This document shows, in pieces, positions 1 to 64,000 of a stretch of 64,000 bases of DNA; positions within the stretch are counted from its first letter, which is position 1, and each line of letters begins with the position of its first letter. Below the pieces are notes generated by a model. That model saw nothing but the letters and a program-made list of their open reading frames with translations. It did not search any database and was not told the origin of the DNA. The position numbers and the translations under genes were made by a program. Origin of the DNA: the human T2T-CHM13v2.0 reference genome, Homo sapiens; the NCBI RefSeq assembly GCF_009914755.1, contig NC_060934.1. One strand, 5' to 3'.

Positions 1-959
1 TCTCAGAGTTGTGCAACAAACAGCTTATAAGGAAACTGTGAAGCCCACTGTACTTGAGACTAACATTTTCCATACACTGTGGGAGAGGGAGACTACAGTT
101 TCTTGGGAATTAAAAAAAAAATAGAATTTAATAAAGCCTTAGTATTTATTAAATTGTAGGTCTATATTCCTATTGAAAAAGCAAGTGACCTTTTCCCCAA
201 GGCCAAGTCACACACCAGAGCTGAGCTTTTCCAGACCTCTTTGGCATTACTTCTGGCTCCCCAGTGGGCAATGAGTTCTGGAGGGCAGGGAGTCCAGATC
301 CCCAGGGCCTAGCACAGTGGTTGACTCATAGCTGCTCGTTAACATTTGTTACTTTTAATGATACAAGCTCATAAATAAGTAGCTCATTTATAGCTTGTAC
401 TGCAAATTCACTTTTATTATGGGATGGAAAAGGTACAAAATATGGTGGCACTATACAGAAAACTGTTAGCTGGGGATGCCTGACAGAAACAGTGCTAACA
501 GTGACGGGAGGCCACAGCAAGGGCACAGGGAGGAGCATTTATTTAAAAGGAACAGAAAAGACAAGGCAATTCTAGAGAATGCCTAGGGAGTGGTGTATAT
601 TAAGCTCTACCTACAATAGTCCAATTATTCTTAAAGATTAAAAAAATGCAGTACACTGAAATCAGACAAAATATGGCTGTCAACATATTTTAGCAACTTA
701 ACAAAACAAACAGCTTCAGATTTAAAAGAAATGGTGTTGCTTCCTGACATATAATTGTACAAGGGGGAGGGGATAAAGGAGAAAGAAGAAAACAAAATTC
801 ATTATGTATAATGTGAAAACCTGTGATTAGCAGTTCAGACACTACCTATGTAGACCTTGATGTCTTTGGAGGTTATGGAATAAGCTCTGTGCCACACATT
901 TTTTAAAAAAACAACACCATGGTTAATGTATTGAGTGCTGACTAATCATATAAAGTTAC

Positions 960-1060
960 TCTTAAGTCCATTTTACAGATGAAAAACTGAGGTAGGAACT
1001 CGTCCAACATCACACAGCTAGTGAGGCGTAACGGATGGAGCCATTTTCCTGGTATCCAGA
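960..1060 (-). mobile_element. MIR fragment
   Basis: ccattttacagatgaaaaactgagg...cacacagctagt MIR core. Confidence 0.6.
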
Positions 1061-4000
1061 GGCACTAGAGAATTGTTGTTGTCCAGTATCTTTGATCATA
1101 TTAATATATCTTTATCAATCATTTTACAATAATTCCTATAAAACATGTACCTGAATACGAAGCACATATCCAAACATTTTCTTCCACAAAAAAGACACAC
1201 AAAAATAAACACTGTGGACTTTCTCCAAAGCTCATGTGGAACACTTTGAATAGACCTGATAACTGCTTCTCTTTAAGCTGAGTAAGTGTGCTAGTCTCCC
1301 CTTTCTGAATCTGAGATTAAACTGAGCCAATTATCTAGAGGTGATACATCAAGGTCCCACAGAAAGTACAATTTTGTTACTATTCAAATGAGAAATTAAC
1401 AGTTAAAAACTATATTTTTGACCTTGTTTTATAAGTATGCTTGATATCAAAATAAGTACTGGGCTCCTAAGATCCTCAAGATTCTGAAATGGGCAGAAAT
1501 TGCTCAACTAGAAGCGAGAATATCAAATCCTTACTCCATTAAATTAACAGTTCAAAGTAAACTTAAATTTAGAAAGGTTAAAAAGTACCTTTTTATGACT
1601 TTAGCCTTTCAAGAAAGATACTGGTAGTAGAGAGAAGGGGAAAGATTGCTGAAACACTTAAAATCTAGTCTTGGTTCTCACATTTAGGTATGTGGCTCTG
1701 GAGAAGTGACTCAAACCATCAAAAGGTTGTTCTCCAAAGAACAAAAACAAGGATGATGATCCCTGCCTATCTCCTAGGTTTGTGGCAAGGTTTTAATGAG
1801 GTCATGGAGGTAAAGTGCTTCAGAAATCGTAACATTCCACGCAAATGCCACACATCATTCTTAGATAGATCCCCAATTTCATACCAGGTTTATGCTCCAA
1901 ACGATCAGTACTAAATCACTTGTTTACACTATGGAAGATGTGGTCTCATAGAGGCAATGCTATAAATGGTGACTGGCCTGTACACGCCTATTTAATTAGG
2001 AATATACCCACAGCACAGTGTTAACAGCGTGACTGCAAATCCACCTACCTGTCAGAGAGCTGGGTTTATCAACCAGGGGTGGGAGCTAAAAGTGAGATAA
2101 AGATATAAAAATACTCCTGGGTACCTTCAGTGTCCTTCTAGGTCAGTTATTCTAAAAGCATTCTGAGGAGGGTGACACAGGATAACTGTCCCTATACCAG
2201 CCTCTGCTAAATGGAAACTGTATGTAAATGCTTGTAAGAACTTTCTGCATACTAAGTGTTCTGAGAACGCATGATTTGCTTACATCCTGAAACAAAAGCA
2301 TATCATTTGGGGAAAGAAAATTAAATTAGCAGATTAGTTTGTAAGTGAAAAGAAAAAAAACTGAAAAATTAATCTACTTTTAATCCTTCTTAGAGCTGAC
2401 TATACACATAGCTAAACCACGAACAGTGTGATATTTAGATGAAAAGTGGATTTTATCTTCTTCCTAAGTCATATATAGAGGCATACTTTCTAAGCTATCT
2501 GAATAAGTTTTGCTTGCTTTAATAATTCAGTTTATAGTCATGATAAGCTGTCACATGTAACTCTGTAGATTAAAAGCATTTAGTAATTTTCTTTGTCTAA
2601 AAGAAATACAACAAATTTTCATATGCATCTCTCACAACTCAATTCTGAAAAATTGCACTGATTATAAATTATGTTTTAGTATTGGTAATATGAGAAATTC
2701 TCATTTTCCTTGGTACACTGTAAAAGAAAATAAATAGTACAAGCCTGCTACCTCATTAGTGATTACTAAAAGCAAACAAAGCTACTACTTATGACAACTG
2801 TCTCCTACTTTAACAACCTTAATTTCAGTATCTTTGCAGCATTGATGAAATTTTTTCAGCCTTACAACATCAGCCTTCTAAAGTTTAGGGCTCCTATGTC
2901 TGCTCTGAAGGCATTTTTTCATGCCTTTATTCTTTAATAGTTATTATCTCCTAAGATTTTCTGATCCTTTCCTTTTATGTTTCTTTTCTCAAGAAAGTCA
3001 TTCACTCCCAGTTTCAACTGTGGTTCCAAAATCTTCACTAGTAAAACAAAACACAACACAACACATAACGATTACATGAAAGCCATGTGTTTGGTTTTGG
3101 AATGTTCATAGTTATACTGGGTTAAGAATATGACTATTACCTTGGACAACTGCTTGTACCACTGGGCAAGGTGCTTTCCACATTATTCATTTAATATTCA
3201 TAACGCCTCTAAGAACTAGTTACAGTTGTTCTAAGACTGATACCTAAGAAAACAGTAGACCTAAAAGTAACTAGCCTAAAGTTATCTGCTAGTAAGTGGT
3301 AAGAGAAGATATATTCTTAGAATTTGCATGACATGGATTTTCAGAGAGGAAAAGAGCAGATCACTAAGTGTACAAAGTTTCAAGACAGAAGAAAGTAAAG
3401 ATAACTGAATCCATTCAGATATCTACAAGGACTTCACGGATACAGCAACTTCCATTTCTACACGGTACTTCGTAAGGGAACTCTGAAGTATGACAACTTA
3501 GTTTTGAAGTTATACTTGAAAGGTCAGTGAGTTAGCTATAATAAAGTCTTAACCGTTACCTAAATATGTAAACACAAAAGTGATCAAAACAACCTCAGTG
3601 ACAATGACTCAGTAGACATTTTAATGATATATATGTGAACTTCTAAAAACTATACTTTGTTAGGTAGAATAGCTAAGCATAGGCTCCAAAGTGAATGATT
3701 CAGATGATCTTCCTCTGCTTCTTTATCCTGGGAGGTCAATTATACAGAAATATCCTGGAAGATCTGTTTATTTAATATTCGTTTGGATAAGTAAAGAAGA
3801 AAATGATTTACTTTTCAAACAGTTTGTTCAAAAGGTGGTATTTTTCCCTGTTTGGGGTCAAGATTAATCAGAGGGGTCAACTACACCTTCAGTACTCCAA
3901 GAAACACAGAAACCCAACTCAACAAGGACTTGTGTGCTATTTCATTTGTTCCCATTTTCACTACTTTCCTTTTAAAATGTTCAAGAAACACAACTTACAT

Positions 4001-4105
4001 TTCATTAAATAATCCAATATATCTTTTGAATAAAATCAGGTCGCTATCAATGTATTTCAAACATATGAAGACATAAAACACAGAGATGATGTTAAAATCT
4101 TTTAC

Positions 4106-4178
4106 CTTCTGGGTCGTAGGTTTGAAAAACTCTTCTGGCTTGTTCTGAAGGAGCTTCAGGGGCAACTAAAGCCATATC
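4106..4178 (-). CDS. MINDY3: MINDY3 coding exon 11 (73 nt): DMALVAPEAPSEQARRVFQTYDPE(D), start of the EF-hand-like insertion
   Basis: cttttcag|GATATG...CCAGAAG|gtaaaa; F.TYDPED resembles an EF-hand loop start. Confidence 0.95.
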
Positions 4179-6503
4179 CTGAAAAGATAAGAAGCATGTT
4201 GTCAACCAGCTACAGTATTATGACATTAAAAAGAAAACAGATACTAGGGTAGGCAGACATAATGACATTGGAGTCAGAAGACTTTGAGTTACATTTGTAT
4301 CATAGATGTGTAACGAGATAGGTCATAAACTCTCCAGGCCATTTATTTTACGTCTGAAAAGTGGCAATAAAAGCTTAACCACAGAAAAGTGTTGTGAATA
4401 ATACATGTGGAGTTTTACATAAATACTTAAAACACTGGGGAAAAACGTCTAATACAGGTAGTTACTATAAAAATGTAGCATGAAAAAAAAAAACAAAAAA
4501 CAAAACAAACACAAAAACAAAACCCAAACCATTTTTTCCACATTTTTTTGTTCAGGTAAGAAGAAATAAAATATACTCCAGTTTTCAAATATTCGAAAAT
4601 AAAATCCAGAGATTTATTATAGCAAATAATGATACAATGAGATAGCAATGCATTAAAAATTTTAATTTAGTAACCTAGTCAAAGCTCAATCAACTTCTAC
4701 ATGTCCAGAATTTTAATTTTTCTGAACTCAAAGGAAACACCCTAGAGGACAGAAATTTCTTTCCCCCATAAAACAAATTCTCTACCATGACTAATTTATC
4801 ACAGAAAACATTTATCAGGATTCTAAGCACAAAAATTGTGTTCTCTTTGATTCTTTACATTTACCCCACATATCTAAGCCATTATGAAATTCTACTTGAC
4901 ACACATGAATCTAAAATGTAGGCTCCTGTTGTTTACCTCTGGTTAGCTTTTACCTATAATTGTCTTTGCCTATAATGGTGTTTACTCAGACAAACGTCAT
5001 CAGAGGGTAAGTTTCCAAGTATCCCTTCCTACTACCTTGAATCCTTTTTATGGGGTACAAATGTTAACATCTAAACTGCTGTTCCCCTGTGAACACAATT
5101 TTTGCAAGAAATGTACTTCTTAACTGTTGTTCTAATATCTCACCTTTACTCTGTTCACAGGTGAAGAAACTAAGAATCAGAGGAGTTCTAACTGAGCCAT
5201 GAGGACTCGATTCCTGAAAACCTTATTTATAAAAAACAGGAATGGGAACTAAAACAAGGCAACCTGTGCAAGCCCTTACAAGTTTTTCATGTATTACAGT
5301 AAAAGGTAAAGCAACTTAAAAACCACTTGACATTTTTTAACATTTGTAAAATTTTGTAATGCACAGTTGTCTCTCATTTACCATCCCTTGCTAGAAACTT
5401 CTTAGGCTCACCCTTCACTGCATTTCCAACATTATTTTGCTGATAATGTATACGCCCAAGTGACATGTTTTCATTTGGCTTAACTTTCAATGCCTTTTTG
5501 ATTTTATGATCTAGTCCTTTATTGCTGGACCCTTGAATTGTATCTAGTCTTCTGCTATTACAAAAAATGCTGAATCAAATAAACCTGAACATGTAACATC
5601 ATAAACGTGCAGTTATATTTGCACAGCAGGTCACCAGAGTGGGATGGCTGGGTCAAAGAAAGGTTTATTTAACCTGAACAGTATTTCTTAAAACCCTCTT
5701 TCCTTTTTCTGATACATTACCAATACAGCCTTAGCTCTATAATTAACTCTTATGCCAAAGCTAGGACTGCAGTGTTGGCTCTCAGATTTAGGGAGCAATT
5801 GCTGACATGTGGGTTATTATTATTCCTCAGTTCCCTTTATCACTCCCAAACCTTAGTTGCAGATTTCTACATTTATTCTAGTATAAGCTTTAGCTCCCTT
5901 AACTATTTCTAACACATTTTTCTTTTTCAATTGTCTCCGTTAGACTGTTGAAATTTATAGATGAACACCATAACCTTTGAAATTCTGGCTGAGAAGGTAC
6001 ATGGTTACAGATTCAAATTTTATGCAGAGGGGAACTTACAGGGGCACAAAATCAGGATACAGTTATTCTTTCTATTCGCCATCTGTTACATTCTCAACCT
6101 TTTTTTGCGGTCACCAATGAATGAGGAAAAGTTCTGAAATGAGTTTTAAGATACTGCTGGTAATTTCTAAGTATTATTTAAAACTATGATCTAAACAGAA
6201 GAAAAGGGAGTATCAGGTTACTTTTTTCTGGGTTAAATCTTTTTGGGGGAAAGGTAGTAGAAATGTAACTGAAGCGTTACTTCAATATTGCTACAAAGTA
6301 AAGTTTGGGAAATTATCGCTGTTTACATAGTAGAGGGAAGCAAGTAGAATTCCAGATTTTAGCCATAGAAGGTTTAGATCAGATTCTCTGGCATTAAGGA
6401 GCTGACAGTTCAGGAGTGTAAAAAGAATTTAAAGTAAACTACCTGATGCCTTGTCTCTAAGTGCCAAGTGTTTTTTTTTTTTTTTTTTAAATACTCTGCT
6501 AGT

Positions 6504-6912
<409 letters not shown>

Positions 6913-6989
6913 TCACCTGCTATAGAAAGAGCATTTGGAACTTAGGCAAAAATCTCGGTGGACTCTAGTTAACATGTGTTCATTTAGAG

Positions 6990-7170
6990 CAGGGTTTGGC
7001 AAGCATTTTTCTGTAATGGGCCACAGAGTAAATTTTTATAGTAAATTTTTATGTTTTGCAGGGCATATGGTCTTAGCAGCAAAACACATGGCCATGGCTA
7101 TGTTCCAATAAAACTTTACTGAAGCAGGTGGTGACTTTATTTGGCCTGAGGGCCATTTGCTGACCTATGA
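6990..7170 (+). mobile_element. MER58A-like hAT-Charlie MITE
   Basis: cagggtttggcaagcatttttctgtaatgggcca...tgttccaataaaacttta...ttggcctgagggcc...ttgctgacc. Confidence 0.7.
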
Positions 7171-7214
7171 TTTAGATAATATATTACATATTTTTTCCCC
7201 CAAATGCTCTAACA

Positions 7215-7508
7215 TTTATTTATTTTTTTTAGATGGAATCTTGCTCTGTTGCCCAGGCTGGAGTGCAGTGGTGTGATCTTGCCTCACTGCAACCTCCACC
7301 TCCCAGGTTCAAGCAAATCTCTGCCCCAGCCTCCCTAGTAGCTGGGATTACAGGCATCCACCACCATGCCCGGCTAATTTTTGTATTTTTAGTAGAGACC
7401 GGGTTTCACTATCTTGGCCAGGCTGGTCTTGAACTCCTGACCTCATGATCCACCCACCTCAGGTTCCTAAAGTGCTGGGATTACAGGCTTGAGCCACTGC
7501 AACCAGCC
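7215..7508 (-). mobile_element. Alu (AluS-like)
   Basis: Reverse Alu with poly(T); taacatttatt repeated on both sides (TSD). Confidence 0.95.
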
Positions 7509-8016
7509 TTTAACATTTATTAAACATGCCAACTTTTTGATATATGGGGGGAGTAAAGACATCTTAATCACTTTTACAGATTTTACAAAGAATATATTTT
7601 GGCTATTAGCAGAAATAGAAAAGAGGGCACAGAATTCTAGCTAGAAGGAACGGAATCAGGAAAGGCAGGGAGATGTGACTTCATAGCACACAGGGAAACT
7701 GAAAAAGGTGAACAGGACTGAGAACTGTGACAGAAAAGGAGGACTTAGGAAGGGAAATGAGCTTTGACAGAAGAATGAATTTGATTTTCGAACTTTTAGA
7801 GTTTGGAGGTAATGGTTAAACATCCAAGTAGAATACATGGAGTTATCTTAATACTTGGCACACTACGAACACTCACTGTTAGCTAACTGCGAGCTTCTCG
7901 TGAGCTATTAGAAATAGAATATTAGTGTTAGACTGAGGTTACGGCTGGGGAACTTGCAAGGGAAAATATTGAAAACTTATGGAAGCAGATTCCTTCAAAG
8001 AACTAAGAAGCGAGTA

Positions 8017-10243
8017 CAGTTGATCCTCAAACAACATGGATATGAACTGCATGGGTCCACTTATATGTGAATTTTTTCTCAATAAATATATTGGAAATTT
8101 TTCTTGGAAGAAATTTTTCTTGGAAATTTGTGACAATTTGAAAAACTCGCAAACTGTGCAGCCTAGAGATATTTTCAAAAGTTAAGAAAAAATTAAGTAT
8201 GCCATGCATGCATAAAATATATGTAGATACTAGTCTATTTTTTCTACTACCATGAAATGCCACAAATCTATTATAAAAAGTTAAAATGTATCAAAACAGG
8301 GGCATACGGACTGTACCTGGCACCACTCACAGTCAAGAGATGTAAACGAATGTAAAGATGCAGTATCAGATCACAACAGCATAAAATTAACTTTAGTGCA
8401 TACTGTACTACTGGAATAATTTCATCACCATCTCCTGATGCTATTGTGGTGAGCTTGTGTTGTATCTGCTCAGAGCACAAGTATGGCGCTAATCATCTCC
8501 GCATGTGCAGCCCATCACTCCAGTGAGTTCCACATCACAGTAAAAAGTGATCTTAAGCAGTTCTCACATACTTTTCATCATGTTTAGTGCAATACTGTAA
8601 CTCTTGAAAAAAAACCATGGAACCCATATGAAGTGCCACTAGTGATGCCGGAAGTTCTCCCAAGAAACCAAAGTCAGGACGTAAGAAAAAGTGGAATTGC
8701 TTGATATGCACCATGGATTGAGGTCTGCTGCTGTGGTTGCTCACTATGTCAAGATAAATGAATCCAGCATAAATATCGTAAAGAAAGAAAAGGAAATTCC
8801 TGAAGCCATTGCTGCAGCCATACAAACCTTCCGCTTTTTGCAAAATACCTCCTTGTACAAAAAATGCAACTTGTATGTAAGTGCAGGGTTGCTATAGGAA
8901 AGGCACACCTTTAGATTCTAATATGATTTAAGAAAAAGTGCAGTCATTATACAAGCTAAAGCAAAACAAAAGTAAAGGAGCTAAAGGTGGAGAACTTAAT
9001 GCCAGCAAAGGATGGTTTGATAATTTTAGAAACTGGTTTGGCTTTAAAAATATCAAGGTAACAGGAGAAGCAGCTTCTGCTAACAAAGAGGCAGCAGTTA
9101 AGTTCTCAGAAACCATTAAGAAAATCTTTGAGAAGAAAGAATATCTGCCTGAACAGGTTTTTAATGTGGACAAAGGTGTCCTATTCCGGCATGGGGGGGA
9201 AATGCCATAAAGGACATTTATAAGTAAGGAAGAGAAGGAAGCACTAGGATTTAAGACAGAAAGGAAAAGGCTACTGTTTTATGCACATGCAGTCAGGGTG
9301 ATGACCAGGACTGCCCTTATTTATAAAACTGCTAAACCCAAGCCTTGAAGGGAAAAGATAACACCAGCTGCCAATCTTTTGGCTGTATAAGAAAGAAGGC
9401 CTGGAAGAGAATGCTTTCTCTGGATCAGTTCTATCAATGCTGTGTACCTGAAGTTACCTAGTACCCTGCCAGTAGGAGACCACCTTTTAAAGTTCTTTTG
9501 ATATTGGACAATGTCCCTGGCCACCCAGAATCCCATGAGCTCACCACCAAAGGCACCAAAGTAGTTAACTGCCCTCAAACACAACATCACTAATACAGCC
9601 TCTAGATTAGGAGGTCATAAGGACCCTTGAGGCTCATTACACACAGTAGTCTGCAGAAAAGATGATATGGTTATTGCTATTAAAGAGAACCGCAACAGCA
9701 AGAACAACATGGAAGTCTGGTAGGATTACAGTACTGAAGAGGCCATCACTGTTACAGAAAAAGCTAATCCATCTGGCCCAAAACATATTCCTGCTAGAGA
9801 ACACTGTGTCCAGATATTGTGCATGAGTTCATAGGATTTACAGAGCCAATCAGAGTAAAGGGTTTCAAGATAAAGATCTTGGAGAAATTCAAGAGCTAAC
9901 AGATACCACATCAGAAGAAATAACAGAAGATGGCTTGATAGAGATGAGTGCTTCTGAACCAGTGCTGGACAATGAGGAAGATGACGTAGAAGAAGCAGGG
10001 CCAGAATACAAACTGACATTCATTATAATTTTAACATATTCTTTTCTCCGGCTTACGAGATTACAGTATATAATACATATAAAATACAAAATATGTGTTA
10101 ATCTACTGTTGGTTACGGTAAGGCTTCCAGCCAACAACTGGCTACTAGTAGTTAAATTTTTGAGGGAGTCAAAAGTTGTATGTGGATTTTTGACTATGCA
10201 GGGGGTTAGCACCCCAACTCCCATGTTACTCAAGGGTCAATTA
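8017..10243 (+). mobile_element. Tigger2 (pogo-family) DNA transposon with decayed transposase
   Basis: TA|cagttgatcctcaaacaaca...tgttactcaagggtcaatta terminal inverted repeats; ORF 8938..9210 gives ASKGWFDNFR..FG.KNIKVTGEAASA...YLPEQVFNVD (CENP-B/pogo HTH plus the first D of the DDE domain), broken by stops and frameshifts. Confidence 0.9.
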
Positions 10244-10260
10244 TGTTTTCAAAAACGAAC

Positions 10261-10605
10261 TGCATTAGTCTGTTTTCACACTGCTATAAAGATACTACCT
10301 GAGGTGGGGTAATTTATAAATAAAAGGTTTAACTGACTCATAGATCTACATAGCTGGGGAGGCTTCAGGAAACTTATAATCATGCCAGACAGCGAAGGAG
10401 AAGCAAGCACCTCCTTCACAAGGCAGCAGGGGAGAGAGCATGCAGGGGAAGCACCAGACATATATCAAACAACCAGATCTCCTGAGAACTCACTATCAGA
10501 AGAACAGCATGGGGGAAACAGCCCCCATGACTCAATCGCCTCCCACCAGGTCCCTCCTTACTATGCGAGATGAGATCTGGGTAGGGACAAAGCCAAATCA
10601 TATCA
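10261..10605 (-). mobile_element. MaLR solo LTR (MSTA/THE1-like)
   Basis: tgcattagtctgttttcacactgctataaag...gggacaaagccaaatcatatca matches the reverse of the MST consensus. Confidence 0.85.
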
Positions 10606-12320
10606 GGAATTAAGGCAACTTATTGGCTGAAGTTAAGTGTAAAACAAGTAACTCAAAACCCTGTATGTGGGGAAATGATAACAAACCCATTTGTTAGCTA
10701 TTTAAACAGAAACTCTTTCTTTCCTCCCAACATACAACCCAGTGATACTGGTTAGGCTCCAAATAACAAAACCACCAACTGTAACTGTCATTACTAATAC
10801 AACAAACTGTGTCTTGAACAATAAAAAAAAAAAAATCATGTTTTGCTCTTTTGGTCTCAGTCGTATACTACTAACAGCTAATTTGGTCAACTCTTTAGGC
10901 AATAACTCTTAATCACACCACTTAAAAAAGATGTGTTTACACTAGAGGATGAAAAAAGAGAATAAAAAGAGAAAAAACCCAAGAGATTATTGTAAATTCA
11001 AATGGAAACATTCCAGAAGTTTTCTTCCACAAATCAAAACCAGTACATAGTCTTCTAAAGTGATTACTGGCTTGCTTATTTTGACTGTTTACAATGCTTT
11101 TTGGATCACTGTAGAAAATGATCTTTTATTTAAACCTTGTTTAAATTTATGTAATGTTTAAATGTTCAGAGATGTAATCAGAAAGTTATGAAACCACCTT
11201 CTATTCCCATTAAAGTGTTTCATGTTGCAGTTCTTTTAACTCTGTAATTTTAATTCAAATTATAAACACTAATTTTTGCCGATTTATTTAACTTAAACAC
11301 TTGCAAACAGGGTTCCTAGTATAAAGATCTGTAGACTAATCCATGTAGCAAACTTAATATTAATATATCAATATACTGCATATTTGCATAGCAAGTTTGA
11401 AGAGCAAGTATAGAATTACATTCAATTGAGAGTGTTTTACAATCAAGACAAAACACTTCAGAGGTATAACTGCCGTATTTTTCTTATTGTACATAAAATG
11501 GTTTAGTTAGAAGGAATGTAATGACTTTATAAATGTGAAGAGGAGGATTCTACCCTCAGATTTTCCATTTCCAAAATTTAATATAGCAACAGCTTTTAGG
11601 TTCCATATGTAGTATATTTTCTCTATCTAACTATACATAAAACCATAATTTCTTAAACATTTGGCAGGCTTAATAGATGGTAGAGAAAAACCCAGTCTGT
11701 GCACTTAAGGTCGCAGTCTAATAGAACAGAGAAAAACATGCTACTCTATCTTTACTTCCAAGAATCTTATTAAATTTATCCTAAGAAAATTATCTTCCAA
11801 GATGAAGTTCTAACAAATGTACACTAATCCTACACTCCCCCACCACACACACAAAAAACCCCACGAATGATAATTAAGTAAAGGGATTCCAAGGTCAGCA
11901 AATACACTTGCATTTTCTTTTCTTCATCCCTAGTTGTAATACTTAGGAGAAAATTTCAACATGTACTGCATTTGGAACTCTTTTAGGTACCCTCAGTAGG
12001 AAGAGATCCTACACATGAGACTCAACGATTACATACTGTTTTAGTTAGCAATTTAAGCTCTGATTTACCATCAAAATTATTTTTATTGTAAAAGCAGTTC
12101 TTTACATTAGTCTGATATAATCACATGATTTTATCAGAGGAATTTATATTCAACCAATTTACTGGTCAACAGGGATTGCAAAACAATATAGCTTTTAAAA
12201 TTATCTAGCCTCACTCAGCTTAAATGCAGAGGGTTGGCGGGGGGGCGGGGGATGGAAGTAGGTGGACCAAGCTGTTAATGGGACTATCTAATAGCCTACA
12301 ATCATGAAACAGATATCTCC

Positions 12321-13449
12321 TTTTCACGTAGCTCTGTATTATCAGTGTAACTATTCACTATTCACCATAAACCTTTTAAAATGTTGTAACATTAGCCATC
12401 CTTCTAAACACCTACTGAAATATAAGGCCTGTGTACAGTGGGTTGGCTGGGGATAAGTAATTCATTACTGAAAAGGTCTTTAAAGTTTTTCTCATTAAGC
12501 CTTTCATCGTTATGAAGAGCAATCTGCTGTCACGATTCATCAAAGAACCTCCAAGAGCATCGTCATCTAACTTCAAGAATGACTGCACATATATAAATGA
12601 CATTTTAGCTTGCAGACAACATATTATAGTGTTTAAAGTCCCTCCAATAAATAAATAAAAGGTAAATGCTGTATAATTTACCTTTAAGCAAAATTTTACT
12701 TTATAATGTTTCACCTTTAGTCTTTGCTTACTATCTGTATTTATGAACAAATAATTTGGGAAATAGATTTTAAGTCAATTACATCATCTCAAAACACAGA
12801 ACGTCATTAGTGGCAGCAAGATTAACAGAATTCAGTTAATCCCAATACCTGAAAGCAGGAAGGATGGTGGTCTTTTCTCTTATTCTTCCATTATTTTCCA
12901 AATAACGTGTAAAGCCCAGGTCACCTCCACAGTAGCCCACTGCTGTGAGGCACCAATCTGTGTCGTATGGGCAGAGAAATCAGGGTAGGAAACACAGCAG
13001 ACAGCCCTCTGACGTTCTTCCTCTAGAAACACAGACTCTAAATGCACAAGTGGAAATAACGCAGTGGGAGAAGAAGTTTCCAACAGATGTCATCTACTCT
13101 TGTGCCATAATTATTAAAATCATTAATGAGTGAGCTGCTGACTCTCCAAATTATCGTAATCGACCAACTAACTTTAACAAATCCGTCAAGCTTTTCTTGA
13201 AGTTAGACGACGTTCTTGGAGGTTCTTTGATTATTCATGACAGCAGATTGCTCTTCATAATGATGAAAGGCTTAAAGAATAAACTTTAAAGACCTTTTCA
13301 GTAATGAATTACTTATCCCCAGCCAACTCACTGTACACAGGCCTTATAATTCAGTAGGTGTTTAGAAGGATAGTTAATGTTACATTTTAAAAGGTTTCTG
13401 GTGAACAGAGAATAGTTATACTGGTAATACAGATAGAGGTACCTGAAAA
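12321..13449. repeat. Long imperfect inverted repeat: arms 12321-12579 and 13194-13449, spacer 614 nt
   Basis: Manual alignment of arm 1 to the reverse complement of arm 2: about 20 substitutions and about 4 small indels over ~255 nt; perfect 47-bp core 12442-12488 / 13281-13327. Confidence 0.97.
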
Positions 13450-13537
13450 AATAAAGTTCCTCTTTATTTCAAAGTTAGGACTCTTTGTATCACTGGAATT
13501 AAACTGTTCAATCACCTAGTGATACAAGGTAATCGAT

Positions 13538-13880
13538 GGTGGTAGATAATATTATTGTTCCCAATTAGTTGCTGCTTCCTCCTTCTAAGAGGATTATTTG
13601 TCACTGTCTGTTGCTAAGTGACCTGAAGTACTTTTCTCTGAAATGGGCCTACTTCCTTGCCTCATTGACATCAGATTCAGCCAGAGAAATACAACTGGGA
13701 GTGACATTATGCTAGCTCCTAGCAGAAACTTTAAGTGCCACTATCTGGTTTGGCCAGAAGTCTTGTTCTTTTCCCTCTCTTATGAGAACTGCACATTCCA
13801 GGCAGAAGCTACTCCTTCAGCCCAGATCTTAAAATAAAAGAGACACGTGGAGCACACCTGCAGCCAACATGTAAGTTATG
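13538..13880 (+). mobile_element. Old MaLR LTR (MLT1-like) fragment
   Basis: tggtagataatattattgttccc...gacacgtggagcacacctgcagccaacatg typical of MLT1H/I/J. Confidence 0.5.
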
Positions 13881-14969
13881 AGGGCGGTAAGCTTTGGGCT
13901 GGGTGTGTTGGGGAGAGAGGTATGGTGGCTGTGGTGTGCTCCAGTACAGCCAAAAAGAGGGTACATTGCTTTTAGAGACGTTAAAACATTCTCAAATTCC
14001 TTTTTGCCATCACCACGTGCAGACAAATCTGAACAATGTCAGTAGTCACACACTCCTCCTACCCACAGGATGGGCTGTTCTCATCGCCCCCTTCTTGAGT
14101 ACCACTGTGTACAGGACTGAAATGTCAGGGTTGTTGGTTACTGCAGCAAGCTGGCAAAGGGGATTAAAACCTAATATTCTGGCTGGGGCTGTATGTTGCT
14201 TGTGCCACATGTACTCTATTTGATCTTCCTATTGAGAGCAGTCTATATTTTCCTCTTGTGTCTTCCCTCATGCTATCCAGTAACTCTGACCTTAACAATG
14301 TAAGCTGCACATGGAGGAATCTCCACATACGCAGACTTCATGTTTCCTATGAAAATTAATGCTTAAGAAGATTACTGAAACTGTGTCTACTCAATACCAA
14401 TAATTTAATCTTGGGAGGCTTGGATTAGTATGAACAAAAAGTGAGGGCCCCCAACCAATCCTACCTCGTTTTCTACAATTTTAAACAAGGTTTGCATGAT
14501 TACAAATTAGTCACAGTACTCACATTTATAATTTAAAATTTTATCACAGCTGTGCAGAGAAGCTTTGACTGTTGATTCAGAAGGCTGCTCTACTTCCATG
14601 AATTTGCTTTACATTCATGCCACGGATATTCCTGTTTAGCTTTCCATATCAAGACAGACTTTCATATAGTAAGGACAATTTGTAAATAAATGTGATTATT
14701 CAAGCTGGTCCTACAGCTGATCGTCAACCTTTGGTTTCATCTTAATATCCTAGCACAACTAGTATGGTTTAGCTATCATCTACCAATTACTATTCCCCAA
14801 ACACAGTATTAACTTTCCCATTATAACACTACATCTATACAGCTTTCACTTCATATCAGTCTCAAAGTTACCATGTCCTTTCATTCAAGTATAATCTTTT
14901 CTACACCTACTTCTTCCCTCTTCCAGGGTCTACTCTACTCTAGCAGAATGAGTTGTTTTCTTAAGGGAG

Positions 14970-15220
14970 GGAAGTAGTTAAATGCATAGCTCAGAAGTCA
15001 GAAGACTGGAGTTTAAATCCTGCCTTGGTACTCACTAGTATCTAACTTTGGAGATGTCATTTTTCTCACTGGCCCCAGACTGTAACATGCAGATGAAAAC
15101 GGCACGCAGCTCACAGGGTTGGTTTGAGGATTAAATGAGGAATGCTCCTGAGATGATTAATTAGCATACTGCCTAACATACAGACAACATTCAGTAAACA
15201 CTCACAGTAAACTATTACCA
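14970..15220 (+). mobile_element. MIR
   Basis: gtagttaa...gaagtcagaagactggagtttaaatcc...gaggattaaatgag. Confidence 0.7.
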
Positions 15221-18200
15221 TGTATTATTAATCCTTACGTTCCAACAGTACTTACCACAATACTGAATGTGTGTGACAGTAGGTAGTGTGGGAAATCAGT
15301 TAGTGCCACAAGAAGGAAGGAAGTTGGAAGAAAGAACAGGAGCAACAAGAGAGTAGGAGAATCAGCGGACACAATACGAATGGTGGAAGGTTGGACCAGG
15401 AATGCTGAGCAAGACTTTGATAAGCGTATTCTGGGCAGAGGATAACATAAGCAAAGCATGTGCAAACACACACAATAATCCCCCAAATTAAACTTAGTAA
15501 GACTTAGTGGCGGTCATCTATTAACCATACAAGACCTTTTTTTGTACTCTGCTATCAACTCTACTGGCTATGATTTTTTTCTATCAATTCTGAACAGATA
15601 GCTAGGGGTGTGGGCTTAATGATACTGACTCTTAATTAAAACTCATAGGCTTCATTCCTAACAGAATACTTCTAGGCCCTTCCATCAGTATTTTATCTTT
15701 AGACAATTATTTGGATACTATTGTAAGAGAAAAAGAAAAATTCAGTGGAAAAGAGAGACTTCTTCCAGGAAGGCTGACATCACTGATGACTGAGAAGTAA
15801 TAAGTAAAAGAAAAAGAAAATTCAGGGAAATCACAAAAACCAGAATATACAAATACAGCTGCATAAGGCAAAGAGTACATAAGGGTAACTGATGTTCACT
15901 TGGCTTAAGGAGGCAAGAACATTTATATTTTGAAAGATTTCTGGTCAAAATAATTAAAAATGAAAAGCTTTAGTATTATTGTGGTACAAGTCATTGGCAT
16001 AATCCTAGATGGCTGATGGGGGACAGCCCCAAATTGTGCTAAGCAGGTAGGAAAGAGTTTGTGATTAAAAATTTACATACTTGTAATAATTCAAATCACT
16101 GAGAATAATTAAGCTGTCCAGATGTCTACCCAGACTTTCCAAGTAGTTCAGATAAGAGATTAACTTCAGGATCCTTTAAGTTGTTATTTTAAGGTCTTAA
16201 AAGTCACAGAAGTTATGATTAAACTACAAGAACAAATAATTAGCATTTTCCCTATTTCCTTTCTGTATTAGATGAGGCACGAAATCTCAATATATGCACA
16301 AACTCCAGAATTTACTTAAGATAAAAGGATGAGGTAACTAAACTGCAATAAAACACAAAATGCCAACTGTGAATTTTCTTGGAAGAGTAAACGTATAAAG
16401 CACCACTTTACAGCTTTTCCTTAACACCGTTTTATTACATGCAGAGAAATGTCGATGTAGAACTGTCCAGTTTTTAAACACCTAAGAGAGAAAGGCTCTA
16501 ACAGTTCACCGCAGTGTTTTTCCTGTTACACCAAGGAGTAATAAAAGCAGCTTGTGCTGTAGAAATAATTCTCCCTACATTCCCAGTAACAGATCCCACT
16601 GGAAGAACAATGTCAGCTCACACAGCAACAGTTAAATAATTTTTTCCTCCTTAGCATTAAATTCAGTTTCTTTATATGAACAGTTCTGTCATGGATATTC
16701 ACGTGTTCATGCCTGACAAGAAAACTGCTTTTATCAAAGGAAAGGTCAAAGGTGAGGTTCCGCACACACATAGAGCCCCTTTATAACCATAAAAGAGAAC
16801 AAAAAAGTGATGTAAAACTCATCTCCCCAACTTCAATGAAGAGTTTAAATGGAGTACCAAGCAAATTAGCCACTGATCTTCTGAAGATGAAACTAGATGC
16901 TATAGGCAGGGTCCAACTATTTTTATACTGGATCAACAGCTGTCACTCCACATTGAGATTCAAATGCACAGTAAAAACAAAAAAGGCATTTATTATGTCT
17001 TCCATTTTATACATTCTAAATTCTAGTAATATTTAAAGTAGATTTTCAGATTTAAAGTGCCCATTTTGAATTTGCATTGAAAATTAATTTCCTAATTAGT
17101 TCCCAATTCGAGGGAAATTAAGAAAGTGACCCAAATAAATTATTCTTAAAACCCAAGTATAAAAATAAAAGATGAAGAATCAATGAGGAAAACGATGGTT
17201 AGGGAGAAAATAGAGGACAAATGCCCTAATGTTTGAACACTTAAATAATTATGGATTATTATGAAAGACCTGACTCCTAACATATTTGACATATTACAAA
17301 ACAAATGTTACACAGCCTTCATCTAATAAGAGCTAGTTTTTTCTTCTGAAATTAAGGAAAAACAATTCAAAAAGTTTAAGTTCTGTATTCCTTAAGCGTC
17401 TACTTTTCAAAATACATTTCTTTTTACCTGTGCAGTAGGTTCGCATGTTTTCAAGTAACCTCAATGAAAGTGCCATGATACGATTTCTGAAGACCCATGC
17501 CTACAGGGCACATTCTGTCTCCATGTACAGACCTTTGTTCTGCCACAGTTCAGATGACCTGCTTGGAAAGTTCTCCATCGTACTTAATAGGAATTAAGTT
17601 TCCCTCTTTGAAGAGGTCCATTTACGTACTGCATTTCACCTCACCCGTATCCTCTTATTAGAAGTTCTGTGGGAACCCTGCTGCTTGATGACTCTGCAGT
17701 TCCTATAAGGTTCCTGAAGTTAGATTCTGTGATATTCTCCCTCAGTAGTAACTACAAAAATCTCATTTACATAGGGTGGCTTAGATGCATTTCTCACAAC
17801 CAGACTCCTTAGGATACTATGTCAAGGAGTACAATAACAGTTTTGTTGTTTGACAGAGACAGAGGGTTAGTAGGAAAAGATGACTCTTTCTATATCAGAC
17901 AGAAAATATGATTTATAAAACATGGTGGTTTAAATTTAAAAACTTAAAATTATATTTCTTCATGAAAGAAATGTTATAAATGATCAACCTGAACATTTTT
18001 ACAACCTCTTCATAAAATTATTAAATTTATTTTTAATGATGATTCTCAAGTAAAACTGACTTGTGAAAAATCTCTTTTAATCCTACAAAATGTGTTGGAT
18101 GATTATAGGTCAGGAAGAGGGCACCAGTACAATTAAAAAGGTAAATTCTGGGTCACTGGATATATCAAATATAAAGTGATAAGTTCATTAAGTAAATACT

Positions 18201-18659
18201 TTGGCACTGAAAATTAAAATCATGAACCTATACTAGTGCCCTTTAAAAAAATTATATTTAATTACTTTAAGTCCTAAAAGTAAATTGTTCATTTCAAAAA
18301 CAAAAACAGATAGTTAAGAGGTTATTTCACTGGACAGAAGCAATTTTCTTAACCATCCTCAAATCATGAAAGTAAATTTTGAACATGTTACAGCATATAG
18401 GTAGTTTCACAAAGCTTATTTGTAAATACTCATGACAGCTGTTTCTATTCAATAATACGGGTGGTTTGAATTGGTCAGGTAGGATAGCAAAAGCTAGTTT
18501 TTCTATTTGCCCTCCATGTAAGATAGAGATCTATTGAATTCTGATGATCCAAGACTATTCAGCCATCTTAAGCACACCTCCCGACCCCCAACTTATCAAG
18601 TAATAACATGGTCATCTCACAATTTTTTTAAGATGGATCTACAGTGTGTTCTATAATGT

Positions 18660-18800
18660 ATTTGGTCAACAAAAAGTCATTGAGCACCTACACTATGCCT
18701 GGCACTGCTCTAGGACCTGGCAAACAGTAGGTGACAAAACACAAAAATCCTGCCATCACAGAGCTTACTACAGAGAGAGACAGATAATATAGAAAACAAG
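18660..18800 (-). mobile_element. L2 3' fragment
   Basis: caacaaa..attgagcacctac.atgcctggcactgctctagg. Confidence 0.6.
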
Positions 18801-18814
18801 TAAATATACAGGAC

Positions 18815-19070
18815 GAATCTAGTACCCAGAATATATTAAAAAACTCTTATAACTCAATAACAAAAAGACAAACAACCCAATTAAAAAACAGGCGAAGGAC
18901 CTGAACAGACGTTTATCCAAAGAACGTCTAGAAGTGGACAACAATCACATAAAAAGATGCTCATTAGTCATTAGGGAAATGCAAATCAAAATTACAATTA
19001 CCACTTAACACCCACTAGGATGATTATAATAATAATTTTAATGATCCAGTATTGGCAAAGATGTGGAAAA
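18815..19070 (+). mobile_element. L1 (L1M) fragment, ORF2 3' end
   Basis: acaaacaacccaattaaaaa...gacctgaacagac...cattagggaaatgcaaatcaaaa. Confidence 0.8.
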
Positions 19071-19945
19071 ATTCAGTTTTCAAACTCTGCCAATTATTTT
19101 GATAATGCAAATGAACACGGGCCACAAGCTTCGACTTCTAAAGGAAAGCAGGTTAGGAATAAGGGTAGAGAAGAAAAGAAAAAACAACTCAATAAGAAAA
19201 TCAAGTCAAATTTAAATAAACATAATTCACAATAAAACCGAAGTTGAAATGTCAAAGATTTTTTTTCTGAGAAAGAAAAATGCTATAATTTTAAAACTTA
19301 GCCAATATACTATACTACTTTCATCATATTTAATCGCTGAGACCTTAGTTCATCCTGTATATAAATATACCAAAATATATTTTTTGAAAAATTTACTTAC
19401 AAAATTTAGAAAAAGGAGCCAAAGCCATCAACCACTTGCCATCACAGTATTTTCAGTGCTAGTCATGAGACTATGTATAGATTAATATTTCTGAAAATTT
19501 TGGAAGTGATATTCACTTCTAACACAACACAAACACAAATTATTCCAAAACTGCAATGTATTTAAAGCAGTGGTATATGTATTTGAATGTCACTGATTAA
19601 CAATACTTTTAAATCATGAAAAATGAATAGAACTCAAAACTGCTACTATTTAAGAAAATGTCAATTTGTGCTTCATCTTACCTATAATATAGTTAACATT
19701 ACTCATAATTTTTGCCCAAAGCCACTAATTTGCTTCAGGAAAAAAAATAACATATGTGCACTTTCTCCTTATTACTAGGGTCTAATACATGAAGCTTTCA
19801 TTCCTACAAAAATTTAATTACATGTGTACAGAACATATAAAACTAGTATTTATAACCTAAAACTTCAGAATAAAACTTTCTAATTAGATGCTTAATTCAG
19901 TTTTCCATGTACATTTGCAATAATGCTTAATTTTTCATTTTTTAA

Positions 19946-20252
19946 ATTTTTTTATTATTTTTATTTTTTTTGAGATGGAGTCTTGCTCCTTCACCCAGGT
20001 TGGAGTGAAGTGGCACAATCTCAGCTCACTGCAACCTCCGTCCCCTGGGTTCAAGTGATTCTCCTGCCTCAGCCTCCTGAGTAGCTGGGATTACAGGTGC
20101 CCAGCACCACGCCTGGGTAATTTTTGTATTCTTAGTAGAGATGGGTTTTGCCATGTTGGCCAGGCTGGTCTCGAACTCCTGACCTCACGTGATTCACCTG
20201 CCTCGGCCTCCCAAAGTGTTAGGATTACAGGCATGAGCCCCTGCGCCCGGCC
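19946..20252 (-). mobile_element. Alu (AluSx-like)
   Basis: Reverse Alu consensus. Confidence 0.95.
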
Positions 20253-20899
20253 AATTCTTGATTTATTCTATAAATTTCAATGTTCTATAATTTCTGGGAA
20301 ATAGTATAATTATCCCTTCTCAATTATTCATGTGTTAAATATTACTCACAACATCTTTTACTTTATTAATTCACTTAACACATTATCTTTTTACCCCATA
20401 CAGAAGGTTAAATTCAATACAGCTTCTGATATTTTACTCTATCTTAGCTATCACATTTCTGCCTTCCTACCCATGCAATATTAGAAAAGTTTTTAATTCC
20501 TCTATGGACTGGTTCCTTTGGCATAAAGAATAGATGTGGGTCAAAGGATTCTGACAGCTCTCACTAGTGCTAAATTTAAATTTAAAAACTAAGCAGTTTC
20601 TACGTGGTGCATCAGTCTACATAACAGATTGTCTCCCATCACTGCTCTTTGGAGGGAAATACAAGAAGAAAGTCATGTCAGAGAAGCTACAGCATAGCTC
20701 TCCACATGCCTGTCTGAGAGGTACCTCTTATTTCCCCAATCCCACTTATTACGTGATGTGCATACAGTGAACAAATTGCTTTAATAACAAGCAGTTACAT
20801 TCAACAACAGCAAAGCTGCTAAGTACACATTTTCTAAAGCTCTAAGATCTAATCATTAGCCACACCTATCTTATTAGACATTTCTACCCCTCCGCTGCC

Positions 20900-21700
20900 A
20901 ATCCAATCCATCACCCAGTCCTGTCATTCTACCTCAGGAGTAAATCTCTGAAATCCATGCACTTTTTTCCTCTCTACCTCACTACTCTGGACCAAATTGT
21001 ACTCTTTGCTTACCTGAAATAGAACTAGAGAAGTCTTTTTTACCTATTCCCTGGGTTATCCTTCAATATATCCATTCTCCACAATTAGCTAGAGTTATCT
21101 TTTACAAATGTGAATTTAATCCTGTTCCCTTCCTTCCCACCTCCCCCAAAACTACTCCCACTACCAATTTTTAACAAGTCTAGTTGTCCTAACTCTTAGT
21201 ATCAAAGAGTAACATGGCCTGCTATTCTTCCAGCTTCATCTTACACCTTGTCCCCCTAATTCTCAGTGCTCCCTCCAGCCCTTGTCTTTCAGTTTGTTCT
21301 CACCCAAGTTCATCTGTCTGTCTGTCCTTCTTTCTTCAGGCATGAATTTGCTCTATTTGTCATGTAGAGAATGCTCTTTCCCCTCTCTTCCTCTGGTTTA
21401 ATCTGATACCTCAGGTTCTCATTTTAGGCATCAATTTTTTAAGTAAACATCCCAATTTTCCAAAACTACAATAAATTCTTACAGCATTATGGACCTGTGC
21501 TTTGTCAGCACTCATCACACTTGTAAATTTATGTGATTATTTATATATCCTTGAGTAACTCAAGGAGAATGTCCGCCTCCATTAAGAACAGACCCATATC
21601 TATTTTTGCTCACCACTGTATTCACAACACCTGGCATAATGCCAGGCACATACTATAATCCAGTAAAAAGCTCATAAATGAGTATATGAATGAATGAAGA
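20900..21700 (+). mobile_element. L2 3' region
   Basis: Pyrimidine-rich L2 motifs ending gctcaccactgta..cacctggcata..aaatg..tgaatgaatgaa. Confidence 0.65.
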
Positions 21701-23677
21701 AACCTGCAACTATTACCACCTTCACCGCATAAGGCACACAAAGAATTCCACTGTTCTTCACAGGCATTTCACAACGCCAAATTACAGACTGCCTTAAAAA
21801 TTATGCAAATAAAATATACTTTTTTACTTAATTGTAACCAGAACAAAGAAGTCAGCACATGAAATACACCAACAAACATATCAGTTTTATAAAAAAAGAC
21901 ATAAATATTTACAAGGAACTGCTGGGGAAAAATTAAAACAATGTTGTTTCAGGCCACTGAATGTATAATAAAGCAAACTCACCAAAACTCAAAAAAAAAA
22001 AAAAAAGAAAAAGAAAAAAGAAAAACCCACAGCCAAAACTGCTTGCTCAAATGCAGAAATGTTAAAGAAGGAATGGCCGAATAATGATTCTTGTTATAAT
22101 TTTAAGAAGAGCGAAATTTCCAGTATTTTTTATGTGGTGAAGACTATATGAACATCAGTTTATATTTAACAAATCTAAAACAGGACTCAATAAATGTGAT
22201 CAAGTATTATTGTTCTTATTTACCATTTAGGTGAACTTCCAGCTTTGTTTTACTTTTATTTCAAGGGGAAAAAACAACTCTTCACTGGGAACTCCTCTTA
22301 AAGGTAACATCTCAAACAATCCAAATTTGACTACTCTAAGAAAGTATCTATAGATACTACACAATGAAGCATCACAATGAGTCGTGTAAAATATTCTTAG
22401 GGGATATAAACGTCACTGGAACCCAAATGCGGGAAATTTGTACAAAAGTTTTATTCATTCAACTAATAATTCCCCCCACCCCTAGTGTGCCAGACTATAT
22501 ACTAGATCCTGAGACTACACAGGTAAGTCTCAAAACAGTAACAATTAGTATAAAATTCAAGAGTTCTACACCCACATGGCAGGAGTTTTTGTGTTTTTCT
22601 CTTAACTCCATGTCTCTAATTCAACACGTTATTGCACATGACAGGGATCTATGAATAAAAAGGTGGGCGAGAGACAGCCCCTGCCCTAGACAAAGTTCAC
22701 TGGCTGCCATGGGACACGCAGAAAACAGTATGGGAATTAGAAACTGTGTGCTGTTTGACACATGCGACAGCACAATGGGCGAGTGCTATGGGAACCACAA
22801 AAGTATCAGGACAGGTAGGAAGAGTGTACTCATAAAAAGAAGGGCCTATTTCACTCTTGGGAACTCCCTCAACATCACTAACTTTTTCAGATAATGTCCT
22901 CAGACTCACAGCTCATTCGACACTGTTCCTTGTATTATACCTTCTGTGAAATCTCTCCTACTGTTCTGACAACAAAATCATTTCTTAAACATCAATTATA
23001 AAATTTAAGATTTAAAATATTGTCATCTTTTATATTCAACACTTTTAGTTTCATATAATTAGTTTTCCTTAAAGAATAAGGTTGCAGACAAACATGATTA
23101 AAAATTGGTTTGAAAATACATTTTTGTGTGTAAGTCAGAATTAATTTTCTTTTATGGTAATTTATAAAATGAAATCCTCACTCAGGAATTAGTAATTGTC
23201 AGTTTTTGTAGTTCACATTGTGCTTTTTAACTTCCTCTCTCTACTTCAGGAAGGAAATAAATAGCAAAAGCTTTCAAACTAAATGCAATGTATCAGTAAC
23301 TCTGTACTTTTAGCATTTAATTTTAAAGCTTTCCGTGCTTGAGAAAAGGCAATTATGTATCTTGCTCTATAACCCCTATCTGGACTTTTGCCAACACAAT
23401 AAAAGTAAATACAGTAAGACATAATTACATTCACGAAACTTAGCATTGTCAATTCAGACTAGAGTATAATTTATACCACTTGTACTTTCTACAGAAACAA
23501 ATAATAAACTTTCATTGACTATACATGCTCAAAAAGCTCAAGGAGTAATCAGGAAAGCACATCACAATGAAGAAACCTCTAAAATACAATTCTGTATCTT
23601 CCTACGAACATTCAGCAACCTATCAAGTTACCTATGATCCCAGAGATGTTTAACGTATGTTTCTTGAATACTAAAAA

Positions 23678-23705
23678 TGATGATGATGATGATGATGACG
23701 ATGAC
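23678..23705 (+). repeat. (ATG)n trinucleotide microsatellite at the end of a MIR (MIR ~23706-23910, minus)
   Basis: atgatgatgatgatgatgatgacgatgac. Confidence 0.85.
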
Positions 23706-23964
23706 CACAGCTAAAATTTACTCAGCATTTAATTTGTACTAGGCACTGCTAAATACTTTGTATTTAAGCCTGACAACAATTCTAAAAGCTAGGTACTATT
23801 ATGAATCCCTATTTTAAAGACACAGGAAAGGGGGCTGAGAGATGTTAAGAAGTGGCAAGGCTGGGATTAAAACCAAAGTCGTCTGAGGCCAAAGCTCTTA
23901 ACCACTCAATTGTGGAAAAACATGATATACAGATTATAGTTGAGATTTAAAAATAGCTTTGTTA

Positions 23965-24343
<379 letters not shown>

Positions 24344-24846
24344 TCAGCTATTTCAATATTGTAATCAGGTATATATTAAAATTGTGGGAAGTATTCCATC
24401 TTAAAAGAGCATTTGACTTTAATACCATTGAATTATTAATAGATTTTAAAATTTTTTCAAAGGAGATGCTGTAATTAAAACATTTTATATCATGTATCAT
24501 CTAAGTTAAATAAATCTTTTATCCTACTTACAAAAAAAGCAATCTAAAACTTTAAAATTCAATTGTTTTCTCTATAACACAAGTGATTTCTGAAAAAAAT
24601 CAAAAGCTAAAGCTCTAAAGAAAGAAGAAGAAATTATAACTAAATCATGATAGATTTTGATTAAAAGATTCCAGATTTAGAGCACGAAAACAGTATGTTC
24701 TTCAGTATTAGTTTTTGAGATTTTTGAACAATTCATTTGTTGTGGGAATAGACTGAAGTTTGCACAAAGATCCAAACCAAATATGAACTTATAATACTTG
24801 TTTGCCTGATGTCATAACTTAAAAAAAAATCCTGCTATAAGCATAC

Positions 24847-24927
24847 CTTGGCAAAAAATACGGTGAGGTGAGTCTCACTGCCAACAATCCAAATAGGGAA
24901 TTTTGGAGATTTCAAGTAAGAACCAAC
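24847..24927 (-). CDS. MINDY3: MINDY3 coding exon 10 (81 nt): VGSYLKSPKFPIWIVGSETHLTVFFAK, contains catalytic His287
   Basis: gttctag|GTTGGT...GCCAAG|gtatgc; PIWIVGSETH motif. Confidence 0.96.
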
Positions 24928-26437
24928 CTAGAACAAATGTAGCAAAATAAAACAAATAAACAAATTAAAAATTTATACTGCCTCTTATTTGCCCATAAAT
25001 ATCTGAAGCATAAAGTGTCCAATTTGTATTTAACTGAAATAATGTATTGTGCCCGAGCACTTCACCCATAGAGATCAAATGCTGAATGTAAAAATGAGTG
25101 TTAGAAGACTGTCAGTACTGAGCTTATATTGTGCTTTGACATTAAAACAACAACAATATAGATTTAACACAGCTGGAGATAACTATTTAGCCCTAAGAGT
25201 CATTCTCAGGTTTTGCTAAAGTTCCTAGATAAAATGACCACTTCTTAGAATTTCAGCATGAAACCTCAAACCCTAAAACTATAAACTTGACGATAATAAC
25301 TTTATAAGGAAAATAATTATAGTTTATCAAATGAGTAGATTTATGAATAATCAAAGGGAAAGAACATCTTTGCTCCCAAATAATCAAGAAAAATTACAAT
25401 TTAAACCATTTAAGTATGTAAGTGTCCTGTTATTTGACTCTTCATGATAGAAGGTAGGTTCAAAGTTTCACAGTATGAACAGTCTCTTTAAAATGTATAA
25501 AAAGCTGTATTTGTACTCTGCTCTCAAGGTTACATAATCTGTGAACATTACTATACCAAAAACTTGAGAACACGATTGTGTGTGTGTGACTGAGAAAAAA
25601 AAAGTTTAATACTAAACAAACAGAATAGACTTATGAAACCCAACACGTTCACACCACTCAATTCCACTCTCATATGAAGACAGAAACTTTAACTTAAAAA
25701 TGACGAATCTTAGCAATACAATTTGCTGCATTTTCCTTTTTCTTACAGACTGCCTATAATTGGGGAATTCCAAGTGGCTGTTTGTGGCAGTCAGGCCAAA
25801 AATTCTTTCCTAATCAGCCAGCAGCCCCTGCTTCAACCACCACCCTGGCCCTGTGGAATTTATTCTTATCACTAGGAGGGAAGTGGAAAATAGGTACTCT
25901 TTTGTATCCATGGACAGAGAAACTAGTATTTTTGTCCTATGATGGGAGGGATGAGTTAGATGTGCTAATGTGGCAATGTTGAGCCAGTAAAGTAGGAAGG
26001 ATGGTTTGGGAACAGCAGAGAAGAATAAAAGAAAAGGAACAAAGAAAGAGGGAAAGATAAAATCACAGTTCCAGAGTGGACGAGGATTTTAGAGGTGAGC
26101 TGTGCAAGTCCTTCAATTTATACATAAGGAACCAGAGAAATACACAGGATCTGTGCCTGGTCTCATCTCAGGCAACTAAATAGTACAGAGCTAGAATTAG
26201 GACTTAAGTTTTCTGACTTCTATCTACTCTGATGGATTTCCATCACATCACATGGTGCCTCGTGTGGTGAAGAGATTAGATATTAACCTTTCTTTCAGAA
26301 AAAGTGTGTATTTAAATTAAGGTAGAAGTAAAAAAAAAAAACAAACAAACAAAGGATAAGATCAAAGAATAAATGAATGCTAAACTCATGAAATGTTTTG
26401 TAATAGTAAAAATATATTGAATGCATAAATAAGTGTC

Positions 26438-27025
26438 ATCACTTTGGACAACAGTTTGACACTTCCTCAGAAAGTTAAAAATAGAATTACTGTATGACCA
26501 GTAATTTCACTCCTGGGTATATACAAAGAGAAATAAAAACATGTACACAAAAAATTTGTACATCAATGTTTACAGCAGCCCTAGTCATAACAGCTAAAGT
26601 AGAAACAACCCAACTGATGAACAGATAAAATTGGTTTAACATACAAAAGAATATTATTTGCTCATAAAAAGGAATGAAATACTAACACATGTAAAAAACA
26701 GAGATGAACAATGAAAACACCATGCTAAGTGAAAGGAGCCAGAAACGAAAGGCTATATACTACATGATTCCATTGGTATGAAATGTACAAAAGAGGTAAA
26801 TCCACAGAGGCAGAAACAAGAGTAGTGGTTTCCAGGGGCTGAGTGGGAGGAGCATGGGACTGCTAATGGGTTTAGAGCTCCTTTTGTGGGTAAGGAAAAC
26901 ATTTTGGAATTAGATTGGGGTAATGGTTGCATTGCATCGTGAATATATTAAAAAGCCCTGAATTGTATGCTTTAAAATGGTGAATCTCCTGGTATGTGAG
27001 TTATAAATCTATCTTTTTTAAAAAA
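26438..27025 (+). mobile_element. L1MB-like 3' end
   Basis: cactttgga.aacagtttg...atagaattac..tatgacc...ctaagtgaaaggagccaga...tttaaaatggtgaat. Confidence 0.85.
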
Positions 27026-27369
27026 GTAGAGTCAAAAGTAGCCATAGCCACCTTATTCTTTGTTGGGTTTGTACGTGTGTGTTGAGAGGGAGAGTGCAGG
27101 AGGGAGAAAGAGATTATTTCATCACCTTAATTGTATTAATGCATGTATAATCAAAATGATATTGCAAAATGTTAATTTCATCTTTAAAGGGAAATCTGCT
27201 ACACTTATCAAAGCACGGGGAAATGTTCAGACTTACAAAATTAACACAAGCTCAATGACTTCCTTAATGCCATTCCTCCAAGCATCTCATAGAAAGTAAA
27301 TGTAAAATATACACAGAATTTGAGAAGTTAGAGAGAGATGAACACTGTAGCGTAATATAGTTTTTCAAA

Positions 27370-27805
27370 AAATGCTGTCTTGACTCACTTTTGAGGCCCT
27401 GGCTAGAGGCCAGTCATTCCCTTGCAAAAGATAGCTAATTAAGTTCTTATTCCAGCCACTACCATTATAGGTCTCCCACACTCCAGGGATCACCCTAATC
27501 ACCCTGGAGTCAGGTACCAGACAGACTACTAGGGATAACCCAAGAGCCCCCCAGAGTTATCCAAATTAGCCAATCCACAGGGGAGCTCAGGCAATCTAGC
27601 TGACCCCATCCTACTTCAGGTACATCAGCTGCTCCTAATGGCTCCAGCTTGCTGTACCCCAGTCCCCAGATGCAATCCTGCATGTGGCCCTGCCTGGCTT
27701 CCCTCCCTCATTTGCAGTTGGAAGGAACAGAGTTTTGCCTTTCACCTATCCAAGTGTTAGTGTGTTTTGTTGTGCCATTAGCAGAAGCCTTAAATCTCAT
27801 TTAAA
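27370..27805 (+). mobile_element. ERVL-type LTR (MER54/MER74/MER88-like)
   Basis: ccctaatcaccc...caggtaccagaca.ctaggga...attagccaatcc motif set. Confidence 0.55.
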
Positions 27806-27974
27806 ACCATAGTTAACTGCTAAAACACTACAGCAATATGTAAACAGAAGAATACACAGCAGCGATTGACTTCCCACTAAGATCTTGAGGGGAAAAACGT
27901 TCTTCTGTTCTACCTAAAAATTAAAGCAAAGTAAAGCCTACATCTAGAAAACCAAACAATTCTGGTGAATACGT

Positions 27975-28335
27975 CCATTCATTCATTCAACAAATATTTC
28001 TGAGCACCTGGCACTTAATATGTACCTAGCAATGTCCCAGTTTCCAGAGTCTATATTCCATTAGGGAAGACAATAGAAAAGCAAATTCAAGATTTAAAAA
28101 GAAAAGTAAACAAAAAGTGTCATTAATTATTCCTATTAAATATTGTGGAAAAGAATATCTGAGGGAGTGGTCAAGAAAAAAGTCTCTGAGGTACGATCTG
28201 CAGTCCAGCCTGAAGGGGACAGTGAGCCATCCATCTCAAGAGCTGGACAACTCCAGGCAGAGAGGACAGCAAGCACTGGAGAGGGCTCGGCGTGTCTGGG
28301 AAAGTGAGAGGACCAGTGTGGCTGGAGCACAGCAG
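27975..28335 (-). mobile_element. L2 fragment
   Basis: cattcattcattcaacaaatatt..tgagcacc and gaccagtgtggctggagca. Confidence 0.65.
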
Positions 28336-28834
28336 TAGAGAAAGCAACGCAACTGCAAAGACCACCAGGGTCTTAAGGGATACACAGGAAATATTTCCAA
28401 ATATAAAATCTCCACCCCCTAGCCTCATACAAGACGCAGGCATGCGTGCACATCCCACTTGCCCCACCCCCCGCCTCCATGCTTAACTTTCTTTAGGATC
28501 TACGAATGTGTGTGTATATGTGTTAGGGGGAAGGGGACACACTTTGATTCTCTAGTTGCCAGGCTGTTTCAGAATAGCTTTAGTTTACACAATTAAAGTC
28601 ACCGAAGATAAAAGTCACTGAAAATACTGTTTAACCATATGATCACTACTAAAGGAGTAAGGGCAGGACAAATCCAATTTGATTATCATATGCATATCAC
28701 CCAGTGTTCAAGTGAAACATGAAAAAGGAACGCTGTCTGACGAAAAAGAGGATCAACCATGATTATCGTTATTACATATAATTATCACCATCTGAACCCC
28801 TGCTATGGAACCCTGTTCTAAAATAGAAAAGGAA

Positions 28835-28968
28835 GGTCAGGTGCCTTAGGCTCATGCCTGTAATCCCAGCACTTAGGGATGGAAGCCAAGGTAGGAGAAT
28901 AACTTGAGGTCAAGAGTTTGAGACCAGCCTGGGCAACATAGCAAGACCCTGTCTCTATTTAAAAAAAT
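28835..28968 (+). mobile_element. Alu left monomer (FLAM-like)
   Basis: ggctcatgcctgtaatcccagcac...gagaccagcctgggcaacatagcaagaccc. Confidence 0.85.
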
Positions 28969-29667
28969 TTTTTTAATGAAAAAGAAAACTAGATCTACTT
29001 CTTTCTCCCAAATCATGACATCTTACGAAGTGCAAGTCAATAATGGTTTAAATTCCATTTAAAACTATTTACAATACCCATTTCAGGTTGTTTCAGATTG
29101 TGTAGGAGGAGAATGAAATAAACAGCAATAAATGAGAGTTCCATGGCAGTTCCTAACCCTAGTGCATGTGTCAAAGAGTTTAATGTTGTAAAATGCTTGA
29201 AATTTTTTTCAGTGTGAAATCATTTTTCAGATGGAATAGATAAAAGTCAGAATTTCAGGCATCTGGCAATTCTTTCTCTTTGCCTAATAAAGTATTACCA
29301 GTTGTTTTAGTGAAGCATATTCTTCGTTAGGTAATAAAGAAACAGTGCTTTCTTCATCCTCATTTTGCCAAAAATAAATTCATATTCAATAATAGATGTC
29401 TGTGGCTTTTTTGAATTATTTTGTACTGGGTTCTGCCCCTCCTCCGACAAAAATAACAACAGACCTAGCATAGGAAACTCAGCATAATCAGCTGGCTTAA
29501 CCACACTTAATAACCCTGCTGGTTTAGGGTGGGGGATAGGAAGGAAGAAGAGAGCGGTACTGAACCATAGTGCTGTGCTCAAATGTGCTGTCAGAGGAAC
29601 AAAACAGTATCCACAATAGTGGACATCTAAACAAAAAACATTCAAAGTACCTTAAAAATCAATTTAC

Positions 29668-29738
29668 CTTACAGTATCTTAAAGCTTCCATTAGTGTTAA
29701 AAATCCTACTGCTGCTTGTTCATGTATACCAAGAAGTT
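29668..29738 (-). CDS. MINDY3: MINDY3 coding exon 9 (71 nt): KLLGIHEQAAVGFLTLMEALRYCK
   Basis: ttttgcag|AACTTC...TGTAAG|gtaaat. Confidence 0.96.
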
Positions 29739-31261
29739 CTGCAAAAAACAACAACAACAACAAAAAACGAAAACTTAGCATTGTAGTAGTGTGTATAAAT
29801 TTGAAACGTACTTATATGTATATATATTTATACTACACCAAAACTTTTAACTTTTACCCAAAACTATACTTTAAAACTTAGCATGTAATCATTACAGTAC
29901 TGCTCATTATAAAATACCATTAGATCAGGTTTGTGGTGGGTAAATGTGATGCTTTAGATGTATATTAAATGTATTTATAAAACTTGATATTCAATGTTAA
30001 CTTTTTAAATGAGAGAATTTACTCCCTGAAATCCATGCCATTGTTGACAAAAATACAAGAAGAAAAAGAGACTCAATACCTATGTAAAAGGGCTAACTTG
30101 AATTGACTTTGATTTTGAAAAACAAATGGATATGCTAATCACTGGTAAAATTTATCATTAGGTAGCAGTGACTCCACTTGCCTAATACTTAAAACATGGA
30201 CATTTAATGCCATCCCTCTTTCCTATAAACACAGGCTGTGTGCTTCAGACTGGGGAAATAAAGAAGAATAGAAAATGATCTCTGCCTTAGAAAGGCTATG
30301 ACTTTACCAAAGACGACAGATGAAAAAAACATATGTGGTCTCTCTGTACACACACACACACGGAGTGGTATGAGAGTATCTGCCTACAGTGTTAGGGAAG
30401 GCTTATAAAAGTGATAACAGGGAGTTGAATCTTGAAGCGTATTACAGTTCTCCAGGCCAAAAAGAGGATGACAAGAAAATTCAAAGCAGAAGAAACAACA
30501 AACAGGTATGAAAAATCGATGCATTTAAGGAATGAAGAATTTGGCAAAGTTTCCTTAAATGTTTCTGGTCTGGGGGGACATGATAAATAGTGATTAACAC
30601 AAAGAATTAAGAAGTAAGTTCTGGACTCGTGTGAAGAGGTAACATGAGTTTGGTTTTAGCTAAGCTGGGATTGAGGTACCTTTACGTGCTCTAGCTAGAG
30701 AGGGATAAATAGCCGGAAGTAAGGCTCAGGAATACAGGAGAGAAACGTCAGGGTTGGAGATAAAGATTTGGGAATCATCAGCATAGAGATGAGAGTTAAA
30801 GTTATGGAAGTGGGTAAGTCAGAACAGACACAACGCAGGGAATAAAAATGTGATAATAATAAAGTCTTTTCATAAACGATACCCTTCAGCTAACATACAT
30901 TAATATAATAATATATTTGGGTCCATAATATATCTAAAAAGCATTTCTTTCTGGGTAAAAATTATGTTCACTGTAAACATAATGCATATATAATTTTGCA
31001 TCCTTTTTACCATCTGGTCATGTTTTGTCCATTTTTCCATTAGGATATATTTTCTTATCAATGAATGTAGTAAGAATATTAACTCTGTTATTTTTGTGGC
31101 CAACATTTTACTGTGTAGCCTTAACTACAACATCTAGATGGTGTAAGGCAAGAGCTGACAGTTTAACTTTCTGGATTGGTAAATCCAAAATTAATAGAAG
31201 GTGCATATACATACAGTTTATACTTTGTCACTAGCTTCTTACAGGCACAGATCAGGTAGAG

Positions 31262-32535
31262 CAATGGTTCTTCAATTGTGGTTTAGGATTCCTCAGGGAC
31301 CACAAGACCCTCTTAGAGACTACGTGAGATCAACATGATTTTCATAATATGATGTTAATTACCTTTTTACACTTACTCTCTCATAAGCACAGAGTTTTAC
31401 AGAGGTTGATCTGTTATATTGTATCAGACTAAATTTATAAGCATATATGAAGATCCGGCTGTCTACTAATAAGCCAAGCATTAAAGGGATTTGCAAAAAT
31501 TTAAAACAACGTCACTCTCCTTAATTTTTGTTAAGTTTATTAAAAATGTTATTTATGTTAATATTAATGAGTATATTTTGTTTTTTTCTAAATTATGTTT
31601 TATTTCTACAAATTTAGGAGGTAAAAGTGAAATTTCTTTAAACACATATACTACATAATGATCAAGCCAGGGTATGAAGAGTATCCACTGCTCAAGTACA
31701 ATGCAATTTTCTTAAGCATAGTGATCTTACTCTGCTATCAAATATTGAATTTACTCCATGTTACAGTATGTTTGTACTCTAACCCACTCCCCTCATGCTT
31801 CTCCCACCGCCTGCCACTGACCCTTCCCAGTCTCTGTTATCTATCATTCCACTCTCTACCTCCATGTGATCAAATTTGTTTAGATCCCACATATAAGTAA
31901 GAGCGTGTGATTTTGTCTTTTTCTTCCTGGCTTATTTCACTTAAGATTATGACCTCCAGTTCCATTCACGTATACTGCAAATAACAGGATTTCATTCTTT
32001 GTTATTGTTTATAGAATTCCAGTTTCTTTATCCATTGACCTGTTGATGGACACTTAGGTTGATTCCCTAGCTTTGCTACTGTGAATGGTGCTGCAATTAG
32101 CATGCACGTGCAGGTATCCCTTTGATATACTGATTTCTTTGTCTTTGGGTAGATACTGAGTAGTGGGATTGCTGGATCTGGTAATCCTATTTTTAGTTTT
32201 TTGAGAAATCTCCATACTGTTTTCCATAGTGGCTGTACAAGTTTATATTCCCACCAACAGCATATAGGAGTTCTCTTTTCTCTATCTTCGCCACACTTTT
32301 GTTGTTTTTTAACAGCCATTCTGACTGGGGTAAGATGACATCTCATTGTGGTTTTGATTTGTAGTTCTCTCATGATCAGTGATGTTGAACATTTTTTCAT
32401 ATACCTGTTATTTTAAAGTGAATTAATACGTATTTAAAAATTTCTCAATCTTTAACATGAAAAACATTGATTATTTGCTTTGGGATCATCCGTAAGAGTG
32501 TAAAGGGCATGAGATTAAAAGGTTTTAGAATCTTC
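31262..32535 (+). mobile_element. Charlie4a/MER80-like hAT element interrupted by an L1
   Basis: caatggttcttcaattgtggt...gacattaaagggatttgcaaaaat-like motifs; resumes after the L1 at ~32410. Confidence 0.55.
31585..32410 (-). mobile_element. L1MA-like 3' fragment
   Basis: ORF 32002..32400(-) [29 protein letters not shown]...[24 protein letters not shown] is the L1 ORF2p C-terminus. Confidence 0.92.
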
Positions 32536-33107
32536 AGGTTAAAGCAAAACAAGGGAGAGGAGAAGAACAGCCCAAATAGGTATAAATGGATACTTCATAT
32601 CTTCGCAAACTTTTCTCTCCCTTTCCTTCTTAAATGTAAGCAACACTAAATGTTTTCATGTAAAAAAGAATACATACATTGGGAAACAGTTTCACAATTT
32701 AATTTCTAAAATCAGTTACCACCACCTAGTGTTACAATTAGATACTACATCATCTATTTCCCTGGACTTTTAAACAAATGTCTAATAATAATATCATGTT
32801 ACTAAATACAGCAAACTAGTTGTTCATAATTCTTGGGTAATGAACTATTTAGATTTGATCAGTAAACACATGCTTAGACATCTAGTCTGGATGGTAATTA
32901 TTTTAAAAATGTATTATGCCTGTTTTCTTAAACAGAATATATACTTAACATTTTTACCTTCTTATGATAGTTTCAAGAGCATCACACTAGGAAAATTTAC
33001 TTTTATGCCAAGTTGTAATACAGTGAGGATTTAATATTCTCACATGTTACGATTTATAGAATTTATTTGTAGGAGACTTTCTCAATAAGCCTTGAAAGTG
33101 TCTATTT

Positions 33108-33320
33108 TCAAGTATTCCTAATCTGAAAATCTGAAATCCGAAATGTTCCAAGATCTGAAGCATTCTGAGAGCCAACATGACTCTCAAAGGAAATGTTCAT
33201 TACAGCATTTTGGATTTCAGATTTTCAGATTAGGGATGCTAAACTGGTGAGGAAAAATGCAAATATTTCCAAATCTGAAAAAAATCGAAATCTTAAATGC
33301 TTCTGGTCCCAAGCATGTAC
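33108..33320 (+). mobile_element. Tigger4 (Zombi) MITE fragment
   Basis: cctaatctgaaaatctgaaatccgaaatg...cattttggatttcagattttcagattaggg internal palindrome. Confidence 0.75.
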
Positions 33321-33394
33321 TCTACATTTGCAAAAAAATTCAAATTACTTTGTGATTATATTCTTGTTTTCTTTGCCAGAATTAATTTACTATC

Positions 33395-33522
33395 TTTTAT
33401 TATCAGAGACGGTGTCTTGCCTTCTTGCCCAGGTTGGTTTCAAACTCCTGGCCTTAAGTGATCCTCCCGCTTTGGCCTCCCAAACTGCTGAGATTAAAAG
33501 GCACAAGCCAATACACCCAGCC
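33395..33522 (-). mobile_element. Alu monomer (FLAM-like)
   Basis: gagacggtgtcttgc...caaactcctggccttaagtgatcctcccgc. Confidence 0.8.
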
Positions 33523-34984
33523 TAACTGATTATCTTATATAAAAGAGAATGAAACAAACCATCAAAACTCATTCAGTTTCTGACTGCATTTTTAGGAGTT
33601 CCACATATTAAGTGGAATATAACCAGACAAGCACCAGAGAAACATGACTATTTTTTGGCCTAACTATAATATCCGTTTCTGTTTATTTTATAATTGACAA
33701 ATTAAAGTTGTATATATTTACCGTGTACAACATGTTTTGAAATATGTATACACTGTAGAATGGCTAAACTGAGCTAATTAACATATGCATTATTCTGTGT
33801 ATGAGTCCATCATCTTTCAATTAGCTATGCATTTGACTGGCTGTAATACTGATTTCTTTTTATAAAAACAAAACAAAAACCCACAAAAAACCAAGAAACT
33901 TCTGGGTTTCTGAATTACAAGAGTTGACTCTTCTATCCCTATCCCATAAAGAAAATTATAAAATAAAAATAATCATCAAATAAGCATACAAAAATAAATA
34001 AACAATATGGACAAAAATAATGTACAAATACTGAAGAATTCCTTTAAGATAAAAAAGAGACCATGACAAAATTAATCTACAGAAAATCAAAATCAAAGAA
34101 AACTTTAGCTCAACATACATGGAATAGTACGAAATGAAGATGGATGGCAGGTAGAGAGGAGAAAGACCACAAAAGGATCTGAGAACCTTAGAAGGAGTTT
34201 GGATTTTATTTTAAGTGCGTAGGGAAGCCAGCCATCGAATGGTTTTAAGGGAGAGAGAAACATGATCTCACTGAGTTTGAAAAATATCACACTAGCCCCT
34301 GTGAAAGAGTGGGCAAGAATGCATTTAATTTGATTAGTTCTACTGCAGCTTATTTCTGTTCTATTGGAGAAGCAAAAGATGGTTTCAAAAACTGGGGTAG
34401 AATCAAGTATATGGATTCAGGACCATATAATCTATATAAAACACTGAATATTTTTCACTAAAGAATGTACAAAACAATCTAGTTGGGAAGATAATATGTA
34501 AAGATATAATTTCCTCAAAATAACCTACAAATATAATGTAACCAATCCAAATCTTCAAAGATTTCTTAAAACTGGAACTTGAAGAGCTGGGAGGAAAGTT
34601 CAACTGGAATAGATAATGTAGAAAAGACTATGACAATTTTGTAAAAGTATAACATCAGGAAACATGCTAATGAATATCAAAGTATATTATAAAACTATGT
34701 AATTGTGAAGTTTTGCATAAGAAGTCACAAAAAGATCAGTGGAATAGAATAAAAACATGTAAATATGGAAAAATGTGTTCAACAAAAAACGTATTTCCTA
34801 TCTGTGGAGAACTGACTGGAATTAGGACATTAGATAATTCTTTGAGAAAAAGTCAAAAGGCAGATCCCAAACTCATACCATTCATAAATACAAAATCCAG
34901 ATAGACTAAAGAGCCAAACATTAAAAAACAAAAAGCCCACAAAAGCATTTTTGGAAAATACTAGAGAATATTATCTTGGGGTGG

Positions 34985-35145
34985 AGCCGGGCATGATGGT
35001 GCACGTCTGTAGTCTCAGCTACTTGAGAGACTGAGGCAAGAGGACCACTGGAGCCCATTTAGAGGCTGCAGTGAGCTATGACTGCACTACTGCACTATGG
35101 CCTGGGTGACAGAGCGAGACCCCGTCTCTAAAAAATGAAAATAAA
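34985..35145 (+). mobile_element. Alu right monomer (FRAM/AluJ-like)
   Basis: gaggctgcagtgagctatga...cctgggtgacagagcgagaccc. Confidence 0.8.
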
Positions 35146-35271
35146 AAATCTGGGGGTGGGAGACACATAAAATTGATATAACAGGAGTAAAAAAAAAAAA
35201 AAAAAAAAAAGCCCAAATAGAAGCCATCTAAAAAAAAGACCAAATGATTTAACCTCATAAATATGAAAGCC

Positions 35272-35556
35272 AGCCAGGCGCGGTAGCTCACGCCTGTAAT
35301 CTCAGCACTTTGGAAGGCCGAGGTTGACGGATCACCTGAGGTTGGGAGTTCGAGACCAGCCTGGCTAACATGGTAAAATCCCGTCTCTACTAAAGATACA
35401 AAATTAGCTGGGCATGGTGGCATATACCTATAATCCCAGCTACTCGGGAGGCTGAGGCAGGAGAATTGCTTGAACCCGGGTTAGGCAGAGGTTGCAGTGA
35501 GCCAGGATCGTGCCACTGCACTCCAGCCTGGGTGACAGAGTGAGACTCCGTCTCAA

Positions 35557-35587
<31 letters not shown>

Positions 35588-35589
35588 AA
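35272..35589 (+). mobile_element. Alu (AluSx/Sq-like) with (TAAA)n tail
   Basis: Full Alu; tail 35555-35589. Confidence 0.95.
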
Positions 35590-36041
35590 GCCTTGGATAT
35601 AAAAAAATATATCATTAACAAAGTTAACAAGAAAGAGAAGGCTGGGTGACAATATTTGCAACACAGGTCAAACAGAGGAAGAACTAAGAGAATTTATAAA
35701 GAGCTCCTAGAAACTGAACAAAAGAAAATAACTCCTCCTCCCCAAAAGCCAAAAAGATGGGAAGAGGTAATTCACAGAAGAAGAATACTCAAAACTCACA
35801 AACACGTGAAGAGATGATCAAGCTCAGGCTCAATGAGCACCAGAGAAATGTGAATTAAAACAGCCTATCACTTGTCAACAAACTGACAAAATGTTAAAGA
35901 TGGACAATTCTAAGTGTCAGGCAGGATGCAGAAAAATACGAACTCTCCTACACACTTCAAAGAATAAGTTTATACTTTTACCAGTTGATAAAGCAAATTT
36001 TAGAAGGACATTTGGCATTATCTATCAAAATTTAACAGATG

Positions 36042-36604
36042 TTCCTCAAGAAGTTAAACCTTATGAGTTACCGTATGACCCAGGATTTCAACTCCTTGGT
36101 CTATGGCAAAGAAACACTAAAATATACATCTCATAAAAACTTGTACATGAATGTACCTCACAGCATTACTCATAATGGCCAAGTGGAAACACTCCACATG
36201 TTGGCGAACAAATGAATGTGGTATATTTGTGCAATGGTATGTTATTCATCAATAAAGAGGAGTGAAGTACTGGTACATGCTAAAACATGGTCACCTTGAA
36301 AATATTATACTAAGTGAAATCAATCAGTCACCAAAGACCGGATAGCGTATGAGTCTATTTCTATGAAACATCTCAAACAGGTAAATCTATAGAGAGAAAG
36401 TAGATGAGCGGATGCTAGGGCTGGCGTGGAAGGAAGTATAAGGAGGACAGGCTTTCTTTTTAAGATGACAAAATTTTTTAAAATTGATTGTGGTGATGGC
36501 TAAACAACTCTGAGAAAATATTTAAAATACTGAATTGTCCATTTTAAATGGGTGACATGCATACGTGAGTATCTCAATAAAGCTATAAGTAAAAAAAAAA
36601 AAAA
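36042..36604 (+). mobile_element. 5'-truncated L1MB-like insertion with poly(A) and TSD
   Basis: Ends ctcaataaagct..A-run; TSD ttaacagatg at 36032-36041 and 36605-36614. Confidence 0.8.
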
Positions 36605-37328
36605 TTAACAGATGCCTAAAATTTTAATACACTTTCTACTTTTAGAAATCTAACCTGTAGGTATACTTATATAAGGAAAGACGTATATACAAAACATGTT
36701 TACTACAGCAGTTTCTTATAGCTAAAAATGGAAACAATCTAACTGTTTACCATAAGGAAACTCAAGGCAAAAAACAGACTAGGAAAAAAATACGTTTACT
36801 AACATGAGACATACATTCATTCAGCATTTACTGGACTTGTTTCCTGCTCTGACAACATAGTAGGAGGCAGGCAATATAGAAAGAAAAATTACAATTAAAT
36901 AGTTACTCGTTGAAAATCCTTAGGTAAGCTGCTTTACCTCTCTAGGCTTCAGTTTCCTTCTTCATAACATATGGAGTAATACTTGCCTTGAAGGGTTGTT
37001 GTAAAGATTAAGATCCTATTTCCAAAATGCCTACACTGGCCCACAGAAAAAATTCAGTTTCCCTCAAAAGCCTAGGCACCTCGTTTACAGAAGCAAGAAC
37101 ATGTACACAAAGAACTATGATGCGAGGTGTAATAGAATGAAGCCGACTGAGGTAAAGCACCATAGATGATCAGAGGGAGGAGAAAACTTTTCCTGCTGTC
37201 GGGGTTAAGTGGAGAGACATTAAATGGGAGTTAACATTTTAATGGGGCCAGATGGAATGAGCAGGATGACATTTTGGGGAAAGTACCATTGTTTTTAACG
37301 ACCGGGAGGCAGAGCCGTCTGAATAGAA

Positions 37329-37497
37329 CAGTGGTTCTTAACCCTGACTACACAATATCACTTGCTTAAAAATATATGAATGCCCAGATTCCAGCTGACA
37401 ACAATTCCATTACAATCTCTAGGTGGTGTGGCCTTGGCATATGATTTTAAATTTCTCCTAGTTAATCGTGATGTGCAGCCAAGTTTGAGAACCAGTG
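37329..37497 (+). mobile_element. MER5-like hAT MITE
   Basis: cagtggttctt...aagtttgagaaccagtg terminal inverted repeats. Confidence 0.75.
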
Positions 37498-39621
37498 GAT
37501 TAAAGCACTGGATTTGTGAAGGAGACTAGTAAAAGATTATAAACATAGGGTTGAGTACGAACACAGAGGCTCTTGAATGCTAAGAAGCTGAAACTTTAGT
37601 TGGCAAGCATTAGCAAGAGAGTCATTGAAGGCACTGAGCAGAGAAATAACCTAACAGGACGTGTAAAATAAAATCATTAACTTGTCAGTTTGCAGAATAT
37701 ACTGGAGTGGAATGACAGACAGAAAGCTATAGCATGATAGTCTAGACAGGTGAGAGTAATGAGACCACAACAGACTTGGCAAAGGAAGAAAAAAGGGAGC
37801 AGCTAGCATTTCTGTGCTTGCGCTAGGCAGCATATATGAATATGTGTATTTTTAACCTCAATGCACAGGTAAGAAAACCGAGGCTCAGATAATTTAGCAG
37901 TTTGCCCACCGTCAAACAGCAGAGGCATAAACTAACTGGTGCCATCGCCACACCCGAGGCCTCTGCTTGTTCCACCATGGCACAGTGTCCTGCGGTACCA
38001 CTTGGCCTCTGTGAGACAAATTTCGAGAATGGAGAATCTCGAAGACTCAGCAACTCATTAGATACATGACAGTAAGGTACAAATAACTAGCAGGTTTTCA
38101 AATAAAGCTTGTTGAATAAAGTAACATCAGAAAACATTATGGCAAGCTGCATAACCAATGTCTGCCCTCAAGTGTTTCAATTTTCTATAAAGGGCAGTTA
38201 CAACTACTGATGATTTTAAATTTCTCCCAGTTAATTGTGATGTGCAGACAAGTTTGAGAACCAGTTGTTGATAAGAGTGCTCATTATGCAGCAGTGGCAA
38301 ACATGTATTGAACAGTGCTCAAGGACTTGATGAATATCTCTTTTTTGCCATTTTCTCACCTCATTCTAACTATCCTGTGATAATCATTCCCGTTGGAGGA
38401 TGAGAAAGAGGCACTGAGTGAAGCATCTTGTTTAATTCCACACAGTTTAATAAATGGCGCAACTGAGATTCCAACCACAGTAGTCTAATTCCACACAGCT
38501 AACATACTTAATGATACACTGCCTCTTACACTACATGTTAGTCTTGAGTGCTGTAATACATATGTGAGATGGCATGGGAGTTCATCTTCTTTAAATTCCA
38601 CAGTACACCTGAGAGGCAGATATCTGCCCCATTCATAGAGAAGAAGCTGAGATTGAGATTTTAATCCAAAGATTTCTGTCCGTGGTACAGAGTTAGTAAA
38701 TGAGCCATGCAGTGTGCCACCTTCAGGGAGAATGAGGGGTAGGAAAAAGGCTACGATTTTCGCAGGTAGTGAGGTCTTTGCTTTAGAAGAACAAATGACA
38801 CAGATTTCAGATCATAGAGAGTAAATATTTTAGCGATGCGGGCAAGGAAATTCTGCTGGTGAAAGGATGGAGAGAAAGAGGTTTGTGGCCTGGTCGTTAC
38901 ACATCACGATTTTTGTTTTAGGCAGTAGAAGCCACCTAAATTTTGTGTAGACCAGGGAAGAGAATCACATTTAATAGCAGAGACCGTAAATGGAATCAAC
39001 AGTAACTCTGGAAAGATATATAGTTCTTCTAAAACAGGAAAAAAGAATATGCTGAAAAAAGACAACTTGAGATTCTAAAGTCAGCTGAGAGTGAGTGGGC
39101 AGAGGTAAAGTTAGAGACAGATAAAGAGGAGAAGGGATTTGAATTCACTGCCTCAAGCAGTGGTAGATAAAGGAGTTATGAGGAGTAGAAAAAAGGGTTA
39201 CAATGTGCAGTCAGCAGTAAGAGTTTAAATGAGTTTAAGTAGGATTAATTTAGAGTACGCCCAACCAATGAAACTTGTAATGAGGTTTCTTTTCTAGCAA
39301 TAATCAGCCTGGCAGTGGGAGGGAAAATGTGTACTATGTGTTATCCAGGAAAAACCAAGAAGGTTCAGTGAAATATAAATGGGGTATTTTTCTCATTTTT
39401 AAGTTTGATGACTGAACATTCGCTTCAAACAAACATTCCAAAATGCAAGAAATATACCCAATTTTCTTTTCCAAGTTAGCTATTTCAAAGTTATTGCTTA
39501 GTTTTGGCTTTTAAACTATACAGAAAAAAGGTCCACAGCAAGATGACAGCCTTGAAAAGCACTATTTCAAGGAACAAAAACGACATATGTGTACATCTCA
39601 AGAACCGAAACTGATAATTGA

Positions 39622-39987
<366 letters not shown>

Positions 39988-41641
39988 ATGGAGCCTCCTA
40001 TTCTTGAAACCTCATTCTGACTGTTAGTCCTGCCAATGAAAGTTATCTCATCTCAGTCTACGAGAGGTTGGGTGAGGAAGAGCCTAGGGAGGCAGAAGAG
40101 TATTCTGGTTTGGGGACTAGGGTAAGCTATCGAGAATCCGGAGAACGCGTAGAAAGATGAACCACACTGATGAGTACCAAGTGTGAGAGAGAGTGATGCG
40201 CTAAAGACAGTGTGGGAAGGGTCAGGCCAGAGCACACAGTAAGAAGTATCAAGGACAGAGGGCCAAGTGGGATGAGGCACCTCAACCCAAGTTCAGCAAG
40301 AACCTATTGCTTCCCTAATCATATGAGATAAGATACCTGGGGGTCCAGAAACAACTGGAAGAAGAAGAAAGACGGGAGTGTACAGAAGCCATCACAGGTG
40401 ACAGAGAAACAGAGAGACCAAAAAACCCTGTATATTACCCAAGAGACACTGAAATGAGATTTTTTTTTTCATTGACAGGATTAAATGCTTTCAGCTATGA
40501 ATCAGATTAAGGGTTGAAGAATAGGATGATCTCAATTAAAGAGAGCTGAGCAAGATAATTTGTAGTTTTTTGTTCACGAATTTCACTGTTTAAACTCTGA
40601 CCTTTACTAGAAATCACCAAAACTTGGCTCTCATTCTAACCTCACCACTAAGTAAATAATTTTGCATATGAATTAAATAAGAAGTGAACTTAGTTCTTAA
40701 ATTTTTTAAACAGTAAAACGGGTTGTACTGTGGTGCTTTTTAATTCTGAAGTTTTAATTTTACTGATTTTTTCCTTAATATTATGCCCTTTCATGTTTCT
40801 GTTAATTAACTACACATTTCTGAATTTGAGAAAAATTCAAATGGAAGATCATGAATCACTTCAATGGGAGCAAAAAGTGGTAACTATTATTTTCTCAATT
40901 ATATTTGCTCTGTTTGACTGTGAGCTCTGGGAACCCTGGAGCTTCGTGTCCTATGCTACGTACTTCAGAGAGGCACACTGTGGTTACTTAATGTAAGTTA
41001 AATGAATAAATAAATGAATTCAGACTGACCCAGTAATAAAGTGAAGGGAATTTTATTCAGTTATGTATCAGCTCTCCTTAACGGAATGGATTGGCCAAAA
41101 TGGGATCCATTTCAATGTGCCTGACAACATACGAAGCCACAGGAAAGAAATAATTGAGACCAGAAATGGAAGTGGTAGTGGAAGAGTTGGTAATTTAAAA
41201 GTCTCAGTATTAAATTTGCTCGGTGTTTTAAAGTACGCACATTAAAAGTAATATAGGCAAAAACCCAAAGTAAGTATTTCACACCACCAGGCTTTGTAAT
41301 GCTCCATTTTAAGCAAAGAGTGCAGTAATATCTCTGAATAAATATGCACTGTGTTTATACATATTAAGAGTCATAAATCCCAGTTTTATACCACAGAAAA
41401 TGAAAGGCCTGAGAAGTAACTTCACTAAAGTCATACATTTGGGATTTGAACCCAAGATTGCCTGGCTCCAAGATTAATGGTCTTAACATTATGGTGCCTT
41501 GAAAACTGTAAAGGATTCTTCTATTAGAAAACACTTAACCTCTAGGTAATGTAGAGCCATTAAATAGACGAATAATAATCAGCTGTATTCCAATGAAATA
41601 TTATTCATCAAAGAGAGCAACATAACAAGGAATATACTTAC

Positions 41642-41721
41642 TCATTCCTGAGCACTCTCTATCACCATCCCATACATTAGAAACAGCATGTCCCGTCAGC
41701 AGGAGATTAATTAAACTTTGG
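41642..41721 (-). CDS. MINDY3: MINDY3 coding exon 8 (80 nt): SQSLINLLLTGHAVSNVWDGDRECSGM(K)
   Basis: ttaatag|CCAAAGT...GGAATGA|gtaagt; conserved MINDY3/4 NLLLTG.A..N..D motif. Confidence 0.96.
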
Positions 41722-42554
41722 CTATTAATAAATATTAAAAAGCAATTAAATATGAATATAGTTGCCAAATCAAATAATTCCTACAGCAAAGTATAAAGTA
41801 ATGACTTTTCACATTAAATTATGTAAGAATTTACAAAGTTAGGGAAAACCTTACATTTTCAATTTTATATATTCGGCCTTGCTAAATGTATCACCAAATA
41901 TATCAGCACAGTGGTATTTATTGTTCTACATATTCACATACATTTAACAACTTTATCTAAGATATATTTAAATGGATAAAAAATGACAGACTAATAAGTT
42001 ACTTAATATTTACAATCTTTAAAAATGAATATATAATTATTAATATTTTGTCTTTGATGAAAGATACATGAACTTTCATCTTTCAGGCAGAAAGGTCTAA
42101 AAAGAAGGACTCACGTATTAGAGTAGGTTAACTATCACTGTTTCATTGAGTTTTGGTAAAAATAGCCATAAAAAGCTTGAGGAGGGTGGTCCGAGAGGAA
42201 AATGGGGAATGTTTTTCTCCCAAGCAGAGAAGCACTTACAAAGATATACTTATTTCTAAGTCAAAATGAATAAATTTTCTCATTTAAAAAAATTACAAAT
42301 GGATTTGTTAAAATACCTCCCCACTGTTATCTTAAAACAAAATATTTGCCCCAATAAATGCATACATAAAATGAAATTAACATTTCATACATCAAGCAAA
42401 CAATGCATAATACAAAGAAGTGCTCAAATCCATACATGTTGTACTGTCAACACTACTGACAAACAAAATTACTTGACTCAGTCATGTTTTATCTGAAGTC
42501 AAGTTTCTAAAAACTGGAGTTCACATGAGGAGACAAGAGATTTTAGTTAATTAC

Positions 42555-42628
42555 CTGCCATGTCCATATACAGGATCTATCAAGGGTTCACTTGCATCTT
42601 CAATTTCGTTTTTTATGTTTTCAATGCC
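42555..42628 (-). CDS. MINDY3: MINDY3 coding exon 7 (74 nt): GIENIKNEIEDASEPLIDPVYGHG(S)
   Basis: tctttag|GGCATT...GGCAG|gtaatt. Confidence 0.96.
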
Positions 42629-45215
42629 CTAAAGAAACAGAATTCATTGACTTATTTTAAAAAACTAAAATGAAAATTATGACTGTTTAAAAACTGACTA
42701 GTTTACACTATAAACTAATACAATTATTTAAGTAACTTTTCTACCACAAGTAACTCAGATTTGAAATGGGGGTGCATTTGAGATAACTTTAAAAAATAGT
42801 TCCTCAAATATCTTTTATTTTCTTTCATGGGCTCTATATAAACAACACTCATGGGTGAAATATGTACCGTTGGTTAAAAGGGCAAGGAGAGAGAATTAAC
42901 TTTTAATAGGAGAAAGGAGAAATTATTTAATAGTTAAATGAATTATTTAAAAGTTAAATGAATATGAGCCTGTTAAGGCAACTGATTTTTTTAGATCATG
43001 TAAAAACTTATTGCAGTAAATACATACACACATGAATATCGATAGAGATATAACATTAAATAATTTGCGTTTTAATTATTTAACTGGTACATAAAATGGA
43101 AGGTTTACTTCTGATTGTACTTTCTCACAAATGTTGGTCATTCAAATGTATACTGACAAAATGCAAATTAGGAGGGCAGGAAGTGCCTTCTTTTCTTAAA
43201 AACCAATTTCCTGATACTTTTTAAACCTTCAGAAGGGCACTCAACTCCCAAAAGTTCTACATACTGGATAAGTACAAGAAGACCTACTTATTGTAACCTC
43301 ATCAATTCCAGAAGGACAAAGATAAACTGCTATTCATTGTTCTATTCACTTAACTTTAGCCATTGTTTCTATCATATTAGAGGTCATTTCTAAGAATTAA
43401 ATAGATGATTAATTAACAACCAAGATTTTTAAAGAATGACTAAATCCCGCAGGGGGAAACAAAGAAGCATGAGCTCTTGCATATGCCATCCTCCTAAACA
43501 ATACAAATCAGGCTATGATAATGTCAAGATGAATACTATCAACAAGTGACACAATCACTACTGAGGAAGGGGATACCATTTTAAAGACCAGGTCAAGGAA
43601 GGACAACTTGCATGATAATTTATTGGCTGTAAAGAAGAAGAAACAGAGGAGGTATCAAACGTTTTGAGCATAAGAAAGTTGGAGAATACTGAACAGTCAA
43701 GAAGAGCTTATAAGAAACCAGTCATCTTAGATACCACCATCACAGCTACTCCGAACATCTACACAACTAAGCACTTTGGGTTCTCTTATTTATTTACATT
43801 TAATATTCCAAATAGGTATTTATTTACATTTCTAAATATACTCCTTTTGTTTTCCATTCCATGACCTGTCCTAGTTTAGGCTGCTCTTATTTCAATACCC
43901 AATTTTCTAGTTTTCCTGACTCTAGTCTTATATTACAAACACCAACTCCATCCATCACAACTCCTATCCCAATTTAAGATATCTTTTATCAACAAAAAGA
44001 TCTTGTCACTCCCTTGTTCAAACTTTTTACTGTGTTCCAATTCTGAGCAGATGAAACCTACTCTTTGTACAGTGTACATAGAAAGGTCTTCATATTCTAA
44101 GTCTTTTCTTACATATGTGCCCAGTCTCATCTTCCACAGTTGCCTCTCTGGTGTCTTATGCTACAGTAAGGCTCAACTACTTAGAGCTCCCCAAACCTGC
44201 ATTATACCCTCAATCCCTTACACTTTTATACTTGCAGTGCCCACTGCTGGAAAAAATGTCCTCCAGCTTTCCCATATAGAAAACTTGCCCTCATGCATCA
44301 AGGTCCTATCTCTGTCAGATGGTCCCTACTAGAAACAGTATGCCCTTGATTCCATCTAATAGGTTCAGACAGAAGACCAAACGCCAAAACACACTGCCAT
44401 AATGGAATTATTAATGTGCCATTTTTTTACAATGCTAAATAGATACCATTAAAAATGCATCCCATATTATTAATACAGACATAGTCCCTAGCATAGAGTC
44501 AATCAACGCTCAAAAAACATTTGTCAAATAAAAGAAGTTTGATTTCAGACATGATAGATCTAATAGCATAGTCAACTGAGACTAACACGTTACTAGAGCT
44601 ATGAGACTGGTATTTGGGGAAAAAGAGTAGGACTAGAAGGGGACATATTGGAACTATTAAATAGCTATATAAAGGTAACCTGAGCAAATGAAATATCCAT
44701 AAAAGGCATACTGGATCCAGGGAAGAAAATTTCTGGACTATAAAAATTTAGAGGAGGAGAGAAAAGAGCAGGAGGTAACAGATAAAGAAGGAAACAAAGC
44801 TATCAAAGAAAACAAAACAAAATAAGAATCGTGAGACATTATAGAAAGAAAACTCACACAGTGATTTTTCAAAAAAAAAATCAAGAAATGGAATCAAGGT
44901 CAAAAACAGCTTCCAGAAGGGGTTAAGGGGTCAAGTGCTACACGGAAGGATCAAAGGAAACACAATTTGGAAGAAAGGACAGCATTTCACAACCAGAACA
45001 TTATTGATAATCTCTGTAGTCCAAAAGAGCAGAGGTGAAACTGCTTAAGCAACGAGTGAGTGCTGAGGAAACAGAAATTAACTCATTTTCAACGTAAAAG
45101 ATTTTTATTCTAAGAATTTAAAAACACCATCAGGAATAAAATTACTCATCACTGCAGGAAAAACAGCACTGAACAACATTAATCAAAGGCAGAAAAATCA
45201 TCTTCTTGAACACAC

Positions 45216-45330
45216 CTTTGTCAGTAATACAGAATACAGAAAAAGCAATACTCCAAATTTATTTCCCCACATTGAATACTGGTCCAAGACAGCATCTTTT
45301 AATTCTGGTAAACTTCTGAACGATCTTTTT
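45216..45330 (-). CDS. MINDY3: MINDY3 coding exon 6 (115 nt): QKRSFRSLPELKDAVLDQYSMWGNKFGVLLFLYSVLLTK
   Basis: ttcccccag|AAAAAGATCG...ACAAAG|gtgtgt. Confidence 0.96.
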
Positions 45331-46239
45331 CTGGGGGAAAAAAAGAATTAAGTATTGGTATCATGATGAGATTAACTACATTCATAAAAGGGAAAATTTT
45401 TAAATTTTCTTATACATTAAAACATATACATACAAACAGGAAAGTTTTGGGACGTTTCTAAATTTTTCATTACAAATTTAGCCACTAAAACCAAAAGCTA
45501 TTTCTGACAACTATCACTATATATGATATTTATCATTAAGAAAGAACACCTACTTGGCAGGGAACCTCTTCATCTCTTAGGTGAACTGTCTGGCATCAGT
45601 AAATTCTTCAATAATATACAGTTATTTAAAGAATAGAGTGGCCTTCTTGTAAGAGGGGGTAAACACAAAGAAAACTTCACTTTTTAAATCCTAGAAATTA
45701 CTTAACAAATATCTTAATGCCAAAGATAACTTACACATTTGCGGCTTCTTTTAAAAGAAATTAATGTTACATTTTAAACCAAATGCCACCCATAATTCTA
45801 TCAACAGCCATCTTTACCTTTTACTTTGTAATAAAAAGTTTAAATGCTCTAACAAAAATATCGGTATTCTTAATAAAAGGTATAGAAAACAGATACTGGC
45901 AAATAAATAATTCTAATATTTATCCTACTAGAAATCTTCATATTTGTTTAGGTCACAGAAACATTAAGCTAAAATGATTTTTTTTCATTGTAATGATGAA
46001 AAAGCTTTTTAATGTTTTTGAAAAGCGTATCTGGGTAGTTAATTAAGGACTCAGCATAGTTTATACATTTACAAACTATTTTAATTTAAAGGCAAATTAA
46101 TCCTGAAGCAATGGATTTAAAATTTATGTTTAAGTAGCGCATTTCTATGTAAAACTAAGAACCTTTCCACAGTATGAACAGACTTAAAGTGGCAATGTGT
46201 CCACAGAGTAAGTATTTTAAATGTTCCAATGTTACTTAC

Positions 46240-46291
46240 TGAATTAATGCATGAAATCGCTCAAAGCCAAGCTCTTCGACAGCCAAGGCAG
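46240..46291 (-). CDS. MINDY3: MINDY3 coding exon 5 (52 nt): SALAVEELGFERFHALI(Q)
   Basis: tgtatag|CTGCCTTG...TTAATTCA|gtaagt; phases 1/2 fit the neighbouring exons. Confidence 0.95.
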
Positions 46292-46874
46292 CTATACATA
46301 AAAGACACTTTTCAGCACTACACATGGCAAATAAATGACACAAGATACACACAGCAGGCTGTAAATACTTTCAAGCAATCAAAACTTTCCCTATTTCCTT
46401 ACTCCCTTAAAATTCTCAGTTTATTTTCAACTTCATTATAACATGAATTTATATTTCAACATCTTTATTATGAATATAACTAAAATCGATATAATACTGA
46501 GAATATAGAAGGGTGATTAAATAACATTTCAGTTCAGCTATGCTACGGCAGTTATAAAGTATGAAAAATTACTGATAATCAGTGCCTCACATATCATAAT
46601 GTGTCCTGCACTTTTAAATAATCTTTCAGATTATATAAATCCAAGTAATATCATCAGAGCTAACCTTCCTTTTTATAATATAAAATCTTTAGGTTTAAGG
46701 CTTAATTATTAAACAAACATGTATAAAAAGGCATAACACTTTCAAACTACACAGGTTCAATGACAGCTTTAAGTTTGTTTCCTCATTTATTTGTATAACT
46801 GTTAAAAAGTTTTCAGTAACTTATTTAGATTATGTTTATTAATCAAAGGAAATAGAAGAAAGCATTTTAATCAG

Positions 46875-47080
46875 AGGTAATGTTTATTGAGCACTTTACT
46901 AAGTGCCAGGCCCTTTTCTAAATGCCCTACATGTCTTACCTCATTTAATCCTCATATAAACCCTCTTAGCTCCATTTTACAGAAGAGGAACCTGAGGCAC
47001 ACAGAAAAATCCTCTCAAGAGTACATAGGATTAAACAGCAGAGATGAGACTTGAGCACAGATAGTCTTGGCTCCAGGGAG
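46875..47080 (-). mobile_element. MIR
   Basis: tttattgagcactt..gtgccagg...catttaatcctca...cattttacagaagaggaacctgaggcac. Confidence 0.75.
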
Positions 47081-49437
47081 TTATTTATCACAATGAATAA
47101 CTTCACATATATTTCATAAAGCAAATCTTACTACTATCAAATATAAATTCTCACTGGTGAGTTAAGAAAATTGATTCATTATGAAGTCAAAATTTTAGAT
47201 TTTTATTTACAATTTAAAATGTCACATTATGCTAGCTTTCCAAAGCCTAGTTGTGAGTGTTTCATATTTCGTTTTAAAATCTTTAGCAGTCCAAATGTAT
47301 TAAGTTATTTCTTGGTTTATGTGGGAAACAAACTGAAATTGAACCTGAGTATTCACTACTGCGAACAACTGTGCATTACCAACAAGCCAAAACTATACAC
47401 ACCACATAAGCCAATGAAATTAATGTTTGTAGAGAAAGTAATATTAACAAGAGGGGAAAACACTTTACATTAAAACTTTCAGAAAATGAAAATTCTACCT
47501 AATCTTTTCCAAATTATACTGCTTGTTCTGCAACATTAGATTATCTAAATAGTTTTACTGGGTATACTACAAGAGTAGACATAAAGATAATAATTTAGAG
47601 AAAAGAGGCAAGCAAAATAAAAAGCTTAGCAGGCAGGGATGGTGAAAAAATATAAAACACAAGAAAAAGAACAAAGCTGGGAATAAAGGAAAGAACAGGT
47701 AAAATAGATTGTTACACGGAATAAAAATTGTAATATAAATACAGTTCATTTGTCACTAAGGTAAATTCTCAAATTTTCAGTTAACAAAGTATTTCAAATG
47801 TATACATTATTTAAAAAATTTAAAATATGGTTTACTTCATGGCAACTTTTAAAATGAGATACAAAGTAAACTGGAAAAATTACTAAAATGTTTTCTGGAG
47901 GGTAATTCAATATAATATGCCCATCTAAATTAGTTACTGAAGTACCAAAGGGAATGCATTATAAGGCCCTTTAACCTATAGCAACGTGACGTATCACCAC
48001 AGAACTGCATAGCATATTTCATAGTATGCACTCAGTATACTGTTAAGATACTAATGGAAAATGTTATATAAAAAGATCTTACTATTTTCTCACATCAATA
48101 TACAGACTGGCTTTAAGCACAAAATCTTTAAAATACCTTTTCAAAAGATCAACAATTCCTCTTTCAAAATTTTAATATCCTAAATGAACCTATTAAGTGT
48201 GCTAACACCCACACAGTAAAACCTGGAGAATATGTTAAAACCAATCTTAGTGACACTTTGGACTAGCATCCTTGTGACTGTTTTCCACTTGTTGTCTTCA
48301 AATGTCATTATAAACTCTAAAATATGTTAAGTTCTTTTTGAAAGGCCATATTTCAAAGGCTTCAAAAGGAAGCATCATATAGCTGTTTAAATGTTCAAAA
48401 TTATTCCTTGCAAATGTTACTACTATTAGAATTTGCCAGGCTTAAGGCATTTTAACTGCAGAGGTAGGAGAAAAAAGACACTGACAACACAGAGGCATTT
48501 TAGTCCAGGGAGGCAACAGCACCTTATAGATAATACTATATGGAAAGCAAAATGTGTATCCCATACAATTGAAGTGTACTTTCAGGTACGTAATCTCTTT
48601 ACGAAAACTTTCCACAAAGATGATAGTTAATGTGATGCTCTGTGGGTAGAATAAGTCACTTATTTAACATAAGCACTTGGGACTACCAATTATAAAAAAC
48701 CATCAACTAGCAAGATTATTCCTGAAAAGCAAATCAGAAAAGCAACTCTTAACTAGCTTCCGTACCACTAGCTGTCTCCATTTCACACTGGCAGCTTTCG
48801 GGTCAATTACATAACAATTTTCAAAAGTTAAAAACCACAGAATATATAATTTTTATGAATAATGAGAATAGCTATTATTTAACGTAAACAGCTATTATTT
48901 AACTTATCTTCAAGGTATGAAAAACTTAAGGCATAATTAAAATTGCCTTAAAATAATCTATATGTATAAAAATATCCAAATAATTCGGAAAGAAAAGAAA
49001 CAGCTTGCAATGAGGAGAAATGTCCCCATCTTTGCTCTGGGAAGCAAGTAAAGATAACTTTATGAAATCTTCTGATGTCCAAAAAAATCCGTTTTTGCAA
49101 TACCAAAGCAAAACATTAAGGCATCTGAAACTGAAGCATATCATTATTTCTAAATAAGAGTTCTAAAGCTCAAAAGAGATTATTATCAAGCAGAAGTTAA
49201 CCAGAACATTTTTAAAAGTTTAAGAGATGCATTTTTTTTTGCAAAAATGTAGTATCTTCTAAGTAGTTAAAATAAATGATATGGAAATAAAAAATAGTGA
49301 GGCTCAGTAATTAAGCTTAAGCTGGAAAAGAATACATGTTATGAAAATTTTAAGTAATTTTTTCTTCAAAATATTCAATAGATTCATTAAAACAAAGGAA
49401 CAAGAAAAAAACTTCAGGAAATAAAAATATATCTTAC

Positions 49438-49611
49438 AAGAATGTTCCACTTGGCAACTAGACTCTGCAGGACTCCCAGAAATACTAGCAGTTTCCTCAG
49501 TTGTCTTTCCTCTTAACCATGAAACCAAGCAGTATGATCCAGAGTGGTCACAACAAGCACTTTCTAAAATATCACACAAGGTATGACAAAGGAGTTCCTT
49601 CTGCTCTTCCT
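49438..49611 (-). CDS. MINDY3: MINDY3 coding exon 4 (174 nt): EEEQKELLCHTLCDILESACCDHSGSYCLVSWLRGKTTEETASISGSPAESSCQVEHS(S)
   Basis: Contained in ORF 49304..49630(-); tttttag|AGGAAG...CATTCTT|gtaaga. Confidence 0.97.
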
Positions 49612-51223
49612 CTAAAAATAACCAAAGCATAAGTTATAATGGTTTCCTCTGGAAAAAAAAAAATTCTGTCATGAATAACAATAGTAAGAATGGGTTAATG
49701 ATGAAAATCAAGCATTTTAAAAATGGGGGAAAAATCTCTAAATAGATTTTAAATTATGTCTTAGAAAAACAATGTGTTTGTGGATTAAAATATCACCACT
49801 TTAAATAAAGCCATCCAAATAACACCACCAAGTAGAAAAAGAATACTGAAAAATGCAGAACTAAACATTATGAAAGATCATAATGTGACACTGATCATCA
49901 CTTTCTTAAAACTTTAGCAACTGCAGCATTTAAGCCAAGAGGTTTCCTCTACTGAAGAACTGAGCACAATGTAAAGGCCTGTTGAAACCTCTATTTTTTT
50001 TCCCTCACATCTGAATTAATCTAACGTCTATGATCACCCCGTCCCAAAGGGATAAGAATAATGAGATGAGAGACCGTCAGCACATATGTTACCAAAGTCC
50101 ATTACATCAGCAGAAGCCAGTGGTTAGAATACAGATTTGAGCATTAGAATTTTATAGAAAATGGCGCAAATGCTCAGACCATCTCTTTATGAACCTTAGC
50201 CACACTCTTTTCAAGCAGTATTACTCTCAAGAAGTAGTATTACTTTCTGAAACTTTCAAAAATTTTATGATACAAGGAGGTTTCTGTCTCTCCTAATGGA
50301 TTAACAGTTCTTTAACTGCAGGAACTATGCTGTTCACTTTCTAATCACCACAGTATTTATGACACTTATGACAATGCTTTACAAATGTTTTATCAAAGTG
50401 AATATAGTGAATATAGTATAAGAAATAGTATAAATTTTATTAAAAGTTCATTTCAAAAATAGTATCTCAAATAGTTTCTTCTCTACTAAAATTTGTTTTG
50501 TATTTCACCTGTTAATTTAAAACTTATGGAAGTGATCCCTTAACTCTTAAATTCAAAATCATTAGTAGATTCTATAGTCATGGTTTGGAATGTAAGCTGT
50601 TACATCCTTAGATACAAAACTGGGATTGTAATGTGTCCTAACTTCTTCCAGAATTTACTGTGAGGTTCACAGGAAATTGTGTAAGTGAAGGAAAGATCTT
50701 TGTAAACTGTCACGTGGAATGCAAATTCTTGTTATTATAAGGTGGCACCACACATCTCTCTGGGTACAGAAGCTCATGTTACAGAAGCTATGACAGCTTC
50801 ATTTGCAATTTCATCCAAAATTATTTGCAGTATTTGCATTGTGTAAGGCATTATACTAAAACATGCAGGAATATAATGATAATTCTGAGGTCTTGCCCAC
50901 AGCTAAATAAGACTACAAAAAAAAAAAAAAAAAAAAGACTGTTCTTTATGGCATGCTGCCACCTAACAGTTCTAGGAAATGCACCGTGTTTTACCAAGAG
51001 GCCAAACGTTTTTCCCTTAGTTATACCATCATGTCTTATAACCCCTGGTTAGAAAGCCAAATTTGGAAATATGGAGTCACTGTTCATGAAACTTTCTAAA
51101 ACATTTTAAAAGGAAACCTCAGGAAAAAAAATTCCCACTGATACTTGACTTTCTCAGATAATTTTAGATCATCTCTATTAAAACAGAGGAGGAAGCAAAA
51201 GTTTTAAAAGACAGCTATCATAC

Positions 51224-51284
51224 CTGAACAATCCCGCCAAGAAGACTTCTCCGAAGAAAACAGGAGCTTCTTCAAAAGAAATGC
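51224..51284 (-). CDS. MINDY3: MINDY3 coding exon 3 (61 nt): AFLLKKLLFSSEKSSWRDCS(E)
   Basis: gtaaag|GCATTT...TGTTCAG|gtatga; in frame with exons 2 and 4. Confidence 0.95.
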
Positions 51285-52279
51285 CTTTACACAATTAAAG
51301 CAATAATTAGTGAAATGCATTATAACCATACATCATATCATTCTTCAATTTTAAAGTGGGAAAAAATAATGTGTACTCCCTTTCTAATCTTTTGACTAGT
51401 TCTGTAAAGATGTCAAATGGGTTCCCCTCACATTTGACAGGAACTGTGCAGTTATTTATTCAGAGTATACTGCTATAAACTTGATTCTAGATTCATAAAA
51501 TTCTTCTTCTTCCACAATACATATTTTCTGACAAGTAGAAGAACTAACTCACATAACAGAATAACTGAAAAGCACACAAACTTACTGCTCTATTCACAAA
51601 GTGAAAGCCCTGTAGAACACGAACAAGTCTACATTTCATTTAGATTCCTTCAGGTAAAAGAAATCTAAATATAAAAGTGGTTCTGTTCCCTTAGTCTTCA
51701 TCTGTGACACAAGATTAACACTATTAGAGTCATCACTTTATTATCAGGAGCTCAAGTTTAACTCAAAAAGGTACAAGATTCAGAAGAAAAGACAAATGGA
51801 TTTCTAAACTTCCCCTTAAGCGAGTCAACGATGTTACATTGGTTATTTGATAAAAAGCTGCACAGTGAAGTGTCTACTTCTCAAAGTGTAGTTCAACGGT
51901 AGCTATATCCCAGTCACCTGACTTGTTTAAATTGCAGTTTCTTGGGCTCCACCTATTCTCTCTGAATCTCTAGAGGGCAGGTCCAAGAAAAAACAGGTTA
52001 CAATGACGACTTTTCCTCACCTGTGTTTGAAAGTATTAGTGTACAGATTAGGAAGACTGCTTTTTATCAGGCAAACTTAGGTTTGAATCCTGGCTCCACT
52101 ATTACTAACTAAAAATAACTGTACAAACTTTAAAAGTTTGCAGCGAAGATTATATGAGAAAATCTATGTAATGCACTTAGCACAGTACCTGGCACCAATA
52201 AACAATTCAAGGTGTTACAACAAAAAACTAAGTCATATTCCATTTACATAGGCATAAAGTCTACAAATATGCTAATCAA

Positions 52280-53450
52280 GCGCTTCTGATTTTTCCGCAA
52301 AAGGGCAACAACCATCAAGTAGAAAAGTATAACTACATCACAACATTTGAGAAGTGAGATGGGGATATTCATTATTTCACAGCCAATATAACTACTGTTA
52401 GCATTTTGACATGCTTCCTTCCCATCTTTTTTAATATCTAGTTTTAATTTTATTACAAGTGAAAAATCATAATGGGTATATGAATGTATTTTCTGTTTTT
52501 CTACAGAATTCGTAAGCATAATTCTTAATCACTACTTGTCTATCAAGCTATTTATCAAAGTTTACTTATTATTTAAATTACATTATTGTGCATTAGGTTG
52601 CTTGCAATTTTTTTGCTACTTTAACATATAAGCTCCTTTTTAAATACAACTTTTTCCATATTAAATATTTCTTTAGAAAAGATTCACAGAAACACAACTA
52701 TTACATCAGAATCTGCACTGTCATGGTTCCAATTATAATTTAAAATTCCTACCCACAAATTTGTACTATATAGCAGTATATGAGTGTGCCAGCATCTTCC
52801 CACCCTTACATGCACTGGCAATTGTAATTTTATTTTTAAAGATGACAAAAAGTAAGAAATAGAACCTAGTTACAGTTTTATTTTTACTTTCCTGGCTTCC
52901 TAGTGAGGGTGAGCATCCTGATTATTTGGCTGTAAAGCATCATTCCACCTGTTATGACTGCACATCTATGCCCATTTCACCCCTGAATCTTAGTGTTTTT
53001 CTAATTAACTTCTCCAAGTTATTTATATAAGAAAGACAATATCCCTTTATTGCTAATATTTACTGCAAATATTTCTTAGTTTGGAAGTCTCTGTTTCTCT
53101 TAGAGTGTTGATGATACATTAAGTTTCTTATTGTTAAATATTATTCCAAGGATACATTTGATATATGGTACAAAATTATCTAAACTTATCTTCCCTTCAA
53201 AGTGCTAACAAGTCATATTGATGGGATTTATGGAAGTTTATTTTATTTCACCACTGATCTTAGTTCCTTCTTTATTCCTGGTGTGACAAATTCCTGGTAA
53301 ATTGTGACAGGTAATGAGGTCTATGATTGTATTATGTATTTGGTTCCATTATTTTGCCTATTCTTCTTACACAGTATCATGATCTAATTTTTATACTCTA
53401 AAAAAGTTTTAATATATGTACTTGCTCACTTCTGGTCTCCTTAATAACTT
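52280..53450 (-). mobile_element. Ancient L1 (L1ME-like) remnant
   Basis: ttaggttgcttgcaattttttgcta, cagtatatgagtgtgcc, tagtgagggtgagcatc motifs. Confidence 0.55.
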
Positions 53451-53513
53451 AGTTTTGACTCTTACACTGAAATATTAATACAAACAAAATTCTTTACAAA
53501 GTTTACGTGACTC

Positions 53514-54135
<622 letters not shown>

Positions 54136-54730
54136 TGATTCTTAAACTTAATTACTACCTCAAAGGTATAGAAAAGTAGGTTCAGGATTTTGAATATAAC
54201 CATCATTGCATAACACCCACTTGCAAAAATAACTACCACTACTGAAATATACTGTACTTTATAAAACAGGAAACTCCTGTGGTATACCCTCCATTTAACT
54301 ATATTCATGCACTTGCAACAAAAACCTTGCTATTACTGACCAAGAGGGGCAGTATTTATATAATCTAATTTACATATGGACATAACAAGGAATCTTCAAA
54401 TTGAGGTAACATTCCTACTAGCAACCAAAAGTTGTTTCAGTTACTCAGTACAACAGCTATAATTACTAATTTGTAGTTAAATCTCATTCTTCACATTCCA
54501 TAATTCCAAGGCAAGATTCAGACATTCAAATTTTTCCTCATTTTAAAAAAATTCTCCTAATGCAAAAAAAAGTCAACTTAAAAAAATAAATGATCTATAA
54601 AAGATATTTTGGAATCAACCATAATTTTTCTTCCTCTACAGAAATATATTTTTAATAATGTAAGTATTATTATGCTCTATATAGAGCATAAGTTCTGAGA
54701 AACAAATTTACTTTGTAGCCAACAGTTTAG

Positions 54731-55034
<304 letters not shown>

Positions 55035-55875
55035 AGAATGCATTCTTAATACCCAATGAATAATAAATGCCACATTAAATATATATATTTTCAAAACACG
55101 ATGGTTAAAACATAAACAATAAATTAGCTGTAATTTTTATAACAGTTCTTTTATAACACTTCCAAAGTAACACTGTCATTCACAGACATCATCAGTATTA
55201 CAGTAAACTGAGAATTCAATTCTTGGTTTTAACAATTTAACAGTTTATAGCGAATCAGCCTTTGAAATTCAAACAATGTAACATACCAAGATTCCAAATC
55301 AAATAAAGACATTCCGATAAATCCTATGTTTTGTGCAAAGAAAAAACATTTTTGGTTTTTGAAATTGTTTGAAATCAGTTGTTACGAATTTTATTCAGAA
55401 AAGCCAAAGCTATAGCATAAAATAGTATAAGCTGCCAACTTTTTTCAAATTTGAAAAAGTTATAAGCCAGAAAAATATGAAATCACCTTCAGCTTTAGGA
55501 AAGTAACTTTTACAGACTGAAATAATGAAAATAGTACAATTACAGTGATTGTACCTATCTAGTGTATAACATGTTATTACTTAATAGGATCTCTGTGTTA
55601 AAGAAGTCAAGAAACTTCCTAATTTTCTGAAAGTCAGGGAACGCCTATTATTTTTCCTTGAAAATAAAGATTGTCAAAAGGCTACTATTGCACAACTCAT
55701 CGATATGGTGAATTCATTTTTATTTTGGATATTTATTGTAATTTACATGAGCAAAAGTTAAGAGTTAATTGATTATGTCTCATAATTACTATATGGAGTA
55801 CAGACATTAGAAAACGACAAGTATGAAACGTTTCAAAATGTCCCTCTAAGGAGTTGGTAAAGGAGTCTATGTTAC

Positions 55876-55955
55876 CTGAACAGGTGCAATAACAGCACAG
55901 GGGCCACCTTCAAACTGTTCTAATGCAGATCCCTCTGATTCACTAAACACAAACC
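55876..55955 (-). CDS. MINDY3: MINDY3 coding exon 2 (80 nt): (G)FVFSESEGSALEQFEGGPCAVIAPVQ, contains catalytic Cys51
   Basis: Minus strand tttag|GGTTTGTG...GTTCAG|gtaac; translation matches the recalled MINDY3 sequence with the Q-x-x-GGPC catalytic motif; phase fits exon 3. Confidence 0.96.
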
Positions 55956-56364
55956 CTAAAAATGAAAGCAAGTAGGAAAGATTAAAAATATAATTCAAGT
56001 AGCAGCTAAAAGAATCTTTCATGTACTTTGCTTTGAGAATGATCACTTATCACAACAGCAAAATATCTTCAAATCATGAGGTGTGGATCAAGGAACCTTT
56101 TGAAAAAAAAATCTATAGAACCTATCCACCCCCACTCCCAAATGCACGTAAGAGTACATATACTCACACAATTTTGCACCCAGGAACTCCTCTAGGAGGA
56201 TAAAGTATGGACTTTAGTAAAATGACACTGAATCTGACTTTTCATCTAAGGAGGACTAGATAGTCTACTAAATTCAAACAATTTTTAGAACTCTTTAAAT
56301 ACCATATCATTCTATCATTTCAAACTTTCTGTCACATTCTATAAGCTAATCATTACATGGCATT

Positions 56365-56723
<359 letters not shown>

Positions 56724-57969
56724 TTACCTTAATTTAAATATTACCCAACCAGCATTGACTGATAGCAGCTAGCGGAAGTTCTTCAGATGGCCCTGGGTCA
56801 GAAGTTAGGAGAACCCAGTGACCATCTGGATAACCCTGTGAAGATCATTTCACCTGCTTGGGCCTCAGTGTTCTCATTAAAATAATCAATCCCAATTCCA
56901 AAATGCTAAGAACCTATAAATTCCATTAATTGTTACTATTCAGACATTCAGCCAAACCAGTTCAGGTTAATGAACATCTGATATTATGCCAATCATCTAG
57001 GATATATGCCTGGATGACACAGTCTCTGGTCTGGAGGAGCCACTAGTGCAGGTGAAGAGAGACATACAAACAGATAATTACTAAAATAAAGGAATAAACT
57101 AATGTTATAAGAGAAGAATGCAGAGTATTGTGGATACAGAAAGGCATGCTCTATACTATCATAACAGATAACTTCCAGGCTCATCTTGAACAGGAATTTG
57201 CCAGAGAGGCAAAGGTGAATGAATGGAATTCAGCTAAAGAAAATACCTTAATTAAAGCAAAAAGGTTTTCCAAGAGGACAGAATGTTTATAAATCAGAGA
57301 AAATTTAACACAGCTAAAGGGTAGTACGGGGGTAGGATGGAGGTGCCAGCAAATGGGCGGCAGGAAAGATGACAAGTGGTTAATATTGCAAAGGGCCAAA
57401 GAACCAGGACTTAACCAGCAGAGATCTTTCAGTAAAACAGTAATATCATCTTACTGGTTTTTTTTTTTTTTCTTTTTCCTTTTTTAAAGGAAGAGAAGCA
57501 GGAAGAAGTTGTTTCAACATCCCTATAGAGATGATGCTGACGTAATGAAAGCAACATTACCGTGGAGAAGAGAAACTACATTCAAATAATATTTCTGAGG
57601 TAAAAATAAGATTTATTTACTATGTGTTAAGTGGGGCAAAGGCTTGGTACAAAAGAAATTAGAGCTGTTTCTGAAGTTTCTAGTTTGAGACACCAGGTGA
57701 GAGCAATGGAGAGGGTGCCAGAGAGGGTGCCATTCCATCCCATCTCCTCTCTTTATCTTCAATCTCTTCCAGGAAGCATATAAACATTTATCTAACATAT
57801 TAAAATAAAACAAAACAAAACCTTAAGATTCCACCAAAAACTCCAATCAGCACTCCATCACTCTTGTCCTCCCAAAGTCCAGCTAGTCATCTATATATGC
57901 CCTGTTTCAATTTTCTTACCACACAATTTACTTAACCCTCACTAATCTGGTTTTCAACCCATGAGTGAA

Positions 57970-59001
57970 TGTTGCGGGAAGTTAGGGACCCTGAATGGAG
58001 GGACCTGCTGAAGCTGTGACAGAAGAATATAAATCGTGAAGATTTCATGGACATTTATCAGTTCCCCAAATTAATACTTTTATAATTTCTTACGCCTGTC
58101 TTTACTGCAATCTCTGAACATAAACTGTGAAGATTTCATGGACATTTATCACTTCCCCAATCAATACTCTTATAATTTCCTATGCCTGTCTTTAATCTCT
58201 TAATCCCGTCATCTTCGTAAGCTGAGCATGTATGTCGCCTCAGGATCCTGTGATGATTGTGTTATCTGCATAAATTGCTTGTAGAGCATGTGTGTTTGAA
58301 CAATATGAAATTTGGGCACCCAAAAGCAACAGGATGGCTGCAGTGTTCAGGGAACAAGGGAGATGATCATTAGGTCTGACTGTCTGGGAGCTGGGCAGAA
58401 CAGAGTCATATTTCTCTTCTTGCAAAAGCAAATAGAAGAAATATTGCTGAATTCTTTTTCTCAGCAAGGAACAGCCCTGAGAAAGAGAATGCATTCTCAG
58501 GGGGGAGGTCTCTAAAATGGCCGCTCGGGGAGTGTCTTATACAGTTGTAGATAAGGGACGAAATAAGCCCTGGTCTCCTGTAGCGCCCCCAGGCTTATTA
58601 GGATTAGGAAATTCCTGCCTAGTAAATTTTAGTCAGACCGGTTGTCTGCTCTCAAACCCTGTCTCCTGATAAGATGTTATCAATGACAATGCCGGCCCAG
58701 TACAACATGAAACTTCATCAGCAATTCTAATTTTGCCCTGGTCCTGTGATCTCACTCTGCCCCCATTTGCCTTGTGATATTTTATTGCCCTTAAAGCATG
58801 TGATCTCAGCTAATAAAAACTTGCTGGTTTTGCGGCTCAGGGGGCATCATGGAACCTGCTGACATGTGATGTCTCCCCCCGACACCCAGCTTTAAAACTT
58901 CTCTCTTTTGTACTCTGTCCCTTTATTTCTCAGACCAGCCAACACTTAGGGAAAATAGAAAAGAACCTACGTTGAAATATTGGGTGCTGGTTCCCCCGAT
59001 A
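57970..59001 (+). mobile_element. MER11 (HERV-K11/HML-8) solo LTR, 1032 bp
   Basis: Starts tgttgcgggaag..ggac, ends ggttcccccgata; 6-bp TSD agtgaa (57964-57969 / 59002-59007); internal direct repeat gtgaagatttcatggacatttatca; AATAAA near 58812. Confidence 0.9.
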
Positions 59002-59009
59002 AGTGAACC

Positions 59010-60290
59010 AAACTCATTCTCACCCAAGTTCATCAGTCATCAGTACAGGCTAGTTCCCAAATCTTATCTTATTTAACCTTCCAAAGAATCAATCTGAAAT
59101 GCTGACCACAAACCTGCGAAACTTTTGTCCCTTGGCTTTTTGTTCCAAGTTTTGCTTTTCTAGTTCTTCTGTCTCCATGATCACTGCTTTTAAGTGCTAA
59201 TGTTCCCCAGGTCTTGGTTTTAGGATCTATGCTCCTTTCATTCTATATATTTTTCCTGAGTAATCTCATCTACTCCCAGACAGTCCATTCCTTGTTATAA
59301 CCATGTAATTCCCAAATATAGCCCAGATTAGGACTCCAGACATAGACAGAGTCTAAGTCCCTTAACATGGTCCTGTATTATCTGGCTCCTGCCTGCATCT
59401 CCCTCTTCACCCTTTGCCATTCTCCCTTTTAGATTCTGGGCACATTTTCTTTCAGGTCCTGAGATATTTCATTTTCTCTATGTCTCTTACCCCTTGTAAA
59501 TGTTTCTTCTGCTTGATACACCTGCTAACCATTTCTCTGGAAAACTCAAACTTACCTATAGGTTTCACCCTAAGATAAGGCCTGCCTGCTTCAAGGCTTC
59601 AAAACGTATCTTTAACGTGTCCATTTCCATCCCATCTCCAGTCCACCCTATAGTTCAAACCGCTATAATCTTTGACCTTAAATACTGTTGAGTTTCCAAC
59701 CACGTCTCCCTATTCCTTCCTCCCTCCTGTCCAGTCCCCAACTATTCACCACACAGTTGCCAGAAAGTATTTTAGAAATGGAAATCAGATTTTGACACAG
59801 CCTGCTTAAAACATTTCAGTGGCTTCTCATTGCAATTAAAATAAAACCCAAACTCCTTTCTGTGGTCTAGAAGACACTGTATGATCTATCAATCCAGCTG
59901 ACTCTGTTTACACTTACAATCATTATCTACTGTGACCTTAGGTCCTCAGAACATCCCAGAGACTTTACCTGTAGCCTCAATGCTCACTGTTCTCTCTACA
60001 TAAAAATGCTCTTTCCGCTACTCTCCATATAGATAAATCCTTATTTTTCAGGTCTCAGTTTAGGTGTTAATTCCTCATAGGGATATTTCCTTACAAACCT
60101 ATCTAAGTAGTCTCTCCTGTCATCCCCTAGCACAACCAGTACTTACCATAATCTGTAGTTATTGTTTGTTTACTTCTTAATCATCTGCCTTGCCTGACCG
60201 GTGTTGTATCTGTGTTACTGGTCATTGTTTTCCCACAGTATGTTTACAACATACTGTGGCTATTGCTCAATTAATGCTTGTTGATGTTTT
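59010..60290 (+). mobile_element. L2 fragments (the element MER11 inserted into)
   Basis: ctgcttaaaacatttcagtggcttctcattgc..aaaataaaacccaaactcc, gctcaattaatgcttgttga. Confidence 0.6.
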
Positions 60291-60781
60291 GGCATGGAAG
60301 ATAATGGCAGTGTTTGTTTCTAGGAATACCAAGTTCAGTCTCAAAAATGTGAGATAACCATTTGGCAACTTTTAGAAATCGGAGATGTAAGTGTGTAGTT
60401 CAGGGCAAGACTTAGGATTAGAGGCAGCAATTTCAATCATCTTAAACATGTCAGTTAAAGTGAATGAGAACTTGTAAAACAAAAATAATGAAGTTGGGAA
60501 CTTTAAAAAGTGAGCAGAGGCTGAGTCAGCAAAGGAGACTGATAAACATTAGAAGGATAAGAGAAAAGCACATTAACTGAGCTCCTAGAAAGGAAAAATC
60601 AGAAGCAAAGAGTAGTCAACTATTACAAATGCTGCTGAATAAAGATATAAATTAAAATACTAGATTAATCATGTCATTGGGAATACTAAAAATATAAATT
60701 TACAGCACTAGGGAGAGTAGCCAAATTTTAAAAGGTTGAAGTGTAATTCGGATTAGAAAGAGAAATAGTAAAAGCAAACTA

Positions 60782-61110
60782 CAGTTGGCCGTTCATATCC
60801 ATAGGTTTGGCGACCACAGATTCAACCAAACACAAATGGAAAATATTTGAGGGTGGGAAAAAAACGATGGTTGGGTCTGTACTAAACATGTACAGACTTT
60901 CTTTTTCATATCATTCCCTAAACAATACAATGTAACAACTATTTGCATAGCATTTACAGTGTATTAGGTATTGTAAGTAATCTAGAGATTATTTAAAGTG
61001 TAGGGGAAGTCGTGTGTAGGTTATATGCAAATACTGCAGAGCGTCTATGGATTTTGGTATCTGCAGGGGGATCCTTGAACCCACTACCCCTCGAACACCA
61101 ACAGACAACT
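60782..61110 (-). mobile_element. MER2-like Tigger MITE
   Basis: TA|cagttggcc...aacaactatttgcatagcatttac.gtattaggtatt.taagtaatctagagat...ggattttggtatc. Confidence 0.8.
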
Positions 61111-61279
61111 ATATTTAAGTTTGGCAGAAGGGAAAAAGGAATGATAGTTTGAAGGGTAGTTGGATCAAGAATTATTAATTTTGTAGACTGAAGGGTGTGA
61201 ATTAGAAAAGGGAAAGAGTGATTATATGGAAAAGAGGAAGTTTAAGGTCTCCAAGTCCTGAAAAAGAGCTGAGAGAGAC

Positions 61280-62550
61280 TTTTAAAGGTGGTCCACCGAT
61301 AACCCTGGAAATCCTAGAGACCTTTCAGGGGGCCCACTGGAAGTTACAATTATTTACATGATAAAACTAAGATATGATTTGCCCCTTTCGCTGTGTTGAC
61401 ATTCACAGTGATGGTACAAAAGCTATGGTGTAATACATTGCTGGTTCCTTAGCATACATCGAGACAGTAACATCAAGCTGTCCTAGTGGTCACTGTCCTA
61501 AAAAACACCCCCATACCCTCACACAACTACAGAGCCAATTTAAGAACATACTTACTGCTGCAGTCAAAATTACTAATTTTATTGTATCTTGATCTTGAAT
61601 ACAATGTCTTTTTAAAAATATATTCTGCGGAACAAAATGGAAGCTACCCATAAAGCACTTATGCTACATACTGGGTATGATGGTCAAAAGTTATCTCAAG
61701 GAAAAGTATATGTGTAATTTTTTTAACTGCAAGCTGAACCAGCTACTTTTTTTTTTTTAATGGAGTGCTGCTTTTACCTAGTATAACTACCAATAAGCTA
61801 CAGTTATTCAGACTTGAGTATCTGGCTGACATTTTCTCAAAAATAAGTGAGCTTGACATTTCAAGGAAAATAGCCAGTGATAAAATTTCGAGCATTCAAG
61901 CAGTAACTTGGAACACTTGTGTCCACTACTGTGACTCTGACAGCTTCTCAATGCTTACAGATTGTTCCGATGACATCACTGGTAACAGAAACAAACGTGA
62001 CTTCTGGTATGGTATAATGACATACACTAACACTTGGAAGATTGTCATAAACCAGTAGACTGATAATCTCCAAATCACTGATGTATACTGTTATAAATTA
62101 ATGCAGAGGTAAGAGATCTATTAAAACTGCAAGACAGACCAATGGATTTCAATTTAACAGAGGATGAAAAGTTACATGATTTGGTTTTAGATTTCGTATT
62201 GCAACTAATCTCTACAATACTCTGATGTGTCAAGTTTTGGTGTGGTATTAAAGAAGATTATGTGTAATTATCTGAAAAGGCTACTACCATACTTCTCATG
62301 CCTTTTCCAATTGCATATGTGAGGCCAGATTTTCTGCATCCACTTCAACCAAAATAATATATTGCCACAGACTGGAGAAGCCAGTGTAGGAATCCAGCTG
62401 TCTTCTAATATGATAAACATTAAAGAGATTAGCAAAAATGTAAAACAATGCCAAGAGTCTCACTAAGTTTTAAATTTTTTGAGTTGAAGTCCTCAATCAT
62501 TTTTAACACTGTAATGGGGACCTGAGTTCCAAAAACTTGAGAGCCACTGG
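61280..62550 (+). mobile_element. Charlie1-like hAT transposon remnant
   Basis: gagacctttcagggggccc, ctgtgttgacattcacagtgatggtacaaaagc; ORF 61765 LFRLEYLADIFSKI resembles hAT transposase; ends aaaacttgagagccactg. Confidence 0.8.
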
Positions 62551-64000
62551 CCTAGGAGAAGAAGTAAATTTTAGAAGGCTTTTAAGTTAAACATATGAGG
62601 AAAAATGAAAAAGTGAACAGGTGTTATATTGAGAGTGAGAGGAATGAGAAGGGTACAGAATTGAGGAAAGTGTTAATTCCAAAAAACATAAGGAAAGAAC
62701 TAAGAGAAGCACTGAGGGCTCAGCTAAGATTTAACTACATTTGTATTGGTGCTGGACACAATTTTCTCCAGCAATACACAGCAGCCTGGGAGATCAAAAA
62801 TAGGACAAATGGAGAACTGGAATAGAGAAGATACATGTAACAAATTTAATAAGAAAGTGACAACTAAGGTTTCTGGTTATGTTAAAACAACCAAATTTAA
62901 GGTCCAACCTAGGAACAAGAGATGAAATCTTCACTGTTTGGCCAGCTCTTCTACTGAGAATAAGGAAAGGGACCCTAGTGTTGTACCCAAGTGCAGAGGC
63001 AAAATTAAGATCTGCTAAACTTTTCGTGTATGAAATTAAAGTGTGAATTAGTAATGGATCTTGCCTTCCTTAAAAATTTAAATCATGTAACTCAATTATC
63101 CACAGGTGGGGCTTTCAGTTGGAAATGCGTTACAGTGAGTTGCTTTTGTACTTTTAATATTAAAAGCCCATGGAGTGAATTCTAAGCAGTTATGCTTCAT
63201 GCCAAATTCTGTTTAATTCCAGTATACATGTTTGAGTGTGTTAACTGATAACGGACAAAGGCTAGTAGAGCCAAAATGAAATAAAGTCAGCTAAATGAAA
63301 ATTAAGTATTCTATCCTAAAACAGGACTATGCTGAGTAGACTTCTCTTTTCATAATAAGGTTTTACTTAAGTTTGAATTTCTCAGGACACAGCATTACTT
63401 TTCTTCTCAAGAGTTCTCATACTCAAATTATTTCCTAGTTTTAAAAGGACTTAACTTACCATAAATGGCCGTTTTTCCTGATTACGTCTGAAATTACCCA
63501 TCTTAAAACACCTAATCCTACGTAGACAATTTTGTATCACATTACACAGTACTACAGATCACAGAAAAATCTTTCTCATTTTCACATTTTATAGCTCAGA
63601 ACCAGGGTAAACCTGAGCCATGAACCTCATCGCAATTTTTCAATCTCTTGTTTTCATATTACTTACTATACATATACACATTTTGCACACCATTTTGACA
63701 ACTATACCTTCTACAATTCTAGCCTTCCATGTAAACAAGGCTATAGAAAGACTTAGTTTGACATCCTGGCTGAGTCAAATATCTCAATTGGACTTCACAT
63801 CTAAAAAAATGAGGATAACTACATTTGTTCTTTCCTATCTTTCAGGGTTGTTGCAAAGATTAGGTAAGATTTTCATAAGCTGTAAAATATAGTACAAATA
63901 TAAGATATTATCACAGATACTTTCAAGTATTTGAATAATAAAACAAATTATATATTCAAAGTACCAAGGAATTAATTTTGTCATATATGCTTACCAATTA

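What the first reader, a model, noticed from the sequence alone, without database searches (positions are those of the whole stretch)
12321..13449. Long non-Alu inverted repeat able to form a ~255-bp dsRNA stem in MINDY3 intron 10
Seen in sequence: 12321-12579 is the reverse complement of 13194-13449 at roughly 90% identity. It has a perfect 47-bp core (12442-12488 / 13281-13327) inside a ~90-bp block with only 2 mismatches, and identity decays towards both ends. The arms resemble no Alu, L1, L2, MIR or MER that I recognise, and I see no TA or 8-bp TSD at the ends. About half the substitutions are transitions, giving about 4 G-U pairs and about 6 A-C mismatches in the MINDY3-sense RNA. Established knowledge: long intramolecular duplexes are substrates for ADAR (A-C mismatches are favoured editing sites), Dicer and PKR/MDA5, and can loop out exons or drive back-splicing. 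Inference: this may be an old palindrome kept homogeneous by selection or arm-to-arm conversion and acting as a structural RNA element. It is the best candidate for an undescribed system in this window.
Basis: partly seen in the sequence, partly recalled or inferred. Interest (0 to 1): 0.85.

Follow-up and report, generated by a model that had tools for sequence, protein, structure and literature searches.

The report
Single-locus inverted duplication in MINDY3 intron
A 256-259-base stretch in a long MINDY3 intron is present twice in opposite orientation about 600 bases apart, so the intron RNA can fold into a long hairpin; it looks like an ordinary, neutrally decaying one-off duplication, not a new kind of system.

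Summary
Window 12321-12579 is the reverse complement of 13194-13449: 252 aligned positions, 19 mismatches, 4 indel events, a 47-bp perfect core.

Within the reference genome the arms match only each other, and the 614-bp spacer matches nothing else. A control repeat was found at 80-84% identity. I found no target-site duplication, ORF, Pfam or Rfam signal. It is therefore not a detectable multi-copy transposon.

The arms pair as RNA on either strand: about 235 bp, -365 to -368 kcal/mol, against -73 for shuffled arms. Both arms lie in one MINDY3 intron and one lncRNA intron, so they bracket no exon.

The differences look neutral: 10 transitions to 9 transversions, bulging indels, and no significant clustering of mismatches. 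Divergence (K about 0.08) suggests an event 18-40 Myr ago.

Best reading: a one-off local inverted duplication, probably by replication template switching. It yields an intronic hairpin of the catalogued "non-repetitive dsRNA" kind. Orthologues, Dfam and editing data could not be consulted.

The parts
12321..12579 (.). Left arm of the inverted repeat (259 bp)
   Evidence: Local alignment, MAFFT A1, the repeat finder. Its only other genome match is the right arm, at 89% identity and E = 9e-89.
12442..12488 (.). Perfect 47-bp core of the left arm (partner 13281-13327)
   Evidence: Mismatches at 12441 and 12489 bound it. A run this long is not significant under uniform placement of the 23 differences (P = 0.20).
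12580..13193 (.). 614-bp spacer, the loop of the hairpin
   Evidence: Unique in the genome, matching only itself. Its two halves show no residual palindromic similarity (score 11 against a shuffle mean of 10.3). No Rfam match and no Pfam match for its ORFs. CpG o/e is 0.40.
13194..13449 (.). Right arm of the inverted repeat (256 bp)
   Evidence: Its only other genome match is the left arm.
12231..12251 (+). Canonical G-quadruplex motif 70 bp outside the left arm. It is a possible fork-stalling trigger of the duplication (inference only).
   Evidence: A regex scan of both strands of the 64-kb window found this single match to four runs of G3 or longer with 1-7-nt loops. The link to the duplication is a post hoc inference.

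Best explanation
This is a one-off, locus-specific inverted duplication. A segment of about 256-259 bp of unique intronic DNA was copied in reverse orientation about 614 bp away, in a single event.

The most likely mechanism is replication template switching, with the nascent strand folding back on itself. Stalling at the adjacent G-quadruplex motif may have triggered it. If so, the left arm is the new copy.

The event dates to roughly 18-40 Myr ago, in the anthropoid or catarrhine lineage. Since then the two arms have decayed neutrally.

Both strands here are annotated as transcribed: MINDY3 on the - strand and LOC124902383 on the +. The unit is therefore part of intron RNA, where it can fold into an imperfect hairpin of about 235 bp with a 614-nt loop. 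Such a stem would be promiscuously A-to-I edited by nuclear ADARs and discarded with the intron. It has no dedicated function.

Shown here: the repeat, its uniqueness, its sharp edges, the predicted fold, its position within one intron, and the neutral-looking substitution pattern. Inferred: the template-switch mechanism, the role of the G4 motif, the age, the editing and the lack of function.
For: 1. Only two copies exist. Genome-wide DNA searches with either arm return only self and partner (2 of 2 candidates). The spacer returns only itself.
2. A sequence-only profile of the two arms gave 262 and 253 bits for the arms. The next best was 23.4 bits with E = 0.09; 150 of 29,923 first-look candidates were scored.
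3. The 17 weak hits do not form a family. Three are tandem satellite-like DNA similar to one another, two share only 38-52 nt with the arms, and twelve match nothing. The best one, L004, is itself unique in the genome.
4. There is no third copy in the window with filters off; the next best match scores 9.6 bits.
5. The search tool does detect copies at about 80% identity. A control repeat at 10237-10560 gave 8230 candidates, and 40 of 40 scored matched, 39 of them non-self at 80-84%.
6. Homology stops sharply at all four edges.
7. There is no target-site duplication: 3 near-matches against 1.9 in shuffles, P = 0.25.
8. There is no coding or known-RNA signal.
9. The decay looks neutral: 10 transitions to 9 transversions, 4 indel events, 4 CpG-associated changes, and no significant clustering of mismatches.
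10. K2P is 0.080, or 0.062 without CpG sites. That gives point ages of 18-40 Myr for recalled rates of 1.0-2.2e-9 per site per year, with a sampling range of 11-64 Myr.
11. [quoted passage not shown]
12. The only canonical G4 motif in the 64 kb lies 70 bp from the left arm.
13. The stem is predicted on both strands.
14. Both arms are in one intron.
Against: 1. No orthologous sequence could be examined. The age, the lineage restriction and which arm is the copy all rest on a two-sequence clock and on recalled substitution rates.
2. Gene conversion between the arms would make the element older than estimated.
3. The whole unit, spacer included, has CpG o/e 0.38, against 0.18 and 0.19 in the 2-kb flanks. 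That is the 96.5th percentile of windows of that size in the 64 kb, with Poisson P about 0.024. A simple copy of old local DNA does not predict this. It fits better with the whole 1.13 kb being younger DNA, or with germline hypomethylation.
4. The 90-bp low-mismatch block is borderline (P = 0.06).
5. No clear microhomology was found at the junctions. A 4-nt match is seen at the inner junction only after allowing a 5-nt gap, by my own reading of the sequence printed.
6. The G4 link is post hoc. I estimate P at about 0.01-0.1, depending on the motif density assumed.
7. RepeatMasker/Dfam was not available. A very old, highly diverged family cannot be formally excluded, because only 150 of 29,923 profile candidates were scored.
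Confidence: 0.62

Rival explanations
1. The whole 1,129-bp unit (arms plus spacer) arrived at once as a single-copy insertion with terminal inverted repeats of about 255 bp. It would be a dead-on-arrival non-autonomous DNA transposon or foldback-type element, or other imported DNA, that never amplified in this genome.
For: CpG o/e is raised over the arms and the spacer alike (0.48, 0.27 and 0.40), against 0.18 and 0.19 in the flanks (Poisson P about 0.024 for the unit and 0.064 for the spacer alone). By my reading, the arms carried at least 4-5 CpGs at the time of duplication, which is high for old AT-rich DNA. The outer edges are sharp. From recall, the estimated age overlaps the last period of DNA-transposon activity in anthropoids.
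Against: No target-site duplication of any length from 2 to 12 bp was found within +/-20 bp of the ends beyond the shuffle expectation. No other copy exists in 3.1 Gb, although a family of that age would be easy to find (control). There is no transposase remnant. From recall, the termini do not resemble hAT, Tc1/mariner or piggyBac ends. The CpG excess rests on 14 sites.
Confidence: 0.13
2. One reading: an old palindrome whose arms are kept alike by selection for a double-stranded RNA stem, or by arm-to-arm gene conversion. It would act as a structural RNA element, for example an ADAR-binding or ADAR-editing platform, a modulator of intron 10 processing, or a source of hairpin small RNAs.
For: The stem is long and stable on both strands. 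The arms are single-locus sequence rather than a transposon. A 91-bp block has only 2 mismatches (P = 0.06). Its size, pairing and loop length resemble the 'edited non-repetitive' dsRNA class of PMC11838218 (Table 1 medians: 144 bp, 87.5% paired, 509-nt loop).
Against: No excess of pairing-preserving changes is seen. Nine of 19 substitutions are transversions, and 4 indel events bulge the stem. G-U against A-C counts are 4/6 and 6/4 on the two strands, so neither strand is favoured. The clustering of mismatches is not significant. No exon lies between the arms. There is no Rfam match. In PMC11838218 (section 12), conserved dsRNAs are short and weakly paired (median 65 bp, Table 2), and over 99% of predicted dsRNAs have phastCons below 0.5. 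From recall, 255-bp arms at 8% divergence are poor gene-conversion substrates.
Confidence: 0.07
3. The arms are termini or fragments of a very old multi-copy repeat family that has diverged beyond the reach of these searches. The high arm-to-arm identity would come from a later local duplication or conversion.
For: The profile search scored only 150 of 29,923 first-look candidates. The annotation at hand masks only high-copy repeats of 100 bp or more and gives no family names. Dfam was not available.
Against: The best non-self profile hits are not significant (E >= 0.09) and are unrelated to one another. Even if this were true, the 92% arm identity would still need the same local inverted duplication, so the main reading would change little.
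Confidence: 0.08

Closest known systems
Non-repetitive intramolecular dsRNAs predicted genome-wide by dsRNAscan (PMC11838218; abstract, passages, sections 10 and 12 and Tables 1-2 read)
   Same: The two arms are reverse-complementary unique sequence within one transcript. The loop of about 600 nt compares with a median of 509 nt in the edited non-repetitive class. About 90% of bases are paired (class median 87.5%), and the longest uninterrupted helix is 47-68 bp (class median 30).
   Different: It is longer and more stable than the class median: about 235 pairs and -365 kcal/mol, against 144 bp and -185.
Inverted duplicates of mammalian genomes (Chen et al. 2017, PMC5398296; abstract and sections 12 and 15 read)
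   Same: It fits their definition: arms of 10-10,000 nt and a spacer of 0-1,000 nt. They counted 4,315,271 such elements in human, and 79% of the intergenic ones were primate-specific. A primate-age origin is also what the arm divergence suggests here.
   Different: That study analysed intergenic elements, whereas this one is intronic. Most of their elements are far shorter.
Template-switch mutations that create hairpins in one step (PMC10710096, passages read; PMC7954356, abstract in the search listing only)
   Same: A reverse-complement copy lies next to its source in previously unstructured, non-repeated DNA, and point changes have accumulated since.
   Different: The described cases are short, at miRNA-stem scale. 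Here the copy is about 256 bp with a 614-bp loop. The event itself was not reconstructed, because no outgroup was available.
Inverted Alu pairs in introns, the usual source of human long dsRNA and A-to-I editing
   Same: The predicted RNA is the same: an imperfect intronic stem of about 250-300 bp. The same window holds several such pairs in masked repeat blocks (14 of the 16 inverted pairs).
   Different: The arms here are unique sequence, with no other copy in the genome, and arose by duplication rather than by two independent retrotranspositions.
Non-autonomous DNA transposons with long terminal inverted repeats (MITE or foldback type)
   Same: The anatomy is the same: two long inverted termini around a short non-coding core, with sharp outer edges.
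   Different: There is no target-site duplication, no other copy and no transposase trace.

Membership tests
Class II DNA transposon with terminal inverted repeats (MITE, non-autonomous or foldback) | Terminal inverted repeats at both ends of the unit | tested here: met
   Arms of 259 and 256 bp, 92.5% identical over aligned positions.
Class II DNA transposon with terminal inverted repeats (MITE, non-autonomous or foldback) | Target-site duplication flanking the unit | tested here: not met
   A scan of k = 2-12 with +/-20 bp of play found no repeat adjoining both ends. There were 3 near-matching 8-10-mers against 1.9 in shuffles (P = 0.25).
Class II DNA transposon with terminal inverted repeats (MITE, non-autonomous or foldback) | Other copies of the family in the genome | tested here: not met
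   The arms match only each other and the spacer matches only itself. The profile search found nothing significant beyond the arms. The control repeat was detected at 80-84% identity. Limits: only 150 of 29,923 profile candidates were scored, and there was no Dfam.
Inverted Alu/L1 pair dsRNA | Arms belong to a high-copy retroelement family | tested here: not met
   No masked repeat lies between 10561 and 19923, and the arms have no further genome copies.
Inverted duplicate / non-repetitive intramolecular dsRNA (PMC5398296, PMC11838218) | Two reverse-complementary arms within about 1 kb on one transcript, predicted to pair | tested here: met
   The spacer is 614 bp. The duplex has 234-237 pairs at -365 to -368 kcal/mol, against -73 for shuffled arms. 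Both arms lie in one intron of each annotated gene.
Inverted duplicate / non-repetitive intramolecular dsRNA (PMC5398296, PMC11838218) | Arms do not overlap any annotated repeat (RepeatMasker) | tested here: inconclusive
   No masked stretch of 100 bp or more and no other genome copy. RepeatMasker/Dfam family annotation was not available.
Inverted duplicate / non-repetitive intramolecular dsRNA (PMC5398296, PMC11838218) | A-to-I editing sites on both arms (the 'edited' subclass) | not testable with these tools
   No RNA-seq or REDIportal access, and supplements are closed. Text searches found no report for this locus.
Template-switch (fold-back) mutation product | Inverted copy adjacent to its source, with sharp ends and no further homology | tested here: met
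Template-switch (fold-back) mutation product | Ancestral state with one arm only in outgroup species | not testable with these tools
Template-switch (fold-back) mutation product | Microhomology at the switch points | tested here: inconclusive
   There is only a 4-nt match at the inner junction, and only after a 5-nt gap (my reading of the junction sequences printed). About 8% divergence since the event blurs the junctions.
Putative MDA5-activating long dsRNA (criterion of PMC11838218, section 10) | More than 300 bp, more than 96% paired, and present in a cytoplasmic (exonic or UTR) transcript | tested here: not met
   234-237 pairs over 256-259 nt, about 90-92% paired, and wholly intronic.
Known structured RNA family, miRNA or snoRNA | Match to a curated covariance model or an annotated RNA gene | tested here: not met
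   Zero Rfam matches at E <= 1 in 11500-14300. No RNA gene is annotated in the window.
Conserved functional RNA structure | Covariation or compensatory changes across orthologues | not testable with these tools
   Only the two arms of one genome are available, and compensatory double changes are invisible in such a pair.

The most novel reading that the evidence does not exclude
The stem is not a neutral by-product. It would be a primate-acquired hairpin of unique sequence that is retained because it does something in the nucleus. It might serve as a strong local ADAR1/ADAR2 docking and editing platform in MINDY3 intron 10 and in the antisense lncRNA. That could influence the reported D/G recoding in neighbouring exon 11 or the processing of the 20.7-kb intron. 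Alternatively, it might be a source of hairpin-derived small RNAs. On this reading the low-mismatch 91-bp core and the retained CpGs would be traces of constraint or conversion.
Probability: 0.06. Interest if true: 0.6.

Novelty: new member of a known kind. Interest (0 to 1): 0.2.

Why it matters
As it stands this is an ordinary if unusually clean example. A long, unique-sequence inverted duplication sits in an intron and should give a stem about as long and stable as an inverted Alu pair, without the mapping ambiguity of Alus.

That makes it a convenient natural test substrate for three questions:
- ADAR editing of non-repeat dsRNA.
- The fate of intronic dsRNA.
- The origin of large hairpins by template switching, possibly next to a G-quadruplex.

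It would matter more only if comparative data showed that the palindrome is older than its divergence suggests, or if arm deletion changed MINDY3 processing.

Tried and rejected
Multi-copy transposon. Rejected on copy number (with the positive control), the absence of a target-site duplication and the absence of coding remnants.
- Pfam was run on 5 of the 7 ORFs of 40 aa or more. The two left out (13387-13515 on the - strand, and 13569-13715 on the + strand) lie mostly or wholly outside the unit.
- The single Pfam row, PRA1 at 16.1 bits against a cut-off of 30.1, is taken as chance.

Known RNA family. Rfam gave 0 matches at E <= 1.

Larger, older palindrome with a homogenised centre. There is no residual homology in the spacer halves or in the 400-bp outer flanks, and the clustering of mismatches is not significant.

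Third or source copy nearby. None was found in the 64-kb window with filters off.

Weak profile hits as a hidden family. Rejected. L007, L008 and L014 match one another in several registers, as tandem satellite-like DNA does. The other hits are unrelated to each other, and L004 is unique in the genome.

Exon looping or back-splicing. Rejected on position.

Assembly artefact. Rejected by inference, because 8% divergence with indels is not what a collapsed or mis-joined read gives.

NUMT. G000 has 24 contigs and therefore, by my inference, no mitochondrial record, so this was not directly tested. From recall, other nuclear mitochondrial copies would have been expected to match, and none did.

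Literature. No paper in the searchable library links MINDY3 or FAM188A to an intronic inverted repeat, dsRNA or intronic editing.
- Searches were judged from listings only. For one preprint a single passage was read.
- One search was too broad to count as a test.
- Supplementary tables that might list this locus are closed. These include the dsRNAscan tables S2, S5 and S7, and REDIportal-type lists.

Not done:
- The search for homologous proteins, structure prediction and the Atlas search were not used, because there is no credible ORF.
- No base-rate survey of neighbouring DNA was made, because the 2 Mb reachable would be too small a sample.
Full report
OBSERVATION

An independent local alignment of 11900-12700 against the reverse complement of 13080-13900 returned 12321-12579 paired with 13194-13449. 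The repeat finder reported the same pair as three ungapped pieces: 104 nt at 96%, 85 nt at 86% and 52 nt at 90%.

The MAFFT alignment has 263 columns, 233 of them identical. Of 252 aligned positions, 19 mismatch: 10 transitions and 9 transversions, 4 of them at CpG sites. Eleven gap columns fall in 4 indel events.

The 47-bp perfect core (12442-12488) and the 91-bp block with 2 mismatches are confirmed.

The pair is far beyond chance. The genome-wide match between the arms has E = 9e-89. The arm-arm duplex energy is -365 to -368 kcal/mol, against -72.9 +/- 4.8 for 30 shuffles.

The impression that identity decays from a conserved core is not statistically supported. With the 23 differences placed uniformly, a perfect run of 47 or more has P = 0.20, and a 90-column block with 2 or fewer events has P = 0.06.

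WHAT IT IS NOT

It is not a detectable multi-copy repeat.
- Searching the whole reference with either arm returns only that arm and its partner (2 candidates, 2 scored). The 614-bp spacer returns only itself.
- The tool is able to find diverged copies. A masked repeat from the same window (10237-10560) gave 8230 first-look candidates, and all 40 scored matched, 39 of them non-self at 80-84% identity.
- A sequence-only profile of the two arms (R1) scored 262 and 253 bits on the arms. No other place exceeded 23.4 bits (E = 0.09). Only 150 of 29,923 loose candidates were scored, which is a limit of this test.
- The 17 weak places are not a hidden family. Three (L007, L008, L014) are tandem satellite-like DNA similar to one another. 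Two share 38-52 nt with the arms. Twelve match nothing. The best one is itself unique in the genome.
- With filters off there is no third copy in the 64-kb window.

No target-site duplication of 2-12 bp adjoins the ends (P = 0.25 against shuffles). Every reading frame of both arms has at least 4 stops. The ORFs of the unit have no credible Pfam match, and Rfam finds nothing.

Homology ends abruptly at all four edges. Neither the two halves of the spacer nor the 400-bp outer flanks show residual inverted similarity.

WHAT IT MOST LIKELY IS

The simplest account of two copies, one locus, sharp edges and 8% divergence is a single local inverted duplication.

Age. The K2P distance is 0.080, or 0.062 without CpG-associated changes. 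With recalled neutral rates of 1.0-2.2e-9 per site per year, the point estimate is 18-40 Myr and the sampling range is 11-64 Myr. From recall, this puts the arm divergence between human-macaque and human-marmoset genome divergence. I therefore expect the second arm to be restricted to anthropoid or catarrhine primates.

Mechanism. Replication template switching is documented to create reverse-complement repeats in one step at loci with no earlier similarity (PMC10710096, passages read). The published cases are much shorter.

One local feature fits such an origin. The only canonical G-quadruplex motif on either strand of the whole 64-kb window lies at 12231-12251, 70 bp outside the left arm. 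Suppose a fork synthesising the - strand leftwards stalled there, and the nascent strand primed on itself about 600 nt back. It would then have copied 13194-13449 and produced the present left arm.

This is an inference made after seeing the motif. Its chance probability is only roughly 0.01-0.1. I found no convincing junction microhomology: there is only a 4-nt match after a 5-nt gap at the inner junction, read.

HOW IT WOULD WORK AS RNA

Both strands are annotated as transcribed. The unit lies wholly within intron 10 of MINDY3 NM_024948.4 (20,668 nt; intron 9 of NM_001318330.2). It also lies wholly within intron 2 of LOC124902383 (52,184 nt).

Folding 1,169 nt of either strand gives the long stem as the dominant feature. 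The minimum free energy is -520.8 kcal/mol in MINDY3 sense and -503.5 kcal/mol on the + strand. The duplex has 234-237 pairs with 5-6 G-U, and its longest uninterrupted helix is 47 bp (MINDY3 sense) or 68 bp (+ strand).

From established knowledge of ADARs, such a stem should be promiscuously edited in the nucleus. No exon lies between the arms, so the stem cannot loop out an exon or promote back-splicing of an annotated exon. At most it removes 1.1 kb from the effective length of a 20.7-kb intron.

It is intronic, shorter than 300 bp and about 90-92% paired. It therefore fails the >300 bp, >96% paired, cytoplasmic criterion for likely MDA5 ligands used in PMC11838218 (section 10).

EVIDENCE FOR OR AGAINST SELECTION

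- Transitions, the only changes that can keep a G-U pair, are not enriched: 10 of 19, P = 0.15 against a 2:1 expectation.
- Neither strand is favoured in G-U against A-C oppositions.
- Four indel events bulge the stem.
- Four of the 19 mismatches are CpG-associated. By my reading of the alignment, the two arms share one CpG and differ at the others, as expected from ordinary methylated-CpG decay.
- Compensatory double changes cannot be seen in a two-arm comparison, so covariation was not testable.

One observation does not fit a plain copy of old local DNA. The CpG observed/expected ratio is 0.38 over the whole unit (arms 0.48 and 0.27, spacer 0.40). It is 0.18 and 0.19 in the 2-kb flanks and 0.23 in the window. 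That places the unit at the 96.5th percentile of equally long windows, with Poisson P about 0.024.

This keeps alive the rival that the whole 1,129 bp arrived together as a single-copy element with long terminal inverted repeats. It could also reflect germline hypomethylation. It rests on 14 CpGs.

COMPARISON WITH WHAT IS KNOWN

The object belongs to classes that are already catalogued.
- Chen et al. (PMC5398296; abstract and sections 12 and 15 read) counted 4,315,271 inverted duplicates in human. Their definition is arms of 10-10,000 nt and a spacer of up to 1,000 nt. They dated 79% of the intergenic ones as primate-specific.
- Andrews and Bass (PMC11838218; abstract, passages, sections 10 and 12 and Tables 1-2 read) predicted 5.13 million dsRNAs. 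Of these, 497,429 are non-repetitive and 4,597 of those are edited on both arms. The medians for that edited class are 144 bp, 87.5% paired, 30 contiguous bp, -185 kcal/mol and a 509-nt loop.
- The present stem is longer and about twice as stable as that median, but of the same anatomy.
- In the same paper, conserved dsRNAs are short and weak (median 65 bp), and over 99% of predicted dsRNAs have low phastCons. That sets a low prior for conservation here.
- LIRBase lists 4,590,178 long inverted repeats in 208 vertebrate genomes (PMC8728187, passage read).
- In this window, 14 of the 16 inverted pairs of 60 nt or more within 5 kb lie in masked repeat blocks of about 300 bp. The other two are pieces of this repeat.

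No searchable paper links MINDY3 or FAM188A to this repeat. Supplementary lists were closed.

VERDICT

The proposed exon-looping role and the claim of maintained homogeneity are not supported.

The best explanation is a neutral, one-off inverted duplication of primate age that yields an intronic hairpin (confidence about 0.6). The rivals are:
- a single-copy insertion bearing terminal inverted repeats (about 0.13);
- an undetected ancient repeat family (about 0.08);
- a selected or conversion-maintained RNA structure (about 0.07).

Novelty: a new member of a known kind. Interest is low (0.2). The decisive data are orthologous sequences, Dfam and editing tracks. All are public and quick to consult, but none was reachable here.

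Noticed in passing
window 12231-12251 (+ strand): The only canonical G-quadruplex motif (four runs of G3 or longer with 1-7-nt loops) on either strand of the whole 64-kb window lies 70 bp outside the left arm of the repeat. It may have been a fork-stalling trigger for the duplication. The link was made post hoc.
   Followed up: partly
window 12321-13449 against the flanks 10321-12320 and 13450-15449: CpG observed/expected is 0.38 over arms plus spacer, against 0.18 and 0.19 in the flanks. That is the 96.5th percentile of equally long windows, with Poisson P about 0.024. The cause is unexplained: younger DNA, hypomethylation or chance.
   Followed up: partly
window 54738-55035 and 56364-56661: A 298-nt, 88% complementary inverted pair of masked repeat blocks of about 300 bp lies in introns 2 and 1 and brackets MINDY3 exon 2 (55876-55955). 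The blocks are probably Alu, but the family was not verified. Unlike the finding, this pair has the geometry known to favour exon skipping or back-splicing.
   Followed up: no
window 19931-20258 / 23990-24313; 6497-6792 / 7225-7515; 35274-35579 / 39681-39985: Further inverted pairs of masked repeat blocks lie within intron 10 (the first two) and intron 8 of MINDY3, at 74-86% complementarity. Intron 10 therefore holds several competing dsRNA-forming pairs besides the one studied.
   Followed up: no
window 4052-4068 and 4114-4130 (MINDY3 exon 11 is 4106-4178): A short inverted match (17 nt, 82%, 45 nt apart) links exon 11 with the start of intron 11. A preprint reports a D/G recoding site in the 11th exon of MINDY3 (10.1101/2021.06.10.447947, one passage read). 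Whether this weak hairpin is the editing-complementary sequence was not examined.
   Followed up: partly
window 10561-19923: A 9.4-kb stretch has no masked repeat of 100 bp or more. The masking in the annotation file seems to mark mainly high-copy repeats, so older repeats may be present unmarked.
   Followed up: no
L007 (chr12:37.88 Mb), L008 (chr12:37.90 Mb), L014 (chr11:54.80 Mb): Three of the weak profile hits are similar to one another in several shifted registers (75-82% identity). This is typical of tandem pericentromeric satellite DNA. Their match to the arm profile is taken as a composition or chance effect.
   Followed up: partly
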